NCBI GenBank assembly: GCA_963662335.2
Contig: CAXXVD010000001.1
Span: 64,001 to 128,000 of the forward strand
Origin: Chloroflexota bacterium
GTDB lineage: Bacteria; Chloroflexota; UBA11872; VXOZ01
DNA length: 64,000 nt
Direction of reading: 5' to 3'
The translations under genes and the position numbers were made by a program. Each line of letters begins with the position of its first letter. Position 1 is the stretch's first letter. Shown in pieces: positions 1 through 64,000 of this stretch. The notes beneath the pieces were generated by a model. That model did no database searches. It was not told the DNA's origin and saw nothing but the letters and a program-made list of their open reading frames with translations.

Positions 1-82
1 GCCGGCAGGCGGCCAAGGTGACGAACAGACGTAATCTTTCGGCCCGGCGCGCGCGGCCGGCGCACGCGGAACTCAGGCTTCC

Positions 83-490
83 ATGCGCAACTTTCTCGTC
101 TACTGGCTGCCACCCCTGCTCTGGATGACCCTCATCTTCTACGGCTCCGCGCAGCCCACGCTGCCGTCGCTCGCGCATAGCCTGCTCGACTCGCTGGTGA
201 AGTACGGCGCGCATTTCGTCGAATACGCCGTGCTCGCGCTGCTCTGGTACCGGGCGCTCTACGCGCGCTTCCCCCATCCGAGGATCTTGCCGCTGGCGCT
301 CATCGTCACCGTGCTCTACGCCCTGAGCGACGAACTGCATCAGTCCTTCGTGCCCGGCAGAAGCGCCACCTGGCAGGACCTGGCGGTGGACGCGCTGGGA
401 GCCGCGAGCGCGCTGCTGCTCTGGAACGCCGCGCACCAGCGGTGGCGCCGCGGCAAAGCGCCCCCAGAGCGGCGCGAGCCTGAACGCTAG
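83..490 (+). CDS. VanZ-like family membrane protein
   Basis: Hydrophobic 135 aa; K[10 protein letters not shown], [15 protein letters not shown] and DLAVD motifs typical of VanZ-like proteins. Confidence 0.85.
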
Positions 491-503
491 CGGGACCGCC
501 GCG

Positions 504-1919
504 CTACTTGCCGATGCAGAACTCGCCGAAGATACGGTCCAGCAGGTCTTCCGTCGCGCTCTCGCCGGTGAGTTCTCCGAGCGTGTGGAGCGCGGCGCGC
601 AAGCCGATGCAGACGAAGTCCGCCGGCAGCCCCTCCATCGCGGCCTGTCGGGCTTCAAGGAGCGCCGTACGCGCTTCCGCCAGCGCCGCGTGGTGGCGCA
701 GCGAGGTCACGACGGCGTCATCCGCTGGCAGCGCTTCTCGCAGGAGCGTTTGTCCAATCACTTCGCGCAGCGCGGACAAACCGTCGTCGGCGAGGGCCGC
801 GGTCAGCGCCGCCGGGCAGCCGGCCAGCACCGCCTGCGCGTCCCGCGGGCCAAGCGCGCGCGGCTTGTCGGCCTTGTTCAGCGCCACGATTGCCCGTTGG
901 TCCCGGTCAGCCTCCAGTGAACGCTTGACTTCTCTGACCAACGCGCGGTCTGCGGGCTGGAGCGCCATACTGCAATCCAGGACCAGGATGATCAAGCGCG
1001 CCGCCGCCAGGGACGCGCGGCTGCGTTCCACGCCGATCCGCTCCACCGGGTCGTCGGTCTCCGCGATGCCGGCGGTATCCGCCAGCATGAGCGGTATGCC
1101 CGCGACGTCAACCGTCTCTTCCAGCACGTCGCGCGTGGTGCCGGGAATATCGGTCACGATCGCCCGGTCGGCGCTGAGAAAGGCGTTGAGCAGGCTCGAC
1201 TTACCCACGTTGGGGCGTCCCACCAGCACGGCGCGCACGCCGTCGCGCACGATTGCGCCGTTCTGCGCGGTCGCGAGCAATTGCTCCAGGCCGGTGAGCG
1301 CGGCATCCAGCGCCGCCTCCACCTCCCGCGCTGGAACCGGCGGCACGTCATCGTCGCTGAAGTCGATGTTCGCTTCCAGCCGCGCCAGGAGGCCGAGCGC
1401 CTGTTGACGAACGTGCTGGACCCGCCGCGACAAGCGGCCCTCGAGTTGGCCGAGCGCAAGCGTGAGCCCGCTGCCGGTGCGCGCCCGCACCACGTCCATC
1501 ACGGCCTCGGCCTGCGCCAGGTCCAGCTTGCCGTTCAGGAAGGCGCGCAGCGTAAACTCACCGGGCTGCGCCAAGCGCGCGCCCTGGCTGAGCAGCAATG
1601 CGAGCGCGCGCCGCAGCGCCAGCGGACTGCCGTGGCACGAGAACTCGACCACGTCCTCACCCGTATACGAGCGCGGCCCGCGCATATAGGTACAGAGCGC
1701 CTGATCCACGCGCGCGCCGCGCTCCGGATCCACCACCTCGCCCACGTACGCGCGGTGACTCTGCCATCTGCGGTGGTTCTGCCGCCTGAAGCAGCGCCTG
1801 GCAATCGCCAGGGCCGCGCCGCCGCTCATGCGCACGATGCCGATTGCGCCCTCGCCCGGCGGCGTCGCTATGGCCGCTATCGTATCCTCGACGCTCACAC
1901 TGCCACTACCCGTTACCAT
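504..1919 (-). CDS. mnmE: tRNA uridine-5-carboxymethylaminomethyl synthesis GTPase
   Basis: [42 protein letters not shown]-loop, GTTRD, DTAG, NKAD, C-terminal FCIGK. Confidence 0.97.
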
Positions 1920-1964
1920 GAAAGTTACGGCCCGCCTCCCCCATCCCTACCATGTTTTGGACGG

Positions 1965-2564
1965 CTAGTCCTCGCGCGCAGCGGGATTTATGCCCAAGTC
2001 CTCGATAGTGAAGAGAGACCGATACGGGTAGCCGGCCGCGGCAATGGCGTCAGCGCCGCCCTGGAGGCGGTCCACCAGCGTCCAGATACCCGTGACCACG
2101 CCCCCGGCATCCGTCACTGCCGCCGCGGCGCGCAGCACCGAGCCGCCGGTGGTCACCGTATCCTCCACAATCGCCACCCGCATACCCGGCTGCAGCGGGC
2201 CTTCCACCTGCTTGCCGGTACCGTGCTCCTTAGCGCTGCTGCGCACGATCAACGCTTGGACCGGCGACCCCGCGACGAAGCTGGCAATAGCAACGGCCGT
2301 GACCACCGGGTCCGCGGCCACCGACATACCGGCCACGGCGTCCGGCAGCGGCGCGCCCAGCGCATTCAGCAGCATCCGTCCGGTCAAGTGCGCGCCTTCC
2401 GCCGAGAGCGTTACCAGGCGGCAATCGATGTAGTAGTGCGCCCGCCGGCCGGAACTGAGGATGAAGTCCCCTTCTGCGACCGCTTCCGTTCGCAATAAAA
2501 CGCGCAGCCGCTCTCGCTCAGCATCCACGGCGGTTCCTTTTCTCAACGTCATGCCTGCCGACAC
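1965..2564 (-). CDS. pyrE: orotate phosphoribosyltransferase
   Basis: GDFILSSG..YYID, RxxxKEHG, VEDTVTTGGS PRPP motif; start may be ATG at 2552. Confidence 0.93.
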   Translation of the reverse strand: MSAGMTLRKGTAVDAERERLRVLLRTEAVAEGDFILSSGRRAHYYIDCRLVTLSAEGAHLTGRMLLNALGAPLPDAVAGMSVAADPVVTAVAIASFVAGSPVQALIVRSSAKEHGTGKQVEGPLQPGMRVAIVEDTVTTGGSVLRAAAAVTDAGGVVTGIWTLVDRLQGGADAIAAAGYPYRSLFTIEDLGINPAARED

Positions 2565-2721
2565 CTACGATAGTAGCGAGCCGCGCCCGCTCTGACTAGC
2601 CTGCGCCTGCCGGTGAGTTCTCCTGCGCCGCTGCGTCCCGCAGCGCGCGCGGTTCCCGGCAGCGCCCCCGCCTTGCGGACGTTCCACAAGCGAGACCGAA
2701 CCGTGCCGTCCTCCCTGCCGG

Positions 2722-2751
2722 TTGACACGCCCCGCCGCGCCCACTGACAAT
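2722..2751 (+). promoter_or_regulatory. candidate sigma70-type promoter for HAD hydrolase-recQ
   Basis: TTGACA (2722-2727), 18-nt spacer, GACAAT (2746-2751), 60 nt upstream of the HAD start. Confidence 0.4.
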
Positions 2752-2811
2752 AGGGCATATTCGCCGTAGAACGCCGCAAGCCGCGCCGCGCGCACGGGGA
2801 CGCCGCACCGC

Positions 2812-3528
2812 ATGGCAGAGAACGCATTTACAGGCATCTTCTTCGACCTGGGCGACACGTTGGCCACGGCGAATCCTTCCGTCACGGAACTCATGGCGCA
2901 GACCTTGGCCGACCACGGGTACCAGACCCCGCACCGCGACCTGGCGCGCGCCGCAAGTCTCCTCGCGCCGCGCCTTAAAGACCCGGGTAATCGCGGTTGG
3001 TCGCTCTCGCATGAGCAATCCTACGCTTTTTGGACGACGTTCTACACCGATCTGCTGCGGGAAATCGGCATCCCGCCCCACGCGCGCGGTGAATTGACCG
3101 CGCACATCTACACGCGGCTGAGCCGACCGGAAGGCTACCGGCTCTTCCCGGACGCGCTGCCGACACTGGAGCGGCTGGCCGGCGCAGGATACACGCTCGG
3201 CCTCGTTTCCAACTGGGAAGCCTGGGGCGCGGAACTGGTGGCGCGCTTGGGATTGAGCCGGTACTTCCCGGAGCCGGTGCTCTCCGGCTGCGTCGGGGTG
3301 GAAAAACCGGATACGCGCATCTTCAAGCTGGCGCTGGCGCAAGCCGGCCTTGCCCCCGGCCGCGTGCTCTACGTGGGCGACGACGTGCGCAACGACGTCG
3401 AACCGGCCCGCGCCCTGGGCATGCGCGCGATTTTGCTTAGGCGGCAGGAAGATGGGAAAAGCGCGGACGCGCCGCACTGCATTCGCTCCCTCCGCGAGTT
3501 ATGCGGCCATGAACTCGTACGTCGATAA
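2812..3528 (+). CDS. HAD-superfamily hydrolase (subfamily IA)
   Basis: FFDLGDTL motif I, LVSNW motif II, EKPD and YVGDD..ND motifs III/IV. Confidence 0.9.
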   Translation: MAENAFTGIFFDLGDTLATANPSVTELMAQTLADHGYQTPHRDLARAASLLAPRLKDPGNRGWSLSHEQSYAFWTTFYTDLLREIGIPPHARGELTAHIYTRLSRPEGYRLFPDALPTLERLAGAGYTLGLVSNWEAWGAELVARLGLSRYFPEPVLSGCVGVEKPDTRIFKLALAQAGLAPGRVLYVGDDVRNDVEPARALGMRAILLRRQEDGKSADAPHCIRSLRELCGHELVRR

Positions 3529-3574
3529 CGTGGGCGCCGGGCGCAAACCGCATAGACTGGAAACAGGCGCGGCG

Positions 3575-5968
3575 ATGCCGACAGCGCACGAGCAGCGACA
3601 GAACACGCGGGACCTTACTGCCGTCCTGCGGTCGCGGTTTGGGCACGATGTCTTCCTGCCGTTGCAGGAGGACATCATCGCGAACGTCCTGGCCGGACGA
3701 GACTCGCTGGCGCTGATGCCCACCGGCAGCGGCAAGTCGCTCTGCTACCAACTGCCGGCGCTCTGTCTCGCCGGCGTGACCGTGGTGGTTTCGCCGCTCA
3801 TCGCGCTGATGAAAGACCAGGTGGACTCGCTGCAAGCGCGGGGCATTGCCGCGGCCTGCATCCACAGCGGCGTAAGCCAAGCGGCCCAAAGGCGCGCGCA
3901 GATGGCTGCGTACAACGGTCAGCTTGACCTCCTCTACGTTGCGCCGGAGCGCGCGGTGACCCGGCAGTTTCTCGATTTCCTCCACGCCCTGGAACTCAGC
4001 CTGATCGCCATCGACGAGGCGCATTGCATCTCCGAGTGGGGCCACGACTTCCGGCCCGACTACCGGGCCTTGCAGACGCTGCGCGACAACTTTCCGGATG
4101 TGCCGGTGATCGCGCTTACCGCCACCGCCACGGAACGGGTGCGGGAGGACATTCTCTCCCAACTGCGTATGGCCGGCGCCGCCCAGTTCGTCGCCAGCTT
4201 CAATCGCCCGAACCTCACCTATCGCGTCCGACCCAAGCGGCGGAGCCTGGAGGCCCTGATTGCGCTGCTAGGCGAACTGGAGGGCGGCTCCGCGATCATC
4301 TATCGCTTCTCGCGCCAGAATACCGAGGGCCTAGCCGCCGAACTGCAAGACCGCGGCTTCGACGCGCTGCCCTATCACGCCGGCCTGGAAGACGAAAAGC
4401 GCCGCCAGACCCAGGAGCGGTTCTTGCGGGACGAGACGCCCATCATCGTGGCAACCATCGCATTTGGCATGGGCGTGGATAAGCCGAACGTACGACTGGT
4501 CGCGCACTACGACCTGCCCAAGACGATCGAGGGCTACTACCAGGAGACCGGCCGCGCCGGACGCGACGGCAGGCCCAGCGAGTGCGTGCTCTTCTTCTCC
4601 TACGGCGACAGGATGAACCAGGAGTATTTCATCAAGCAGATAGAGGATGATGCGGAGCGCGCCAACGCCGAGGCAAAGCTCGCCAAGATGGTCGCCTATG
4701 GCGATGCGAGGTCGTGCCGCCGGGCGTTTCTGCTGGAATACTTTGGCGAAAATTGGCGGGAAGAGAACTGCGGCGCGTGCGACGTGTGCCTGGCCGCGGC
4801 AGCGGAGGACGAGCCGGACGCCGCCCATACCTACGACGGCACCGAAATCGCCCAGAAGGCGCTGTCGGCGGTGATACGCACCGGCGAACGCTTCGGCGTG
4901 AACCACGTGGTGGACGTGCTGCGCGGCAGCCAGTCCCGGCGGGTACGGCAGTTCCGCCACGACACGCTGCCGGTCCACGGCATCGCCCGCGACACGACGA
5001 AAGAGGAATTGCAGGACGTATTCGATCAGCTATTGGAGAAAGGCCTGATTGCCCGCCGCAGCGATGGCGACTATCCAACGCTCTACGTTACTCCAGAGGG
5101 CCGCGCGCTACTACGAAACCGCGAGAGCGTGACGCTCGTGAGACAATCGCCGCCGCACAGTGAACCGCCAGGCGAACCCAACAGTCTGCTATTCGAAGAA
5201 CTGCGCGCGCTGCGCCATGTGATTGCCACAGAACTGGATGTTCCGGCGTACGTAGTGTTTCCCGATGTTTCTCTGCATGAGATGGCCCGCCACGTTCCCA
5301 CCAATCGCGAAGCATTTCTCAACATCAAGGGTGTGGGCGCGACAAAGCTGGAGCAGTTCGGCGACCGTTTCGTCGCCGTAATTCGCGCGCACGTGGAAGA
5401 GATTGGCGCAAGCTCTAGCGGCCCTTCCGTTGCTAGCGAAGACGTTTCAACTACAACACACCTGGAGCGAGCAAGTGAGTCTTCCCCACGCGCCTACAGC
5501 AGATGGGAACCTGAGGAGGATGAGAGACTCGTTCAACTATTCCAGGCAGGACGAACCGCGGCGGAAATCGCGCCAGAATTGGGGCGGCGACCCTCCGCTG
5601 TTGCGTCGCGGCTGCGCCAGTCCGGCCAAGCAGTTGGCACTCGCCTCGCGCTCAGCGACACCGACCAAAGCACCCTGGAACTGGCACGCCAAGGCTTGGG
5701 TCTTGAGGAGATCGCCGCGCAGCGCGGCCTCTCAGTCGGAACGGTGGTAACGCACCTGGAACGAATCATCGAGACCGACGAGGAGATCGACTTGGCGCAC
5801 TTGCTTCCGCCTGCGGAGCGTTACGCGCGCATCGAGGATGCTTTCCGCGTCGAGGGTGACGACTATCTGCTCAAGCCGGTCAAGGAACGCCTTGGTGACG
5901 ACTACACCTACGCGGAAGTGCGGCTCGTGCGGTTGCGGCTGCGCCAACTTGCCGCCCATTCCGCTTAA
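3575..5968 (+). CDS. recQ: ATP-dependent DNA helicase RecQ with HRDC and extra C-terminal HTH domains
   Basis: MPTGSGKSLCYQ, DEAHCISEWGHDFRPDY, TATAT, ATIAFGMG, QETGRAGRDG, Zn site CRR..CGACDVC, HRDC (PAYVVF..GVG..KLEQFG); start is 3575 or 3509. Confidence 0.95.
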   Translation: MPTAHEQRQNTRDLTAVLRSRFGHDVFLPLQEDIIANVLAGRDSLALMPTGSGKSLCYQLPALCLAGVTVVVSPLIALMKDQVDSLQARGIAAACIHSGVSQAAQRRAQMAAYNGQLDLLYVAPERAVTRQFLDFLHALELSLIAIDEAHCISEWGHDFRPDYRALQTLRDNFPDVPVIALTATATERVREDILSQLRMAGAAQFVASFNRPNLTYRVRPKRRSLEALIALLGELEGGSAIIYRFSRQNTEGLAAELQDRGFDALPYHAGLEDEKRRQTQERFLRDETPIIVATIAFGMGVDKPNVRLVAHYDLPKTIEGYYQETGRAGRDGRPSECVLFFSYGDRMNQEYFIKQIEDDAERANAEAKLAKMVAYGDARSCRRAFLLEYFGENWREENCGACDVCLAAAAEDEPDAAHTYDGTEIAQKALSAVIRTGERFGVNHVVDVLRGSQSRRVRQFRHDTLPVHGIARDTTKEELQDVFDQLLEKGLIARRSDGDYPTLYVTPEGRALLRNRESVTLVRQSPPHSEPPGEPNSLLFEELRALRHVIATELDVPAYVVFPDVSLHEMARHVPTNREAFLNIKGVGATKLEQFGDRFVAVIRAHVEEIGASSSGPSVASEDVSTTTHLERASESSPRAYSRWEPEEDERLVQLFQAGRTAAEIAPELGRRPSAVASRLRQSGQAVGTRLALSDTDQSTLELARQGLGLEEIAAQRGLSVGTVVTHLERIIETDEEIDLAHLLPPAERYARIEDAFRVEGDDYLLKPVKERLGDDYTYAEVRLVRLRLRQLAAHSA

Positions 5969-6008
5969 GGCGCAACTGAACTCTACCTTGTTGCTAGCGA
6001 GAGAGAAC

Positions 6009-6584
6009 GTGAGCAAGGAATCCCAAGATACTTCCCATCCCCCGCTCGGCTGGAAACTCATCGATTCCAAAGTCGCCTACAGCGGCCGCTTTCCGGTGCG
6101 TGAGGACGTGTTGGAAGCGGAACTCGACGGCCGGCGCATGACCTACACCTATCTGGACATTCGCCGCGACGCGGTCGCCGTGCTGGCGCTTACGGCGGCC
6201 GGAGAGGCCGTGCTCGTGCGGCAGTACCGGCATCCGTTGCGCCGCGCGACCCTCGAAGTGCCGGCCGGCGCGCTCGATCCCGGTGAAGACCCGGCCGCTG
6301 GGGCGCTGCGCGAACTGGAGGAAGAAACCGGCTACCGCGCCGGCGCGATGCGACCGTTAGGCGTGTACCATCCCAGCACGCCGTTGCTGCCGCTCATGAT
6401 GCGTCTTTACTTTGCCACCGATCTTCACTATCATGCACCCAAGCGCGACGAATTCGAGATTATGCGGGTCGAACTCGTGCCGGCCGCAGACCTGCTCAAA
6501 CAGGTGCTGGACGGACGTCGGCCCGAAGCGGCGCTGACGGTAAGCGTGCTGCTTGCCGCCCAGCGCGGCTGGCTGCCAACGTGA
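6009..6584 (+). CDS. NUDIX hydrolase (ADP-ribose pyrophosphatase-like)
   Basis: LVRQYRHP, Nudix box GALDPGEDPAAGALRELEEETGY; GTG start at 6009 chosen. Confidence 0.9.
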   Translation: MSKESQDTSHPPLGWKLIDSKVAYSGRFPVREDVLEAELDGRRMTYTYLDIRRDAVAVLALTAAGEAVLVRQYRHPLRRATLEVPAGALDPGEDPAAGALRELEEETGYRAGAMRPLGVYHPSTPLLPLMMRLYFATDLHYHAPKRDEFEIMRVELVPAADLLKQVLDGRRPEAALTVSVLLAAQRGWLPT

Positions 6585-6647
6585 CGGCGCGCCTGAAGAT
6601 CGCAAGCATACGACCGGGGCAGTATCCAGCGCAATGAGAAGCCGCCA

Positions 6648-7544
6648 ATGAGCCAGAAGCCCGTGCTCCTGATCGGCGCCGACAACCTGGCCGAGCGCGT
6701 AGAGGCCTACAAGCGCCTCTTCCCGCCGGAGGGCATCGCGATCCTGCGGCCCGATGGTGCCAATGCCGGGCGCAACACCTTCCTCGGCGTGCCGGTGGCG
6801 CACGAGTGGCCGCGCCAGGACGGCGGCCTTGCCGACATTGCCGGCGACGTTTCGGCACGGGCGGTAGCCGCTCGGCAGGCCGTAGAGCGAGGCATGAATG
6901 CGATCATCCACCCGCCTTTTGGGGATTCCCGCGCCAATGCGGAAGCCATCCTGGCCGCGGCTGGCGGCGCCGTCCGCGTGGCGCTGCCCATTCACTACAC
7001 CCACAAGTACGAGGCTGCCGCGAGTTCCGCGCGCGCCGGTATTGGCGAAATCATCACCGTACGCGCTATTCGCATCTTTCCGCCGGCTCAGGCGTGGCAA
7101 CAGAGCCTCTTCCATCTCATGGAAGCCCTGGCGCTGCTGGGCGGCCCGCTGCGGCGCGTGTACGCCAAAGCCGCCGCCCTTAAGTCTGCCGGCACGGATA
7201 CGGTGTTCTGCAACGGCCGCTACGCCAACCGCGCCATCCTCTACGGTGAAGCCAGCGCCGCCTATCCAGCGACGTACAGCAAGGAAGTGATCGAGGTCAC
7301 CGGGCGCGCCGGCATGGTAGAGTACGACTCCAATGCCCGCAGCGTATGGTCGGCGTCGGAGAGCGGGGTAACGCTCGCGGAATCCTATCACCGCACGCCG
7401 TACGAGAAGATGATTGACGCTTACACGCAAGCGTGGGCGGCGGAGGTAGACGCGCACCCGGAACTACCCGACCCCCGTCCCGCGCTTCGCGCGTATTGGG
7501 CCGCCATGGCGAGCATCGAGCGGAATGAGGTGGAAACGGTATGA
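6648..7544 (+). CDS. degenerate Gfo/Idh/MocA-like oxidoreductase
   Basis: GIGEI..VRA, RRVYA and IEVTG..GMVEYDS segments resemble the family C-domain; EKP motif absent (IHPPF); ATGA overlap with next gene. Confidence 0.6.
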   Translation: MSQKPVLLIGADNLAERVEAYKRLFPPEGIAILRPDGANAGRNTFLGVPVAHEWPRQDGGLADIAGDVSARAVAARQAVERGMNAIIHPPFGDSRANAEAILAAAGGAVRVALPIHYTHKYEAAASSARAGIGEIITVRAIRIFPPAQAWQQSLFHLMEALALLGGPLRRVYAKAAALKSAGTDTVFCNGRYANRAILYGEASAAYPATYSKEVIEVTGRAGMVEYDSNARSVWSASESGVTLAESYHRTPYEKMIDAYTQAWAAEVDAHPELPDPRPALRAYWAAMASIERNEVETV

Positions 7545-8572
7545 GTGGGTCACGCGCGCTGAACATTGGCGCTATATCGTTCGACCACGGCCACCAGAAC
7601 GGCTACGTCTCGGCGATTCTCGACCTGCCCGCGGCCCAACTGGTCGCCGCGGCCGACGCGGTTCCCGGGCAACTCAACCGCATGAACGAAATGCTCGCCG
7701 CGCGTCCCGATGCCCCAGCGGTCAAGGTGTTTGCCGACTACCGTGAACTGCTGGAACTCGACGAGGTGGAGGCGGTCTCGATCTGCTCCGCCAATGCCGA
7801 CCATGCCCAAATGACAATCGACGCCGCTCAGGCCGGCAAGCACGTTCTCTGCGAAAAACCCCTCTGCATTACGCTGGCGGAGGCCGACGCCATGATCGCC
7901 GCCTGCCGTGACGCGGGCGTGTTTCTCGGCACGGCGTATCCGTGCCGCTTCGGCCCCGTCGCCTGGCAGGCAAAGCAGCGGGTGGACGCCGGCGAAATCG
8001 GCGACATCCTAGCGATGCACGGCACCAACCATCTCCGGCCGTTTACGGAAGGCTGGTTCATCGATCCGCAGCGTTCCGGCGGCGGCACGATTCGTGACCA
8101 CATCGTCCACGTCACCGACCTCATGCGCTGGTTCACGGGCAAGGAAGTGGCGGAGGTCTACGCCGAGGGCGATACGCTGAAGCGGCCGCACATCGCCGTG
8201 GACGACGTGGCGATCCTGGTCGAGACGTTTGAAGGCGGCATCCTGGCCTCCACCGATCCCTCTTGGAACCGCCCGGAAAACTGGTCCAAGTGGGGCAACG
8301 TCTATCTGCGCCTGCTCGGCACGCGCGGCATGATCGAGTTCGAAGTGACGGGACAGGCCATCGTGCGCACGGAAGCGCAGAGCGGCGCCGTGTCCTCGAT
8401 TGATACATCGGAGTCAATGAATTACTATTTGCTCAAGGACTTTTGCGAGGCCATCCTCGCGGGGCGCTCGCCATTGGTTACCGGGGAAGACGGCCGCGCC
8501 GGCGTGGAGGCAATCCTGGCGGCCTACCAATCAATCGAGGAAGGACGACCAATCCGCCTGCGCGACGGCTAG
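7541..8572 (+). CDS. Gfo/Idh/MocA family oxidoreductase
   Basis: AGKHVLCEKP, RSGGGTIRDHIVH..D, GEDGR. Confidence 0.92.
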   Translation: MSGSRALNIGAISFDHGHQNGYVSAILDLPAAQLVAAADAVPGQLNRMNEMLAARPDAPAVKVFADYRELLELDEVEAVSICSANADHAQMTIDAAQAGKHVLCEKPLCITLAEADAMIAACRDAGVFLGTAYPCRFGPVAWQAKQRVDAGEIGDILAMHGTNHLRPFTEGWFIDPQRSGGGTIRDHIVHVTDLMRWFTGKEVAEVYAEGDTLKRPHIAVDDVAILVETFEGGILASTDPSWNRPENWSKWGNVYLRLLGTRGMIEFEVTGQAIVRTEAQSGAVSSIDTSESMNYYLLKDFCEAILAGRSPLVTGEDGRAGVEAILAAYQSIEEGRPIRLRDG

Positions 8573-8618
8573 TTTCGCAGCCGGACGACCCCCGCTAACG
8601 TATTGGCTCTTAGATTGT

Positions 8619-8655
8619 CCCCTCTCCCTGAGGGAGAGGGCCAGGGTGAGGGTGA
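8619..8655. repeat. CCCTCTCCCTGAGGGAGAGGG..GGGTGAGGG palindromic repeat
   Basis: Hairpin CCCTCTCCC-TGA-GGGAGAGGG followed by GGGTGAGGG; degenerate relative at about 37927-37995. Confidence 0.7.
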
Positions 8656-8726
8656 AAGCGAACGAAGCACACCAGTCCTATCGTAAAGTTACCTGCCAAT
8701 AGCGCTCCGGCAAGTGGAGGAAAGCG

Positions 8727-9107
8727 ATGCGAAGACGGTTCTTTTTGATTGCAGCGGGCGGCGCGGTGCTCAGCGCGTGCCAACTTGGCGTGGGAGAGGC
8801 GCCCCCGGAAGAGGCGCAATTCATACCCTTGCGGATCCTGACGTATTCCGAAATCGTCCACCGCGGCAAGGTGGCGATTCTCCATGCGGCTTCCAAAGAA
8901 GGCGCGGAGATAACGCCCGTGCTCATGCGCGGCGAGGAGACAATCGCCATCGAAGAGCTTACCGCGCAAACGGCCGGCGAAGACGGCGCCGTGCGTTGGA
9001 ACTGGATCGTGCCTGAGAACCTCGAGCCCGGTAAGTACACGATTGAAGTGACGGCGGTGGCCGAGGAAGGCCAAATCTCCTGGTCTGAGGAATTCGAGAT
9101 CAGGTAG
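8727..9107 (+). CDS. small putative Tat lipoprotein of unknown function
   Basis: RBS GGAGG; MRRRFFL...LSAC lipobox; beta-rich acidic body ending PGKYTIEVTA. Confidence 0.7.
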   Translation: MRRRFFLIAAGGAVLSACQLGVGEAPPEEAQFIPLRILTYSEIVHRGKVAILHAASKEGAEITPVLMRGEETIAIEELTAQTAGEDGAVRWNWIVPENLEPGKYTIEVTAVAEEGQISWSEEFEIR

Positions 9108-9128
9108 CCGCAATCCAGGGAGACCTTC

Positions 9129-10160
9129 ATGGCCGGCGACCGCCTGCGCACCGCCGTTGTCGGCGTGGGCCTGATTGGCGAGCAGCACGCTGACGTCTAC
9201 GCGGCGTACGACCGCGCCGACCTTGTATGCGTCTACGATGCCAATCCCGACCGCGCCCAGGCGGTGGCGGAGCGCCTGGGTTGCGAGGCCGCTCCCGACC
9301 TGGAGACGATTGCCGCGTCCGACGCGGCCCTGGTGAGCGTGGCGACGCCCGACTTCGCCCACCGCGACGCGGTCGTGACGATGCTCGAGGCCGGCAAGCA
9401 CGTGCTGGTCGAAAAACCCCTGGCCACCAGCGTTGCCGACGCCGTCGCCATGGTGCGGGCCGCCGCGCGCAACGAGCGTCTCTTCAGCGTGAGCCTGGGC
9501 AATCGCTGGGTCAACGACATCCAGGAATTGCGCGATTGCGTGCAAAGCGGTGAAATCGGCGAGCCGGTCTTTGGCTTCTCGCGCCTCTCCGATACGGTGT
9601 GGGTGCCCACCCAGATGCTCTCGTGGGGCAGCCAGTCCGGCCCGCACTGGTTCCTCTTTCCCCATACTATGGACTACATGCGCTGGATCATCGGCCAGGA
9701 AGCAAAGAGCGTCTACGCGCGGGGCGAGAAACGCCTCCTACCCCAGAAGGGCGTGGACGCCTACGACTTCGTCCAGGCGATGGTGGAGTTCGAGAATTGC
9801 ACGATTACGTTCGAGACCTCGTGGATTGTGCCGGAAGGCTATCCCGCCATTGTCGAACAGTACCTTTCGCTCTATGGCACCAAAGGCAAGGTGGCGTTGG
9901 ACCGCTCCAGTCGCGGCTTTACGCTGGATACCGAGTCGCGCCAATTGACCATACGGCCCAAGATGTGGTCGTACTTCAAGACCGATGATTCTTGGGGCAA
10001 TTCCATGCGCAATATGGTGGATTGCGCGCTGGACGGCGGGGAACCGGCGATTTCGGCGCGGGACGGCCTGGCGGTGGTCGCCATGATCGCAGCCGCCGAA
10101 CGCTCGATCGAGACGGGCCAGCCGGTTGAACCGGCCGCCTTGATTGCCGAACACGAGTAA
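9129..10160 (+). CDS. Gfo/Idh/MocA family oxidoreductase
   Basis: VVGVGLIG Rossmann motif, ATPDFAH, AGKHVLVEKP. Confidence 0.92.
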   Translation: MAGDRLRTAVVGVGLIGEQHADVYAAYDRADLVCVYDANPDRAQAVAERLGCEAAPDLETIAASDAALVSVATPDFAHRDAVVTMLEAGKHVLVEKPLATSVADAVAMVRAAARNERLFSVSLGNRWVNDIQELRDCVQSGEIGEPVFGFSRLSDTVWVPTQMLSWGSQSGPHWFLFPHTMDYMRWIIGQEAKSVYARGEKRLLPQKGVDAYDFVQAMVEFENCTITFETSWIVPEGYPAIVEQYLSLYGTKGKVALDRSSRGFTLDTESRQLTIRPKMWSYFKTDDSWGNSMRNMVDCALDGGEPAISARDGLAVVAMIAAAERSIETGQPVEPAALIAEHE

Positions 10161-10172
10161 GGGCGAGAGACG

Positions 10173-11174
10173 ATGAACCGGATCGGCATCGGCGTAATTG
10201 CCGCGGGACAGATGGGCCAACGGCACGCAAACGTCTACCGTCAGTTACCCGAAGTGGAACTGCGCGCGGTAGCCGACCTTAATGTAGAAGCCGCCCACAC
10301 TGCCGCCGACCCGGCCGGCGCTGACGTGTATGCCGACTGGCGAGTGTTGCTTGAGCGCGACGACGTGCAGGCCGTGAGCATCTGCCTGCCGGACTGGCTG
10401 CACCGGGACGCGGTGATTGCGGCGGCGGAAGCGGGCAAGCATATCCTGCTGGAAAAGCCGCTGGCCATCGACGTTGCCGACGCGGACGACATGGTCGCGG
10501 CCGTGGAGCGCGCCGGTATCACGCTATTGGTGGGACACACCCTCCACTTCGACCCCCGCTACGCCATGCCGCTGGAAGACTATCGGCGCGGCGCGATTGG
10601 CGATGTCATCCACGTCTACGCCCGCCGCAACAATCCTATCGCCAGCGCGGAGAAATTCGAGGGCAACACGACGGTCTTGCAATTCCTCGGCATTCACGAC
10701 ATCGAGTACGTGCTTTCTATGGTCGATGAACCGGTGGTGCGGGTTACTGCCGAGTCACACCAGGCGCTGGCAACTAACCTCGGCATCGACGACGCGGTCT
10801 TTACGCTCGTGAAATTCGCTTCAGGAGCAGTCGCCAGTTTCGAGCACGCCTGGACCCTGCCCGCGCAAGATTACCGCGCGCTGGACGCCCGCCTGGACGC
10901 CGTCGGCACGCAAGGGATGATTCGCATCGATTGCGCCCCCGCCACCAGCATGACAATCGGTCAAGTTCAGGTTGAGACGCACGACACGTGGTACGGCCCG
11001 ACCCTGGGAGAGGACTACGTGGGCGCTATCTTTCACGAGGTCAAGCACTTCGTGGACTGCCTGCGCACCGGCGCGGAACCGGCGGTCAAAGTGAGGCACG
11101 CCCATGAAGCGGTGCGCGTGGTGGACGCGGCGCAACGCTCAGCCGCCAGCGGCAGGCCTGTCACGCTAGCGTAA
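10173..11174 (+). CDS. Gfo/Idh/MocA family oxidoreductase
   Basis: IAAGQMG, CLPDWLH, AGKHILLEKP, LGIHDIE. Confidence 0.92.
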   Translation: MNRIGIGVIAAGQMGQRHANVYRQLPEVELRAVADLNVEAAHTAADPAGADVYADWRVLLERDDVQAVSICLPDWLHRDAVIAAAEAGKHILLEKPLAIDVADADDMVAAVERAGITLLVGHTLHFDPRYAMPLEDYRRGAIGDVIHVYARRNNPIASAEKFEGNTTVLQFLGIHDIEYVLSMVDEPVVRVTAESHQALATNLGIDDAVFTLVKFASGAVASFEHAWTLPAQDYRALDARLDAVGTQGMIRIDCAPATSMTIGQVQVETHDTWYGPTLGEDYVGAIFHEVKHFVDCLRTGAEPAVKVRHAHEAVRVVDAAQRSAASGRPVTLA

Positions 11175-11222
11175 GGCCCGTAGCGCCTGCAAGGCTGCTC
11201 TTTCTCACCTATCCGCGCGCCC

Positions 11223-11347
11223 GCCGTTCTCGATGAGCCTGTCGAAGCACACTGCCTCTCCGTTCGTGCTGAGCCTGTCGAAGCACGCCCCGCAGAGAGC
11301 ACAGTATCTGACCCGCAAACCGTTCGTGCTGAGCTTGTCGAAGCACG
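11223..11347. repeat. three direct copies of REP-like unit CCGTTCGTGCTGAGCYTGTCGAAGCAC
   Basis: Copies at about 11223, 11260 and 11320 between convergent genes. Confidence 0.85.
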
Positions 11348-11378
11348 TCGTCCGCGGTCAGTCAGGCGCCGCCTGCCT

Positions 11379-12650
11379 TCACGCCAAAATACGCTCAAGC
11401 TGGCTAAACACCTTTGCAAACGCCCGCACGTAGCCGGCCATCAAGGCATCATCATTGGGCGGGGTCAGCCCCATTAACGGGATGACCCTATCGACCGCAT
11501 TAGAAGCGCGCGGATAGTCCTCCGACCGATACTCAATCAAGGCGTCGTAGCAGCACTCCCAGGGACACCCCCGGCCGTAGCCTTCCTGTTCCTGGAAGAG
11601 CGTCATGCGCGGCAGCAGAAACTCCGCGCGGCCCAGGCCGACCCCTTCCGCCCGCAGCGCCTCCCGCACCTTCTCGCTGGCGGCCCCTGCGTCAACGTCC
11701 AAGCCCGCCTCTTCCGGCGCGAACTCCGCCACGTAGCGGAAGTAGACGTGCGTGCGGTCGGGCGGCGCGTGCGGCAAACGCAGACCGGGGATGCCCGCCA
11801 GATGCTCGTTCAGATAGGCGGCGTTGGCCTGGATGTGGGCCGTGGTCTCGTCGATACGGGTCAGTTGCGAACGGATGAAGGCGTTGGTCATCTCGGTGCC
11901 GCGATACATCCAGCCCATGCCGGAGACGTTGTACTCGCGCTCGCCGTCGGAGCGCCGCCGCTCGCCGAACTGCTGCACCCGCGCCGCCATGTCCCACGCC
12001 TCTTCATCGTCGGTCACCAGCGCGCCGCCTTCGCCGCCGGGCAGGTTCTTGTTGCCGTTGAAGCTGAACGCGCCGACGTGGCCGAGCGTGCCTACCATGC
12101 GTCCCTTGTACGTGGCTGCCTGCGCCTGGCAGCAGTCTTCGATTACTTTCAACCCGTGCTTCTCCGCCACCGCCATGATGCCGTCCATATCGGCCGGCAG
12201 GCCGTAGAGGTGCACCGGCAGAATCGCCCGCGTGCGCGGCGTGATCTTCTTTTCTACCTCTGCGGGGTCCAGCGTGTAAGTTGCAGGATCGATGTCGGCA
12301 AAGACCGGAATCGCGTTGTGATGCAAGATGCACGTGGCCGTGGACGACCAGGACATGGGCGTGGTGATGACCTCGTCACCCGGTTGCACGCCGGCCGCGG
12401 CCACCGCCATGTGCAGAGCCGCCGTGCCGCTGTTCGTTACCAGGCAATGGCGCGCGCCCACGTACGCCGCCCACTCCTCCTGCAACGCCGTCGCCTCCGG
12501 CGCGGCCGCCCCCCACAACACGCCGCGCTCCAGCACACCCATCACCGCCGCTTTGTCCGCCGCCGCCACCTGCGGCCACGGCTGCACTGTCCCTTCATTC
12601 ACTGCTGGCGTCCCGCCAGATAGCGCAAGCTCTTCTTGATTACCCGGCAT
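11379..12650 (-). CDS. DegT/DnrJ/EryC1/StrS PLP-dependent aminotransferase
   Basis: NSGTAALH, PVHLYG, IEDCCQA, SFNGNKNLPGGEGG (PLP Lys), GWMYR. Confidence 0.93.
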   Translation of the reverse strand: MPGNQEELALSGGTPAVNEGTVQPWPQVAAADKAAVMGVLERGVLWGAAAPEATALQEEWAAYVGARHCLVTNSGTAALHMAVAAAGVQPGDEVITTPMSWSSTATCILHHNAIPVFADIDPATYTLDPAEVEKKITPRTRAILPVHLYGLPADMDGIMAVAEKHGLKVIEDCCQAQAATYKGRMVGTLGHVGAFSFNGNKNLPGGEGGALVTDDEEAWDMAARVQQFGERRRSDGEREYNVSGMGWMYRGTEMTNAFIRSQLTRIDETTAHIQANAAYLNEHLAGIPGLRLPHAPPDRTHVYFRYVAEFAPEEAGLDVDAGAASEKVREALRAEGVGLGRAEFLLPRMTLFQEQEGYGRGCPWECCYDALIEYRSEDYPRASNAVDRVIPLMGLTPPNDDALMAGYVRAFAKVFSQLERILA

Positions 12651-12783
12651 CGCTAACTCCTTGTCGCCAGATCCGTCTCTAGCCCAAGCGGCCGCTAATC
12701 ATCTCACCCTCGATTGTATACCTATCAATGCTCGCTTAGAATGCAGCGTAGAGAAACAACCTGACCAGTGAGAGTATCAAGCG

Positions 12784-13362
12784 TTGCCGCAGCAAGAGAA
12801 CCACCTAATCCTCATAAAACACTCCCTGCCGGAGATAGTCCCAAGCATACCGGCGAAGCAGTGGCATCTGTCTGCAACGGGACGAAAACGCTGTAATCGG
12901 CTCGCGGCGCAACTAGAGGTGTATTCACCGGACGTATTCATCACCAGCGATGAACCGAAAGCTCAAGAAACCGGAGAGATTGTTGCCAAACTGCTCGACA
13001 CACACTGCACTACAGCGCCAAATCTCCATGAACACGATAGGAGCAATGAAGGATTCTTTCCTGCCAAGAAGCAATTTGATAATCGCGTTGCGCAGTTCTT
13101 TGCGAGTGCTCAAACTCTCGTCTTCGGCCAGGAGACTGCCGATGACGCTCACGCAAGGTTTGCCAACGCCGTTTCCACCGCAATTGCGCAGCATTCGGAA
13201 CGCACCATCGCAATTGTCGCGCATGGCACCGTAATCACACTCTTCGTTGCCCGCGCATGTGGACTTCAACCGCTTCTCTTGTGGAAACGCCTGGACTTAC
13301 CGTCTTTCGTCGTTCTGACGCTTCCCGATTATCACTTGGATCAAATCGTTGACGGTGTCTGA
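12784..13362 (+). CDS. histidine phosphatase (phosphoglycerate mutase-like) family protein
   Basis: LIKHS (RHG variant), TSDEPKAQET, LHEH, IVAHGTVI; TTG start; AT-richer than neighbours. Confidence 0.8.
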   Translation: MPQQENHLILIKHSLPEIVPSIPAKQWHLSATGRKRCNRLAAQLEVYSPDVFITSDEPKAQETGEIVAKLLDTHCTTAPNLHEHDRSNEGFFPAKKQFDNRVAQFFASAQTLVFGQETADDAHARFANAVSTAIAQHSERTIAIVAHGTVITLFVARACGLQPLLLWKRLDLPSFVVLTLPDYHLDQIVDGV

Positions 13363-13424
13363 GGCCGGCTGCCGGAGCGGCATTTCATTTGAATCGCTCA
13401 GGTATGAGATTGCAGTGTGTGCGG

Positions 13425-14102
13425 CTATTCTTCGCTAAACACCAGATTCCCAAACCGGTTCGGCATGTGGAACTGGATTTCGCCGGTTGGCGACCAGGCG
13501 CTGTATTCGTCAGCGTCGTGGGCGCGGTCGATGCGGTAGAAGTTGGCGCGCCAGCGGTCGCCGTCGTGGGGCGGCACGTGGGGCGCGGTCATGCACTGGT
13601 CGAAGGGGATGGCGATCTCGGTCGTCCAGGCGGTGTCCGTGCCGTCGAATGAGTTTACCTTGCCGTCCACCTGCACCGCCGTCTGCAAGTCCGGGCAATC
13701 CCAGCAGAAGAGTTCGTGGCTCTTGCCGCCGCGCCGGAAAACGGCCAGGTCTACGATGACGTTGTTCGGGCTGACCTCGAACTCTAGAAACGACCACTCG
13801 TCGCTGTCGTCATCCAGGAAGACTTCGACCACTTCCTCATCCCACAGGGGCTTATCCCGCTCCGTCAGCGTGCCCCAAATGTAGGGGTCTTCCGCCTCGA
13901 AGCCCACGTAGAGGTACGTGTCGTCCCAGAGCGCGCGCACGATCGTGGGATAGCGCGGCGCGTCCCCGGTGACGGTCTCGACAAGCTGCATCTGCTCGGC
14001 CCGCTCCCAGGCCGGTTCGTCGAGCGCGCCGTCTACCGTAATCGGCGCGGCGGCCCGGCGGCAGGTGTAAGTCGGAAGCGGCGGAAGCGTAGAATCTGCC
14101 AT
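13425..14102 (-). CDS. carbohydrate-binding family 9-like (DOMON-like) protein
   Basis: VDGALDEPAW, LWDDTYLYVGF, EVVEVFLD, WTTEIAIPF, WRANFYR, FHMPNRFG. Confidence 0.8.
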   Translation of the reverse strand: MADSTLPPLPTYTCRRAAAPITVDGALDEPAWERAEQMQLVETVTGDAPRYPTIVRALWDDTYLYVGFEAEDPYIWGTLTERDKPLWDEEVVEVFLDDDSDEWSFLEFEVSPNNVIVDLAVFRRGGKSHELFCWDCPDLQTAVQVDGKVNSFDGTDTAWTTEIAIPFDQCMTAPHVPPHDGDRWRANFYRIDRAHDADEYSAWSPTGEIQFHMPNRFGNLVFSEE

Positions 14103-14128
14103 TCGTTTCAAGTCCTTATGCTGAACGG

Positions 14129-16432
14129 TTACGTCACATCTAACCACACCGGGCTCGACCACGCCATCTCCTCATCCGCCTGCGTCACGCGAACGTAGTA
14201 GAAGTCGCCGGTGGACGCTTCAGAATCATCCTCCCACACCAGGTCGACGCCGTGCGCAGGGTCCCGCCAGGTATGGACGTCCTCGTTGTTCTTGACGACG
14301 TCAACGCTGCGCAGCGGCGCGGTGCCGATGACGTTCACCACAAGCCGCCGCGTATCATTGGCCGCTAGGGCAATATCCGACCCCATCCAGTGGTCGTTCA
14401 CCTTGAACGAGAGCAGAATGCGGGGGCCGGACGTGCCATAGGTGCGCCGCGCCCGCCACGCCTCGAAGATTTCCTTGCGCGTAAGGCCCGTGGCCCACGC
14501 CACCGCCAGTCCCGACGGCTTCCAAAGCGCATCGGCCACGGACTTGCTGAACTGGTTGCCGACGCCGGCGTAGCCGGGGCGGGCGTCGTGGTTGTCGCTG
14601 CCGGCGATCACGCCTACGCGCGAGCCGGTCGCCAAAATCTCCTGCAGCGAAAGTCCACGCTGACCGAGCCACGGCTGGCGCGGATTGCCCCGGATCTCCG
14701 AGTTGCCCCAGCCGGAGTACATCTCCAGCAGCCGTTCGTACGTGGGATTGTGTTGGTGCCAGCGCATGGCCATCAGCGGGTGGTGGCCGAACGCCAGCAC
14801 GTCCTCGCGCCCTTTCAGGTGATGCCACAGGCGCTCCAGATTCGCCGTGGCAACGTCACTGCCGCGCAATAACTGATGGTAGTCGTTTTCGCTGTACACG
14901 TTGCGGTGCCCGAGAGCGTGCCCTTCGCCGTCTACATCCGAATAAGCCCATTCAAAACCGCTGATGGGCACGAATTCGCCCGGCTGGTGGTACCGCTGCA
15001 CCAGAATCTGGTTGGCCGTCCACTGGTTGTCGGTCTCGTACTCGGCGTGCTCGGAGGCGCACATGAAGTCGAGATTCGCCACGTGGCGGCCGTGCTCGTA
15101 CTGGGCCTCGATCTCGCCCACCGCGTCACCCGAATAGAGCGAGTGCGAATGAATATCGCCAAAATAGACGCGGTGTTCCGGCAACTCCGCTGCACTCACG
15201 ACCGGATTGGAGACGCCGACAAGACCGTCGTCGCTCTCGGCCGTTATCACATACGCGCCCTCGCCTCGTGGCGTCCACGTGACCCGGCAATGGCTGCCGT
15301 CGCCCTCCCGCAGGTGAACCGGAGCGGGAAGGTCCACGTCGTCCCGGTCGCACGTGAAGCGCACGCGCCCGGTGTACGCCGGTTGGGCCAGCGCCTGAAA
15401 CTGGTCCATCACCGCCACGTTCAGGTCATGGGGCGCGCCGGCCTGCGCATGGGCTTTGGCCGTGACGAAGAGCTTGGCCGGCGCATCCGGCGTCACCGTG
15501 AAGGTATGCGCGTGGTCCCGCTCAAGGGGAAGAAACGTCTCATTGGCGCGGGCGTCCACCCAGACCGTGAGCACCGGCATGCGGTGCCACCAGGCGCGCT
15601 TGTAGTTGTGGGTGTAGGTCCAGGCAACGACGTTGGCTTGCGCGCCAGGACCGCCGCCGCTGCGGTCGCCAAAGACGAGCGTGATCGTATCGCCCGGCCG
15701 CAGCGGCGCCTCGGACACGGTCACCCGGATGCCAAGCTCGCGGTCGTGCAGCCCCGTAACCGGCTCGACTATGTCCGTTATGTCGACTTTGCCGCTTCCC
15801 GTATGCGCGATGGTCACGTAGCCCGGCCCACTCGGATCTTCCGTCTGCGGCGTGTGGTCCTCGCGCCACAGCGAGCCCTCCACAAAGGCCAGGATGCCGC
15901 CGCCCACGGCGATGCCCTCTTTGCCTACGGTGTAGGTCATGCGAAACTCGTGGCGGGAACAAGAAACCACCCGATTTGGCGTCAGTTCGCTGAAGCCGCT
16001 GGGATCGCTTAACAGCGCGTGCAAGTCGGACTCGGCGCCCACCGACGGCGGCACGTGCAAGTCCAGGTCATCGCTGAGAACAACGCCTGCGAAACCCCGC
16101 AGCGTCGCCTCCGGCGTGGACACGCGCATTTGCAGGAACGTGTCGCGCAAGGAAACCGTGGCCACCCGCGTCCACACGGTTTCGGGCCGCACCTGCGGGT
16201 TCAACCGCACCCGGCCGCTCGCGCCGTCTAGCTCCACTTCCACGTAGCGTTCTTCAGACGAATGCGGCGAGACACCCAGCCACAGGCCGTAGGGACGGCC
16301 CGTGTCCCACCCGCGCGTCTGCAGCGTGAGGTCGGCAACCGAACGCTGGTAGTGCTGCCCCCGAAACGCGACCTTCTGTTCGCTGTACGCGAACTCATTT
16401 GGCTCGAACAAGATATAGCGGCGGTCGTTCAT
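14129..16432 (-). CDS. DUF3604/CehA-McbA-like PHP-fold metallohydrolase
   Basis: FGDIHSHS..SGD, LDF..SEH, GFEW, GHRNV, GSDNH, YGTSG.RI, YYVRV.Q...MAWSSPVW. Confidence 0.75.
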   Translation of the reverse strand: MNDRRYILFEPNEFAYSEQKVAFRGQHYQRSVADLTLQTRGWDTGRPYGLWLGVSPHSSEERYVEVELDGASGRVRLNPQVRPETVWTRVATVSLRDTFLQMRVSTPEATLRGFAGVVLSDDLDLHVPPSVGAESDLHALLSDPSGFSELTPNRVVSCSRHEFRMTYTVGKEGIAVGGGILAFVEGSLWREDHTPQTEDPSGPGYVTIAHTGSGKVDITDIVEPVTGLHDRELGIRVTVSEAPLRPGDTITLVFGDRSGGGPGAQANVVAWTYTHNYKRAWWHRMPVLTVWVDARANETFLPLERDHAHTFTVTPDAPAKLFVTAKAHAQAGAPHDLNVAVMDQFQALAQPAYTGRVRFTCDRDDVDLPAPVHLREGDGSHCRVTWTPRGEGAYVITAESDDGLVGVSNPVVSAAELPEHRVYFGDIHSHSLYSGDAVGEIEAQYEHGRHVANLDFMCASEHAEYETDNQWTANQILVQRYHQPGEFVPISGFEWAYSDVDGEGHALGHRNVYSENDYHQLLRGSDVATANLERLWHHLKGREDVLAFGHHPLMAMRWHQHNPTYERLLEMYSGWGNSEIRGNPRQPWLGQRGLSLQEILATGSRVGVIAGSDNHDARPGYAGVGNQFSKSVADALWKPSGLAVAWATGLTRKEIFEAWRARRTYGTSGPRILLSFKVNDHWMGSDIALAANDTRRLVVNVIGTAPLRSVDVVKNNEDVHTWRDPAHGVDLVWEDDSEASTGDFYYVRVTQADEEMAWSSPVWLDVT

Positions 16433-16654
16433 GCGTGCTTCCTTTCTCAAGAATCACGAACGCCGGAGCCGCGTTGGGGCATACCCGGCGTTCGCGATGC
16501 GTTGCGCGTAACAATTCTGTTCCCAGCGTGCGGCCGGACTATTCAGGACGTAAACAAAGAGCGCGTACCCTGCAACGGCGCCACTTCTCAGAGCGTCCGT
16601 ACGTGCCGTGACCGCCGCGCAAGCCCTCATTGGCACACTGACCGCTACAACCCC

Positions 16655-18025
16655 CTACTTCGAAATTCCGAGACGTTTCAGTTCTTCTTGCTCTTTCTCC
16701 AGCACGAGGTTGCCGGCTTTCACGGCCGTAGCCACCGCTTCCTCCATGCCAACCTCGTTCAGCCAGCCTTTGTTCAACTCGTCCCTCACCGCCACTATCC
16801 ATTCAATCGTAAAGAATGAATAGGGGTAGGGATAGCCGATTTCCATGGAGTCCACGAAGATCTTGGCCGGCTCTGGATAGTCGCTGAGTCTCGCCCAGTT
16901 GGCCGCGCCACGCCACGTGGCGGGCAAGTTCCACACCGCCGTCGACTCCTCGCCCACTTCGGAGGTAGTGGAGTGCTTGATGAACTCCCAGGCCTCGTCG
17001 GGATGCTCGATGGGATTGAGCACCGCCATAGCGCCGGCGTGAATGACACTGGCCGGCCGCACGCTTACGGGCAGCAACTGCGCGTGCCAACGGAACTCCG
17101 CCATTTGCGGGCGGCCAAAGAGGAACGAGCCGCTCGGCATGAGCGCCAACGAACCCGTCGAAAACATCGTGAAGGCCCCACCCATCGCGGAAGTTTCATC
17201 GTACGTGGGCGCCACCCGGTACTTGTAGACGAGATCGTGCACCCACTTGAGGGCATCCAGTCCGGGGGGCTCGCCGAATCGCAAGTGGGTCTTGTCCTCG
17301 CTAAGAATCTCGCCGCCGTTGATGACAATCCAGTTGAAGCCCTGGGTTTGCCCCCACGGACCCACCAGCGTGCCCCAGCGCTCCACCTTGTCACCCTGGC
17401 GCACGGTGAGTTGTTCAGCGAGATCGAGCCAGTCTTCCCAATTCCAGTCGTCCTGCGGCACGTCTATGCCGGCCTGTTCGAAGTGGTCGACGTTGTAGAA
17501 CATGCCGACGGTCGCTTGGTTCTTCGGCATGCCCCAGAACTTGCCGAACACCGTGTAGATGTTAAGCGCATAGGGAGCGAATATGTCTCCCATGTCGATG
17601 CCGTCGCGGGCAATGTACGGGTCCAGCTCAGTGAGCATGCCCAACGCGGCAAAGGACATAATGGCGGGGGCATTGATCCACATGAGGTCATAGGGAACCG
17701 AGCCTGCGGCGTGCGCGATCTTGAGATTGTTCTGCATCTCGGACTGATTGGGGGTGATGTCGGTGGTCACGTTGACGCGATTGCCGAACTCGGCGCGGTA
17801 CGCCTCATTGACCCGCTCATTGTCATCAAACACTACCTGGGCGTGGGTAATGGCCTTGAGCTCTACGGTCTCCGGCTCGGGAGCGGCTTCTGCGGCCGGC
17901 TTGGCCTCGGCCTGCTCCGTCTCCACAGCGGGAGCTACGGCGGCAGCGCCGCAAGCAGCCAGGGGAACGGCTATACTCGATGCGCCCAGCGCGGCCAGCA
18001 GCCTGCGTCGTGAAATGACAGACAT
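16655..18025 (-). CDS. ABC transporter sugar-binding protein (SBP family 1), Tat lipoprotein
   Basis: RBS AGGAGG; SRRRLL...LAAC; WGMP...MFYN.D.F..AG, W.WEDW, EAWEFIK. Confidence 0.9.
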   Translation of the reverse strand: MSVISRRRLLAALGASSIAVPLAACGAAAVAPAVETEQAEAKPAAEAAPEPETVELKAITHAQVVFDDNERVNEAYRAEFGNRVNVTTDITPNQSEMQNNLKIAHAAGSVPYDLMWINAPAIMSFAALGMLTELDPYIARDGIDMGDIFAPYALNIYTVFGKFWGMPKNQATVGMFYNVDHFEQAGIDVPQDDWNWEDWLDLAEQLTVRQGDKVERWGTLVGPWGQTQGFNWIVINGGEILSEDKTHLRFGEPPGLDALKWVHDLVYKYRVAPTYDETSAMGGAFTMFSTGSLALMPSGSFLFGRPQMAEFRWHAQLLPVSVRPASVIHAGAMAVLNPIEHPDEAWEFIKHSTTSEVGEESTAVWNLPATWRGAANWARLSDYPEPAKIFVDSMEIGYPYPYSFFTIEWIVAVRDELNKGWLNEVGMEEAVATAVKAGNLVLEKEQEELKRLGISK

Positions 18026-18057
18026 CGCGAACCTCCTATTCCGGTCCATCCCGGAAT

Positions 18058-18987
18058 TCACTCCTGGGAGACAGCCACAGAGGTAGAATACTTAGCCAAT
18101 TCCTTCTCTGTCAAGCGCGTCAAGGTCTCGAGTTCGCGCAGCGATTGGGCGTCTAGCGCGGTGACCGGCTGGCGCACGGTGGCGTGGTCGATCGCGCCGG
18201 CGCGGGCTAGGAGATACTTGGCGGACTGGATGAAGGTCTGCACGCTGCCGCCTTTCGCCACGAGCACGGGCAGGACGGCGGCGTAGATGGCGCGCGCTTG
18301 GTCAATATCGCCGGCCATGTAATGCCCATAGACCTGCGCCATGGGCCCAATGGCGTCCGCGCCGGGCATGCAGCCGACCGCGCCGCGCTCCAACGCCTCG
18401 ATGAAGCCGATGCCGCCCCAGCCCACCAGCATTTGCAGGCGCGCGCCAACCTGCTCCTTCACCGCTTCCATGAGCGGCCACGCGGGCTGCGCCTCCAGCT
18501 TGACGTACTGGACGTTCGGGCATCGCGCCGCCATCTGCGCGATTACGCCGGCCGATAGCCCGTAGCCCACGACCTGCGGGCAGTCCTGCACCATGATGGG
18601 CGCGTCTACGGCATTGCCAACCGCCGTATAGAATTCCACGACCCCGTCCATGTCCACCGGACCGGGCGGCGGCAAGACCATGAGGCCCACCACGCCCGCT
18701 TTGGTGAGCCAGCGCGCCATGCGCACGGCCTCGACCGTGGACGCGGCTTGCAAACCGGAAAGCACCGGCACGCGGCCGTTCGCCTGCGCCACGACGGTCT
18801 CGATGCTGCGCCGCTTCTCTTCCTCGCTGAGGCGATTGGTCTCACTGGCCAGTCCGAGGCAGACCACGGCGTGCGCGCCCTCCGCCACTACGTAGTCCGT
18901 CAGGCGGCGCAAACTGTCGTAGTCCAGTGACTCATCGGGAAAGAACGGCGTGCTGAGCACCGCCAGCACGCCGTGAAAGTCATTCAT
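18058..18987 (-). CDS. DHDPS/NAL family lyase (2-keto-3-deoxy acid dehydratase-like)
   Basis: TPF..D..LD, GLASE, MVQD, YVKLE (Schiff-base Lys), GCMPG. Confidence 0.8.
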   Translation of the reverse strand: MNDFHGVLAVLSTPFFPDESLDYDSLRRLTDYVVAEGAHAVVCLGLASETNRLSEEEKRRSIETVVAQANGRVPVLSGLQAASTVEAVRMARWLTKAGVVGLMVLPPPGPVDMDGVVEFYTAVGNAVDAPIMVQDCPQVVGYGLSAGVIAQMAARCPNVQYVKLEAQPAWPLMEAVKEQVGARLQMLVGWGGIGFIEALERGAVGCMPGADAIGPMAQVYGHYMAGDIDQARAIYAAVLPVLVAKGGSVQTFIQSAKYLLARAGAIDHATVRQPVTALDAQSLRELETLTRLTEKELAKYSTSVAVSQE

Positions 18988-19067
18988 GCGCCTTGCTCCC
19001 TCATGTAACTCGACAAAATCTACCATCAGCGAGCGCCGCGCCGCGATGAGCGCGGCCGGCGCCGTTT

Positions 19068-20354
19068 CTACTGCGCCGGGGCCTCGTAGCGCACGACTTC
19101 CAGTTCCTCAATGCGTTCGTCCGCCGTGAATTGCCAGACGCCCATGAAACCGCGCCGCAGATCGCCGTTTTCATCCCAGTCCATCGTAGTGGCGGCCCCG
19201 TCGTAGTCAATCGCGCCGCCTTCCGCCAGTGTTTTCAGTGCCGCCGCGATGCCTGCCGCGCCCGCGATCACCGTCGTGCCCGGCGGGCCGCCAATCTCCC
19301 GCAGGCGGTCGCGAATGGCGGCGCCTGCCACGCTGGCGGCCGCCTGGGCGGCCAACGCGAGCGCAATGGTGGCGTCATACGTCTCTTTGACGTAGGCGTA
19401 TTCCGGCAGGGCGCCGTAGGCGGCGGCGTACGCCTCCTCCCACGCGGCCGCGGAAGCGCTGGCGGGATCGGACGTGCCGGCCGTGCCGTACGCGCCGGCC
19501 AGCCGCTCGCCGCCAATCGCCCGCGCCAGCGCCGGACTCTTCGCGGCGTCGCCAAAGGCAAACCGCTCGTACAACTCTTGCGCCAGCGCCTCGCGCACGA
19601 TTGCTGCAGCGGCTTCCTCGAACGCGATTACGATCAGCGCCTGCGCGCCGCCGGCCGCGCTTTCCCGCACGCTGTCGGCAGCCGAGTCCGCATCCGGATC
19701 GAACTTCACCAGAGTGATTTCGCCTTCCCAGGCGGCGGCGAACGCGCCGGCCAGCCCTTGGCCCCAGGCGTCGTCATAGTAGATGACACCGACGTTGGTG
19801 AAGCCGCGCTCGCGGGTGACGCGCGCCAGCACCGGGCCTTGGGCGCTATCCGAAAGCGCGGTGCGGAAGAAGAAGTCGTTGTCCGCCGCCGTCGTCAGCA
19901 GCGGCGAGGTGGCCGAGGGGCTGATGAGCGGTATGCCCGCCGGCCCGGCCACGCGCTCGGCCACGGGCAGCGAATTTGCGCTGGAATTGGGGCCGACGAA
20001 AGCGTGCACGCCTTCATCCGCCAGCAGCCGGCGCGCCGCCAACATGGCCACTTCCGGATAACGGGTGGTGTCCGCCACTACGCTTGCCACCGGCAGCCCG
20101 AACACGCCGCCGCCGGCATTGACGTGCTCGATTGCCAGATTGAAAGCGCGCTCCCGCTCGCTTGCCCGCTCAGAGGTCCCCAGGCTGAAGTTTAGCAATA
20201 GGCCAAGCTTAAGCGGGGTGTCTGCTGCCGCCGTTTGCGACGTAGCCGCCGTCTCACGGTACTCCACGCGCCCGCACGCCGCGCCGCCGCCCAGCGCAAG
20301 CGCGCCCAGCCCGGCGCCCGCCAAGCGCAAAAATCGCCGCCGTCGCAATTCCAT
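19068..20354 (-). CDS. branched-chain amino acid-type ABC substrate-binding protein, Tat lipoprotein
   Basis: RRRRFL...AAC; LAIEHVNAGGGV.G, ISPSATSP.L, FFRTA.SD..QG, IDYDGA. Confidence 0.88.
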   Translation of the reverse strand: MELRRRRFLRLAGAGLGALALGGGAACGRVEYRETAATSQTAAADTPLKLGLLLNFSLGTSERASERERAFNLAIEHVNAGGGVFGLPVASVVADTTRYPEVAMLAARRLLADEGVHAFVGPNSSANSLPVAERVAGPAGIPLISPSATSPLLTTAADNDFFFRTALSDSAQGPVLARVTRERGFTNVGVIYYDDAWGQGLAGAFAAAWEGEITLVKFDPDADSAADSVRESAAGGAQALIVIAFEEAAAAIVREALAQELYERFAFGDAAKSPALARAIGGERLAGAYGTAGTSDPASASAAAWEEAYAAAYGALPEYAYVKETYDATIALALAAQAAASVAGAAIRDRLREIGGPPGTTVIAGAAGIAAALKTLAEGGAIDYDGAATTMDWDENGDLRRGFMGVWQFTADERIEELEVVRYEAPAQ

Positions 20355-20427
20355 TGTGCTTCCCCTACTCTATTGGCTGCGAGAGCGGACACGGCTTGCC
20401 AGCCACTCTGCGCCGCGTCAAATGAGG

Positions 20428-21405
20428 CTAATCGCTGCTTTCGCCGTCAGACTGCGCCGTCAGCGCCGCGCTTACCTCCCACAGCCGCCGCGCCGCATCC
20501 GCATCGCGCGAAGCGGGCGAGGATTCGACGGCTGCGCGCCGCTCGAAATAGCGTCCGCTCACCCCGGCCACCTCGGGCGCCGCGGCCAGGTAGATTGCCG
20601 TATCGGCTCCCTGCGCGGGCGTGAGCAGCAGCGGACGCGCCAGCTTGACCGCAAGTCCCACCGGCTTGGGCACGTGCCGGAAGAGCGCCGTCGCCACCAC
20701 GCCGGGGTGCAGGCAGTTTGCCGTCACGCCCGTTCCCTCCAGGCGGCGCGCCAATTCATAGGTGAAATACACGTTCGCCAGTTTCGTTTGGCTGTAGACG
20801 TCGAACGGCACATACGCCCGCTTGTTCTGCAAGTCGTCGAAGTCGAGCGCGACCCGCCGGTGCGCCCCGGAACTGACAGTCACAATCCGCGACGGCGCGC
20901 TGGCCTTGAGCCGCTCGAGCAAGAGATTTGTCAGCAGGAACGGCGCGAGATGATTGACCGCGAACGTCAACTCCAGCCCCTGCTCATCGGTCAGCCGCCG
21001 CTGCCAGGGCGTCACGCCCGCGTTGTTCACCAGCACGTCGAGGCGGTCGAATTCATCCAGGATCGCCGCGGCCGCCTCACGCACCTGCCGCTGGGAACTG
21101 AAGTCGGCAATAAGCAGCGAGACGGCGTCGTTGCCGCAGCGTTCCTTGATTTCCCGCAGCGCTTCACCGCCCCGGGACTCGCTGCGGCAAACCAGCGCCA
21201 CCGTCGCGCCCAGCCGCGCCAAAGCCAGCGCCGTCTCCTTGCCGATGCCGGAATTCGCGCCGGTAACGACACAGACCTTGCCGCGCATGTCGGCGTCAAC
21301 AGCCGGGAAATCCGGTTTCTTCATGCGGCGGATACCGGCAATTCCCGTCCCAAGGTTGGATGCCGCTACCCGCGCTTTGCCGACAACGTCTCGCATCGCA
21401 TTCAC
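20428..21405 (-). CDS. short-chain dehydrogenase/reductase (retinol dehydrogenase-like)
   Basis: TGANSGIG, NNAG, VNHL, YSQTK (YxxxK), HPGVV; true start may be downstream (about 21324). Confidence 0.92.
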   Translation of the reverse strand: MNAMRDVVGKARVAASNLGTGIAGIRRMKKPDFPAVDADMRGKVCVVTGANSGIGKETALALARLGATVALVCRSESRGGEALREIKERCGNDAVSLLIADFSSQRQVREAAAAILDEFDRLDVLVNNAGVTPWQRRLTDEQGLELTFAVNHLAPFLLTNLLLERLKASAPSRIVTVSSGAHRRVALDFDDLQNKRAYVPFDVYSQTKLANVYFTYELARRLEGTGVTANCLHPGVVATALFRHVPKPVGLAVKLARPLLLTPAQGADTAIYLAAAPEVAGVSGRYFERRAAVESSPASRDADAARRLWEVSAALTAQSDGESSD

Positions 21406-21485
21406 CGCCGCGCCCCTACGGACGCTCTTTACACTCGAAGCGGACGGCCCGCGTTCTACTTGAAAGGCTTAACGTGCTCTAGCGC

Positions 21486-22967
21486 TCAGTGCCGCACGTC
21501 AATCGGCCAGTACTCCGTATGCGCGCCGGGCTGTCCCTGGTTGCGCATCTCGGCTTCGGGCACGTGCAGCGGAGGGCGTTCCGGCAGCGCCCCGTTCTCC
21601 AGCAGTCCGCCGCCGCGATCCCGCTGCCGCCGGATAAGTTCATCCCGCAACTCTTCCTTCTTGGCAACCGCTTCAGACGCATGAGCGAGGTTGCGCCGCT
21701 CCTGGGGGTCGGACTCCAGGTCGAAAAGCTGCTCGGCGGGGCCCTCCGGATACCACATATATTTCCACCGTCCATCCGTAAGCGCCAGATAGACGCAGGC
21801 GAGGCGCAGGTCCTTGCCCGTCGGGCCCGGCCCGTTCATGCCTTCCAGGTATTGCCGGGGCGACTCATGCTCGCCTCGCGCCACCGCCACCAGGTCCTGG
21901 CCGTCCGTATCCGCTGGCGGCTCGCCGCCGGCCGCATTCAACAGCGTTGGCAGAATGTCCGCGTGTGTAACCGGCGACGACACCTCCGTCCCGTGGCAGC
22001 GGTTGTCCCAGCTACTCGGCATGCGCAGCGCGAACGGCACGTGCGCCGACGGTTCGTGGAAGTGGCTCTTGGCCCCGGCGCGGTGATCGCCCAGGAACTC
22101 GCCGTGATCGGAGGTATAGATGATAAGCGTCTCGTGATACAGCCGCAGGTCTTCCAGCGCGCTGTACACCCGCGCCAGGTTGTAGTCGATCTGCGTAATC
22201 AGGCCGTAGTAGGCGGCACGCGCCTCGCGAATGACCTCCGGCGGCAGGATGTCGTAGGAACGGCGGCTCTGCTGCTTGGCAAAGGCCGGCGGACACTCTT
22301 CGGTCTCCCGCCAGTCGCCTATCACCGGCGCCGGTATGGGCGCATTGCGGTACATCGAGTAGTACGGCTCCGGCGGATCGAACGGCGGGTGCGGCTTGGT
22401 GAACGAACACCACAGGAAGAACGGCACGGATGGGTCCCGGCGGAAGTGGATGTACTGCACGCACTGCTCCGCAATCCAGGAGGTCAAGGTCTGCGCTTCC
22501 GGCACGGTGGCCATGCCGGGGTAGAGTTCGTTCTGGCCCAGGCCGTGCCGCATCGGCTGCAACTCACTACCCGAATGGCGCATCTGGCGGTAGTAGTCGT
22601 CGGGCAGGATCATCTCGTCGAAGCCGTGCCGCGCCCGCTCCGGCCCGAAGTGCATCTTGCCGACGGCGATCGTCTGGTAGCCCAGTTCCCGCAAGTGCCA
22701 CGGCAGCGTGCCTTCCCGGCCCAGAATCTTCGAGCTGATGCCGTTGCCGGTCATGCCGTGGGAAAAGACCTGCTTGCCGGTCATGATGCCCATGCGCGAA
22801 GGCACGCAGACCGGATCGTCCGTATAACCGCTGGTGAAAGTAACGCCTTCGTAGCGCAGGCGGTCGTAGTGCGGCGTGCGCAGGAAGGACGGCCCGGCCC
22901 CGCCGGAGGCGTCGTAACGCTGCTGGTCGGTCGTAATCAGCAGGATGTTTGGTTGCGCTGCCGCCAT
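21486..22967 (-). CDS. Cys-type sulfatase
   Basis: PNILLITTDQQR, CVPSR (CxPxR), GKMHF, KPHPP, SDHGE, LFDL..DP.E. Confidence 0.93.
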   Translation of the reverse strand: MAAAQPNILLITTDQQRYDASGGAGPSFLRTPHYDRLRYEGVTFTSGYTDDPVCVPSRMGIMTGKQVFSHGMTGNGISSKILGREGTLPWHLRELGYQTIAVGKMHFGPERARHGFDEMILPDDYYRQMRHSGSELQPMRHGLGQNELYPGMATVPEAQTLTSWIAEQCVQYIHFRRDPSVPFFLWCSFTKPHPPFDPPEPYYSMYRNAPIPAPVIGDWRETEECPPAFAKQQSRRSYDILPPEVIREARAAYYGLITQIDYNLARVYSALEDLRLYHETLIIYTSDHGEFLGDHRAGAKSHFHEPSAHVPFALRMPSSWDNRCHGTEVSSPVTHADILPTLLNAAGGEPPADTDGQDLVAVARGEHESPRQYLEGMNGPGPTGKDLRLACVYLALTDGRWKYMWYPEGPAEQLFDLESDPQERRNLAHASEAVAKKEELRDELIRRQRDRGGGLLENGALPERPPLHVPEAEMRNQGQPGAHTEYWPIDVRH

Positions 22968-22979
22968 CGCGCCTAGTCC

Positions 22980-24005
22980 CTAAAGCTCCTGATACGCCTC
23001 GACCACGTTCTGCCACGCCAGCGCCGGATCGCCGCCCCGGTGGTAGGCGGTGCCGCCCGGTTCGCCCCGGAACGACCACACGGCCAGCATGTCCGCGCCC
23101 ATCTCCGCCGCCGCCAGCAAACTGCGCTTCACGTCCGGCTCTCGCTTGGGCGGCATCCAGATCGACTGCACCCAGATTTGGCACGGTTTCTGATACTTGC
23201 GAGAAAGGTCAATCGCCTTGCGCGTGTTCTCCTCGAAGTACTCCCAGTCGCCGCCGCGGCGGTGAATCCAATAGGGGTCGGTGGAGAAGACGTCCACCTC
23301 CGGCAGCGCCACGAACGGCTCCCAATCGTCAACGCCGTACCAGCCGGGGCCGGACGACGGGCTCTTGTCGCTATCGTCCAGCGGCATGAGGCAGAGCACG
23401 TTCTCGCCGCCGCCCACTTCCCTACCGACCCGCAACAGCCGCGTCAGGAAGATTTGCAGCGAATCCTGGCGAAACTGCCGCACGTCGTGGTCGAGTTGGG
23501 TCGGCATGGCGCGCTTGAACCGGCGCGAAAACGCCTCCTGGCACGCGGCGCAGCGGCACGCCCACACGTCGGGAAAGTTGCTGTCGCTGGAAAAGTGCGG
23601 CTCGTCCCAGAAGACGCCGTCCGGCGCAAAGTGCGGGATGATTTCCCGCGCGCGCTCCTCCATCCAGTCGGCGTACGCCGGGTTGTTCGGGCACGCCATC
23701 GCTTCGGCGGAACGGACGCCGTTGGAGAAGAACTGCGCGGCCTCCGGGTGCGCCAGGAGATAGCGCGTGGACTGGATATAGGAGGCGAACGCGCCAAAAC
23801 CGTGCCAGTTCAGGTAGACTTTCAGCCCCAACTCCCGCGCTTTCGCCACAATGCGTTCCCGCGCCGCGCGGAAGAGGTACCAGTCGGTCTCGTTCAACGT
23901 CATGTTGATCGAGGTGCAGCCGGCGGCCTTGATCTCTTCCAAGTCCTGATCGTTGTGGTGCGGATACCACCCGCCCGCATAGGCCACGTTCTTGTCAATG
24001 ACCAT
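22980..24005 (-). CDS. putative glycoside hydrolase-like TIM-barrel protein
   Basis: ACPNNP, DGVFWDEP, CRCAAC, TDPYW motifs; immediately upstream of the sulfatase; family not assignable by eye. Confidence 0.55.
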   Translation of the reverse strand: MVIDKNVAYAGGWYPHHNDQDLEEIKAAGCTSINMTLNETDWYLFRAARERIVAKARELGLKVYLNWHGFGAFASYIQSTRYLLAHPEAAQFFSNGVRSAEAMACPNNPAYADWMEERAREIIPHFAPDGVFWDEPHFSSDSNFPDVWACRCAACQEAFSRRFKRAMPTQLDHDVRQFRQDSLQIFLTRLLRVGREVGGGENVLCLMPLDDSDKSPSSGPGWYGVDDWEPFVALPEVDVFSTDPYWIHRRGGDWEYFEENTRKAIDLSRKYQKPCQIWVQSIWMPPKREPDVKRSLLAAAEMGADMLAVWSFRGEPGGTAYHRGGDPALAWQNVVEAYQEL

Positions 24006-24110
24006 CTGGCGTTACCTTCCTGTCTCTCGCCTATGCGCCGCACAAACGAAGTTCATGAATCGGGACCGCCATCGCTTTGAGTGTCAGGTGCAACGTAGAC
24101 CGGTGTCCGG

Positions 24111-24260
24111 CTGCCGCGACGCAACTCTGGTAGCTGCTGTCACTCCAACTGCTGCGACGAAACGCTGGTAGCTCCTGTCATTCCAACTGCCGCGACGAAA
24201 CGCTGGTAGCTCCTGTCATTCCAACTGCCGCGACAAAACGCTGGTAGCTCCTGTCATTCC
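24111..24260. repeat. 38-bp tandem repeat x4
   Basis: Unit CTGCCGCGACGAAACGCTGGTAGCTCCTGTCATTCCAA at 24111, 24149, 24187 and 24225 (last one 36 bp); no spacers. Confidence 0.95.
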
Positions 24261-24356
24261 GAGCGTAGCGAGGAATCTAGGGCCGTAGCGCAACAACACT
24301 CCGGCCCTTTGGCGCCCTAGATTCCTCACTGCGCTGCGCTTCGTTCGGAATGACAG
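24251..24356. repeat. REP-like inverted-repeat element TGTCATTCCGAGCG(C/T)AGCGAGGAATCT...AGATTCCTC...GGAATGACA
   Basis: Terminal inverted repeats; same family at about 40891-40917, 42167-42469 and 58272-58393. Confidence 0.85.
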
Positions 24357-24470
24357 GGAAGAGGGCTTTGTGTTGCGCCCGGATCACTCACTTCTTCCAC
24401 CGATTCTGTCAACGAATGAGCAAACATATGCTCTTTCGGGGCAGGCCGGAATTCATCTTGCCCTTGCCAC

Positions 24471-24498
24471 CTGGACTCCGGCTTCCGCCGGAGTGACG
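24471..24498. repeat. REP-like unit TGGAYTCCGGCTTNCGCCGGARTGAC
   Basis: Related copies at about 38033-38060 and 41038-41066, with a variant at 49857-49881. Confidence 0.7.
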
Positions 24499-24545
24499 CA
24501 TCTAAATCCGGCGTAACGCGCTCAACCCTGGCGTGACGGGCGCAT

Positions 24546-25670
24546 TCAACGGATCTTCCCCCGCGCCCAGATCGGCCAAATCGCCACCACCTCGCCGTTG
24601 CGGTGCATCACCACTTCGTCGAAGTTGTTCGTCGCGCCGCAGGCGTGGTTGGGAATCACCGACACCCGCTCGCCGATTTCCGGTGTCCGTTCGCATTGGC
24701 TCACGTCCACGTGGCCGTGCTCCTCGGACTGCGCGAACACGCGGGCCTCCGGGTACTCGATGATGTGGCAGAACTTGCTGCGCGGATCGCCATCCTGGGG
24801 CATGTCGCTGGTGAACGTCTTGGTGCCGCCGTCCAGGATCACCCGCTCCGGCGTCGGCTTGCTCACCACCGTGCAGATGAAGCGCTGGGCGCACTGGGCG
24901 TAGGTCATCACGCCGTTGCTGACCGTATTGCGGTCGCCGTAGTTGAACGTGCCCACCCGCACCTCGGTCGCGTGGGGAGTCCGGTGCAGGTCGTGGAAGT
25001 CCACCGAACCGCCGCCGCTGACGATCTCCGGCGGCAGGCCCTGCTGGTTAAAGTACTCCCACGCTCCGGCCGCCGCCGCCTGCTGGTCCGGTTTCGTCGT
25101 GGGATACATCATCAGGCCGCGAAAGTGCACGCCCGGCAGCTTGTCGATCACTTTGGCAAGGGCCAGGGCGTCTTCTTTGGTCGCCACGCCGGTGCGCTCG
25201 AAATCCGGCATGGCGAGTTCCACCACCAGGTTGATCGGATGATTGGGGTCGGCAAAGGCGGAGATGCCGCGCGCCGTGTACTCCGAATCCACCGTGAGCG
25301 TAATGTCCGTCAGTTGCGAGACCGCGCGCAGGCGCTCGAGCTTCTGCCGGCCCATCACGTTGTAGCAGAGCATGATGTCGCCGGTGATGCCGGCTTCCAC
25401 CATCACCTCCACCTCGCCCAATTTCTGGCACGCAATGCCGGCGGCCCCGGCGTCTAGCTGCATCTTGGCGATGTAGGTAACTTTGTGCGTCTTGATGTGG
25501 GGACGGTTGTTCAGGCCGTGAGCGTCGCAGTACGCCTGCAACTCGTTGATGTTCGCCTGCAAGCGGTCTAAGTCCACCACCATGGCCGGCGTATCGAGGT
25601 CGTCGATCGTCAGCGGTTTGCCGCGTGTTGGCGCCGCCATCGTTTCCGTCGCTTCTGCCGCGCTCGTCAT
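24546..25670 (-). CDS. DSD1/D-threonine aldolase-like PLP enzyme (alanine racemase fold)
   Basis: LDTPAMVVDLD, RPHIKTHK, RTGV, LDGGTK, SEEHG, IPNHAC. Confidence 0.9.
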   Translation of the reverse strand: MTSAAEATETMAAPTRGKPLTIDDLDTPAMVVDLDRLQANINELQAYCDAHGLNNRPHIKTHKVTYIAKMQLDAGAAGIACQKLGEVEVMVEAGITGDIMLCYNVMGRQKLERLRAVSQLTDITLTVDSEYTARGISAFADPNHPINLVVELAMPDFERTGVATKEDALALAKVIDKLPGVHFRGLMMYPTTKPDQQAAAAGAWEYFNQQGLPPEIVSGGGSVDFHDLHRTPHATEVRVGTFNYGDRNTVSNGVMTYAQCAQRFICTVVSKPTPERVILDGGTKTFTSDMPQDGDPRSKFCHIIEYPEARVFAQSEEHGHVDVSQCERTPEIGERVSVIPNHACGATNNFDEVVMHRNGEVVAIWPIWARGKIR

Positions 25671-25882
25671 GTTCGCCTCACTTTCCCGTTTCGTTGACTC
25701 GCAGTATGCATACGATACCATAGAACCGCTTGCCTCTCCCCGCGCGCGGGCGCGCCGATTAACCGCAAACGGCAACGGCGGCGTCTCCGGGCCGGCTTCA
25801 CACAATCGGCGCGGGTGTGGCAAAGTAGTCATCATGGCCGTGCACGACCACAGAATGAAGTGAAAAGTAATCTACATCTCTC

Positions 25883-26055
25883 CGTTCGTGCTGAGCCTGT
25901 CGAAGTATGAACGGAGAGATGTGCGCGCGGAGTTTCTCCACGCTCAATCCGCCGTTCGTGTTGAGCTTGTCGAAGCATGAACGGGAAGATGGGTGTGCGG
26001 AGTTTCTCCACGCTCAATCCGCCGTTCACCCTTCGACGCCGCTCAGGGCGAACGG
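25883..26055. repeat. REP-like cluster (CTGAGCYTGTCGAAG family) with about 70-bp periodicity
   Basis: Units at about 25883, 25952 and 26022 (last inverted); 31-bp GCGGAGTTTCTCCACGCTCAATCCGCCGTTC repeated at 25927 and 25997. Confidence 0.85.
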
Positions 26056-26148
26056 CTCGGTGACGAAACTCTCGGAGTACTGACGGAGTCTGTCGAGCGC
26101 CTTTTGCGGCAAGCGTTACAATCCACGACGAAACGAAGGAGCAACCTC

Positions 26149-27450
26149 ATGGCCGACCCGGCGCAGCGCATCGACGAGTGGGTAGCGGCGCACAGCGACG
26201 AGCTCATCCGGTTTCTGCAAGAACTGGTGCGGATTCCCTCAGAGTCGCTCCCGCCGGAGGGGCACGAGGCCGCGGCCCAGGAATTCGTGGCGCAGGCGTT
26301 CCGGCAGGCCGGCGCGGACGTGGACGTCTTCGACCCGATCGACGTGCCCGGCCTCACCGAGCACCCCGTCTACCATCCGGTCTGGGGCGACATGCCGCGC
26401 AATCTGGAGAACCGGCCGTGTGTGGTCGGCGTCTTTCGCGGCAGCGGCGGCGGCAAGTCGATGCTTATGTCGAGTCACATCGACACCGTCGGCGCGGACG
26501 ACCCGGCGCTGTGGACGGACGCCCCGCCGTTTAGCGCCGCCATCATCGACGGCAAGATGTACGGCCGCGGCACGTACGATACCAAAGCCGGCATCGCCAC
26601 CGCCCTCTTTGCGATCCAGTGCCTCCGCGAACTAGGGCTGCCTCAGAGAGGCGACGTGATCGTGGAGAGCGTCTCGGATGAAGAATTCGGCGGCTCACAC
26701 GGTACGCTGGCCTGCCGCCTGAAAGGCTACAACGCCGACATTGCCATCAACTGCGAGCCGACGAACATGCACGTGGCCGCGGCCACCCGCGGCGGCGGAC
26801 AGTGGAAGATCACCGTGCGCGGCGAAGCCGGCATGGCGCTGGGCGGCGTGGAGCGCGTGAGTTCGTCGTACAAGATCGCCTGGGTCATCGAGGCGCTGCG
26901 CCAATACAACCTCAAGCGCAATGCGGAAATCCCCACCCCGCCGCTCTACGCCCACGAGCCGGGCCTGCCGCTCTACGTCTCGCAGATTGGCGGCGGCGGC
27001 AATACCTTTGCCGAAGACCAGGGCGCGGCGCCGCCCTCCTGCTACGCCAACATGTGGTGCGAGGTCTACCCGGGCACCACCAAAGAAGAGCACGTGCGCG
27101 AGGTCAAGGCCTTTGTCAATAGCTATCTGGATAGCATCGAAGGTTTCGACGGCGAGTACCCGGAGTACGAACTGGAACTGCGCTTCCTACCGGGCAGCGA
27201 GACGAGCACCGACCATCCCATCTTCAACCACCTGGAGAGCGCCTACCAAGCGGCCAACCGCGAATACGTCGTCCAGGGCGCGCCCTTCGCCTCCGACGGC
27301 TACGTCTTCAACCTGCACAGCCCTACGCCCGTCGTCACCGTCGGCGTCGGCGGCGACAACGCCCACGCGCCCAACGAGTACATCCACGTGCAAGACCTGA
27401 TAGACCTCACCCGCATCTTCGCCCGCACGATGCTCTCGTGGTGCGGCTAG
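26149..27450 (+). CDS. M20 family metallopeptidase/deacylase (ArgE/DapE-like)
   Basis: RBS AAGGAG; SHIDTV, YGRGTYDTKAG, DEEFGG, CEPT, NAHAPNEY. Confidence 0.92.
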   Translation: MADPAQRIDEWVAAHSDELIRFLQELVRIPSESLPPEGHEAAAQEFVAQAFRQAGADVDVFDPIDVPGLTEHPVYHPVWGDMPRNLENRPCVVGVFRGSGGGKSMLMSSHIDTVGADDPALWTDAPPFSAAIIDGKMYGRGTYDTKAGIATALFAIQCLRELGLPQRGDVIVESVSDEEFGGSHGTLACRLKGYNADIAINCEPTNMHVAAATRGGGQWKITVRGEAGMALGGVERVSSSYKIAWVIEALRQYNLKRNAEIPTPPLYAHEPGLPLYVSQIGGGGNTFAEDQGAAPPSCYANMWCEVYPGTTKEEHVREVKAFVNSYLDSIEGFDGEYPEYELELRFLPGSETSTDHPIFNHLESAYQAANREYVVQGAPFASDGYVFNLHSPTPVVTVGVGGDNAHAPNEYIHVQDLIDLTRIFARTMLSWCG

Positions 27451-27785
27451 CGGCGGTTAGTATTGAGAGATGGAGAGTAGGTAGGGGTGAGCGCTAAGCG
27501 AGACTCTTGACTGACCCGCGCCTAATCATCGTCACCACGTTGCGGTGCACGCGCTCCTTCAGGAAGAACCTGCCTTCAATCAGTACAACTGCTTTCGGTT
27601 GCACGGATGCCACGCACCCACCAAAGAGAAGGGAAAAGCCCCAAGGGTTCGGCCCTGCTCGCAATTGCCGGAAAATCCGGGAGCCGGGCGTACTGCCAAG
27701 GGGCGGATGTACTTCAAAGAGTAACATCGTCCGAAACTAGCGTCAACCACCATGCGGGAGATTCGGCATGCCCGGCCGCCGGCGT

Positions 27786-28076
27786 CTAGACACGCACGGC
27801 CTCCCGCTGCACGTACGGCTTGATTTCCGGTCGCAGGCTCTTTTCGGTAACGAGGTCCACGGGGCGCCCCAGCACGTCCTCAAGGTAGAATTGCGCGCCA
27901 AAGAAGCGCCGCCAATCCGCCGGGCCGTCAAAGCTGATCAAGATGTCCACGTCGCTGCCCTCTTCCACTTCATCGCGGGCGATCGAGCCGAAGAGCGAAA
28001 GCGCGGTGACACCGAAGCGCTCCGCCAGCGCCGCCTTGTGCTCTCGCAGCAACTTCAACGTTTCTTCTCTATTCAT
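27786..28076 (-). CDS. MNT-family minimal nucleotidyltransferase (antitoxin-like)
   Basis: 96 aa; LFGSIAR...SDVDIL (GSx10DxD), LEDVLGRPVDLVT. Confidence 0.9.
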   Translation of the reverse strand: MNREETLKLLREHKAALAERFGVTALSLFGSIARDEVEEGSDVDILISFDGPADWRRFFGAQFYLEDVLGRPVDLVTEKSLRPEIKPYVQREAVRV

Positions 28077-28332
28077 ACCTCACCCCAGCGCGGCAACGGG
28101 CCGCTATCTACCGCCCCCTGCGCCACTCCACTATCATAGCGAATCCTTCCCAATCTCAAGTATGCCCGTATTTTCTGCACAGGCCCGCGCGCCGAGAATA
28201 TAGTTCGCGGCGCTGGCGTCCCAGTCCTGGACCAGCAAAGAATCGGAGACGACACAGTTTTTTCGCGAAACATCCAAGCGGCGTGACCCCCGTATATCAC
28301 CACCGCTGTCCCCAGGACTCCAGCCTAGAATC

Positions 28333-28371
28333 GAAACGTTGGGCGCTTCCATTGGAAGCGCCCAACGTTTC
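28333..28371 (-). terminator. perfect 18-bp stem-loop downstream of SBP gene
   Basis: GAAACGTTGGGCGCTTCC-ATT-GGAAGCGCCCAACGTTTC, 23 nt after the stop at 28395. Confidence 0.75.
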
Positions 28372-28394
28372 AATTGCCGGTAGAGCGGCGGTCT

Positions 28395-29768
28395 CTAGCT
28401 AATGACGCCCAGCCGCCTTAGTTCCACCTGCTCCTCATCGAGGATCTTGTTGCCGATCGCAACGGCGGTGGCAACGGCTTCATCCATGGTCACCTCGTTG
28501 TCCACGGCCTTATTGAGCTCGGCCGGGATGGCGCTGTTCCACTCCAGGGTGGAGTACGACTGCGGATAGTCGAAACCCCAGTCCATGGAGTCGAGGAACT
28601 TCTGCGCCAGTTCCGGGAAGTCGTTGTTGGCGGTCCAATTGCGGGAACCCTTCCAACTGCCGGGCATGGTGAACTCGGCGGTGGAGGCCTCGCCGGTGTC
28701 CGAGGTGGTGGCGTACTTGATGAACGCCCACGAGTGGTCGGGCGTTTCAACCTGGTCGCCGGCCGCGAATGACGAACCGTGCACCACGTTGGCCTGGCGG
28801 ACGTTTCGCGGCAGGTACTGCACACCCCAGTTGATGTGGTCCAGCGGCGCCAGATGGCCGAATTCCCACGGGCCGCTGGCGCGGAACGTCAGCAAGCCGT
28901 TGTGGAACATGTTGCGCTTGCCGCCGGCGTCGGAGGCTTCCGGCCGCGTGGGCGCCACGCCGTGCTGGTGGATGAGACTGTGCATGAAATTGAACGCCGC
29001 CAGTCCCTCCGGCTGACCGAATAGGAACTCGGTTTTCTCTTTGTTCAAGATTTCGCCGCCGTTTGCCAGCACGTAGTTGTAGCCCTCGGTCTGGCCCCAG
29101 ACCGAGACGTACGTGCCCCAGCGTTCCGGCGTCTCGCCCTGGCGGATGGTGAGCTTCTGCGACATCTCCAGCCAGTCGTCGAACGTCCAGTCTTCCGCCG
29201 GCTCGTCCAGCCCCGCCTCGCCCAGGTGCTCACGGTTGTAGTACATGCCGATGGTGGCGTGGAAGTTGGGCAGGCCCCAGACCTTGCCAAACAACGTATA
29301 GACGTTCACGAGATACGCCGGGAACGTCTCCATCATGTCGATGTTGTCGGCGGCAACGTAGGGCGAGAGGTCGTAGAGGATGTTGTTCGCCGCGTGGAAC
29401 ATGATGTTGGGGCCGTTCATGATCATCACGTCGAACGGCGTGCCCGCGGCGGCGGAGGTCTTGAGTTTCGGCCAGTACTCGCCCCAGGCGGTTACATCGA
29501 TAGAGAGGTCAATGTTCTCGCTGACCTCGGCCCGGTAGCCGGCAATCGAGCGTTCGTAGTCGCCGCCCTGCGCCTCTGTATAGCAAATGACGTTGAGCGT
29601 CACCGTCTCCGGCTCCGCCGGTTTCTCTTCTGCCGCCGGTTTCTCGGCCATCTGCTCTTGCGGTTCGTCCGTCACCGCGGCCTGTCCGCACGCGGCGAGC
29701 AGCAGCGCGCCGCTCCCGCCAACTATGCCGGCCAGCACGCCGCGCCGGGTAATCTCAGTCTGACGCAT
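28395..29768 (-). CDS. ABC transporter sugar-binding protein (SBP family 1), Tat lipoprotein
   Basis: RBS AAGGAG; TRRGVL...LAAC; close paralogue of 16655-18025. Confidence 0.9.
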   Translation of the reverse strand: MRQTEITRRGVLAGIVGGSGALLLAACGQAAVTDEPQEQMAEKPAAEEKPAEPETVTLNVICYTEAQGGDYERSIAGYRAEVSENIDLSIDVTAWGEYWPKLKTSAAAGTPFDVMIMNGPNIMFHAANNILYDLSPYVAADNIDMMETFPAYLVNVYTLFGKVWGLPNFHATIGMYYNREHLGEAGLDEPAEDWTFDDWLEMSQKLTIRQGETPERWGTYVSVWGQTEGYNYVLANGGEILNKEKTEFLFGQPEGLAAFNFMHSLIHQHGVAPTRPEASDAGGKRNMFHNGLLTFRASGPWEFGHLAPLDHINWGVQYLPRNVRQANVVHGSSFAAGDQVETPDHSWAFIKYATTSDTGEASTAEFTMPGSWKGSRNWTANNDFPELAQKFLDSMDWGFDYPQSYSTLEWNSAIPAELNKAVDNEVTMDEAVATAVAIGNKILDEEQVELRRLGVIS

Positions 29769-29827
29769 CGTTGGACTCCTTACTTCTTTGAGACATGGGG
29801 CTCGCTTGCCCTCGCTCGCTAGTCTGG

Positions 29828-29856
29828 AGTATACACCCCGTTACAATCACAAGCAA
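29828..29856 (-). promoter_or_regulatory. candidate sigma70-type promoter of SBP gene
   Basis: Minus strand TTGCTT-N17-TATACT, 60 nt upstream of the start codon. Confidence 0.55.
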
Positions 29857-30117
29857 GATCTTAGTCGTGTCTAGTCTCGCTCGCGGCAAATACCTGGCGA
29901 AAACGCTCTCGCACCACCTAAGGATCACCTCCTGGGAAACATCACTGCTCTATCAATTTTTGGCTAACGAATACGCATACGACGACATTCCGAGGCGCCG
30001 ATGGAGCGCGTCACCAGTGACGCCGAGTCCACGAACGCCCGGCATCGCTTGGCAAGACGCGGACGCTATGGGACAATGAAGTCACTGGCGCTAGCAATAC
30101 TGGAGAGAGTGGGATCC

Positions 30118-30363
30118 ATGGCGGTTTACGACACGCACAAGGCGGTGAAAGTCCTCACAGACGCGGGTGTGCCGGAAGAGCACGCCGAGGCCATGGTTGC
30201 CGTGGTTGGAAACCTGCCGGGCAACCTGGTAACTGAAACGGTGCTCGACGCCAAGTTGCAAGCGTTGGAGTTGCGCATGACATTGCGGCTCGGCGGCTTG
30301 GTGGTTGCGGGTGTCGTGTTCCTAGCCGCGCTGATCACCGTTTTTCAATTCTTGCCCCTTTAG
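30118..30363 (+). CDS. small CCDC90/DUF1640-like coiled-coil membrane protein
   Basis: [21 protein letters not shown]-terminus, [11 protein letters not shown]-terminal TM helix. Confidence 0.7.
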
Positions 30364-30458
30364 AAGCCTCCGCCAAGGGGGTAGCCAAGCCACCAGTCTC
30401 GATTGCTTGCGCGGGAATACCCCAGGGGTACATTTCCCCGAACTACAAGGAGACGTTT

Positions 30459-30803
30459 ATGGCGTTGCTAGTCGGAGAGTCGTGCGTGGCGTGCCGCGTT
30501 GGCGCGCCGACCATGACCGCAGCCGAAATCGCCGCGCTCAAGCCCCAAATCCCCGACTGGAACGTGGTGGAGCGGGATGGCATTCCGCAACTGGAGCGAG
30601 TCTACCCGTTCCCCAACTTCACCCAGTCGCTGGCGTTCACCAACGCAGTGGCCGCCGCAGCGGAAGCGCAAGACCACCATCCTGCCATTCTCACCGAATG
30701 GGTGGGCGTCACCGTCTCGTGGTGGACGCACAAGATCAAGGGCCTGCACCGCAACGACTTCATCATGGCGGCCAAGACCGACGCGCTCTACGGCAGCGGC
30801 TAA
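30459..30803 (+). CDS. phhB: pterin-4-alpha-carbinolamine dehydratase
   Basis: [34 protein letters not shown]; RBS AAGGAG. Confidence 0.93.
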
Positions 30804-30868
30804 GCGCCCTCTTTGGTATGGGGTCAGCCCAATTCGCCAAGCCCGCATCGCGCGACTCACCCGCGGTG

Positions 30869-31007
30869 GCGGGGGACAAGCCCCCGCGCTACGGGATGCG
30901 GCCGGTGCTCTCCGTTCATGCTGAGCTTTTCGAAGCATGAACGGCGGGCGCGGAGGCACAGTTCCCCACTCGCGCCGTTCACCCTTCGACCCCGCTCAGG
31001 GCGAACG
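30869..31007. repeat. mixed REP cluster (GTAG-REP plus CTGAGC..TCGAAG pair)
   Basis: Reverse complement of GTAGCGCGGGGGCTTGTCCCCCGC at 30869-30892; second family at about 30912-30944 and 30975-31007. Confidence 0.8.
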
Positions 31008-31067
31008 GCGTGCAAAGCTAGCCTTGGGCATCTCTACTTGCGAGTCACTGCGAGTTCGAGCTATTTC

Positions 31068-32489
31068 CTACTCTCCGCCAGCAGTGCGGCGCAGGAGCAG
31101 CGGGCTGAGCACAACGTAGAGCACGAACGCCACAATGAACGACGGCAGCGAGCCGCCGTAGCCCGTCAGCGCATCCGGCGCGAGGCCCTGCACGCCCTCC
31201 ACGAAGTTGCTCAAGAGGTTGGGGTTGACCAAGTGATAGACGCTCACGCCGGCCGCCCAGCAGAGCAACGCCAGCCAGTTCACGCCGCCCAGGTACCAGT
31301 ACGCGCCATCGCGCGCATAGAGTTCCGCGGTTTTGTACGCCCGCCGCCGCACGACGAAGAAGTCGGCCGCCATCACGCCAAAGAGCGAGATGAAGACCGA
31401 GCCTATCAGCAGCATGAAGATCTCATACGTCACCATGTTGAGGAACGACGCCAAGATGAGGCCGATCGCGGCGACGATCACGACGAAGACCCGCTGCGGA
31501 ATGCGCGAGAAGACGTTCTGCGCCGTGACGGCCGCGGAATAGATGTCGGCGAAGGCCTGGTCGGTCTCCACGGCCAGGGTCGCGAGCAGCGCCAGCCAGC
31601 CGGCGGTGAAGACGATGATCGCGCCGGCAATCGCCACGGCCGGATTGCTCAGGTCGCCGAGCGTCACGGTCGCCACCAGCAGCACGCCGAGACCGTAGAA
31701 CCAGGTGTTCGCCAGGAGGTAGCCCAGGCCCGACCCGGCAAACGCGCCGGTGTCGCTGCGCCCAAAGCGGCTGTAATCGGCAATGAGCGGTATCCACGAA
31801 ATCGGCATGGCGATGACCAGGTCCACGCCCACCCAGAAGGGCGCGCCGTCCGTGCTCGTTTGCGAGAGCACGTCGCCCAGATTAAAACTGCTCACGATGG
31901 AGTAGGTGAGCCAAAGTGAGGCCGCCGTCATTACCCAAATGCCGAATTTCTCCATCCACTGGCGCACGACGACAATCGGGCCGCCCAGGGCGAACGCGGT
32001 GCAAACGACGGCAAAGAAAAGCAGCCACAGCAAGTACGCGTCGATGTCGAACAGGGTCTTGACCGCGTGATTGGCCGCCCACGACATGGCCCACAACTCG
32101 AATGCCGTCCACCCCACCAGTTGCAGAAAGTTGAAGAAACTGGGCACATAGGAACCGCGTATGCCCAAAACGGGACGCAGCAAGACCATGGTCGGCACGT
32201 GCACGCGCGCGCCGGCGTAGGCCATGAGCGCCAGCAGGAAGACGCCGATGAAACTGCCGACAATCACCGCCAGCAGCGCCTGCCGGGGCGCCATGCCCAG
32301 GCCGTGGTCTTCCGCGGGCAGCACCAGCAGCGCGCCGGTGAGAATGACCAACAGGCCGATCCCCAGGTTGAACCAGAGCACGAAGTGCTGCCGGAACGAC
32401 ATCCGGCGTTCGGCGGCTGGCACCGGGTCCACGCCCCACTCGGGCGGCACCTCGACCCTGGGCAGAAACTTGGACAATGTACCGAGCAT
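31068..32489 (-). CDS. NCS1-family permease, putative hydroxymethylpyrimidine/thiamine-precursor transporter (CytX-like)
   Basis: Multi-TM; PTMVLLRP.LG.RGS, QLVGWT.FE, MPISWIPLIADYSRF; RBS AAGGAGGT; TPP riboswitch upstream. Confidence 0.85.
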   Translation of the reverse strand: MLGTLSKFLPRVEVPPEWGVDPVPAAERRMSFRQHFVLWFNLGIGLLVILTGALLVLPAEDHGLGMAPRQALLAVIVGSFIGVFLLALMAYAGARVHVPTMVLLRPVLGIRGSYVPSFFNFLQLVGWTAFELWAMSWAANHAVKTLFDIDAYLLWLLFFAVVCTAFALGGPIVVVRQWMEKFGIWVMTAASLWLTYSIVSSFNLGDVLSQTSTDGAPFWVGVDLVIAMPISWIPLIADYSRFGRSDTGAFAGSGLGYLLANTWFYGLGVLLVATVTLGDLSNPAVAIAGAIIVFTAGWLALLATLAVETDQAFADIYSAAVTAQNVFSRIPQRVFVVIVAAIGLILASFLNMVTYEIFMLLIGSVFISLFGVMAADFFVVRRRAYKTAELYARDGAYWYLGGVNWLALLCWAAGVSVYHLVNPNLLSNFVEGVQGLAPDALTGYGGSLPSFIVAFVLYVVLSPLLLRRTAGGE

Positions 32490-32645
32490 CTGTGCATACC
32501 TCCTTCTGCATGCCGGCCCCGCAATTTGCACGGGACAGGCCTTTCGCCGCAACAAGGGACACCGCGCCTGGAGTTGCCAGGCGCTCTTAACGAAAACAGG
32601 CGTGCTGCGGATTCAGCACGCCCAGAATTTGCAGGCTCAGCAGTG

Positions 32646-32738
32646 CATTCCCTCCGCAGGTATTACCCTGATCAGGTGCAAGGGTTCGAGGCCGTACGCG
32701 CGCCTCATCTCAGCCCGGACTCCCGGGCTCCCCTATCA
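32646..32738 (-). ncRNA. TPP (thi-box) riboswitch
   Basis: Minus strand GGGGAGCCCGGGAGTCCGGGCTGAGA...GAACCCTTGCACCTGATCAGGGTAATACCTGCGGAGGGAA; all hallmark TPP segments present. Confidence 0.95.
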
Positions 32739-32766
32739 CGCCGCTCTTCAGTTGTCCAACGCCGTA

Positions 32767-32775
32767 ACTATAGCA
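32767..32775 (-). promoter_or_regulatory. extended -10 promoter element upstream of the TPP riboswitch
   Basis: Minus strand TGCTATAGT (TGnTATAAT-like), about 30 nt before the aptamer. Confidence 0.55.
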
Positions 32776-32901
32776 CGCGCGCGTTGCGCCCGCAACAGCA
32801 CTCGTAGTTTATGGCTTCCGCCAAGAGGCGGGGAACAAGCCCCCGCGCTACGACTATTCGGTGTCACTAACCTTCACGGGCTAGGCGCAATCGCGGGACC
32901 T

Positions 32902-33576
32902 CTATTCCCGATCGCGCGCCTGAAGCACGCATCGGAGGAGACGCAAAGACTCCACCGCAAACTGTCGTTGATTTGCCCCGCGCCCGCCATCCGGCAGCAG
33001 AAGCGTGGACGTCCAAACACGCTCCCGCCCATCATGCACTTCCGCCGTAGCGCGGGGGCTTGTCCCCCGCCCACGCGCAAGTTCCGCTTCGCTCTCCAGC
33101 CCTTCGGTAGCGCGGGGGCTTGTCCCCCGCTCTTGCGCGGATGTCCCTGCTTCAACCGGCCCGGCCACGGCCAGGCACACCATCCCCACCGGTTTCGCCG
33201 AACGGCGGCCGGTCTGGGGTCCGGCAATACCGCTTTCCGCCAATGCCCATTGACAGTCAAACGCGCCGCGAACATACCGCGCCAACGCCGCTACGTACTC
33301 CTCACTCACGACACCGTGTGTGCGCGCTACACCGCTAATATCCCGCGCCAGCGGCGCGTCGCTGCCGGCATACACGACCACCCCGCCGCGAAACCGCGTC
33401 TCAAACGCGGCGACGGCGCTGAGCGCGCTGGCGAGCGCGCCGCCCCCAGCAGTCTCACCCACCGCCAGCGTCTCGCCGCGCTGGGCAAGCACGTCGCCCA
33501 CCTCTTCCGCCAACCGCCGCAACTCATGGCGGCCGGACTGCGCCGGTTCACTCGGCAAGGGTGCGTTCATCGCCAT
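32902..33576 (-). CDS. CinA C-terminal/PncC (NMN deamidase-like) protein with internal REP-derived insert
   Basis: LAVGETAGG, F.GGVVVY, GVVSEE, ESGIAGP, KPVG.V; overlaps the selB stop. Confidence 0.8.
   Translation of the reverse strand: MAMNAPLPSEPAQSGRHELRRLAEEVGDVLAQRGETLAVGETAGGGALASALSAVAAFETRFRGGVVVYAGSDAPLARDISGVARTHGVVSEEYVAALARYVRGAFDCQWALAESGIAGPQTGRRSAKPVGMVCLAVAGPVEAGTSAQERGTSPRATEGLESEAELARGRGTSPRATAEVHDGRERVWTSTLLLPDGGRGANQRQFAVESLRLLRCVLQARDRE
33047..33130. repeat. two identical 24-bp GTAG-REP copies inside the CinA CDS
   Basis: GTAGCGCGGGGGCTTGTCCCCCGC at 33047-33070 and 33107-33130; intergenic copies at 30869, 32828 and 40950. Confidence 0.92.
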
Positions 33577-35419
33577 GCCTTCGGGTCACGCCGTCGCGGT
33601 CCATTTGCTCTAGCAGCGGCAGCACGTACTTGCGGCTGGTGCCAAAGGCGTCACGCACCTGGGCCACGGTCGCCCGCCCCTCCCGGCCCAAGAATTCCCG
33701 CACGCGCGCCACCGCCTGCGCGTAGGCCTTACGCGAGTAGACGAGGTCGGTGTCCAGCCGGATGATGCGGCCCTGCGCCGCCAGCACGTTCAGGAAGTCT
33801 TCATCCAGCGCCAACGTCTTGCGCACCTCAGCCAAACTCGGCGGCGCGAACGGCTCCCGCTCCAGCGCGGCGAGCAGCGCGTTTGCGGTCTCTTCCTGCC
33901 GCGCGTCCAGCCCAATGCGAAAACCGAAGAGGCGCAACGCGCCTTGCTCTTCAGCAACTGCCTCGTCGGCAGAGAGGCGCTGTATGACCTCGTTGAACAC
34001 GCGGCTATGCAAGCCGAGATGACGCCGCACTTCCTCCTTGCCTTGCCCGTTGCGTAGGGGATACCGTTCGTGGAAACCCTGGAGCAGAGCGGTCACGCGC
34101 GCCGTAATCTCAGTCCAACCGGCCGCGGAGTAGAGCGAGCGGCCGAGGTCTACGGCCAGTTCCGCGCCCAACAGCCGCGCCAGGATTTCGTCAATTTCCG
34201 CAGCGGTATGCGGCAGCACACCGGCGATCTCGGCGCGCGTGCAGGGCTCCCGTTGCCGTAAGGCCTGCAGAACGACGTCGTCGGGTGAGCCGCGTTCCAA
34301 CGTAGCCAAAGCCGCGATCACGTCGTGCGCAAAGCGTTTGTGGCGCGGCGGGTAGGGGTCGAGCACTTCCCCGCCGCCCAGCGTGCACGCCGGGCTGAGC
34401 TGGCGGAGGATGAAGAGGTCGCCCTTGCTGAGGCACACCGGCTTTACGAGCAGCAGTTGCGCCAGCCCGTCCGCCCCGGGCGGGATTGATTCGCGGTCGA
34501 GCAGACGCACCCGCGCCAGCGTCTCCATGGTCCCGCTGTGGAAGGCCACCACGGTCCCATGCGCCAGCGGCCGCGGCGCGGCGGGCAAGACGCGCACGCG
34601 CACGTCGGCGAAGCGCGTGGCGGCGAGCCTTTGTGGCAACGTCAGCACCTGACCGCGATAGACGTCATCCGTGTCAACGCCGCCGACGTTCACGGCAACG
34701 CGATTGCCGGGCAGGGCGGACTCCAGCGCGTGCTTGTGACTCTGCAAGCCGCGAATGCGGCCGCTCACGTTGCCGGGGACGAACTGCACGTCGTCACCGA
34801 CCTGCAGTTGACCGTCCAGCAGCGTGCCGGTAACGATTGTGCCGAAGCCGCTGAGCGTAAACGCCCGGTCGATGGGCAGGCGCGGCCGGCCTACGTCTCG
34901 CTTCGCCGCCGTTTCCGCGAGCAAGGCGTCTAGGGCCGCGCGGAGCGCGTCCAGCCCCTGGCCCGTGACCGCGGAGACGCGCACGAGCGGGCTGTCGGCG
35001 AGCACGGTCTCCGCCACCGTCTCACGTGCTTCTTCTTCTACGAGTTGCAGCCACTCTTCATCCTCCACCAGGTCGCAGCGCGTCAATACCAGGATGCCCG
35101 CCGGCACGCGCAGCAAGTCGAGAATATCCAGGTGCTCGCGGGTCTGCGGCATCACGCCTTCGTCGGCGGCAATCACCAGCAGCGCCGCGTCGATGCCGCC
35201 CACGCCGGCCAGCATGTTCTTGATGAAGCGCTCGTGGCCCGGCACGTCTACAATGGAAATCTCCTTGCCGCTGGGCAGGGAGAGCCAGGCGAAGCCCAGG
35301 TCGATCGTCAACCCGCGCTCTTTCTCCTCGCGGAGCCGGTCCGGGTCGATGCCGGTGAGCGCCTGGATGAGCGTGGACTTGCCGTGGTCTACGTGTCCCG
35401 CGGTGCCGATCGTGTACAT
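33548..35419 (-). CDS. selB: selenocysteine-specific translation elongation factor
   Basis: [42 protein letters not shown], long winged-helix C-terminus with SRKY..PLLE..D...TRR. Confidence 0.97.
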
Positions 35420-35600
35420 CTACGTGCCTTGCGGATTTTCTTTAATGCGCAGACGATTACGGGCGAGTTTCAGGACTGCGCCGGTAGTCGTCTTCCCAAC
35501 GGCCAGACGGCGGCAATGCGCGGTCGGGCGCCGCCGCGCGCTCGTGCGCAGCGTATCACACCGGCGGATACCGGCGTAAGCAACAGCCTCTTCAACCACT

Positions 35601-36662
35601 TCACGGCGGCCCGGCAGCCTTCCCAACTTTGAATACGCTCGCCTTCTTGCCGGAGACCAGCACGTCGTAGCGCTTCAAGACCGTAAAGTCGCCCCTCAAG
35701 TCCTGGATGCACCGCTCGAAGAGCGCCGGCCTTCCCGCCAAGAGCACCAGGAGGCCCCCCGGTCGCAGGATTCTGTGGCATTCGCGCAGCATTTCGCGGT
35801 GAAACTGCTCCGGATCGCCGTGCTGGGCCGAATAAAATCCCCATGGCGGGTCGGTGATGATCTTGTCCACAGAACCCGGCGCGAACGTCCGCAAGTCCAG
35901 CGCGTCCCAGCGGCCAACGACGATCTGCTTCCGCTGCCTGCCCCCTGCCCGGCCAAGCCGCCGCGCGTGCGAGCGCAGGCTCTTGACGTGCTTTGGATCG
36001 ACGTCGCCGGCCAGGATTTCGCGGTAGGGAAAAGCCCGCGCGCGCTCCAGCGGTATGGCGCCCGAGCCGCAAAACGGATCGAGCACAACGTCCGTTTCCG
36101 CCGGCTCGGAGATGAGGCAAAGCAGGTGGCAGAGTTCCGGCCGCAATTCGCCGCGTGCCAGCGTCTTCTCGTACGCCCGGTGTCGAGTGAGGCGCAGGCC
36201 CACGAAGCCAACGCCTTCCCGCCGGGACAGCAGCCAGACCTCCACGTCGGGCTTGCTATGGTTCGGCCTCAGCCGCTCGTCGGGCGCGAGCGCCCGCTCC
36301 AGGGCCGCGCGGACGCCCCGCGGCAGCGAGACGAATTGGTTGCCGTGCGAGGCCACAAACCGGTACGTGAGGCTCTTGCGCGGCAGATGGGGCGCGAGAC
36401 GGCGCGGGAAGCTGTCGTCGGCCAGAATCGCCCGGCTCATCTGCCCGATTGGATTGCGCCCCAGCCCAGCAAATGACATAAGGCAGACGAAACTATTGTT
36501 GCAAAACCGCAGCGCCCGCACCTCCGCGGCGGTGGCGGCGGAACGATACACCACGAGTCCATCGAGAAGCGTCTCTATCTTTACGCTCTCAAGCGACCGC
36601 TCCAGGGCGGCGGCAACCACCTCTCCCATGCCGGGAATGAACGTGGAGGCATACGTGGTCAT
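35601..36662 (-). CDS. putative RNA methyltransferase (UPF0020/TRM11-like)
   Basis: GELRPE, LDPFCGSG.IPLE, IITDPPWG. Confidence 0.8.
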   Translation of the reverse strand: MTTYASTFIPGMGEVVAAALERSLESVKIETLLDGLVVYRSAATAAEVRALRFCNNSFVCLMSFAGLGRNPIGQMSRAILADDSFPRRLAPHLPRKSLTYRFVASHGNQFVSLPRGVRAALERALAPDERLRPNHSKPDVEVWLLSRREGVGFVGLRLTRHRAYEKTLARGELRPELCHLLCLISEPAETDVVLDPFCGSGAIPLERARAFPYREILAGDVDPKHVKSLRSHARRLGRAGGRQRKQIVVGRWDALDLRTFAPGSVDKIITDPPWGFYSAQHGDPEQFHREMLRECHRILRPGGLLVLLAGRPALFERCIQDLRGDFTVLKRYDVLVSGKKASVFKVGKAAGPP

Positions 36663-36790
36663 GGGCGTGAATTCGCGGTATAGGCGTCTGATGCGCTGGA
36701 GTTACGGATTGGTCTCCCGCAATTATACCGCGATACGCACGCCGTCTCGCTTGCCTGCGGCCGCGCGCATTGGAGAACAAAGGCCCGCCG

Positions 36791-37783
36791 CTACACCTCG
36801 CACACAATGCCGTCGCCGTCACCGTCACGCGCGCTTGGCACCATCGCCTGCGGAAATCCCTCTCCGTCTCCCACGCTGCCTCGCACGCGCTCCTCACCGG
36901 CTTCGACAGCCGCGTCGCAATCGTCGTACGTGGGCGTTGGCGTCGGTGAAGATCCGGGCGTGGGTGTTGGCGCCGGAGTAGGAGTCGGTTTCGGTGTAGG
37001 TGTCGGATTGGGCGTGGGCGTGGGTGAAGGCGTCGGCGAGGGGGTAGGAGTGGGAAAGACGATTCGCGGCCGCTCCTCGCACCCGGTCAGCATCGCCCGC
37101 AGCGCGCGCACTTCGGCGGCGTCCGCGCTCAGTCCCCAGTATACCTTGACCGCAATCCAGTCCTGCGCGTATTGGCACCACGCCCCTTCCGCCGGCGGCT
37201 TCCACTGCGCCGGGTCGCGCGCGCCTTTGGCGCGGTTGCTCTCCGCCGAAACCGCGGTCAGGGTCTGCGGCAGCGTCAGGTCGTTCGCGTAGGCGTAGCG
37301 CCGCGCATACGACCACCGCCAGCCTCCGGATTCATGCGCTTCGGCAAGAGGCACGACGTGGTCGACGTCCACGTCTGAAGCGCGCCTGAGCGTCCGCTCA
37401 TCGTACCACGACCACCACGTGCCGCCGGGCACGCACGACTCGCCGTCAGCCAGCGTCCGGGCCTCGGCTACCAGCACTTCCTGGCGTGTGTTGCAGCCGT
37501 CGCCGTCATCGTCGTCCCAGCCGCCTTGCTCGTACATCCAGCGGCCGTAGGTCACGCCGCCGTCAGTTTCCGGCGCAAGCGTGAGCCACACGCCCGCCAC
37601 GTAGACTCTCCTGGGCCGGGTGCGCTCCGGCAGGCAGTTGGCCGCGTAGAATGCGTCAACGCCTTGCCAGCCCGCTTCTTTCAAAGCCGGCCGCGCGTCC
37701 TCAAGCTGGCCGCACAGCGCCGCCGTCGGCCCATCGTCGATGACAATCGAAATCCACAGTATCGAAAGTACCAGCGCCAGCAC
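36791..37783 (-). CDS. secreted DUF1524/HNH endonuclease with Pro-Thr linker and Excalibur Ca-binding domain
   Basis: Hydrophobic N-terminus; [40 protein letters not shown]; (PT)n; YDDCD...[11 protein letters not shown]. Confidence 0.85.
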
Positions 37784-38152
37784 GTGTCACTCCTTTGCCT
37801 TGCGCTTGCCGAAATTCGTGGCACACACAGTTAAATGCGCGCAAGCAGCCTACACGCAACGCAAACATTGGAGAATCCTGCCGTCCCCACAAGCCTCACA
37901 CAGGCAAAGCCGCGCATAGAAGGGCCTCCCTCTCCCTGGGGAGACCATTGCATAAGCCCCTTCCCCCTCGAGGAAGGTTGGGATGGGAGTGAAAGGGCTT
38001 GACTAAGCGAGTTTCTTAGCTGCAATTAGCCTCTGGATTCGGGCTCTCGCCGGAGTGACGGATTCAAGCAGAGGTCTTCCCGGTGAGAGGGGAAAGCCCG
38101 CGGGGTATCAGCCAATCTCCTGCCGCCAGCCGGAGCAGCGCCAAGCCCGCCC

Positions 38153-39589
38153 CTACTCCGTAGCCGGAGTCTCATCTGCCTGAGAAACCGCCCACCGCTC
38201 CGCCAGCCGATAGAGGCCCATGCCGTGGGAACCCTTGACGAGCACCGCGTCGTGCGGCTGCGCTTCCGCCGCCAGGAGCGTTTCGGCTGCCACCAGGGCC
38301 GCATTCAGCGCAACTTCGTCTGTGTAGTCCGCCGGCATCTCCGTAATCCGCGCCGGGTCCATACCGGCCGCCCGCGCGCCGGCCGCAATATGCGCGCTCT
38401 CGGCGCCAATCGCTATCAGCCGGTAGGCATAGCGGGCCGCGGCCTCGCCTAAGAGGCGGTGCTCTTCAGCCGCATACTCACCCAGTTCCAGCATGTCGCC
38501 AAGCACCGCAAACCGCCTGCCCCGCGCGCCCAACTGGGCCAGCGTCTCCAGCGCCAGAATGCCGGAAACGCGGTTGGCGTTATAGGCGTCGTCGAGCAGG
38601 ATCGTGCCATTGCGGCCCGTCCGCGCGTGCAGGCGGCCCGGCGCGGGGCGCACGTTTGCCAGTCCCGCCGCAATCTCAGCCAGCGAGAGGCCGAATACCT
38701 GTCCTACGGCGGCGGCGGCCAACGCGGCGTAGACCCCGGCCTGTCCCAAAATTCGCGTCTTAACCTGCCCCTGGCGGTCGCCTACGCGCACGTCGCACTG
38801 CGTCCAGCCGTCCGGCAGGAGGGTCACGTTCCGCGCCGACACGTCCGCCGCGCCGTTCGTGCCGTAGAATATCGTCCGCACGCGCGTGCGGGCCGCCATC
38901 GTCCTGACCCGCGCGTCATCGCCGTTCAAGACCGCCGCACCGCTTGCCGGCAGCGCCTGTGCCAACTCGCCCTTTGCCTGCCGCACCACGTCCAGCGAGC
39001 CGAACAACTCGAGGTGCACCGGCCCGACCGCCGTCACCACGCCGACGTGGGGCCGCACCCGGCGGCAGTAGGCGGCAATCTCGCCGCGCCACTGCGCGCC
39101 CATCTCCAGTACCAACACGTCGTCTGCCGGGTGGCAGCGCGCCACCGTGCGGGGAATGCCGAGTTCGTTGTTTTCGGTGCCCAGCGTCTTGCAGACCCGG
39201 AAGCGCTCCGCCAGCACCGCCGCAATCGCCTCTTTCGTGGTCGTCTTGCCATAGCTGCCCGTGACGGCCACGATTCGCAGGGCAGGGCGCTTTCGTATCA
39301 GGTAGGAAGCCAACTTCCACGCCGCGTCATTTGGATTCCGCACGCGAATCTGCGGGATACCCACGCCGGCACGCGGACGTTGGCACAGAATCGCGGCGGC
39401 GCCCTTGGCCGCGGCGTCCGGTATGAACGCATGACCGTCGCGCTGGCCGGTGCGCAGCGCCAGAAAGACCTCGCCCGGTTGCAGTATGCGCGAATCGTGG
39501 CAGAGACCCGTGCAGCCAATGTCTGCCGCATCTAAGCCGGGCGGCGGCTCGCGGCGCAAAGCGCGGTAGAGATCGGCAAGTTGGAACAC
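38153..39589 (-). CDS. murF: UDP-MurNAc-tripeptide--D-Ala-D-Ala ligase
   Basis: DSR...GEVFLA..G..DGH.F, VTGSYGKTTTKE, NNELGIP, VLEMG, LNGDD, DDAYNAN, LGDMLELG, LVKGS; GTG start after AAGGAG. Confidence 0.93.
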   Translation of the reverse strand: MFQLADLYRALRREPPPGLDAADIGCTGLCHDSRILQPGEVFLALRTGQRDGHAFIPDAAAKGAAAILCQRPRAGVGIPQIRVRNPNDAAWKLASYLIRKRPALRIVAVTGSYGKTTTKEAIAAVLAERFRVCKTLGTENNELGIPRTVARCHPADDVLVLEMGAQWRGEIAAYCRRVRPHVGVVTAVGPVHLELFGSLDVVRQAKGELAQALPASGAAVLNGDDARVRTMAARTRVRTIFYGTNGAADVSARNVTLLPDGWTQCDVRVGDRQGQVKTRILGQAGVYAALAAAAVGQVFGLSLAEIAAGLANVRPAPGRLHARTGRNGTILLDDAYNANRVSGILALETLAQLGARGRRFAVLGDMLELGEYAAEEHRLLGEAAARYAYRLIAIGAESAHIAAGARAAGMDPARITEMPADYTDEVALNAALVAAETLLAAEAQPHDAVLVKGSHGMGLYRLAERWAVSQADETPATE

Positions 39590-39690
39590 GAGTGGGCGCG
39601 CTCCTTGCGAGCGGTTCTGCGGGTCGGGGAAAGATGCGCAGGCGACCGCGGCGCACGCCGCCCTACACGCTAGGAGAGACCGCGCCGACC

Positions 39691-39699
39691 TGCTATAAT
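39691..39699 (+). promoter_or_regulatory. extended -10 promoter element for ddl
   Basis: Perfect TGCTATAAT, 50 nt upstream of the ddl ATG. Confidence 0.65.
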
Positions 39700-39749
39700 G
39701 GTGCCGCCACTCGTCAGCATAGCACACGGCGTCGAGCGCCACTTCAACC

Positions 39750-40859
39750 ATGGGCAGAAAGCTCCGGGTCGGCTTGCTCTTTGGCGGACGTTCAGCCGAA
39801 CACGACGTGTCGGTGGTTTCCGCCCGCTGCGTGCTGGCGGCGCTCGATTCGGCGAAGTACGAAGTAGTTCCCATCGGCATCAGCCGCGACGGGCGCTGGC
39901 TGCCGGACGACGACCTCCGGCGCTCACTGGTGGACCAAGCGCAGGTGTCGCCCGGCGCAGATTCATCACAGCCGGCACTCAGCCCGGCCGCGGCCTTGGC
40001 CCGCGGCGCAACGGCCAGGGCCACCCACGACTCGTCGCCTTTCGCCGCGCTGGACGTTGTCCTGCCCATTCTCCACGGCCCCAACGGGGAAGACGGCAGC
40101 ATTCAAGGCCTGTTGCAACTGGCCAACGTGCCCTACGTGGGCTGCGACGTGCTCAGTTCGGCGTTGGGCATAGACAAACTGGTGCAGAAGCGGCTCTTCC
40201 GTTACGCCGAACTGCCAGTCGTCGACCACGTGGAAGTGCGGCGGCGGGCGTGGCGCGAGCAGCCGGACGCGTGTATCGCGGAAATCGAGGCCAACCTTGT
40301 CTATCCGCTGTTCGTAAAGCCGGTCACGCTCGGCTCCAGCATCGGCATCACGAAAGTCCACGCGCGCGCCGATCTCGCGCCCGCTCTTGACACGGCCGCG
40401 CGCTACGACCGTAGAATGATCGTGGAAGCCGCCGTGCCCCACGCGCGGGAGATCGAACTCTCGGTGCTCGGCAACGACGAGCCGCGGGTATCCGTGCCGG
40501 GGGAGATCGTGGCGGCGCACGAGTTCTACGACTACGCCGCAAAGTACGAGGCGGACTCGGCGCTGCACGTGCCGGCGCGCGTTTCCGATGCTCTCACGCG
40601 GGAGTTGCAGGCGCTCGCGCTCCGCGCCTTCAAGGCTCTGGAGTGCTGCGGCATGGCGCGGGTGGACTTCCTGCTGGACGGCGAATCCGGCGCGGTGTAC
40701 GTGAACGAGATAAACACCATACCCGGCTTTACGCCCATTAGCATGTACCCTAAACTCTGGGAAGCTTCGGGGTTGCCGTATCCGGCGCTGTTGGACGAAT
40801 TGATTCGCCTGGCGCGGGAGCGCCATAGCGAAGCCAGCGAGCAAGCTACCGCGCGGTAG
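39750..40859 (+). CDS. ddl: D-alanine--D-alanine ligase
   Basis: GGRSAEHDVS, LHGPNGEDG..QG, FVKP..GSSIG, FYDYAAKY, ARVDF, NEINTIPGFT..S. Confidence 0.96.
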   Translation: MGRKLRVGLLFGGRSAEHDVSVVSARCVLAALDSAKYEVVPIGISRDGRWLPDDDLRRSLVDQAQVSPGADSSQPALSPAAALARGATARATHDSSPFAALDVVLPILHGPNGEDGSIQGLLQLANVPYVGCDVLSSALGIDKLVQKRLFRYAELPVVDHVEVRRRAWREQPDACIAEIEANLVYPLFVKPVTLGSSIGITKVHARADLAPALDTAARYDRRMIVEAAVPHAREIELSVLGNDEPRVSVPGEIVAAHEFYDYAAKYEADSALHVPARVSDALTRELQALALRAFKALECCGMARVDFLLDGESGAVYVNEINTIPGFTPISMYPKLWEASGLPYPALLDELIRLARERHSEASEQATAR

Positions 40860-41136
40860 ACATGGCGCGCTAGACTGAGTAGGCGCTCTCTGTCATTCCG
40901 AGCGCAGCGAGGAATCTCGTGTTGCAGTAGGGCGGCAATCCGCATCCCCGTGGCGCGGGGGCTTGCCCCCCGCTTTGGGCAATTGAAGGTGGGGGCTTGT
41001 CCTCCGCTTTGGGCCGGATTGACTGACCGCGGGGCAGATGGAATCCGGCTTGCGCCGGAATGACAGTCCACGGGCGACGGCATCACGGTTCGTGCGCGAA
41101 GGCCAGAAGACGTGCAAATCAGAAGGGGCAGCCGCC

Positions 41137-42087
41137 ATGGTAAACGGTGACATCAAGATTCTCTCCGGCCTGGCCAACGTCCCATTGGCCGCCCAGATTG
41201 CCGACCTGCTGGGCACCGGCCTCTGCGACGTCAGCATCGAAGAGGCGCCGGATTCCGAGACCCTCGTAATGGTGAATGAGAGCGTGCGCGGCTGCGACGT
41301 CTACGTGGTGCAGACCACGTCCGCGCCCGTGAACGACAACCTGATACAACTGCTCCTGATGAGCGACGCCCTGCGCCGGGCCTCGGCCAAGCGCATCACC
41401 GCCGTCATACCGTACTACGGCTACTCCCGCCAGGAACGGATGGCCCACGGCCGCGAACCAATCAGCGCCAAGGTGGTGGCGGACATGCTCCAGGCCGCCG
41501 GCGTAGACCGCATTGTGCTCACCGACATCCACGCGCCGGCCATGCAGGGCTTCTTCAACATCCCCTTCGAAACGCTCTCCGCCGTGCCGCTCATCATCGA
41601 CTACCTGAAGCAGCAGGACCTCACGGATGCCGTCGTCGTCGCGCCCGACGTGGGCCGCGCCAAGCTGGCGGAAAAGTACGCCGAACGCCTGGGCGTGCCG
41701 CTGGCGCTGATCCACAAGGCCCGCGAATCCGCCACTACGTCGCGCATCGTTGGCATGATCGGCGAACTCAAGGGCAAGAACCCAATCATCATCGACGACA
41801 TCATCACCACCGGCGGCACCATCGTCGAGACCGCCCACGCCGTGATCAATGCCGGCGCGCAGCCCCGGCTGCGCCTGGCCGCCGTCCACGGCCTGCTGGC
41901 CGGCGACGCGCCGGACCGCCTGCATCAAGACTTCATTCAGGAGGTGATTCTGACCGATACCGTGCACGTGCCGGCCGACAAGCGCACGCCCAACATGTCC
42001 ATACTCTCCGTGGCCCAACTCTTTGCCGAAGCCATCCACCGCGTGCACAACGAAGATTCGGTAAGCGGCCTCTACCTCCTGACGTGA
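41137..42087 (+). CDS. prs: ribose-phosphate pyrophosphokinase
   Basis: ESVRG.DVY, DALRRASA, PYYGYSRQ, DIHA..QGFF, APDVG, IIDDIITTGGT. Confidence 0.95.
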   Translation: MVNGDIKILSGLANVPLAAQIADLLGTGLCDVSIEEAPDSETLVMVNESVRGCDVYVVQTTSAPVNDNLIQLLLMSDALRRASAKRITAVIPYYGYSRQERMAHGREPISAKVVADMLQAAGVDRIVLTDIHAPAMQGFFNIPFETLSAVPLIIDYLKQQDLTDAVVVAPDVGRAKLAEKYAERLGVPLALIHKARESATTSRIVGMIGELKGKNPIIIDDIITTGGTIVETAHAVINAGAQPRLRLAAVHGLLAGDAPDRLHQDFIQEVILTDTVHVPADKRTPNMSILSVAQLFAEAIHRVHNEDSVSGLYLLT

Positions 42088-42118
42088 GGCCGGGCTCTAC
42101 CTCCTGACGTGAGGCCGG
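42070..42118. repeat. 24-bp direct duplication of the prs 3' end
   Basis: CTCTACCTCCTGACGTGAGGCCGG at 42070-42093 and 42095-42118. Confidence 0.9.
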
Positions 42119-42160
42119 CCGCGCCGCCGCCGCGAGCGCGCTGCGCCTGACACATGGGCT

Positions 42161-42469
42161 TGCAAATGTCATTCCGAGCGCAGCGAGGAATCTAATGCTG
42201 CTGCTGCTGCTGCTGCTCGTGCAGTGCCGTACTCTAGATTCCTCACTTCGTTCCACCGGCGGCATGCAAATGTCATTCCGAGCGCAGCGAGGAATCTAGA
42301 GACGCTGATTGCGCAGGGCCGTACTCTAGATTCCTCACTTCGCTCCACCGGCGGCATGCAAATGTCATTCCGAGCGCAGCGAGGAATCTAGAGACGCTGA
42401 TTGTGCAGGGCTGTACTCTAGATTCCGCGAACAGGGTTCGACACTTCGCTGCGCTCCGTTCGGAATGAC
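42161..42469. repeat. tandem array of three TGTCATTCCGAGCGCAGCGAGGAATCT hairpin elements (BIME-like)
   Basis: Units start at 42161, 42265 and 42357; first loop holds (TGC)7 at 42196-42216. Confidence 0.9.
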
Positions 42470-42634
42470 GCGTGAAGTCAGTTCTGGAAAACATGCCCCC
42501 GTCGGCCCGCCCGCGCCCCGCCGGCGGCAGTAAACCGCGACCGGTTGTAGGCGCGCGCACAGATAAATGTCCCGCATCCGGTATACTAGGACTAGAGCCG
42601 CCAAGACGCGCGTTGCAAGAGGAGGTTGCGCGGC

Positions 42635-43372
42635 ATGATACTCGAGGTTGGCATTGCCTTCGGCGCCGGCGTTCTCTCCTTCCTCTCACCCTGCTTTCTG
42701 CCGCTGGTGCCCGCCTATCTGGTCTATCTCGGCGGCCGCCACGTCAACGCGGTGCGCCACGATCAGCCGGCCCAGCGCGCCGTCATCATCAATGCGCTCG
42801 CCTTCATTCTCGGCTTTGGCACGATCTTCGTCGCGCTGGGCGTTGCCATCACGTTCGTCGGCCTGGCTTTTCAGCAGGGCTTGCCGACAATGCGGCTCGT
42901 GGGCGGCGCGCTGCTGGTCGTCTTTGGCTTGAGTTTTCTTGGGTTCCTGCGCATTCCCTGGCTGCAGCAGATCCTGCAGCGTGAGGTCTCGCTCCGCAAT
43001 ACGCCCCTGGGGCGCATCGACACCGAAAAGACCGGCCCGCCCACGTCGTTCTTGATTGGCCTCGTGTTCGGCACCGGCTGGACGCCGTGCGTGGGGCCGA
43101 TTCTTTCCGGGATTTTGCTCCAGGCCTCCGGCTCCGGCACCGTGCTCCAGGGCGGCATTCTGCTGGCAATCTACGCCGCCGGTATGGGCCTGCCGTTTCT
43201 TGCAATGGCGGTGGCGATCGAGCGCGCTAGCGCGGTCCTGAACTGGCTCAAGTCACACATGCTCGTGGTAGAGCGGGCGAGCGGGGTCTTCTTGATACTC
43301 ATGGGCATCGCGGTCGCGTCCAATTTCCTCGCGTACGTCAGCAGTATTCTCGGATTGTATTCGTTAGGGTAG
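42635..43372 (+). CDS. ccdA: CcdA/DsbD-beta transmembrane disulfide reductase
   Basis: AGVLSFLSPC..PLVPAY and GWTPCVGPIL catalytic Cys motifs; multi-TM; RBS GAGGAGG. Confidence 0.93.
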   Translation: MILEVGIAFGAGVLSFLSPCFLPLVPAYLVYLGGRHVNAVRHDQPAQRAVIINALAFILGFGTIFVALGVAITFVGLAFQQGLPTMRLVGGALLVVFGLSFLGFLRIPWLQQILQREVSLRNTPLGRIDTEKTGPPTSFLIGLVFGTGWTPCVGPILSGILLQASGSGTVLQGGILLAIYAAGMGLPFLAMAVAIERASAVLNWLKSHMLVVERASGVFLILMGIAVASNFLAYVSSILGLYSLG

Positions 43373-43483
43373 GCGCCCGAGACGACCGCGAGCCACAGCC
43401 CGCCTACAGAGGTGAAGAGCGCCAATGCCGGCGCGAGGATATACGTCATTCACAGGACGACTGCTATGAAGAGGAGGAAGGCA

Positions 43484-44140
43484 ATGCAACGGAGACGCCT
43501 ACTGTCACTGCTGTTCGCCGGCGCGTCCGCCACCGCCCTGGCGGCCTGCGGCGGCGGGTCGGACGAGACGGATGCGGCGGAAGAAGAGACTGCCGGCTCC
43601 GCGCAGGGGTCCGCAGCGGAGCCTACCGCGGCCCCAAAACAGGCGGAGATTCCCCCAACCCCCGCGCCCACCGCGGCGCCGGAACTGGACTTGCCCATGC
43701 TGGGCAAAGCGCCCGAAATCAACCTCGACACGTGGTTCAATTCCGAGCCAATTACGATGGCCAGCCTGGAGGGCAAGGCCGCGGCCCTGGTGGTCTTCTG
43801 GACCTACACCTGACCGGTGTGCCGCAGCGAAGTCCCCAGTTTGGTGGACCTCTTCAATACCTATCACGACGATAGGTTCAAGCTCATCACCGTGCACTTC
43901 CCGTATGCCGGCTCATCCCTGGACGCGGCGAAGATCAAGGAGCAAGCGGACAATCTTGGCGTCACCTATCCCGTTGTCGTCGACAACGACCTCTCGCTTT
44001 GGAATGCCTACGGCAACCGCGTGTTCCCGTCCTTCTACGGCATCGACCGGCAGGGCAACATCCGCTTTGCCAAGTTCGGCGGCGGCGACGGCATGGAAGC
44101 CGTTTTCGAAGCGGTGAAGAAACTCAAGGAGTTTGGCTAG
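43484..44140 (+). CDS. TlpA/redoxin-like thioredoxin-fold lipoprotein, predicted selenoprotein (UxxC; TGA at 43811-43813 read as Sec)
   Basis: ORFs 43412-43813 and 43817-44140 are in one frame: ..LVVFWTYT-TGA-PVCRSEVPSL..YPVVVDND..W..YGNRVFPSFYGIDRQGNIR; RR signal and LAAC lipobox; RBS GAGGAGG. Confidence 0.88.
43829..43855 (+). promoter_or_regulatory. candidate bacterial SECIS hairpin
   Basis: GAA-GTCC-CCA-[GTT]-TGG-(T)-GGAC-(CTC)-TTC; apical loop starts with G, 25 nt after the TGA; single bulged U. Confidence 0.65.
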
Positions 44141-44231
44141 CGGGTTAGAGCCACCTGCCCTGGCAAGTGTTGGTTCGATTGTGTGTCCGTTCGCGGGGCG
44201 ACTGCTGCGCTGCGGACGGACAGTCATTTAA

Positions 44232-44243
44232 CCCCCCCCCCCC
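44232..44243. repeat. C12 homopolymer tract
   Basis: TTTAA-C12-TTAAA in the intergenic region upstream of the fucosidase. Confidence 0.85.
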
Positions 44244-44358
44244 TTAAACTCTCGCGCAGCCAGTAACTCGTGTTTCCCCCGGCATTGCCTCAGCCGTTAC
44301 GCGCCGCCTGTGCTAGGCTTGTGAGAACGGTTGCCAACACAGCAAAGGAGCGCATGGA

Positions 44359-45660
44359 ATGGACACCCAAAGTCTTCCCCAGCCCGCGCCGACGCCGGGC
44401 AATACCGCCTGGTGGACCCACGACCGTTTCGGCCTCTTCATCCACTGGGGCATCTACGCCCTGGCCGGCCGCCACGAGTGGGTGAAGAAATATGAAGAGA
44501 TCAGCGACGCGGACTACCAGCCGTACTTCGACCACTTCGATCCCGATCTCTACGACCCGGCGGAATGGGCGCGCGCGGCGCGGCAGGCCGGCATGAGGTA
44601 CGTCGTCCTTACCAGCAAGCACCACGACGGCTTCTGCCTGTGGGACAGCCAACTCACCGGCTACAAAGCCACCAACACGCCCGCCAAGCGCGACCTGCTG
44701 CGGCCCTTTGTCGAAGCCTTTCGCGCCGAGGGGCTAAAAGTGGGGTTCTACTACTCGCTCATCGACTGGCATCACCCTGAGTTTCCCGTGGACGGGGTGC
44801 ATCCCCAGGCCAACGACCTGGCGTTCCGGGAAGCTACCAAAGACCGCGACGTGCGCAAATACGCGGAGTATCTTCACGGCCAAGTGCGCGAAATCCTGAC
44901 CATGTTCGGTACCATCGACCTGCTCTGGCTCGACTTCTCGTATTCGCAGCAGGACTATGGCTGGAGCAGGGGCAAAGGCAAGGACGACTGGCAGAGCGAG
45001 GAACTCATCGCGATGGTGCGCGAAATAAACCCCGACATCATCATCAACAACCGCAGCGAAATCGAGCAGGACTTCCACACGCCGGAACAGTTCATCCCGC
45101 CCAGTTGGCTGCACGTGGACGGCAAGCCGGTGAACTGGGAGGCCTGCCAGACCCTGAACGGCTCCTGGGGCTACCACCGCGACAACCTGGACTGGAAGTC
45201 GCCAACGCTGCTGGTGCAGATGCTGATCGACTGCGTTTCGAAAGGCGGCAACATGCTCTTGAACGTCGGCCCTACGGCCCGCGGCCAGTTCGATCCCCGC
45301 GCCCAGGCGACGCTCGGCGCAATCGGGGGCTGGATGCGCCGGCACGGGCGCGCGATCTACGGCTGCACGCAGGCGCCGTTCACGCCCCCACGAGATTGCC
45401 GCTACACGTACAACCCCGAAACGAACCGGCTCTACCTGCACGTGCTCGCCTGGCCGCTGAAGTACCTGCACCTACCCGGCCTGCGCGGCCGCGTGCGCTA
45501 CGCCCAACTGCTGCACGACGGCTCGGAAGTCAAGACTTTGGACTTCACCCAACACCACCGCTACCCCAGCGGCGGCGAAGACCTGCTCACGCTGGAACTG
45601 CCCATCCAGATGCCTGACAATCTTGCGCCGGTGGTTGAACTCTTCTTGAACGACAGATAG
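44359..45660 (+). CDS. alpha-L-fucosidase (GH29)
   Basis: FGLFIHWGIY, TSKHHDGFCLWDS, YYSLIDW, LWLD, WEACQT...SWGY, NMLLNVGP. Confidence 0.93.
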   Translation: MDTQSLPQPAPTPGNTAWWTHDRFGLFIHWGIYALAGRHEWVKKYEEISDADYQPYFDHFDPDLYDPAEWARAARQAGMRYVVLTSKHHDGFCLWDSQLTGYKATNTPAKRDLLRPFVEAFRAEGLKVGFYYSLIDWHHPEFPVDGVHPQANDLAFREATKDRDVRKYAEYLHGQVREILTMFGTIDLLWLDFSYSQQDYGWSRGKGKDDWQSEELIAMVREINPDIIINNRSEIEQDFHTPEQFIPPSWLHVDGKPVNWEACQTLNGSWGYHRDNLDWKSPTLLVQMLIDCVSKGGNMLLNVGPTARGQFDPRAQATLGAIGGWMRRHGRAIYGCTQAPFTPPRDCRYTYNPETNRLYLHVLAWPLKYLHLPGLRGRVRYAQLLHDGSEVKTLDFTQHHRYPSGGEDLLTLELPIQMPDNLAPVVELFLNDR

Positions 45661-45752
45661 GATATGTACACCGGTAAACGTGCTTGCGCGCATGCACAGA
45701 AGATTCCGGTCGTATACGGTGCATGCGAGCGCCAATTCAAGGAGGCGTTGTA

Positions 45753-47165
45753 ATGGATACCCGGTACGCTCTTTTGCACGGCCTAAGTCGGCGCGCGCTC
45801 TTGCAGTCCACAGCCATAGCGGCTGGTGTGTTGGGACTTGCAGCGTGCGGCACGGTGGCCACCGCGCCCGCGGCCCAGCCCGAACAGGCCGCCGCTGAAG
45901 AGGCCCCCGCCAAGGCCGAAGAAGCGCCCAAAGAGGCTGAGCCGATCACCATCCAGTACTACACCGCGCTCAACGACCGGCAAACCGAACTCTACCCCAC
46001 CATGGTGGTGGACGAGTTCCAGGCGGCCTTTCCCGGCATTATGGTCGAAACGGTGCTCCGCGAGGGGCCGTTCTATGACAAGCTCCACGCGCTGGTCGCC
46101 GCCGGTGAGCCGCCGGACACGTCTTGGTTCTCGTATCCGGAGGCGTATCTACGCGGTGTCTTCACCCATGTGACTGATTATGTCAAGCGTGACAGCTATG
46201 ACATCAGCGTCTTCCCGGCGGGCGCGATGAAGACGCTCGCCATGTGGGAAGGCGACGTGCTGGGCCTGCCGAACCAGTCCGGCGGCTCGTGGCCGGTGAT
46301 GCCCTACAACAAGGAAATCCTGGCCAGCGAAGGCATCAGCGATCCGCCGCTGACCTGGACGGATGATAGCTGGAACGCCGAAGCCTGGCTCGAAGCCCTG
46401 CAGAAACTCGCCAAGTGGGAGGGCGACAACCCCACCCGCTTTGGCATCAACGGCATCGGCGCGGGCGTGATGGTCTACTGGGGCCCCATGTGGGCCGGCA
46501 GTTGGGTCAGCGAGGACCTGAAAACGGTCACCTGCGACAGCGAGGAGATGATCGCCGGCATCCAGTATCTGACCGATCTCGTGGCGCGCTATCGGGTCAT
46601 GGACAAGCCTGGCCAACTGAACGAAGTCTTTGGCACCGGCAACGCCCGCAACCTCTTCTTCGACGGCAAACTGGCGTTCTTCCGCACTTCCGGCGGCCAG
46701 ACTTTTGCCGTGGCTGAGGCCGTGAAGGACGGCAAGCCCTATGGATTCGCGCCCATTCCCAAGTTCGGCATCGTCGGCTCCGGCCAGGCGGTTGACCCCA
46801 ACGGCATCATTAGCGGCGCCAAGCACCCGGATGAGGGCTGGGAGTTCATCAAGTGGCAGGCCGATACGCCCAATTGGGCGATCACGCGCGGCAATGCGCC
46901 TTCGCGCCAGGACCACTTCGACGCCTGGGGCGAGGCGGTGTACGGCGGATTCGCGGCGGAAGCGCGGGTTGAGGTCTATCGCGAATCCTTGGCCCACGCG
47001 GTTAACATCGATCCTGTCTTCTCGTTGCCGAACTGGCGCATCCCCATTTGGCGCGACATGGTCGGCCCGGCCATGACCAAACTCTACAACGGCGAAGGCG
47101 ACGTGAAGGAGACTTTGGAGCAGCTCAAAGGCCAGATCGAGGGTGAAATGCCGGAGCTTGACTAG
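45753..47165 (+). CDS. ABC transporter sugar-binding protein (SBP family 1), Tat lipoprotein
   Basis: RBS AAGGAGG; SRRALL...LAAC; AAGEPPD, GLP...YNK, KHPDEGWEFIKW. Confidence 0.88.
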   Translation: MDTRYALLHGLSRRALLQSTAIAAGVLGLAACGTVATAPAAQPEQAAAEEAPAKAEEAPKEAEPITIQYYTALNDRQTELYPTMVVDEFQAAFPGIMVETVLREGPFYDKLHALVAAGEPPDTSWFSYPEAYLRGVFTHVTDYVKRDSYDISVFPAGAMKTLAMWEGDVLGLPNQSGGSWPVMPYNKEILASEGISDPPLTWTDDSWNAEAWLEALQKLAKWEGDNPTRFGINGIGAGVMVYWGPMWAGSWVSEDLKTVTCDSEEMIAGIQYLTDLVARYRVMDKPGQLNEVFGTGNARNLFFDGKLAFFRTSGGQTFAVAEAVKDGKPYGFAPIPKFGIVGSGQAVDPNGIISGAKHPDEGWEFIKWQADTPNWAITRGNAPSRQDHFDAWGEAVYGGFAAEARVEVYRESLAHAVNIDPVFSLPNWRIPIWRDMVGPAMTKLYNGEGDVKETLEQLKGQIEGEMPELD

Positions 47166-47207
47166 CCGCGAGAACGGCTGTAAGCTCCGATTCACTCGCA
47201 TGTATTT

Positions 47208-47239
47208 CAAGAGGGGCGCGGGGTACCGTGCCCCTCTTG
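47208..47239 (+). terminator. stem-loop after SBP gene (terminator or mRNA stabiliser)
   Basis: CAAGAGGGGCGCGG-GGTA-CCGTGCCCCTCTTG; no U-tract. Confidence 0.6.
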
Positions 47240-47258
47240 CGTAGGGAGGTTCTGCCGC

Positions 47259-48521
47259 ATGTCCGTATCCGTAGCTCAACTCGCCATCGCCGGCGGCGCG
47301 CCGGTGCGGGATGTCAAGACCCGGCCGTGGCCCGCCTGGCCGGTGGCCACCGAGGAGGACATTGCCGCCGTAGCCGATGTGCTGCGCAGCGGCAAGTGGA
47401 ACCGCTGGCGCAGCGACCGCGTGGAGGCGCTGGAAGAGGCGCTGCGGGAGTTCACCGGCGCGGCCCACGTAGTGGCTTTAGCGAGTGGGACTGCGGGACT
47501 GGAAGTCGCGCTCAAAGCGGTGGGCGTGCGTCCCGGCGACGAGGTCATCGTGCCCGCCTATACCTACGTTGCGACCGCCACGGCGGTCTTGCAGGTGGGC
47601 GGCGTGCCGGTCTTTGCCGACATCATCCCGGAAACGGAGAACGTCGCTCCCGCTTCGATGGAGTCGCTCATCACCGAGCGCACGCGCGCGCTCTTGCCCG
47701 TCCATGTTTCGGGGCTGCCCTGTGATATGGCCGCTATCAACGACCTTGCCACGCGGCATGGGCTTCGGGTCGTCGAGGACACTGCGCAGGGAATTGGCGG
47801 CCTTTGGAACGGCCAGCGTCTTGGCACGATTGGGGACGCGGGCGCCTATTCATTTCAGGCGAGCAAGAACCTGCCGGGCGGCGAGGGCGGCGCGGTGGTC
47901 ACGAACGACCCGGCAATCGCCGAAAGAGCCTTCATGTTGATGCACATCAACTACGAAGTCCTGGGCTGGAATTACCGGCTGACGGCCGTGCAAGCCGCGC
48001 TTATCCTCTCCCAGCTAGAACGCTTTCCACAGCAGCAGGCCCGCCGCCAGGCGAATGCCACCTTCCTGCGTGAAGCCTTGGCTGCGATTTCCGGCATTGC
48101 GCCCACGCGGGTAGACCCGTTCGTTACCGGCGACGGCTTGCACGGGCTGGGCGTGCGCTTTCTCAGCGACGAATTCAGTACCGGCGCGCCGGTCTCGCGC
48201 GAGACGTTTGCCAAAGCCCTGCGCGCCGAAGGCATCCCGTGTGCTCTGGGCTACGGCGCTCCGGTGTACAAGCTGCCGCTCTTCCAGGAGGCCCACAAGC
48301 GCATGCGAGACCAGTGCCCCGTGGCCTGCAACCATCCCGCAATGGCGGCCCAGGACTACGCCAACCTACATCTCCCAAACGTGGAACGCCTCTGCGGGCA
48401 GGGAGCGCTGCGCTTCAACCAGCCGCTCTTGCTCGGCTCGCGGGAGGACATGCAGGACATCGTGGACGCCGTAGCGAAGGTCCATGCCAACCAGGATGCG
48501 CTCGCCGCAACGGCAGTCTAG
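47259..48521 (+). CDS. DegT/DnrJ/EryC1/StrS PLP-dependent aminotransferase
   Basis: LAIAGG.P, SGTAGL, PVHVSG, VEDTAQ, SFQASKNLPGGEGG, LGWNYRL. Confidence 0.93.
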   Translation: MSVSVAQLAIAGGAPVRDVKTRPWPAWPVATEEDIAAVADVLRSGKWNRWRSDRVEALEEALREFTGAAHVVALASGTAGLEVALKAVGVRPGDEVIVPAYTYVATATAVLQVGGVPVFADIIPETENVAPASMESLITERTRALLPVHVSGLPCDMAAINDLATRHGLRVVEDTAQGIGGLWNGQRLGTIGDAGAYSFQASKNLPGGEGGAVVTNDPAIAERAFMLMHINYEVLGWNYRLTAVQAALILSQLERFPQQQARRQANATFLREALAAISGIAPTRVDPFVTGDGLHGLGVRFLSDEFSTGAPVSRETFAKALRAEGIPCALGYGAPVYKLPLFQEAHKRMRDQCPVACNHPAMAAQDYANLHLPNVERLCGQGALRFNQPLLLGSREDMQDIVDAVAKVHANQDALAATAV

Positions 48522-48535
48522 GAATCGCCAAGGCC

Positions 48536-49846
48536 ATGCTCAGCGCCGGAGTAGGACGCGCCACCCTCACGCCGCCGCTCGGCACGCCGCTCATCGGCTA
48601 CGGCGGGCGCGAGCGCGGCGCGGACGCCGTGCGCGACGACCTCTACGCCACGTCGTTGGTGCTTGCGGACGGCGAAACGACGGTAGCCCTCGTCACCTGC
48701 GACCTCTGCGCCTTGCCCGCGCAGCAGGTGCGCTACGTGCAACGGCGGCTCGAGGAGCGCGCCGGCATCCCGCCCGGCCACGTGCTCATCAATACCTCGC
48801 ACACTCACTCGGGGCCGTTGACTACGTTCAATGAGGAGACCCCGGCCGGTCTGCGGCGTGTCGTGCTGAATCTGCTCGATGGCATCGCAGAGTCGGTCGT
48901 CCAAGCGGCGGCAAAGCTCGTGCCTTGCCAAATCAGGGCGGGCACGGGTTCTGTGCGCGCGAGCATCAACCGGCGCAAGCGCAACGGCTACAGCGACGCG
49001 GTGACGCCGGACTCGCCGGCGGGCACGGTGGATCCCGCTCTGCACGTGGCGCGGATCGACGGCGTTGACGGCGTGCCACTCGCAATTCTCACTAGCTACG
49101 CCTGCCATCCGGTGGCGCTGCGCCCGCCCAGCCACGTCGTCTCCGCGGACTTCGTCTGCGCGCTGCGCGAGGCCGTGGAGCCGCAGATCGGCGCGCCGCT
49201 GCTCTTCGCTCAAGGCGCGGCCGGCAATCTGGTGCCAATCGGCCCGGAGATGGAGATGGAAGAGCGGCTGCAACTGACGGGGAGAATGCTCGGCGCTGAG
49301 GCCCTGCGCGTGCACGCCGCCCTGGGCGCTGAGGACGGTCCTTCTTCTGCAACGCAAGCTGGCGCTGCGCTGGCCGCTCCCGAGCCTACCGCTGCGTCCG
49401 GCGGCGCAACGGCCACAGCCCAGAGACCGGTGCTCGCCGCCGCAGCGGAAACCCTCTTGCTCGACCTTTGGACAGACCAGCCGAAAGCCACCGGCGCGGG
49501 ACACGCGCACCGGACGTTTCCCTATCTCACCCCGCCGTTGGTGGACGGCAAGGTAGAATGCGCGGTGCAGTCCCTGCGAATTGGCGATCTGGCGTTCGTG
49601 GGCGTCGCGGGTGAAGCCTTTGTGGAGATCGGCCTGGCCGTAAAGGAACGCTCGCCCTTTTCCCACACCATCTTCTTGGGCTACACCAACGGCTGCCTGG
49701 GCTATATTCCCATCGCCGCCGCCTACCCCAACGGCGGCTACGAAGTCCACCGCGCCTACGCCGTCTACCGCCTGCCCGCCACAATAGCCCCTGGCAGCGC
49801 CGACAGAGTTATCGACACCAGTCTAAGGCTACTGTGCGCTCTCTGA
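48536..49846 (+). CDS. neutral/alkaline ceramidase N-terminal-domain hydrolase
   Basis: TPP.G.PL.GY..R, DDLYA..L, SHTHSGP, NRR, YACHP, SADF, QGAAGN, GEAF.EIG, YTNG..GY.P...Y..GGYE. Confidence 0.8.
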   Translation: MLSAGVGRATLTPPLGTPLIGYGGRERGADAVRDDLYATSLVLADGETTVALVTCDLCALPAQQVRYVQRRLEERAGIPPGHVLINTSHTHSGPLTTFNEETPAGLRRVVLNLLDGIAESVVQAAAKLVPCQIRAGTGSVRASINRRKRNGYSDAVTPDSPAGTVDPALHVARIDGVDGVPLAILTSYACHPVALRPPSHVVSADFVCALREAVEPQIGAPLLFAQGAAGNLVPIGPEMEMEERLQLTGRMLGAEALRVHAALGAEDGPSSATQAGAALAAPEPTAASGGATATAQRPVLAAAAETLLLDLWTDQPKATGAGHAHRTFPYLTPPLVDGKVECAVQSLRIGDLAFVGVAGEAFVEIGLAVKERSPFSHTIFLGYTNGCLGYIPIAAAYPNGGYEVHRAYAVYRLPATIAPGSADRVIDTSLRLLCAL

Positions 49847-49967
49847 CCCCCGTCCCCTGGATTCCCACTTTGCGGGAATGATGGAATCCGTCGTGCTACT
49901 TTCATGGTATTGACGGCTTAGATTGAAACCACCTAAAAGACCTTGGTCAAGCGGTCAATTGGCGAAA

Positions 49968-50756
49968 CTAGCTACTCGCGCTGGAGTACTTGGTCAGCGC
50001 GAACCGCCAGAAGAGGTGGGAGACGATGAGGAGGCCGGCGGTCATGGCGAAGGCGGCCAGCGCGAAGGTGGGGCTGAGGATGCCGATCAGGGCCTGGCTG
50101 GGGACGGTGGCGATGAAGGCCACCGGCAGTCCGAACGTCAAGCCAAAGCGCAGCGCGCCGCGGAAGACGTCGGTGGGCACGCGGGCGACCTCGATGAAGT
50201 TGTAGTAGAGGTACGCGATGTTGCGGAGCCGGCCGGCCCAGAAGACTGTCGAGACCGCCATGAACCAGAGCGAGTAAGCAATGAGGCAGGCGCACACGAC
50301 CAGCGCCAGGTAGAGCAGCGCGCCGGGCCACGTCACCGGCTCGCCGAACAGGCCGACCGCGTACCACAGCACGCCGCCGCCAATCAGCACCTGCACCAGC
50401 GGGTCCCAATCGAACTTGCGCGTAGAGACGTAGAACCGGGCGCTGACGGGCTTGCTCAACACGAAGTCCAGTTCGCCGCGATTGATGAGGTCGGAGAGCG
50501 CGTTCATGTTTTCGCCAAAGATCGTCTCCACAACGCCGTCCACGAGCATCACGGTGGCGGCCAGCACGAGCATGTGTTCCATGCGCCAGCCGGCGATGGC
50601 CTGCACGTGGCCGAAGATGAAGTGGATCGAGGCGACGTACACCGCGGAGTAGAGGATGGTCGCCACGCTCCACACCACCGTGCTCAAGCGGTATTCCAGC
50701 GCGTTCAGGATGGAGTTCTTGGCAAAGGCGGCGTAGAGCCGCAGGTAGCGTGCCAT
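49968..50756 (-). CDS. ABC-2 family (DUF990-type) permease, subunit B copy 2
   Basis: LEYR, I.GW, I.RGELDFVLSKPV, RVP.DVF, LP.AFIATVP, YSSASS. Confidence 0.88.
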   Translation of the reverse strand: MARYLRLYAAFAKNSILNALEYRLSTVVWSVATILYSAVYVASIHFIFGHVQAIAGWRMEHMLVLAATVMLVDGVVETIFGENMNALSDLINRGELDFVLSKPVSARFYVSTRKFDWDPLVQVLIGGGVLWYAVGLFGEPVTWPGALLYLALVVCACLIAYSLWFMAVSTVFWAGRLRNIAYLYYNFIEVARVPTDVFRGALRFGLTFGLPVAFIATVPSQALIGILSPTFALAAFAMTAGLLIVSHLFWRFALTKYSSASS

Positions 50757-50759
50757 CGT

Positions 50760-51572
50760 TCAGCCTCCGTACGCGCCGTAGCGGCGCAGGCCGGCGGCCA
50801 AGACGCGCCGCATCAGCAGGAACGCCGCCAAGAGCCACGCCGCCTGCACCGCCAGCCCGCCCAGCGCCGCGAGAAAGTCGAGCCGGCCCTGGAGCAACTG
50901 CACGGGGAAGAAGTAGAGGTAGCGAAACGGCAGGAACTCCGTGGCGCGTTCCACGGCGCTCGGCATGAGGTCCAAGGGGATGATGCTGCCGGCCAGAAAC
51001 ATCATGACGACCAGATAGGCCTCGATGATGCCGTCCACCTGACCCACCCAGAATGCCAGCAAGCCCAAGGTTGCTTTCAAACAGTAGCTGAGCAGGAACG
51101 AGAACACCGCGCTCAGGAGCAAGATGGGCGCGGTCTCCCACCGGAGGCCGAAACTGCCGACTAAGCCCTGCCCAAAGATCAGGAAGAAGAGCAGCAGCAT
51201 CGGCGCCAGAAAGAAGACGCGCACGCCCCGCCAGGCCACCTCTCCCGTCAGTTGCTCCAAGAGATAGGGAAACGGGCGCACGAGGTACTTCGAGAACTGG
51301 CCGCTGCGGATCAAGCCGCTCGTATTCCACTCCGGATGCGGCGTGAGCAGCGTGCTAAGCACGAGAAACAGGACGTAGTAGTTCACCATGTCGTGGACCG
51401 TGTAGTCGCCTACCCGCTCCACAGTGCGGTAGGCCGCGGTCCAGAGGGCAATCATCACCAGCGGCAGCACGGCGTCGCCGACGAACCACACGAGCGACTC
51501 GGCGCGGTACATCAAGGAGTCTTGCCAGGAGGCAAGAAAGAGCACGCGTACTTTACGAAGCAGTTTCGGCAT
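50760..51572 (-). CDS. ABC-2 family (DUF990-type) permease, subunit A copy 2
   Basis: YRAE, IRSG.FS.YLVRP, LAG.IIPLDLMP, LPFRY..FFP, RRYGAYGG. Confidence 0.88.
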   Translation of the reverse strand: MPKLLRKVRVLFLASWQDSLMYRAESLVWFVGDAVLPLVMIALWTAAYRTVERVGDYTVHDMVNYYVLFLVLSTLLTPHPEWNTSGLIRSGQFSKYLVRPFPYLLEQLTGEVAWRGVRVFFLAPMLLLFFLIFGQGLVGSFGLRWETAPILLLSAVFSFLLSYCLKATLGLLAFWVGQVDGIIEAYLVVMMFLAGSIIPLDLMPSAVERATEFLPFRYLYFFPVQLLQGRLDFLAALGGLAVQAAWLLAAFLLMRRVLAAGLRRYGAYGG

Positions 51573-51583
51573 TCCAAGTTCGC

Positions 51584-52375
51584 CTAACTACTCGCGCTGG
51601 AGTATTTCGTCAACGCCAGGCGCCAGAAGAGGTGGGAGAGGATGAGGATAGCGGCGGTCATGGCGAAGGCGGTGAGGGCGAAGACCGGGCTGAGGATGCC
51701 CATGAGGGCTTGGCTGGGGACGGTGGCGATGAAGGCTACCGGCAGCACGAACATGAGACCGATTCGGAGCGAGCCACGAAATACGTCGGTAGGTACGCGG
51801 GCGATCTCGATGAAGTTGTAGTAGAGATGCGCCACGTTGTTGAGCCTGCCAGCCCAGAAAGTAACCGACACGACCATGAACCAGAGGGAATAGGCCATCA
51901 AGCTCGCGCAGAGTATTAGCCCAACGTAAAGCAGCGCGCTGTGCCATTCAATCGGTTGCGCGAGCATCCCAATTGCGTACCAGAGTACAGCGCACCCAGT
52001 AACCACCTGTACTAGCGGGTCCCAATCGAACCGCCGCGTTGAGACGTAGAAGCGAGAGCTTACCGGCTTGCTCAGCACGAAATCGAGCTCCCCGCGATTG
52101 ATAAGCCCGGAGAGCGCGTTCATGTTTTCGCCGAAGATCGACTCCACGATGCCGTCCACAATCATCACGGTGGCCGCCAGTACCAGCATCTGCTCCATGC
52201 GCCAACCAGCAACTGACTGCACGTGGGCGAAGATGAATTGGACCGAAAGCACGTAGACCACAGCAAAGAGAACCGTCGCAACGCTCCAGATCGTGAAACT
52301 CAGCCGGTATTCCAGCGAGTCGAGGATGGAATTCTTGGCAAAGGCGCGATAGAGCCGCACGTATCGTTGCATCAT
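51584..52375 (-). CDS. ABC-2 family (DUF990-type) permease, subunit B copy 1
   Basis: Near-colinear paralogue of 49968-50756. Confidence 0.88.
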   Translation of the reverse strand: MMQRYVRLYRAFAKNSILDSLEYRLSFTIWSVATVLFAVVYVLSVQFIFAHVQSVAGWRMEQMLVLAATVMIVDGIVESIFGENMNALSGLINRGELDFVLSKPVSSRFYVSTRRFDWDPLVQVVTGCAVLWYAIGMLAQPIEWHSALLYVGLILCASLMAYSLWFMVVSVTFWAGRLNNVAHLYYNFIEIARVPTDVFRGSLRIGLMFVLPVAFIATVPSQALMGILSPVFALTAFAMTAAILILSHLFWRLALTKYSSASS

Positions 52376-53188
52376 TCAGCCTCCATACGCGCCATAGCGG
52401 CGCACCCCGGCGGCAAACACCCACTGCATGAGCAGGAACGCCAGCGCCAACCACATGCCCTGCATAGCGAGTCCACCGAGCGCAGACGGAAAGTCGAGCC
52501 GGCCCTGGAGCAACTGCACCGGGAAGAAGTAGAGGTAGCGAAACGGCAGGAAGAACGTCATTCGCTCCACTGCCGCCGGCATCAAGTCCAAAGGGATGAT
52601 GTTCCCGGCCAAGAAAATCTTGACTACGATAAACACTTGGGCAATTCCATCCACACGGCCTATCCAGAACGCCAAGAGGCCGATGGCCAGCTTGAGGCAA
52701 TAGCTCAGCAAGAATGAGAGCACCATGCTTGCCAGCAGGATTGGCGCAGTTGCCCACGTGAGCGCGAACGCATCCAGCAGGCCCGGCCCAAGAATGAGGA
52801 CAATCAATAGTATGAGTGGAATGAGAAAGAAGAGCCGGACGCCTCTTCCAGCGACTTCACCTGCTAGCAACCACAGTTGGAACGGGAACGGCCGCACAAG
52901 ATGCAGGGAAATAGTGCCATTGCGAATCAAGTAGCTCGAGTACCCCTCCGGATAGGGCGTCAGAATCGTGTTCAAGGCCAAGAACATGACGTAGTAGTGT
53001 ACCATGTCCGCGACCGCGTACTCTCCGACCCGATCAACGGTGCGGTACGCCGCCAGCCAAAACGCAATCATCACGAGCGGTATAACGGCGTCGTTGATGA
53101 ACCACACAAATCCTTCAGCGCGATACGTGAGGGCATCTTGCCATGAGAATAGAAGGGCTGCGCGTAATTTACGAAACAGCTTCCGCAT
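52376..53188 (-). CDS. ABC-2 family (DUF990-type) permease, subunit A copy 1
   Basis: Near-colinear paralogue of 50760-51572; start MRKLFRK overlaps the ATPase stop. Confidence 0.88.
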   Translation of the reverse strand: MRKLFRKLRAALLFSWQDALTYRAEGFVWFINDAVIPLVMIAFWLAAYRTVDRVGEYAVADMVHYYVMFLALNTILTPYPEGYSSYLIRNGTISLHLVRPFPFQLWLLAGEVAGRGVRLFFLIPLILLIVLILGPGLLDAFALTWATAPILLASMVLSFLLSYCLKLAIGLLAFWIGRVDGIAQVFIVVKIFLAGNIIPLDLMPAAVERMTFFLPFRYLYFFPVQLLQGRLDFPSALGGLAMQGMWLALAFLLMQWVFAAGVRRYGAYGG

Positions 53189-54170
53189 ACGTTGACTGTC
53201 CACCGGAGAAGAGCTGGCGCACCACGTCGTCGACCTCGGGCTCGACGATGTTGAGGTCCAGCACCGGGTAGTCCTGCAAGAGTTGCGCGGAGACCTGCGG
53301 CACGGCGTCGCGGGCAATGCGCAGGGTGGTGGTGCGGGGGCGGTAGGAGGTTACTGCGCCGTATCTTTCCAATTCAGCTTCCGCCACCGGAGACGCGAAC
53401 GTGACCGTCATGAATTTGTAGTCCGCATAGCGGCGCACGACCGTCTCCAGGTCGCCGTCGAAGACGAGATGCCCGTGGTCGATGATGAGCACCCGGTCGC
53501 AGAGGGCCTCCACGTCGCGCATGTAGTGGCTGGTGAGGATGACCGTCGCGCCGTAGCGGGCGTTGTACTCGCGCACGAAATTGCGAATATTCTGCTGCAT
53601 CACCACGTCGAGGCCGATGGTCGGCTCGTCCAGGAAGAGCACCTGCGGCCGGTGCAGGAGCGCGGCCAGCAACTCGCACTTCATGCGCTCGCCCAGCGAA
53701 AGCTTGCGCGCCTGCACGTTGATGACCTTCTCTAGCTCCAGGATTTGCACCAGTGTGTCGAGCGTTTCCTGAAACTGCGCGTCCGGCACCTCGTAGATCT
53801 CTTTGTTGATGAGAAAGGTCTCCATAGGCGGCAGGTCCCACCAGACCTGGTTCTTCTGCCCCATCACCAAGGCAAAGCGCCGCTGGAAGGCCGCCTGGCG
53901 TTCCCACGGCGTGTACCCGAGCACGGAAACCTCGCCGCCGGTGGGGTAGAGCAGGCCGGAGAGCACCTTGAGCGTGGTGGTCTTGCCCGCGCCGTTGGGC
54001 CCCAGGAAGCCGACCAATTCGCCGCTCTCGATGGCAAACGAGATGTCGTCCACCGCCTTCACGTCGTAGGTCTTGCGCCGCACGAACGACTTGAGCGAGC
54101 CCACCAGACCCGGTTCCTTCTGGTGGACTTCGTAGTATTTTGAGAGATTCTTAACTGAAATTGCGCTCAT
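53169..54170 (-). CDS. ABC exporter ATP-binding protein
   Basis: GPNGAGKTT, GQKNQVWWDLP, LSLGERMK signature, FLDEPTIGLD, TSHYM. Confidence 0.95.
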   Translation of the reverse strand: MSAISVKNLSKYYEVHQKEPGLVGSLKSFVRRKTYDVKAVDDISFAIESGELVGFLGPNGAGKTTTLKVLSGLLYPTGGEVSVLGYTPWERQAAFQRRFALVMGQKNQVWWDLPPMETFLINKEIYEVPDAQFQETLDTLVQILELEKVINVQARKLSLGERMKCELLAALLHRPQVLFLDEPTIGLDVVMQQNIRNFVREYNARYGATVILTSHYMRDVEALCDRVLIIDHGHLVFDGDLETVVRRYADYKFMTVTFASPVAEAELERYGAVTSYRPRTTTLRIARDAVPQVSAQLLQDYPVLDLNIVEPEVDDVVRQLFSGGQSTYAEAVS

Positions 54171-54240
54171 GGCCTTCTCGGTTAGCGCGCCGGTCGCCGT
54201 GGGTTGAGCAACCAGGTCATACAGCGGAGCTACTTATGAT

Positions 54241-54249
54241 ATTCTAGCA
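54241..54249 (-). promoter_or_regulatory. extended -10 promoter element for the ABC operon
   Basis: Minus strand TGCTAGAAT, 70 nt upstream of the ATG. Confidence 0.55.
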
Positions 54250-54399
54250 CGTACCCCATGCTCCTCAGAGGCGGCGTTAGGAGGACGCTTGCCGTACGTA
54301 CTTCGGCAAGTTCAGTACGAACGGCGCTTTCTCTACCTCACCGGGCAAACGGAGAAGCGTATCACTACAGCCTAGAGAAAGCGCACTGGAGAGCCTCTG

Positions 54400-55023
54400 T
54401 TGGACACAGAATCACAGACTGAGACACCCGAAGCCTCACCGCCGGTCGTCAACATCGTGGGGCAGAAGGTCGCGCTCGGCCCGCTGCGCAAAGACCTCGT
54501 ACCCACCTACACGCGCTGGTACAACGATTTCTACACACTGCGCACGCTCGGTACCACGCCCGTGCCGCTGACCTTGGAGCAGGACGAAAAGCAGCATGAG
54601 CGCTTGGTTGCCAATAGCGCGACTGAGATCTCGTTTACGGTCTACGAACGGAGCAGATCACGTCCGATTGGCAATGCCGGCCTCTTCGATGTCGACTATC
54701 GCAACCGCACTGCCGAACTGGGCCTTATCATTGCTGAACCGGACGCCCGCAACAAAGGCTATGGTACGGAAACTACGCGGCTCGTGGTCGATTATGCCTT
54801 TATCGGATTGGGCTTGCACAACGTGATGCTCACGGTGTTCGAGTACAATCTGGCCGGCATCCGCGTCTACGCGAAGGCCGGCTTTAAGGAGTTCGGCAGG
54901 CAGCGCGAGAGCATCTTCATGGGCGGCAAGCTGTGGGACATCATCCTTATGGATTGCCTGTCCAGTGAGTGGGTGCCCGGCCCCGTGCTGGCGGATGTCT
55001 TCAAGCCGGACGAGCCACGATAG
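54400..55023 (+). CDS. GNAT acetyltransferase (RimJ/RimL-like), copy 1
   Basis: VALGPL, RWYND, IGN, AELGLII, RNKGYGTE, LHNV.L.V.EYN..GIR.Y.KAGF; TTG start. Confidence 0.9.
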   Translation: MDTESQTETPEASPPVVNIVGQKVALGPLRKDLVPTYTRWYNDFYTLRTLGTTPVPLTLEQDEKQHERLVANSATEISFTVYERSRSRPIGNAGLFDVDYRNRTAELGLIIAEPDARNKGYGTETTRLVVDYAFIGLGLHNVMLTVFEYNLAGIRVYAKAGFKEFGRQRESIFMGGKLWDIILMDCLSSEWVPGPVLADVFKPDEPR

Positions 55024-55152
55024 CGTTTCCTAATGACGACTTCCGTACGCCCCCGTATCGTGTCGATACACTGTATCGAGTTCGGGGCAGGCTCTGAGCC
55101 TGTCTAAGGGCAATGCGCAGTACAAAGTGTGTCAGTTTCCCAGGGAGTGAGG

Positions 55153-55785
55153 ATGGCTGAGAAACAACAAGACAAGACACCTGAAGCCACATCGCCAATC
55201 TTCAACATCGTTGGCGAGAAAGTGGCCCTTGGCCCCCTGCGCAAAGACCTGGTGCCTACCTATTTGCGCTGGTTCAACGACTTCGGCACGCTGCGCACCC
55301 TGGGACAGTTGCCCGTGCCGCTCACCTTGGAACAGGAAGAAAAATGGTACGAGCGGGCGGTCACGCGCGGCGATTCCGACATAGCCTTTACCATCTATGA
55401 GAAGGCCACCGCGCGGCCCATCGGCAACGTCGATCTCCGTGACATCGATCATCGCAACCGCACTGCCGCCTTTGGCATCGCAATCGGCGAGCCGGACGCC
55501 CGCGGCAAGGGCTACGGCACGGAAGCGACTCAACTCATGCTGGACTATGCGTTCACGGCGCAGGGCCTGCATAACGTGATGCTGCACGTCCACGAATACA
55601 ACCTGGCCGGCATCCGCGCGTACACCAAGGCTGGTTTTAAAGAATTCGGCCGCCGCCGCGAGTGCCACTTCATGGGCGGCAGGTACTGGGACCTGGTCCA
55701 CATGGAGTGCCTGGCCTCGGAGTGGGGCCCCAGCCCGGTACTGGCCGCGGTCTTCAAGCCCGATGAGCCGCGTCCGGCCACCTAG
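55153..55785 (+). CDS. GNAT acetyltransferase (RimJ/RimL-like), copy 2
   Basis: Colinear paralogue of 54400-55023; RGKGYGTE acetyl-CoA motif. Confidence 0.9.
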   Translation: MAEKQQDKTPEATSPIFNIVGEKVALGPLRKDLVPTYLRWFNDFGTLRTLGQLPVPLTLEQEEKWYERAVTRGDSDIAFTIYEKATARPIGNVDLRDIDHRNRTAAFGIAIGEPDARGKGYGTEATQLMLDYAFTAQGLHNVMLHVHEYNLAGIRAYTKAGFKEFGRRRECHFMGGRYWDLVHMECLASEWGPSPVLAAVFKPDEPRPAT

Positions 55786-55809
55786 CTGCGGCAGCCGCCC
55801 GGCATTGAC

Positions 55810-56211
55810 CCACCTCCGTTCGCCCTGAGCCACCTCCGTTGCCTCTGAGCCATCTCCGCTCGCCCTGAGCTTGTCGAAGGGCAAAAAGCGCGGGACTATT
55901 CATACTTGCACTGCTGCAATCCGTTCATGCTTCGACAAGCTCTGCACGAACAGATTGCATAGACGCGCTCAGTGAATCCGTTCGCCCTGAGCCTGTCGAA
56001 GGGCAAGAACGTGGGGTAAGCATCTCTTGATCTGCCAAAGGCCGTTCATGCTTCGACAAACTCAGCACGAACGGCCTATCGCCTGAGGCGCGCCCTCGCA
56101 GTTGGAGACTGATCCCGCTCGCCCTGAGCCTGTCGAAGGACGAGAACGTAGGATCGCCACTATCCTGCCTGCTGCCCGCCGTTCATGCTTCGACACACTC
56201 AGCACGAACGG
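55810..56211. repeat. BIME/REPIN-like array: three inverted pairs of CCGTTCGCCCTGAGCYTGTCGAAG units plus a 20-bp stutter
   Basis: Forward units at about 55856, 55978 and 56114; inverted units at about 55921, 56042 and 56179; 20-bp unit x3 at 55810-55869. Confidence 0.9.
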
Positions 56212-56266
56212 CTAAAGGCATCGCGCGCAGGCTTCAACCTATTCCGCGGACTTCTAATCCGCGTAC

Positions 56267-57052
56267 TTACGCCAGCCCCAGGCGCTGCTCCAAGAACTCG
56301 CGGTTATACACTGCCGAGGCGCGCGCGTCGTCGCCGGTGGCGGTTTCCAGCACCAGCCAGCCGTCGTAGCCGATGGCGTCGATTGCCGCGAAGATGGCGT
56401 CCCAATCCAGCGGCCCGTCGCCCATCAGCGGGATGCGGTCCGGTTCCTTGGTGTGGATTTGGCTAATCATGCTGCCAAGCGCCCGCAGATCAGCAGCGGG
56501 GTCGAACCCCTGCGTGTGCGCGTTGCCCACGTCGAAGTAGACGCCAATCTGCGGCGAATCAACGGCGGCGAGCAAGCGGCGGAAGCGCGCCACCGACTGC
56601 GGGTGCGTACGGCCCACGCTCTCCGGGGCCATGATCACGCCCGCACTCTCCGCCGCGGGCATGATCTCGCTGAACCCGTCCACCCAGCGGGCAAAGGATT
56701 CTTCATAGGGCTGTTCCGGCGGCGCGTCCATGGCGCAAAGAATCAGGCACGCATCAAGATAGGCCGCAGCCGCGATGGTCTCGGTGGCCACGCGAATGCC
56801 CTGCGCCCGCGCCGCGCTATCGCCCGTCAGCATCACGCCCAGATTGCCCACGCACAGCGAACACACCGCTACCCCCGTCTCCGCCGATTGGCGCTTCAGC
56901 AAGTCCCAACCGGACTGTTCCGCCAGCACGTTCCCGACCGGGTCCCGGGCGCTGATGGAAAACTCCACGCCCGCAAAGCCCAGTTCCGCCGCCAGCGGCA
57001 GAGCGTCCCCGCCATCTGCGCCGATAGAACCGGTGCGCGTGCCGATCTTCAT
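56267..57052 (-). CDS. sugar phosphate isomerase/epimerase (xylose isomerase-like TIM barrel)
   Basis: LGFAGVE, PE, YFDVGN, IHTKE, G.G.LDW, GYDGWLVLET. Confidence 0.88.
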   Translation of the reverse strand: MKIGTRTGSIGADGGDALPLAAELGFAGVEFSISARDPVGNVLAEQSGWDLLKRQSAETGVAVCSLCVGNLGVMLTGDSAARAQGIRVATETIAAAAYLDACLILCAMDAPPEQPYEESFARWVDGFSEIMPAAESAGVIMAPESVGRTHPQSVARFRRLLAAVDSPQIGVYFDVGNAHTQGFDPAADLRALGSMISQIHTKEPDRIPLMGDGPLDWDAIFAAIDAIGYDGWLVLETATGDDARASAVYNREFLEQRLGLA

Positions 57053-58086
57053 GTCGCCACCACTTCCAGGTCGTCGGTAATCCGCACCTCGCTGCGCAGT
57101 TCCGCCGACTTCTGCCCGGCGTACGTAAAGGCGAACGACCGCAGCGCGTCGTCGTACGGTGAGAGGATGCCCTCCTGGGTGTTGTTGGCAACCGCGTTGA
57201 CGAACGCCTGATTGAGCAGGAAGTTCGAATCTTGCTCAGACTCGATGGTCTCCGCTGCCTGGCCCGGGCGCAAGACGGTCGTGCTGCCAAATCCCGCCGT
57301 CACGGTCATGTCTTTTGCGAGAATGTGGAGCACGTTGGTGACGTTTGGCGGCACGCCGGCATGGGCCGCGGGCGAGTTGCCGATCAAGCCCACCGCGCGG
57401 TTCTTGAAGCGCACGGTAGCGGCGTTTACGTCGAAGATGTTCAGCTTCGGTTCGTCCGTGAGCAGCACCGTGTCGCCGGCGGCGTAGACGGTGTCCGGCT
57501 CGCCCACGAAGTACCGCACCAGGTCGATGCCGTGGGTGTGCTGCTCGATGAGCATGCCGCCGGACTGCTCCTGAATCCGCCACCACGGCGTGCCCGGCAA
57601 CTGGCCCCAGCGCACGGCAATCACCATGCCGATCGGCACGCCCTCCAGCAAGGCGCGCGTCTGCTGCACGGAAGACCCGTAGCGCATCTGGTAACCGACG
57701 GAATTCACGACTCCCTTTTCGGCAATGTGCGCCGCGATTTCCTTGGCGAGGGAAAGCTCAATGGCGATCGGCTTCTCGATCATCACCGCCTTGCCGGCCC
57801 CGATCACGTCGTGGTCAATCTCGCCGTGGGCAAATGTCGGCAGCGAGATGTAGACGGCGTCCAATTCCACCGCGTCGAGCATGGCGCGGTGATTGGAGAA
57901 GAGGCCCGGCTGAATGGGCGCCGCCCCTTCCGGCAGCGCGCCGTTGATCGTCTCCACCGCTCCCGCGCAGCGCGGCTCGTCGATGTCGCACAACGCGGCA
58001 ATCTCGGCCTCCGGTATGCGCACCAGGTGCCGCATCTCGTGCACGGACCGCCCGCCAACGCCAATGATGCCAATTCTTACGGACAC
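57049..58086 (-). CDS. Gfo/Idh/MocA family oxidoreductase
   Basis: GIIGVGG, LPTFAH, AGK.VMIEKP, SGGMLIEQHTHGID; ATGA overlap with the epimerase. Confidence 0.92.
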   Translation of the reverse strand: MSVRIGIIGVGGRSVHEMRHLVRIPEAEIAALCDIDEPRCAGAVETINGALPEGAAPIQPGLFSNHRAMLDAVELDAVYISLPTFAHGEIDHDVIGAGKAVMIEKPIAIELSLAKEIAAHIAEKGVVNSVGYQMRYGSSVQQTRALLEGVPIGMVIAVRWGQLPGTPWWRIQEQSGGMLIEQHTHGIDLVRYFVGEPDTVYAAGDTVLLTDEPKLNIFDVNAATVRFKNRAVGLIGNSPAAHAGVPPNVTNVLHILAKDMTVTAGFGSTTVLRPGQAAETIESEQDSNFLLNQAFVNAVANNTQEGILSPYDDALRSFAFTYAGQKSAELRSEVRITDDLEVVAT

Positions 58087-58548
58087 GGTAATCTGCTCCC
58101 TTCATCCAACTACGGTTTCCTCATGCAGCGCGACTCCGCCGGCGCCCGCCGCCCCGGCGCGTCACGTGCCTATTGTACGCCCCGCAGCGTGAAACACAAA
58201 ACCGCCGCCCGGCCGGCAAAACATCTTACAGTTCAAGACTTTGCCGCCTTCGATCAAGTGTTCGCGACTGTTGTCATTCCGAGCGCAGCGAGGAATCTAG
58301 GGCTCGTCCCGCAGCGGATTCTTCATTGCCGCGCACGAGATTCTTCGTCGCGGAGTTTATCCTGAGCTAGCCGAAGGACTCCTCAGAATGACATATGGAG
58401 TTTGCGGCCGAACCTGTGGCGCGTGCGTTCTCGAGCGCTCCTGTGTGCTGCACGTCCACGCCTGCCGCTTGTGAACGGGCGTTGTTTGGCACGTTGTGGC
58501 GGTCTATACTGACCGGTGTACGAACAGATGGCTTTGGAGAATTGCGCC

Positions 58549-59439
58549 GTGCAACTGACCGGCATCTACCCGCCGCTGGCGACGCCGTTCGTCCAGCAGG
58601 AACTCGCGCTGGACCTGCTGGCGGAGAACGTCAGGAAACTCGCGCCTGCGGGCCTCGCCGGCTTCGTCGCGCTTGGCTCCAACGGCGAACTGCCCGCGCT
58701 CACCGAGACCGAAAAGCTACAGGTGGTCGAGACCGTGGTGGCGAACGCTCCCGCACAGTCGCAAGTGATCGCGGGCGTGGGCTACGAATCGACCCGGCAG
58801 GCGCTCACGTTTATTGCCCAGGCCGCTACGTACGGCGCGCAGGCCGCCCTCGTGCTGCCGCCTTCGTACTACAAGGCCGCCCTTACGCCGGACGTGCTGC
58901 GCGGCTACTACACGGCGCTGGCGGATGCGGCCGCCCTGCCGCTGCTGCTCTACAACATGCCCGCCAACACCGGCGTGAACCTGGGGCCGGACGTGGTCGT
59001 GCCCCTGGCGGAACACCCGCGCATCCTCGGCCTGAAGGATAGCTCCGGCAACATCGTTCAGATCACGGAAATCATCCGGCAGACGCAAGGCGCGGACTTT
59101 GCGGTGCTGGCGGGATCGGCCAGCTTTCTCTTTACGTCTCTCTGCGTGGGCGCAACCGGCGGCGTGGCCGCGCTGGCGAATCTCGCGCCGCGGGAGTGCG
59201 TGCAACTCTTCAAACACTTTCAAAACGGCGAGATGGACGCGGCGCGCGCGCTTCAATACCGGCTCATGGCGCCCAACGCCGCCGTCACGACCCGCTTCGG
59301 CGTCGCCGGCCTGAAAGCGGCCATGACCCTCTGCGGCTACCACGGCGGCGAGCCGCGCCAGCCGCTCGCGCCGCTGCCGCCGGCGCAGCACGCCGAAGTG
59401 AGCGCCATTCTCGCCGAGGCCCTACTGCCTGCGAAGTAG
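58549..59439 (+). CDS. DHDPS family aldolase (4-hydroxy-2-oxoglutarate aldolase/DapA-like)
   Basis: GIYPPLATPF, LGSNGE, LLYNMP..TG, GLKDSSG; GTG start after GGAG. Confidence 0.88.
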   Translation: MQLTGIYPPLATPFVQQELALDLLAENVRKLAPAGLAGFVALGSNGELPALTETEKLQVVETVVANAPAQSQVIAGVGYESTRQALTFIAQAATYGAQAALVLPPSYYKAALTPDVLRGYYTALADAAALPLLLYNMPANTGVNLGPDVVVPLAEHPRILGLKDSSGNIVQITEIIRQTQGADFAVLAGSASFLFTSLCVGATGGVAALANLAPRECVQLFKHFQNGEMDAARALQYRLMAPNAAVTTRFGVAGLKAAMTLCGYHGGEPRQPLAPLPPAQHAEVSAILAEALLPAK

Positions 59440-59458
59440 CTCGCGACGTGGGTGGCTG

Positions 59459-60346
59459 CTACGTGGTGGGAGCGAACAGCTTACAGCCGTCACACGCCCG
59501 GCTTATGGGCAGTTTCTCGCGCTTTTCCTCGCAGAACTTGCAGCCGTGCATGCCAAAGAACCACAGCGCGGGGTCCAGCGCGGCGCATGTGCCTTCTATA
59601 CCCGGCGGTCCACCAAAGTCCGCTTCCGCGACCGCTTCCTGCCACGCCGCGTGGATGATAGGCTTTGCCTTCTCAACAGTGAGATCGCCTGTCTGGGTCA
59701 CGCCAAGGTTTTCAGTGACGCGCTTTACATGCACGTCAACCGCTACAGTGAGAACGTTAATGCCATTAATCTTGGCCCCGCCGGGATTCGCCAGAATGCG
59801 CACCCACATAGGCCCAACTTTAGGACCCCTAAGCTTGGGATAGCGGTTCCTGCCATGCCGTTTGCTCCGCAAGTCTCGGAGCACTTCTTCGGCTTCGCCA
59901 ACACCATCGGCAACCGCGCGGGCGACCGCCCCTTCCCCAGAAGCCAAGCTCGACGCTATAGCGCTCCATGCCTCTGAATCCGGCCGATGATACCGGCTAA
60001 CCCCATGACTTGCTAATACTTCCCGCAGTGAGTCAATAGGTATAGCGGCGACCTTTGCCGGCTCAAATAGCTCCGGCCGCACGTGAAAGAACTCCAACCC
60101 GACGCGCCACAGGAGTTTGGCGTCTCTCATGGTGTTCATGGCCGAAATGAACGTGAGGAATTGCCGCACGTCGCGACTGGACACGCCTAGATCACGCAAC
60201 TCATCAACGCATTTCTTCGCAGGCATTTCAAGCCACGTGTCGCTCTGTACTATTCCTCTCAGTGACAAATCGAGGTTTGTGCCGTAGAAGTCGTTGGCGA
60301 TAGTTTCCGCCAACCGCGCGGCGCGTGTAGTTTTTTCGTCATTCAC
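59459..60346 (-). CDS. divergent HhH-GPD superfamily DNA glycosylase/lyase-like protein
   Basis: P.LRGPKVG.MW.R HhH-like segment, VAVDVHV.RV..NLG, LD..LW..G...C, C-terminal CxxC-x12-CxxC. Confidence 0.65.
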   Translation of the reverse strand: MNDEKTTRAARLAETIANDFYGTNLDLSLRGIVQSDTWLEMPAKKCVDELRDLGVSSRDVRQFLTFISAMNTMRDAKLLWRVGLEFFHVRPELFEPAKVAAIPIDSLREVLASHGVSRYHRPDSEAWSAIASSLASGEGAVARAVADGVGEAEEVLRDLRSKRHGRNRYPKLRGPKVGPMWVRILANPGGAKINGINVLTVAVDVHVKRVTENLGVTQTGDLTVEKAKPIIHAAWQEAVAEADFGGPPGIEGTCAALDPALWFFGMHGCKFCEEKREKLPISRACDGCKLFAPTT

Positions 60347-60397
60347 CGTGTGGTGCCTCTCACGTTGGCGTTGCAGTCAGATCCCCGCTAGCGCCAA

Positions 60398-61561
60398 TTA
60401 CGTCTTCACCGCCGCCAGCCGCTCCATCGCCTCCTTCAGCCGGTCGGTCGGGCACGCCAGCGAAATGCGGAAGTAGCCTTCGCCCGCCTCACCAAAGCCC
60501 ACGCCGGGTGTGATCACCAGGCCCGCCTCGTCCAGCAGCCGCACGGAGAAATCGATGGCGGAGATGCCCGCCGGTGTGGGCGACCACACGTAGAGGCTGG
60601 CCTTGGGCGTCTGCGCGTTCAGCCCCATGCCCGCCAGGGCGTTCAGGATCAGGTCGCGGCGTTCCTGGTAGATGGCGTTGCGCTCGTCGATCCACGCCTG
60701 CGGCGTCTCGTTCAGCGCCACCACGCCGGCCTCCTGCACCGCGCGAAAGATACCGGAGTCGATATTGGTCTTCACCCGCCCCAGCGCCTCGATGATGTCG
60801 GTATTGCCCACGGCCATGCCGATGCGCCAGCCGGTCATGTTGTAGGTCTTGGAGAGCGAATGGAACTCGATGCCCACGTCCATCGCGCCGTCCACTTCCA
60901 GGAAACTCAGCGGCTTATAGCCGTCGAAGCAGACCTCGGTGTAGGCCGCGTCGTGGGCGATGATCAGGTCGTGCTCCTTGCCGAACGCCACGCACTCCTC
61001 GAAGAACGCGCGCGGCGCCACCGCCGCCGTCGGGTTGTTCGGATAGCAGATCCAGAGCAGCTTGGCGCGCCGGATTACGTCTTGCGGAATGGCCTTGAGG
61101 TCGGGCAGAAAATCGTTCTCCGCCCGCAGCGGCACGTAGTAGGTCTCGCCGTCGGAGAAGAGCGTGCCCGTGTGGTAGACCGGATAGCCGGGGTCGGTGG
61201 CCAGCACCACGTCGCCGGGATCCACCACCGCCACCGGAAAGTGCGCGATGCCCTCTTTGGAGCCGATCAGCGAGACCACTTGGGTCTCCGGGTCCAGCTT
61301 CACGCCAAACCGCTTGCCATACCACGCCGCCACCGCCGCGCGGAATTCAGGCAGGCCCTCGTACTCCGGGTACTGGTGGGTGTAGGGCTTGGCCGCGGCC
61401 GCCGCCAGCGCGTCGATCACGTGCTGCGGCGTGGGCAGATCGGGATCCCCGATGCCCAGCGAGATGACGTCCACGCCCTCCTGCCGCTTGGCGGCAATGC
61501 GCCGGTCAACTTCGGCAAACAAGTACGGCGGCAGTTTGGCGATCCGATTGGCAAAACGCAT
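60398..61561 (-). CDS. dapL: LL-diaminopimelate aminotransferase
   Basis: LPPYLFAE.D, DVISLGIGDPD.PTP, LIGSKEGIAH, YPNNPT, HDAAY, EFHSLSKTYNMTGWRIG. Confidence 0.9.
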   Translation of the reverse strand: MRFANRIAKLPPYLFAEVDRRIAAKRQEGVDVISLGIGDPDLPTPQHVIDALAAAAAKPYTHQYPEYEGLPEFRAAVAAWYGKRFGVKLDPETQVVSLIGSKEGIAHFPVAVVDPGDVVLATDPGYPVYHTGTLFSDGETYYVPLRAENDFLPDLKAIPQDVIRRAKLLWICYPNNPTAAVAPRAFFEECVAFGKEHDLIIAHDAAYTEVCFDGYKPLSFLEVDGAMDVGIEFHSLSKTYNMTGWRIGMAVGNTDIIEALGRVKTNIDSGIFRAVQEAGVVALNETPQAWIDERNAIYQERRDLILNALAGMGLNAQTPKASLYVWSPTPAGISAIDFSVRLLDEAGLVITPGVGFGEAGEGYFRISLACPTDRLKEAMERLAAVKT

Positions 61562-61757
61562 GTGTGCATCCTCTTTCGTGTGCGCGTGTGTTCAGCTTCT
61601 CCTAAAGGGGAATTGGGGCTCCCCAACATGCAAAGCAGTCGCAATATACGGTATCACGAAACCGAACGAGAGCGGTAATTGCGCGAAGTAGCGCCTACGG
61701 TGTGTCAAGAACCGATTCAGCGGGACGGGAGAGCGCTACTGAAGTAGACGGTCTCTT

Positions 61758-61867
61758 CCCGTTCGTGCTGAACTTGTCGAAGCGTGAACGGCCGGAGCGT
61801 ACTTCGACAAGCTCAGTACGAACGGCTGGAGTGTACTTCGACAGGCTCAGTGCGAACGGCTGGAGCG
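61758..61867. repeat. REP-like cluster with 34-bp tandem period
   Basis: GAACGGCYGGAGYG at 61786, 61820 and 61854 with TACTTCGACARGCTCAGT between. Confidence 0.85.
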
Positions 61868-61894
61868 CGCGGGCGGCAACCCTGCAACCATGCC

Positions 61895-64000
61895 CTATGG
61901 CGACCACGCCGGATCGGCGTCCAGGGCGGGATTGTCCGTGAGCCGCGTAATCTCCCCGTCGGCCAGGTTCAGCACGTAGAGCTCGTAGTTCAAGTGTCTG
62001 ATGCTGTAGAACGCCAGGCGTTCGCCGTCCGCCGACCAGGCTGGGGCAAAGTCGTCGGCCGGGTGGGTGGTAAGCCGGGTCAAGGCGCTGCCTTCGGCGT
62101 TGATGAGATAAATCTCCCAGTTGCCGGAGCGCTTGCTGGTGAAGGCGATTCTGCGCCCGTCCGGCGACCACGCCGGCGCCGTATCCGCGGCCCGGTCGCT
62201 GGTGAGCCGCGCGTGCCCGCTGCCGTCGGCATTCATCACGTAGAGGTCGAAGTTCCGCTCGCTGTCGCTGATGTAGGCAATCCGCAGCCCGTCGGGCGAC
62301 CAGGACGGCGACAAATCGCGCCCCCGGTCCGTCGTGAGCCGCGTCTGCCCGCTGCCGTCGGCGTTCATCACGTAGACGTCCACGTTATTCTCGCGCTCGC
62401 TGTAGAAAGCCACCTTGCGGCCGTCGGGCGACCAGCGGGGGGAAAAGTCGTCGCCGGGATCGTCAGTTAGTTGCGTCACGCCGCTGCCGTCGGCGTTCAT
62501 CACGTAGATGTCGAAGTTGCCGGCCCGGTTGCTGGCAAAGGCGAGGCGGCGGCCGTCGGGCGACCAATTGGGGGCAACGTCGTTCGCCGGGTTATCCGTC
62601 AACCGCGTCAAGCCGCCTCCATCCTCATTCATCACGTATATCTCCCAATTTTCGTCGCGCAGGCTGGCAAACGCGAGCCGCGCCGGCCGCTCGACGCCGC
62701 CGGAGACGACGACGAACCGCTTGGCGCCGCCATAGCCGCTATTGTCGAAGATGATGGGAATGGCAAAGTCCGCGTCGGCCACCTCCGCCACCACAATCTT
62801 GAAGAGCAGACCGAAGTTGCCAAACGGCAGCGGCGCCGGCCCGGCGGCCGTCCAGTAGCCCGCCTCATCCGGCGGGGAGAGTTCCCATTCGCCCAGCAAC
62901 CCGCCTTCGCTCTCCGGCGCCAGCGTAACCGTGGCCGGCTGCTCGATGGGAAGCGTAAAGCGGAAGTGGCGGATATTGCGCGGCACGTGCAGCGCGCGCA
63001 CGAACGTGGTCGCGGTCTGCTCCTCTACGTCGAGCGTCGGCGGATCGACCGCGATGCGCCCCTGCGTATCCGGGCTATAGACGTCGCCAAACGGCAGCGC
63101 CGCGCTGCTGAAGACGCCGGTGACGCCGTTCACCGTCGTCTCGATGCGCACCGCGTACGCGCCGTCGCGGCGCAGCGTGGTGTAGCTGAGTTTGTATTGA
63201 CCGGCAAAGTCATTCACCAGGGCCTCGAATTGCGCCTCGAGCTGCGCCAGCTCCGCAACCGCGTAGTATGCGCCGTTCGTGGCCGTTGCCAAAGCGCGCA
63301 ATTCCGGCTCCTGGTAGACGTCCCCCAGCCCGAGCGGGTAGAGTTGCACGCCGCGCTCCTGTGCTCGCTCGATAACGCCGGCGCGCGTGCGCAGGCTGCT
63401 GGTGTCGCGACCGTCCGAGAGAAAGACCAAGGCGCGGCTGACGTCGCCCGGTACATTCTCCTCTACCGGGAACACGTCCAGCCCGCGCGCCACGGCGTCC
63501 CACAGGCGGCTGGAACCGGAATCGAAGCCGGATGCGGCAAACCGCGCAACCTCCGCCCGCACAGACTCCCGATCCGTGGTGGGAAACGCGAGAATCACCG
63601 GCTCCACGCTCCGATCGTGAAACGCCACGACCCCCACGCGATGGGCGGCCGGCAAGCGGTCGAGCGCGTTTGCAAGCGCGCGGCGCATGAGGACGCTGCC
63701 GGTCGTGCCGTCCGGCAACCGCCAGGTGGTCATGCTGCGCGTGAAGTCCAGGACGAACACCACTTCCAACGCAAACCGCGCCGCGGAATGCACGAAGAAG
63801 TTAGTCTCCGTGTAGTCGATTTCCTCCCAATCCGCCGCGCCGTCGCCGCGCTCGAAGATGCGCGTCGCGTCTTGCAGTTCCGCCGCCGGCAGAATCACGG
63901 GTTCGCCGTCCTGGTCGCGGAGGGAAAAGACCGCCTGCACCTGGCTGGGCTCGTTGAGCAACACGCGCACGCCCGCAAAGTTCAGCGCACTAATCTCGGC
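61895..64000 (-). CDS. vWA-domain plus TolB-like (PD40) beta-propeller protein, 5'-partial
   Basis: VLDFTRSM (MIDAS-like), FLSDGRD; six about 44-aa repeats IY.MNADGSG.TRLT....D..P.WSPDG; frame is open to the window edge. Confidence 0.88.
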   Translation of the reverse strand, partial: AEISALNFAGVRVLLNEPSQVQAVFSLRDQDGEPVILPAAELQDATRIFERGDGAADWEEIDYTETNFFVHSAARFALEVVFVLDFTRSMTTWRLPDGTTGSVLMRRALANALDRLPAAHRVGVVAFHDRSVEPVILAFPTTDRESVRAEVARFAASGFDSGSSRLWDAVARGLDVFPVEENVPGDVSRALVFLSDGRDTSSLRTRAGVIERAQERGVQLYPLGLGDVYQEPELRALATATNGAYYAVAELAQLEAQFEALVNDFAGQYKLSYTTLRRDGAYAVRIETTVNGVTGVFSSAALPFGDVYSPDTQGRIAVDPPTLDVEEQTATTFVRALHVPRNIRHFRFTLPIEQPATVTLAPESEGGLLGEWELSPPDEAGYWTAAGPAPLPFGNFGLLFKIVVAEVADADFAIPIIFDNSGYGGAKRFVVVSGGVERPARLAFASLRDENWEIYVMNEDGGGLTRLTDNPANDVAPNWSPDGRRLAFASNRAGNFDIYVMNADGSGVTQLTDDPGDDFSPRWSPDGRKVAFYSERENNVDVYVMNADGSGQTRLTTDRGRDLSPSWSPDGLRIAYISDSERNFDLYVMNADGSGHARLTSDRAADTAPAWSPDGRRIAFTSKRSGNWEIYLINAEGSALTRLTTHPADDFAPAWSADGERLAFYSIRHLNYELYVLNLADGEITRLTDNPALDADPAWSP

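Follow-up and report, generated by a model that had tools for sequence, protein, structure and literature searches.

A putative selenocysteine-containing, lipid-anchored redoxin encoded beside ccdA in a Chloroflexota bacterium

A redoxin gene interrupted by a single in-frame TGA

The window analysed here, a 64,000-nucleotide stretch of a Chloroflexota genome (GCA_963662335.2, contig CAXXVD010000001.1), contains on its plus strand, at 43484-44140, a single reading frame running from ATG 43484 to TAG 44138-44140, of which the sole interruption is a TGA at 43811-43813 (Table 1). Translated with TGA as U, this frame gives a product of 218 residues with U110 in the sequence FWTYT-U-PVC-RSEVP, the motif itself occupying residues 105-113. 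The product opens with MQRRRLLSLLFAGASATALAAC, continues through an Ala/Glu/Pro/Thr-rich stretch and ends in the domain bearing FWTYT-U-PVC. Under translation table 11 the gene is split into two ORFs, 43412..43813 and 43817..44140. On retranslation, the coordinates, the length of 218 aa, the number of the TGA codon and the residues quoted in the initial annotation were all correct. The same annotation had predicted that standard gene calling would misrepresent the gene, and indeed no full-length Sec form was found in a public protein collection, which holds the Sec form only as fragments of 119-121 aa (58-78% identity) and contains Cys forms at 30-39% identity.

Directly upstream and on the same strand lies ccdA, assigned by a match to PF02683 (2.4e-19, 70 bits), of which the translation displays both membrane Cys motifs, SPC and TPC. 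The other upstream neighbours (Mur ligase, Ddl and Prs) and the downstream neighbours (alpha-L-fucosidase, a solute-binding protein and an aminotransferase) are apparently unrelated to redox chemistry, and no client gene (msrAB, a cytochrome c maturation gene or a peroxiredoxin) was found near the locus. A promoter scan of 42000-44500 returned no promoter-like site, and the plus-strand terminator-like sites in the same interval fall inside ccdA and are uninformative on operon structure.

Table 1. Features of the redoxin locus and of selB, with positions in the window and the basis of each assignment.
Feature	Position	Strand	Basis
Selenoprotein gene, 218 codons + TAG	43484..44140	+	Frame reading; Pfam AhpC-TSA and Redoxin
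GGAGG, Shine-Dalgarno-like, 6 nt 5' of ATG	43473..43477	+	Read from sequence
Signal peptide: MQRRR n-region, lipobox L-A-A-C (Cys22)	43484..43549	+	Lipobox conservation
Linker, residues 23-69, Ala/Glu/Pro/Thr-rich, predicted disordered	43550..43690	+	Low pLDDT, variable length
Thioredoxin-fold catalytic domain, residues 70-218	43691..44137	+	pLDDT, Foldseek, phmmer against PDB
TGA, Sec codon 110, first position of U-P-V-C (predicted)	43811..43813	+	Homologue alignment
TGC, Cys113, resolving residue of UxxC (predicted)	43820..43822	+	C113 conservation; model helix 111-127
SECIS-like hairpin GUCCCCA-GUU-UGG(U)GGAC, bulged U at 43845	43832..43849	+	Fold; pairing across genus
ccdA, CcdA/DsbD-type transmembrane thiol-electron transporter, 248 aa	42626..43372	+	PF02683 DsbD_TM
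selB, selenocysteine-specific elongation factor, 623 aa	33548..35419	-	TIGR00475, ORF list

The predicted fold places U110 at a CxxC-type active site

The 218-aa protein was recognised by three Pfam models, PF00578 AhpC-TSA (4.4e-13, 49.7 bits, cut-off 26), PF08534 Redoxin (4.1e-12, 46.6 bits, cut-off 26.6) and PF13905 Thioredoxin_8 (28.4 bits, cut-off 27), and none of the NCBIfam models reached its cut-off with it. The closest sequences of solved structure in a phmmer search against PDB were the C-terminal domain of Mycobacterium tuberculosis DipZ (1.1e-23) and Bacillus subtilis YkuV (1.4e-21), and in the phmmer alignment with DipZ the U column corresponds to the first Cys of S-C-I-N-C. An AlphaFold model, built on an alignment of 32 sequences from the genus (A2), has a mean pLDDT of 85, with values of 91-98 per 10-residue block from residue 71 onwards and of 51-83 over residues 21-70, and shows no secondary structure before residue 74. 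In this model U110 sits between a strand (residues 100-106) and a helix (residues 111-127), of which the first turn contains Cys113. Within A2, W106, T107, position 110 and P182 are invariant and C113 is conserved in at least 90% of sequences; P182 is the candidate for the conserved Pro that precedes strand 3 in proteins of this fold and has the cis-Pro role. Foldseek ranked the DipZ C-terminal domain (5cyy/2hyx), YkuV (2b5x), Etrx2 (2yp6/4hqz) and ResA (1st9) at the top. The modelled domain is thus predicted to be a thioredoxin fold whose first long helix carries a CxxC-type motif at its N-terminal end.

The same comparisons bear on whether the gene might encode a genuine selenoprotein of another activity, namely a surface peroxidase or sulfenic-acid scavenger of the peroxiredoxin or GPx type. 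AhpC/TSA is the best Pfam match, the 1-Cys peroxiredoxin AhpE appears at Foldseek ranks 49-50, and Sec favours reaction with peroxides. However, the U-x-x-C lies at the helix N-terminus, as in TlpA, ResA and DipZ, and not at the peroxiredoxin site; the closest matches in sequence and structure, DipZ-C, YkuV, Etrx2 and ResA, have E-values 4-5 orders better than that of AhpE; and a ccdA partner is typical of TlpA-like reductases. A peroxidase is therefore considered unlikely, and a reductase of the TlpA-like kind is the reading followed below.

The genome encodes the machinery for Sec insertion

The selB gene reported in the initial annotation is a 623-aa ORF that exceeds the curated cut-off of TIGR00475 (381.2 bits against 242.25), covering model positions 3-579 of 581. 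The search for selA, selD and selC that it had recommended located all three in the genome, each over its curated cut-off: selA at 562 bits, selD, which itself carries one in-frame TGA, at 380 bits, and selC at 67.8 bits (cut-off 47), the last typed by ARAGORN as tRNA-SeC with anticodon TCA (UCA). Of the 52 ORFs in the window that are 300 aa or longer, 17 terminate in TGA, prs and selB among them, and this ordinary use as a stop codon argues against a genome-wide recoding.

Folding of the RNA downstream of the UGA gave the hairpin listed in Table 1, which starts 18 nt 3' of the UGA. The bSECISearch description of bacterial SECIS elements reportedly calls for roughly 16-37 nt from the UGA to the loop and for G/U in the apical loop, and both the distance and the GUU loop of the present hairpin agree with it. 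No SECIS model was matched in the whole window at Rfam gathering thresholds, where only a TPP riboswitch was found, and a permissive Rfam scan of 43700-43950 returned no SECIS family, only two chance snoRNA matches on the other strand.

These observations also weigh on a rival decoding, in which a suppressor tRNA or an altered genetic code would insert Cys, Trp or Gly at the UGA. The column is Cys in relatives, sequence tools cannot tell which residue is inserted, and Sec-like tRNA-Cys opal suppressors have reportedly been proposed in some bacteria. Against such a decoding stand the use of TGA as an ordinary stop in the window, the presence of selA, selB, selD and a tRNA-SeC with anticodon TCA, and a SelB-type hairpin at the expected distance from the codon, which together render insertion of a residue other than Sec very improbable.

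The TGA is conserved and the sequence downstream of it is under selection

A read-through search was carried out in 60 related genomes and in the window's own genome. An in-frame TGA was present in 47/47 matches with E<=1e-42, which come from 17 genomes of the genus, fall into three paralogue sets and share 44-81% identity with the query; one of the 47 copies contains a second in-frame TGA. The closest set (a-type, 65-81% identity) occurs in 16/17 genus genomes, with no copy recovered from G014, which is 69% complete. The b set (56-73% identity), a second copy in convergent orientation, is found in 14/17 and was not found in the present genome, G011 or G014, and the c-type (44-50% identity) is present in 17/17, the c-type copy of the present genome lying outside the window at C1:156669-157106.

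It had been anticipated that homologues would hold either Cys or TGA at this position. Indeed, in the alignment of extracted loci the TGA falls in one column in 32/32 genus sequences, and the 13 homologues from other families of the same class all have Cys there, within FWT[YF]xC[IY]NC, that is, the first Cys of CxxC; of 16 further Cys forms of the phylum whose motif was compared, 14 likewise place the first Cys of CxxC opposite the TGA. A sample of 401 genomes from the phylum yielded 90 with a match at E<=1e-18, a tally that includes the Cys-type matches of two unpublished genomes, G216 and G303, which enter no other claim. The phylum sample also contained seven genomes, from four other families, with one TGA each, in the same column in 7/7 cases (FWTY[GT]-U-[IY]NC).

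Selection was assessed by dN/dS computed against 15 a-labelled rows. Decay of the C-terminal half had been named as a result that would speak against selenocysteine, and no such decay is evident: the part 3' of the TGA (residues 111-218) has dN/dS of 0.11-0.26 at dS of 0.7-1.4, and the part 5' of it (residues 70-109) has 0.04-0.17, with one pair saturated. The linker has a dN/dS above that of the domain and differs in length and sequence among orthologues. The comparison indicates purifying selection on both sides of the TGA, with the downstream half under no less constraint than the upstream half.

A pseudogene or a truly split gene, yielding a product of 109 residues and a downstream ORF that is either defunct or translated on its own, would agree with the two ORFs of table 11 and with the 119-121 aa fragments that are the only form of the close relatives in the public protein collection. 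Such a gene is hard to reconcile with a TGA that stays at one column in 47/47 genus homologues and in seven distant Sec forms, or with the low downstream dN/dS at dS of about 1, and it would cut the thioredoxin fold between strand 100-106 and the active-site helix; its probability is judged to be smaller still than that of a substituted residue.

Contigs assembled from three sequencing runs span 43300-44141 at word depths of 31, 27 and 15.6. The initial annotation had pointed to TGC or TGT in the reads as a further objection, and no difference at 43811-43813 was observed in these contigs, one of which represents a variant strain that has 19 other differences and keeps the TGA; the three read sets, among which the source sample may be present, derive from a single study and were compared as contigs, not raw reads. 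Among the runs listed as containing this stretch, none was of RNA. A sequencing or assembly error in a TGC or TGT Cys codon, for which no supporting evidence was found in this metagenome-derived assembly, is hardly credible, given the TGA in 16 other assemblies of the genus, in up to three paralogues each, and the agreement of the contigs of the three runs.

The main reading of the initial annotation, that the TGA encodes Sec in a redoxin active site, is thus supported by the homologues, the selection on both sides of the codon, the sel genes and the contigs, and we put the probability that 43484-44140 is a genuine Sec-containing redoxin gene at about 0.9.

Phylogeny and the hairpin among Sec and Cys forms

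A tree of 68 rows was constructed, 32 of them from the genus. All genus sequences group together (100/99), with the a and b sets as sisters (100/100) and c outside them; the gene of the present genome falls in the a clade (98/91) and is sister to the copy of G011 (100/95). Mapping of the Sec/Cys state on this tree requires at least three changes, two of which are forced by well-supported branches, and such switching is the pattern described for selenoprotein families of thiol oxidoreductases (PMC1794560).

The hairpin was compared over the same 32 genus sequences, which give 31 distinct rows. Pairing holds in 94.5% of the hairpin cells of these rows and drops to 28.6-62.7% once the partner strand is slid; at the closing position, 23 rows have AU, 8 have GC and none is unpaired. 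Five of the seven stem pairs never vary within the genus, so that covariation at this level rests on one pair, of which the AU/GC switch coincides with a Val/Ile change and a synonymous Asp change. In 7/7 of the distant Sec forms from the four other families, a hairpin occurs at the same distance with different stems, such as AAUCCCG-AGUUUG-CGGGAUU, AUUCCUUC-GUU-GAAGGAAU, AUUCCCUC-GUU-GAGGGAAU and GCCGGCCU-UGA-AGGC(A)UGGC. These distant hairpins, being built from other letters, argue more strongly for covariation than the genus pair does.

Folding energy was less informative as a discriminator. The register-specific hairpin energy has a median of -9.2 kcal/mol in 16 distinct Sec windows and of -6.5 kcal/mol in 27 Cys windows, with overlapping ranges and a p of 0.003 that is overstated because the rows are kin, and three Cys forms fold as strongly as Sec forms (L088, -13.1; L087, -12.3; L051, -10.4 kcal/mol). 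Over the whole region, folding energy averaged -11.9 kcal/mol for 33 Sec forms and -10.9 kcal/mol for 13 Cys forms and gave no discrimination. Hairpin energy alone separates Sec from Cys forms poorly, and the register-specific comparison is moderately discriminating. L088, a Cys form placed beside Sec forms by the tree, retains both the stem and the VIPSLKEW motif but has a loop of CUU instead of GUU, and its sister L089 has a degraded stem; the hairpin of L088 may be a leftover SECIS element that outlasted a change from Sec to Cys.

A conserved lipobox and linkage to ccdA

The N-termini of the genus sequences read M-[QRL]-R-R, a hydrophobic stretch and then L-[AS]-A-C in 32/32 cases, with LAAC in 30 of the 32 and LSAC in the two c-type copies. 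A lipobox has the pattern [LVI][ASTVI][GAS]C after a hydrophobic stretch. Among the lipoprotein-processing genes, LspA was detected in the present genome (123.5 bits), and Lgt, for which a search of the present assembly (96% complete) gave no match, is over its cut-off in 16/16 sister genomes. TatC is also present in this genome. No Tat-signal model occurs among the Pfam and NCBIfam matches, and the n-region amounts to a minimal RRx-hydrophobic pattern; twin-arginine signals follow a consensus of the S/T-R-R-x-F-L-K type. Of the "Tat/lipoprotein" label given in the initial annotation, the lipoprotein part is upheld by the conserved lipobox, LspA and the Lgt of the sister genomes, and the Tat part found no backing in a signal-model match, such that Tat export of the redoxin is neither supported nor excluded by its sequence.

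Linkage to ccdA extends through the genus and to related Cys forms. A ccdA homologue adjoins one redoxin copy in 15 of the 16 genus loci that hold the a-type, with a 27-residue end piece in L037, and lies within the flank of 10/13 Cys-form loci of the same class. The gene order in sister genomes is prs, ccdA, copy b, convergent copy a and fucosidase, and a single gene lies between ccdA and the next gene in the present genome and in G011. CcdA and a redoxin are a textbook pair. Taken together, the lipobox and the neighbouring ccdA suggest a reductase that is held outside the cytoplasm by a lipid anchor; since no client gene is encoded nearby, the reductase role and the link to CcdA rest on homology and adjacency.

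Proposed function

We propose that SelB and tRNA-Sec decode UGA-110 as selenocysteine under the direction of the hairpin at 43832-43849, and that the mature redoxin most likely hangs on the outer face of the membrane by its lipid anchor. There it would be kept reduced by the CcdA of the adjacent gene, itself fed by a cytoplasmic thioredoxin. The selenolate of U110 would attack disulfides or sulfenic acids of its clients outside the cytoplasm, and the resulting selenenylsulfide would be resolved by C113. We infer each of these elements, that is, Sec insertion, lipidation, location, electron flow from CcdA and the reductase direction, and the role of a CcdA-fed surface reductase, taken by itself and by analogy with characterised systems, appears likely.

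Implications

A ccdA-linked, lipid-anchored UxxC redoxin, as read from its sequence, belongs to an already catalogued class of bacterial selenoproteins, and existing understanding of how selenoproteins work is unchanged by the present gene. It adds to that class a well-supported Sec redoxin with predicted export, a lipid anchor and a clear candidate for its electron donor. The gene is mis-annotated wherever it is present, and a profile combined with the SECIS could mend dozens of gene calls. Given that the public collection holds only fragments and that no NCBIfam model exceeds its cut-off, selenoproteome counts for these Chloroflexota are too low. A natural series for Cys/Sec exchange is also provided by the Sec forms, the Cys forms and L088, a Cys form whose hairpin may be a leftover.

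A wider proposal, which we put forward tentatively and with more doubt than confidence, is that the gene represents the first described Sec branch of the DipZ-C/YkuV/Etrx group: a genus-wide selenium redox system at the cell surface, in which two to three lipid-anchored U-x-x-C reductases per genome would be served via one CcdA. The Sec form would then date back far enough in the phylum for a relative that returned to Cys (L088) to retain a fossil SECIS. If this were true, surface selenol chemistry would be a trait of the lineage and not a one-off recoding.

Comparison with known systems

The selenoprotein families concerned are reported to have been originally described in 2004. Zhang et al. 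(2006) include, among 25 bacterial selenoprotein families, a "Prx-like thiol:disulfide oxidoreductase" with 8 sequences and a "thiol:disulfide interchange protein" with 3 sequences, and count 3 selenoproteins in Chloroflexi (PMC1794560). A 2026 review describes the Prx-like thiol:disulfide oxidoreductase as a PF00578 protein with UxxC or UxxU, and catalogues a UGC-containing TlpA-family protein and several thioredoxin-like selenoproteins (PMC13188914). The term "uncommon", applied to the present protein in the initial annotation, was therefore an overstatement, as UxxC redoxins of PF00578 and TlpA-family proteins with Sec both figure in published catalogues (PMC1794560, PMC13188914). The main text of the BSepDB paper places Dehalococcoidia genomes among the richest in selenoproteins and makes no mention of TlpA, Prx-like proteins or lipoproteins. 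In a literature search, selenocysteine and CcdA never occurred together among the matches listed, and the family may figure in catalogue supplements (BSepDB).

With its PF00578 domain and UxxC, the 218-aa protein fits the review's definition of a Prx-like thiol:disulfide oxidoreductase (PMC13188914). The curated selenoprotein model NF041054, "ResA-like WAxxUGC motif-containing protein", likewise describes a ResA-like redoxin domain with Sec in the active site. The match of the present protein to it is weak (1.9e-07, 30.7 bits against a cut-off of 300), and its motif, WTYT-U-PVC, and its length differ, so that membership was rejected.

Closer parallels are offered by the C-terminal domain of M. 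tuberculosis DipZ (5cyy, 2hyx) and by B. subtilis YkuV (2b5x), which share the active-site context FW-x-Y-x-C-x-x-C and have Cys where the present protein has its predicted Sec. In DipZ the thioredoxin-like part is fused to a membrane domain of the CcdA type. Unlike in that fusion, CcdA and the redoxin are encoded here by separate neighbouring genes, and the present protein is without the further C-terminal domain of DipZ. PF17991, which is found in some database Cys homologues, is likewise absent from it.

The Etrx1 and Etrx2 proteins of Streptococcus pneumoniae (2yp6, 4hqz) are lipid-anchored surface thioredoxin folds that work with CcdA, as is proposed here (PMC3914529). They stand at Foldseek ranks 8-9 relative to the present protein, with sequence matches at 1e-8 and 23-24% identity. 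In contrast to the present locus, which has no adjacent client gene, the Cys-based Etrx proteins are encoded with their client MsrAB2 (PMC3914529).

The catalogued Prx-like thiol:disulfide oxidoreductase selenoproteins, a family compared here by its description, have in common with the present protein PF00578/PF08534 and Sec in place of the first Cys of CxxC. In comparison with them, the branch described here is nearest to DipZ-C and YkuV, is lipid-anchored, as predicted from its lipobox, through a long disordered linker, is encoded beside ccdA, and comprises two to three paralogues per genome in one Chloroflexota genus.

Arrangement of the redoxin copies beside ccdA

Comparison of the locus layout between positions 42626-45660 of the window and positions 1452-6668 of the extracted locus L071 showed that the order in the sister genomes is ccdA, copy b, a convergent copy a and the fucosidase gene. 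Only one redoxin gene is present in the window's own genome (G000) and in the related genome G011, where it occupies the position and orientation of b and is of the a-type by sequence, suggesting that the inverted copies may have recombined and that one of them was then lost. In another genome of the genus, G004, the a-type copy carries a second in-frame TGA that replaces the invariant Trp of the G-W-F-N-S motif, and the b copy is intact. This second TGA may stem from an error in sequencing or from a nonsense mutation that arose recently, or the copy may be a pseudogene.

Assembly features and the selB region

The length of the C run downstream of the redoxin gene (see table) varies by sequencing run, being one base shorter in X1 and six bases shorter in the contigs of X2 and X3. 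The variation may be genuine, or the homopolymer may have been assembled wrongly. Searches of G000 (5 contigs, 96% complete) with PF01790 or TIGR00544 did not find lgt, which scored above the cut-off in all 16 sister genomes; its absence is probably an assembly gap. Across the whole window, Rfam matched a single element at gathering thresholds, a TPP riboswitch separated from the 3' end of selB by some 800 nt.

Features located in the window and elsewhere in G000
Feature	Location	Strand	Remarks
TPP riboswitch	window 32631-32744	-	RF00059, 62.8 bits, above gathering score
Run of 12 C	window 44232-44243		between redoxin gene and fucosidase gene
c paralogue (L056)	G000 C1:156669-157106	-	outside window; 48% identity
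selD (L014)	G000 C1:382996-383925	+	one in-frame TGA
Redoxin-like frame (L059)	G000 C5:322282-322638	+	in-frame TGA; motif MWASW-U-RC

Cys forms and further TGA-containing frames

Two Cys forms of the redoxin, L088 (G305) and L089 (G359), belong to family f12, and Sec forms adjoin both of them in the tree. L088 keeps the VIPSLKEW motif and, at the SECIS position, an 8-bp hairpin, but its loop is CUU; in the same place the stem of L089 is degraded; this looks like a fossil SECIS left by a Sec-to-Cys change.

The third paralogue, c, was found with one TGA in 17 of the 17 genomes of the genus. In G000 its active-site motif is FWTYG-U-INC and its hairpin reads AUCCCC-GGUCU-GG(U)GGAU, and ccdA was not found within 1.5 kb of the gene. 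Given the in-frame TGA in selD, the selenophosphate synthetase of G000 is probably a selenoprotein too. The redoxin-like frame L059 has a long C-terminal tail, its open frame extending to 429 aa, and may belong to the 'WAxxU.C' type of selenoprotein. Other families of the class have matches that resemble L059, 500-547 aa long and with one TGA.
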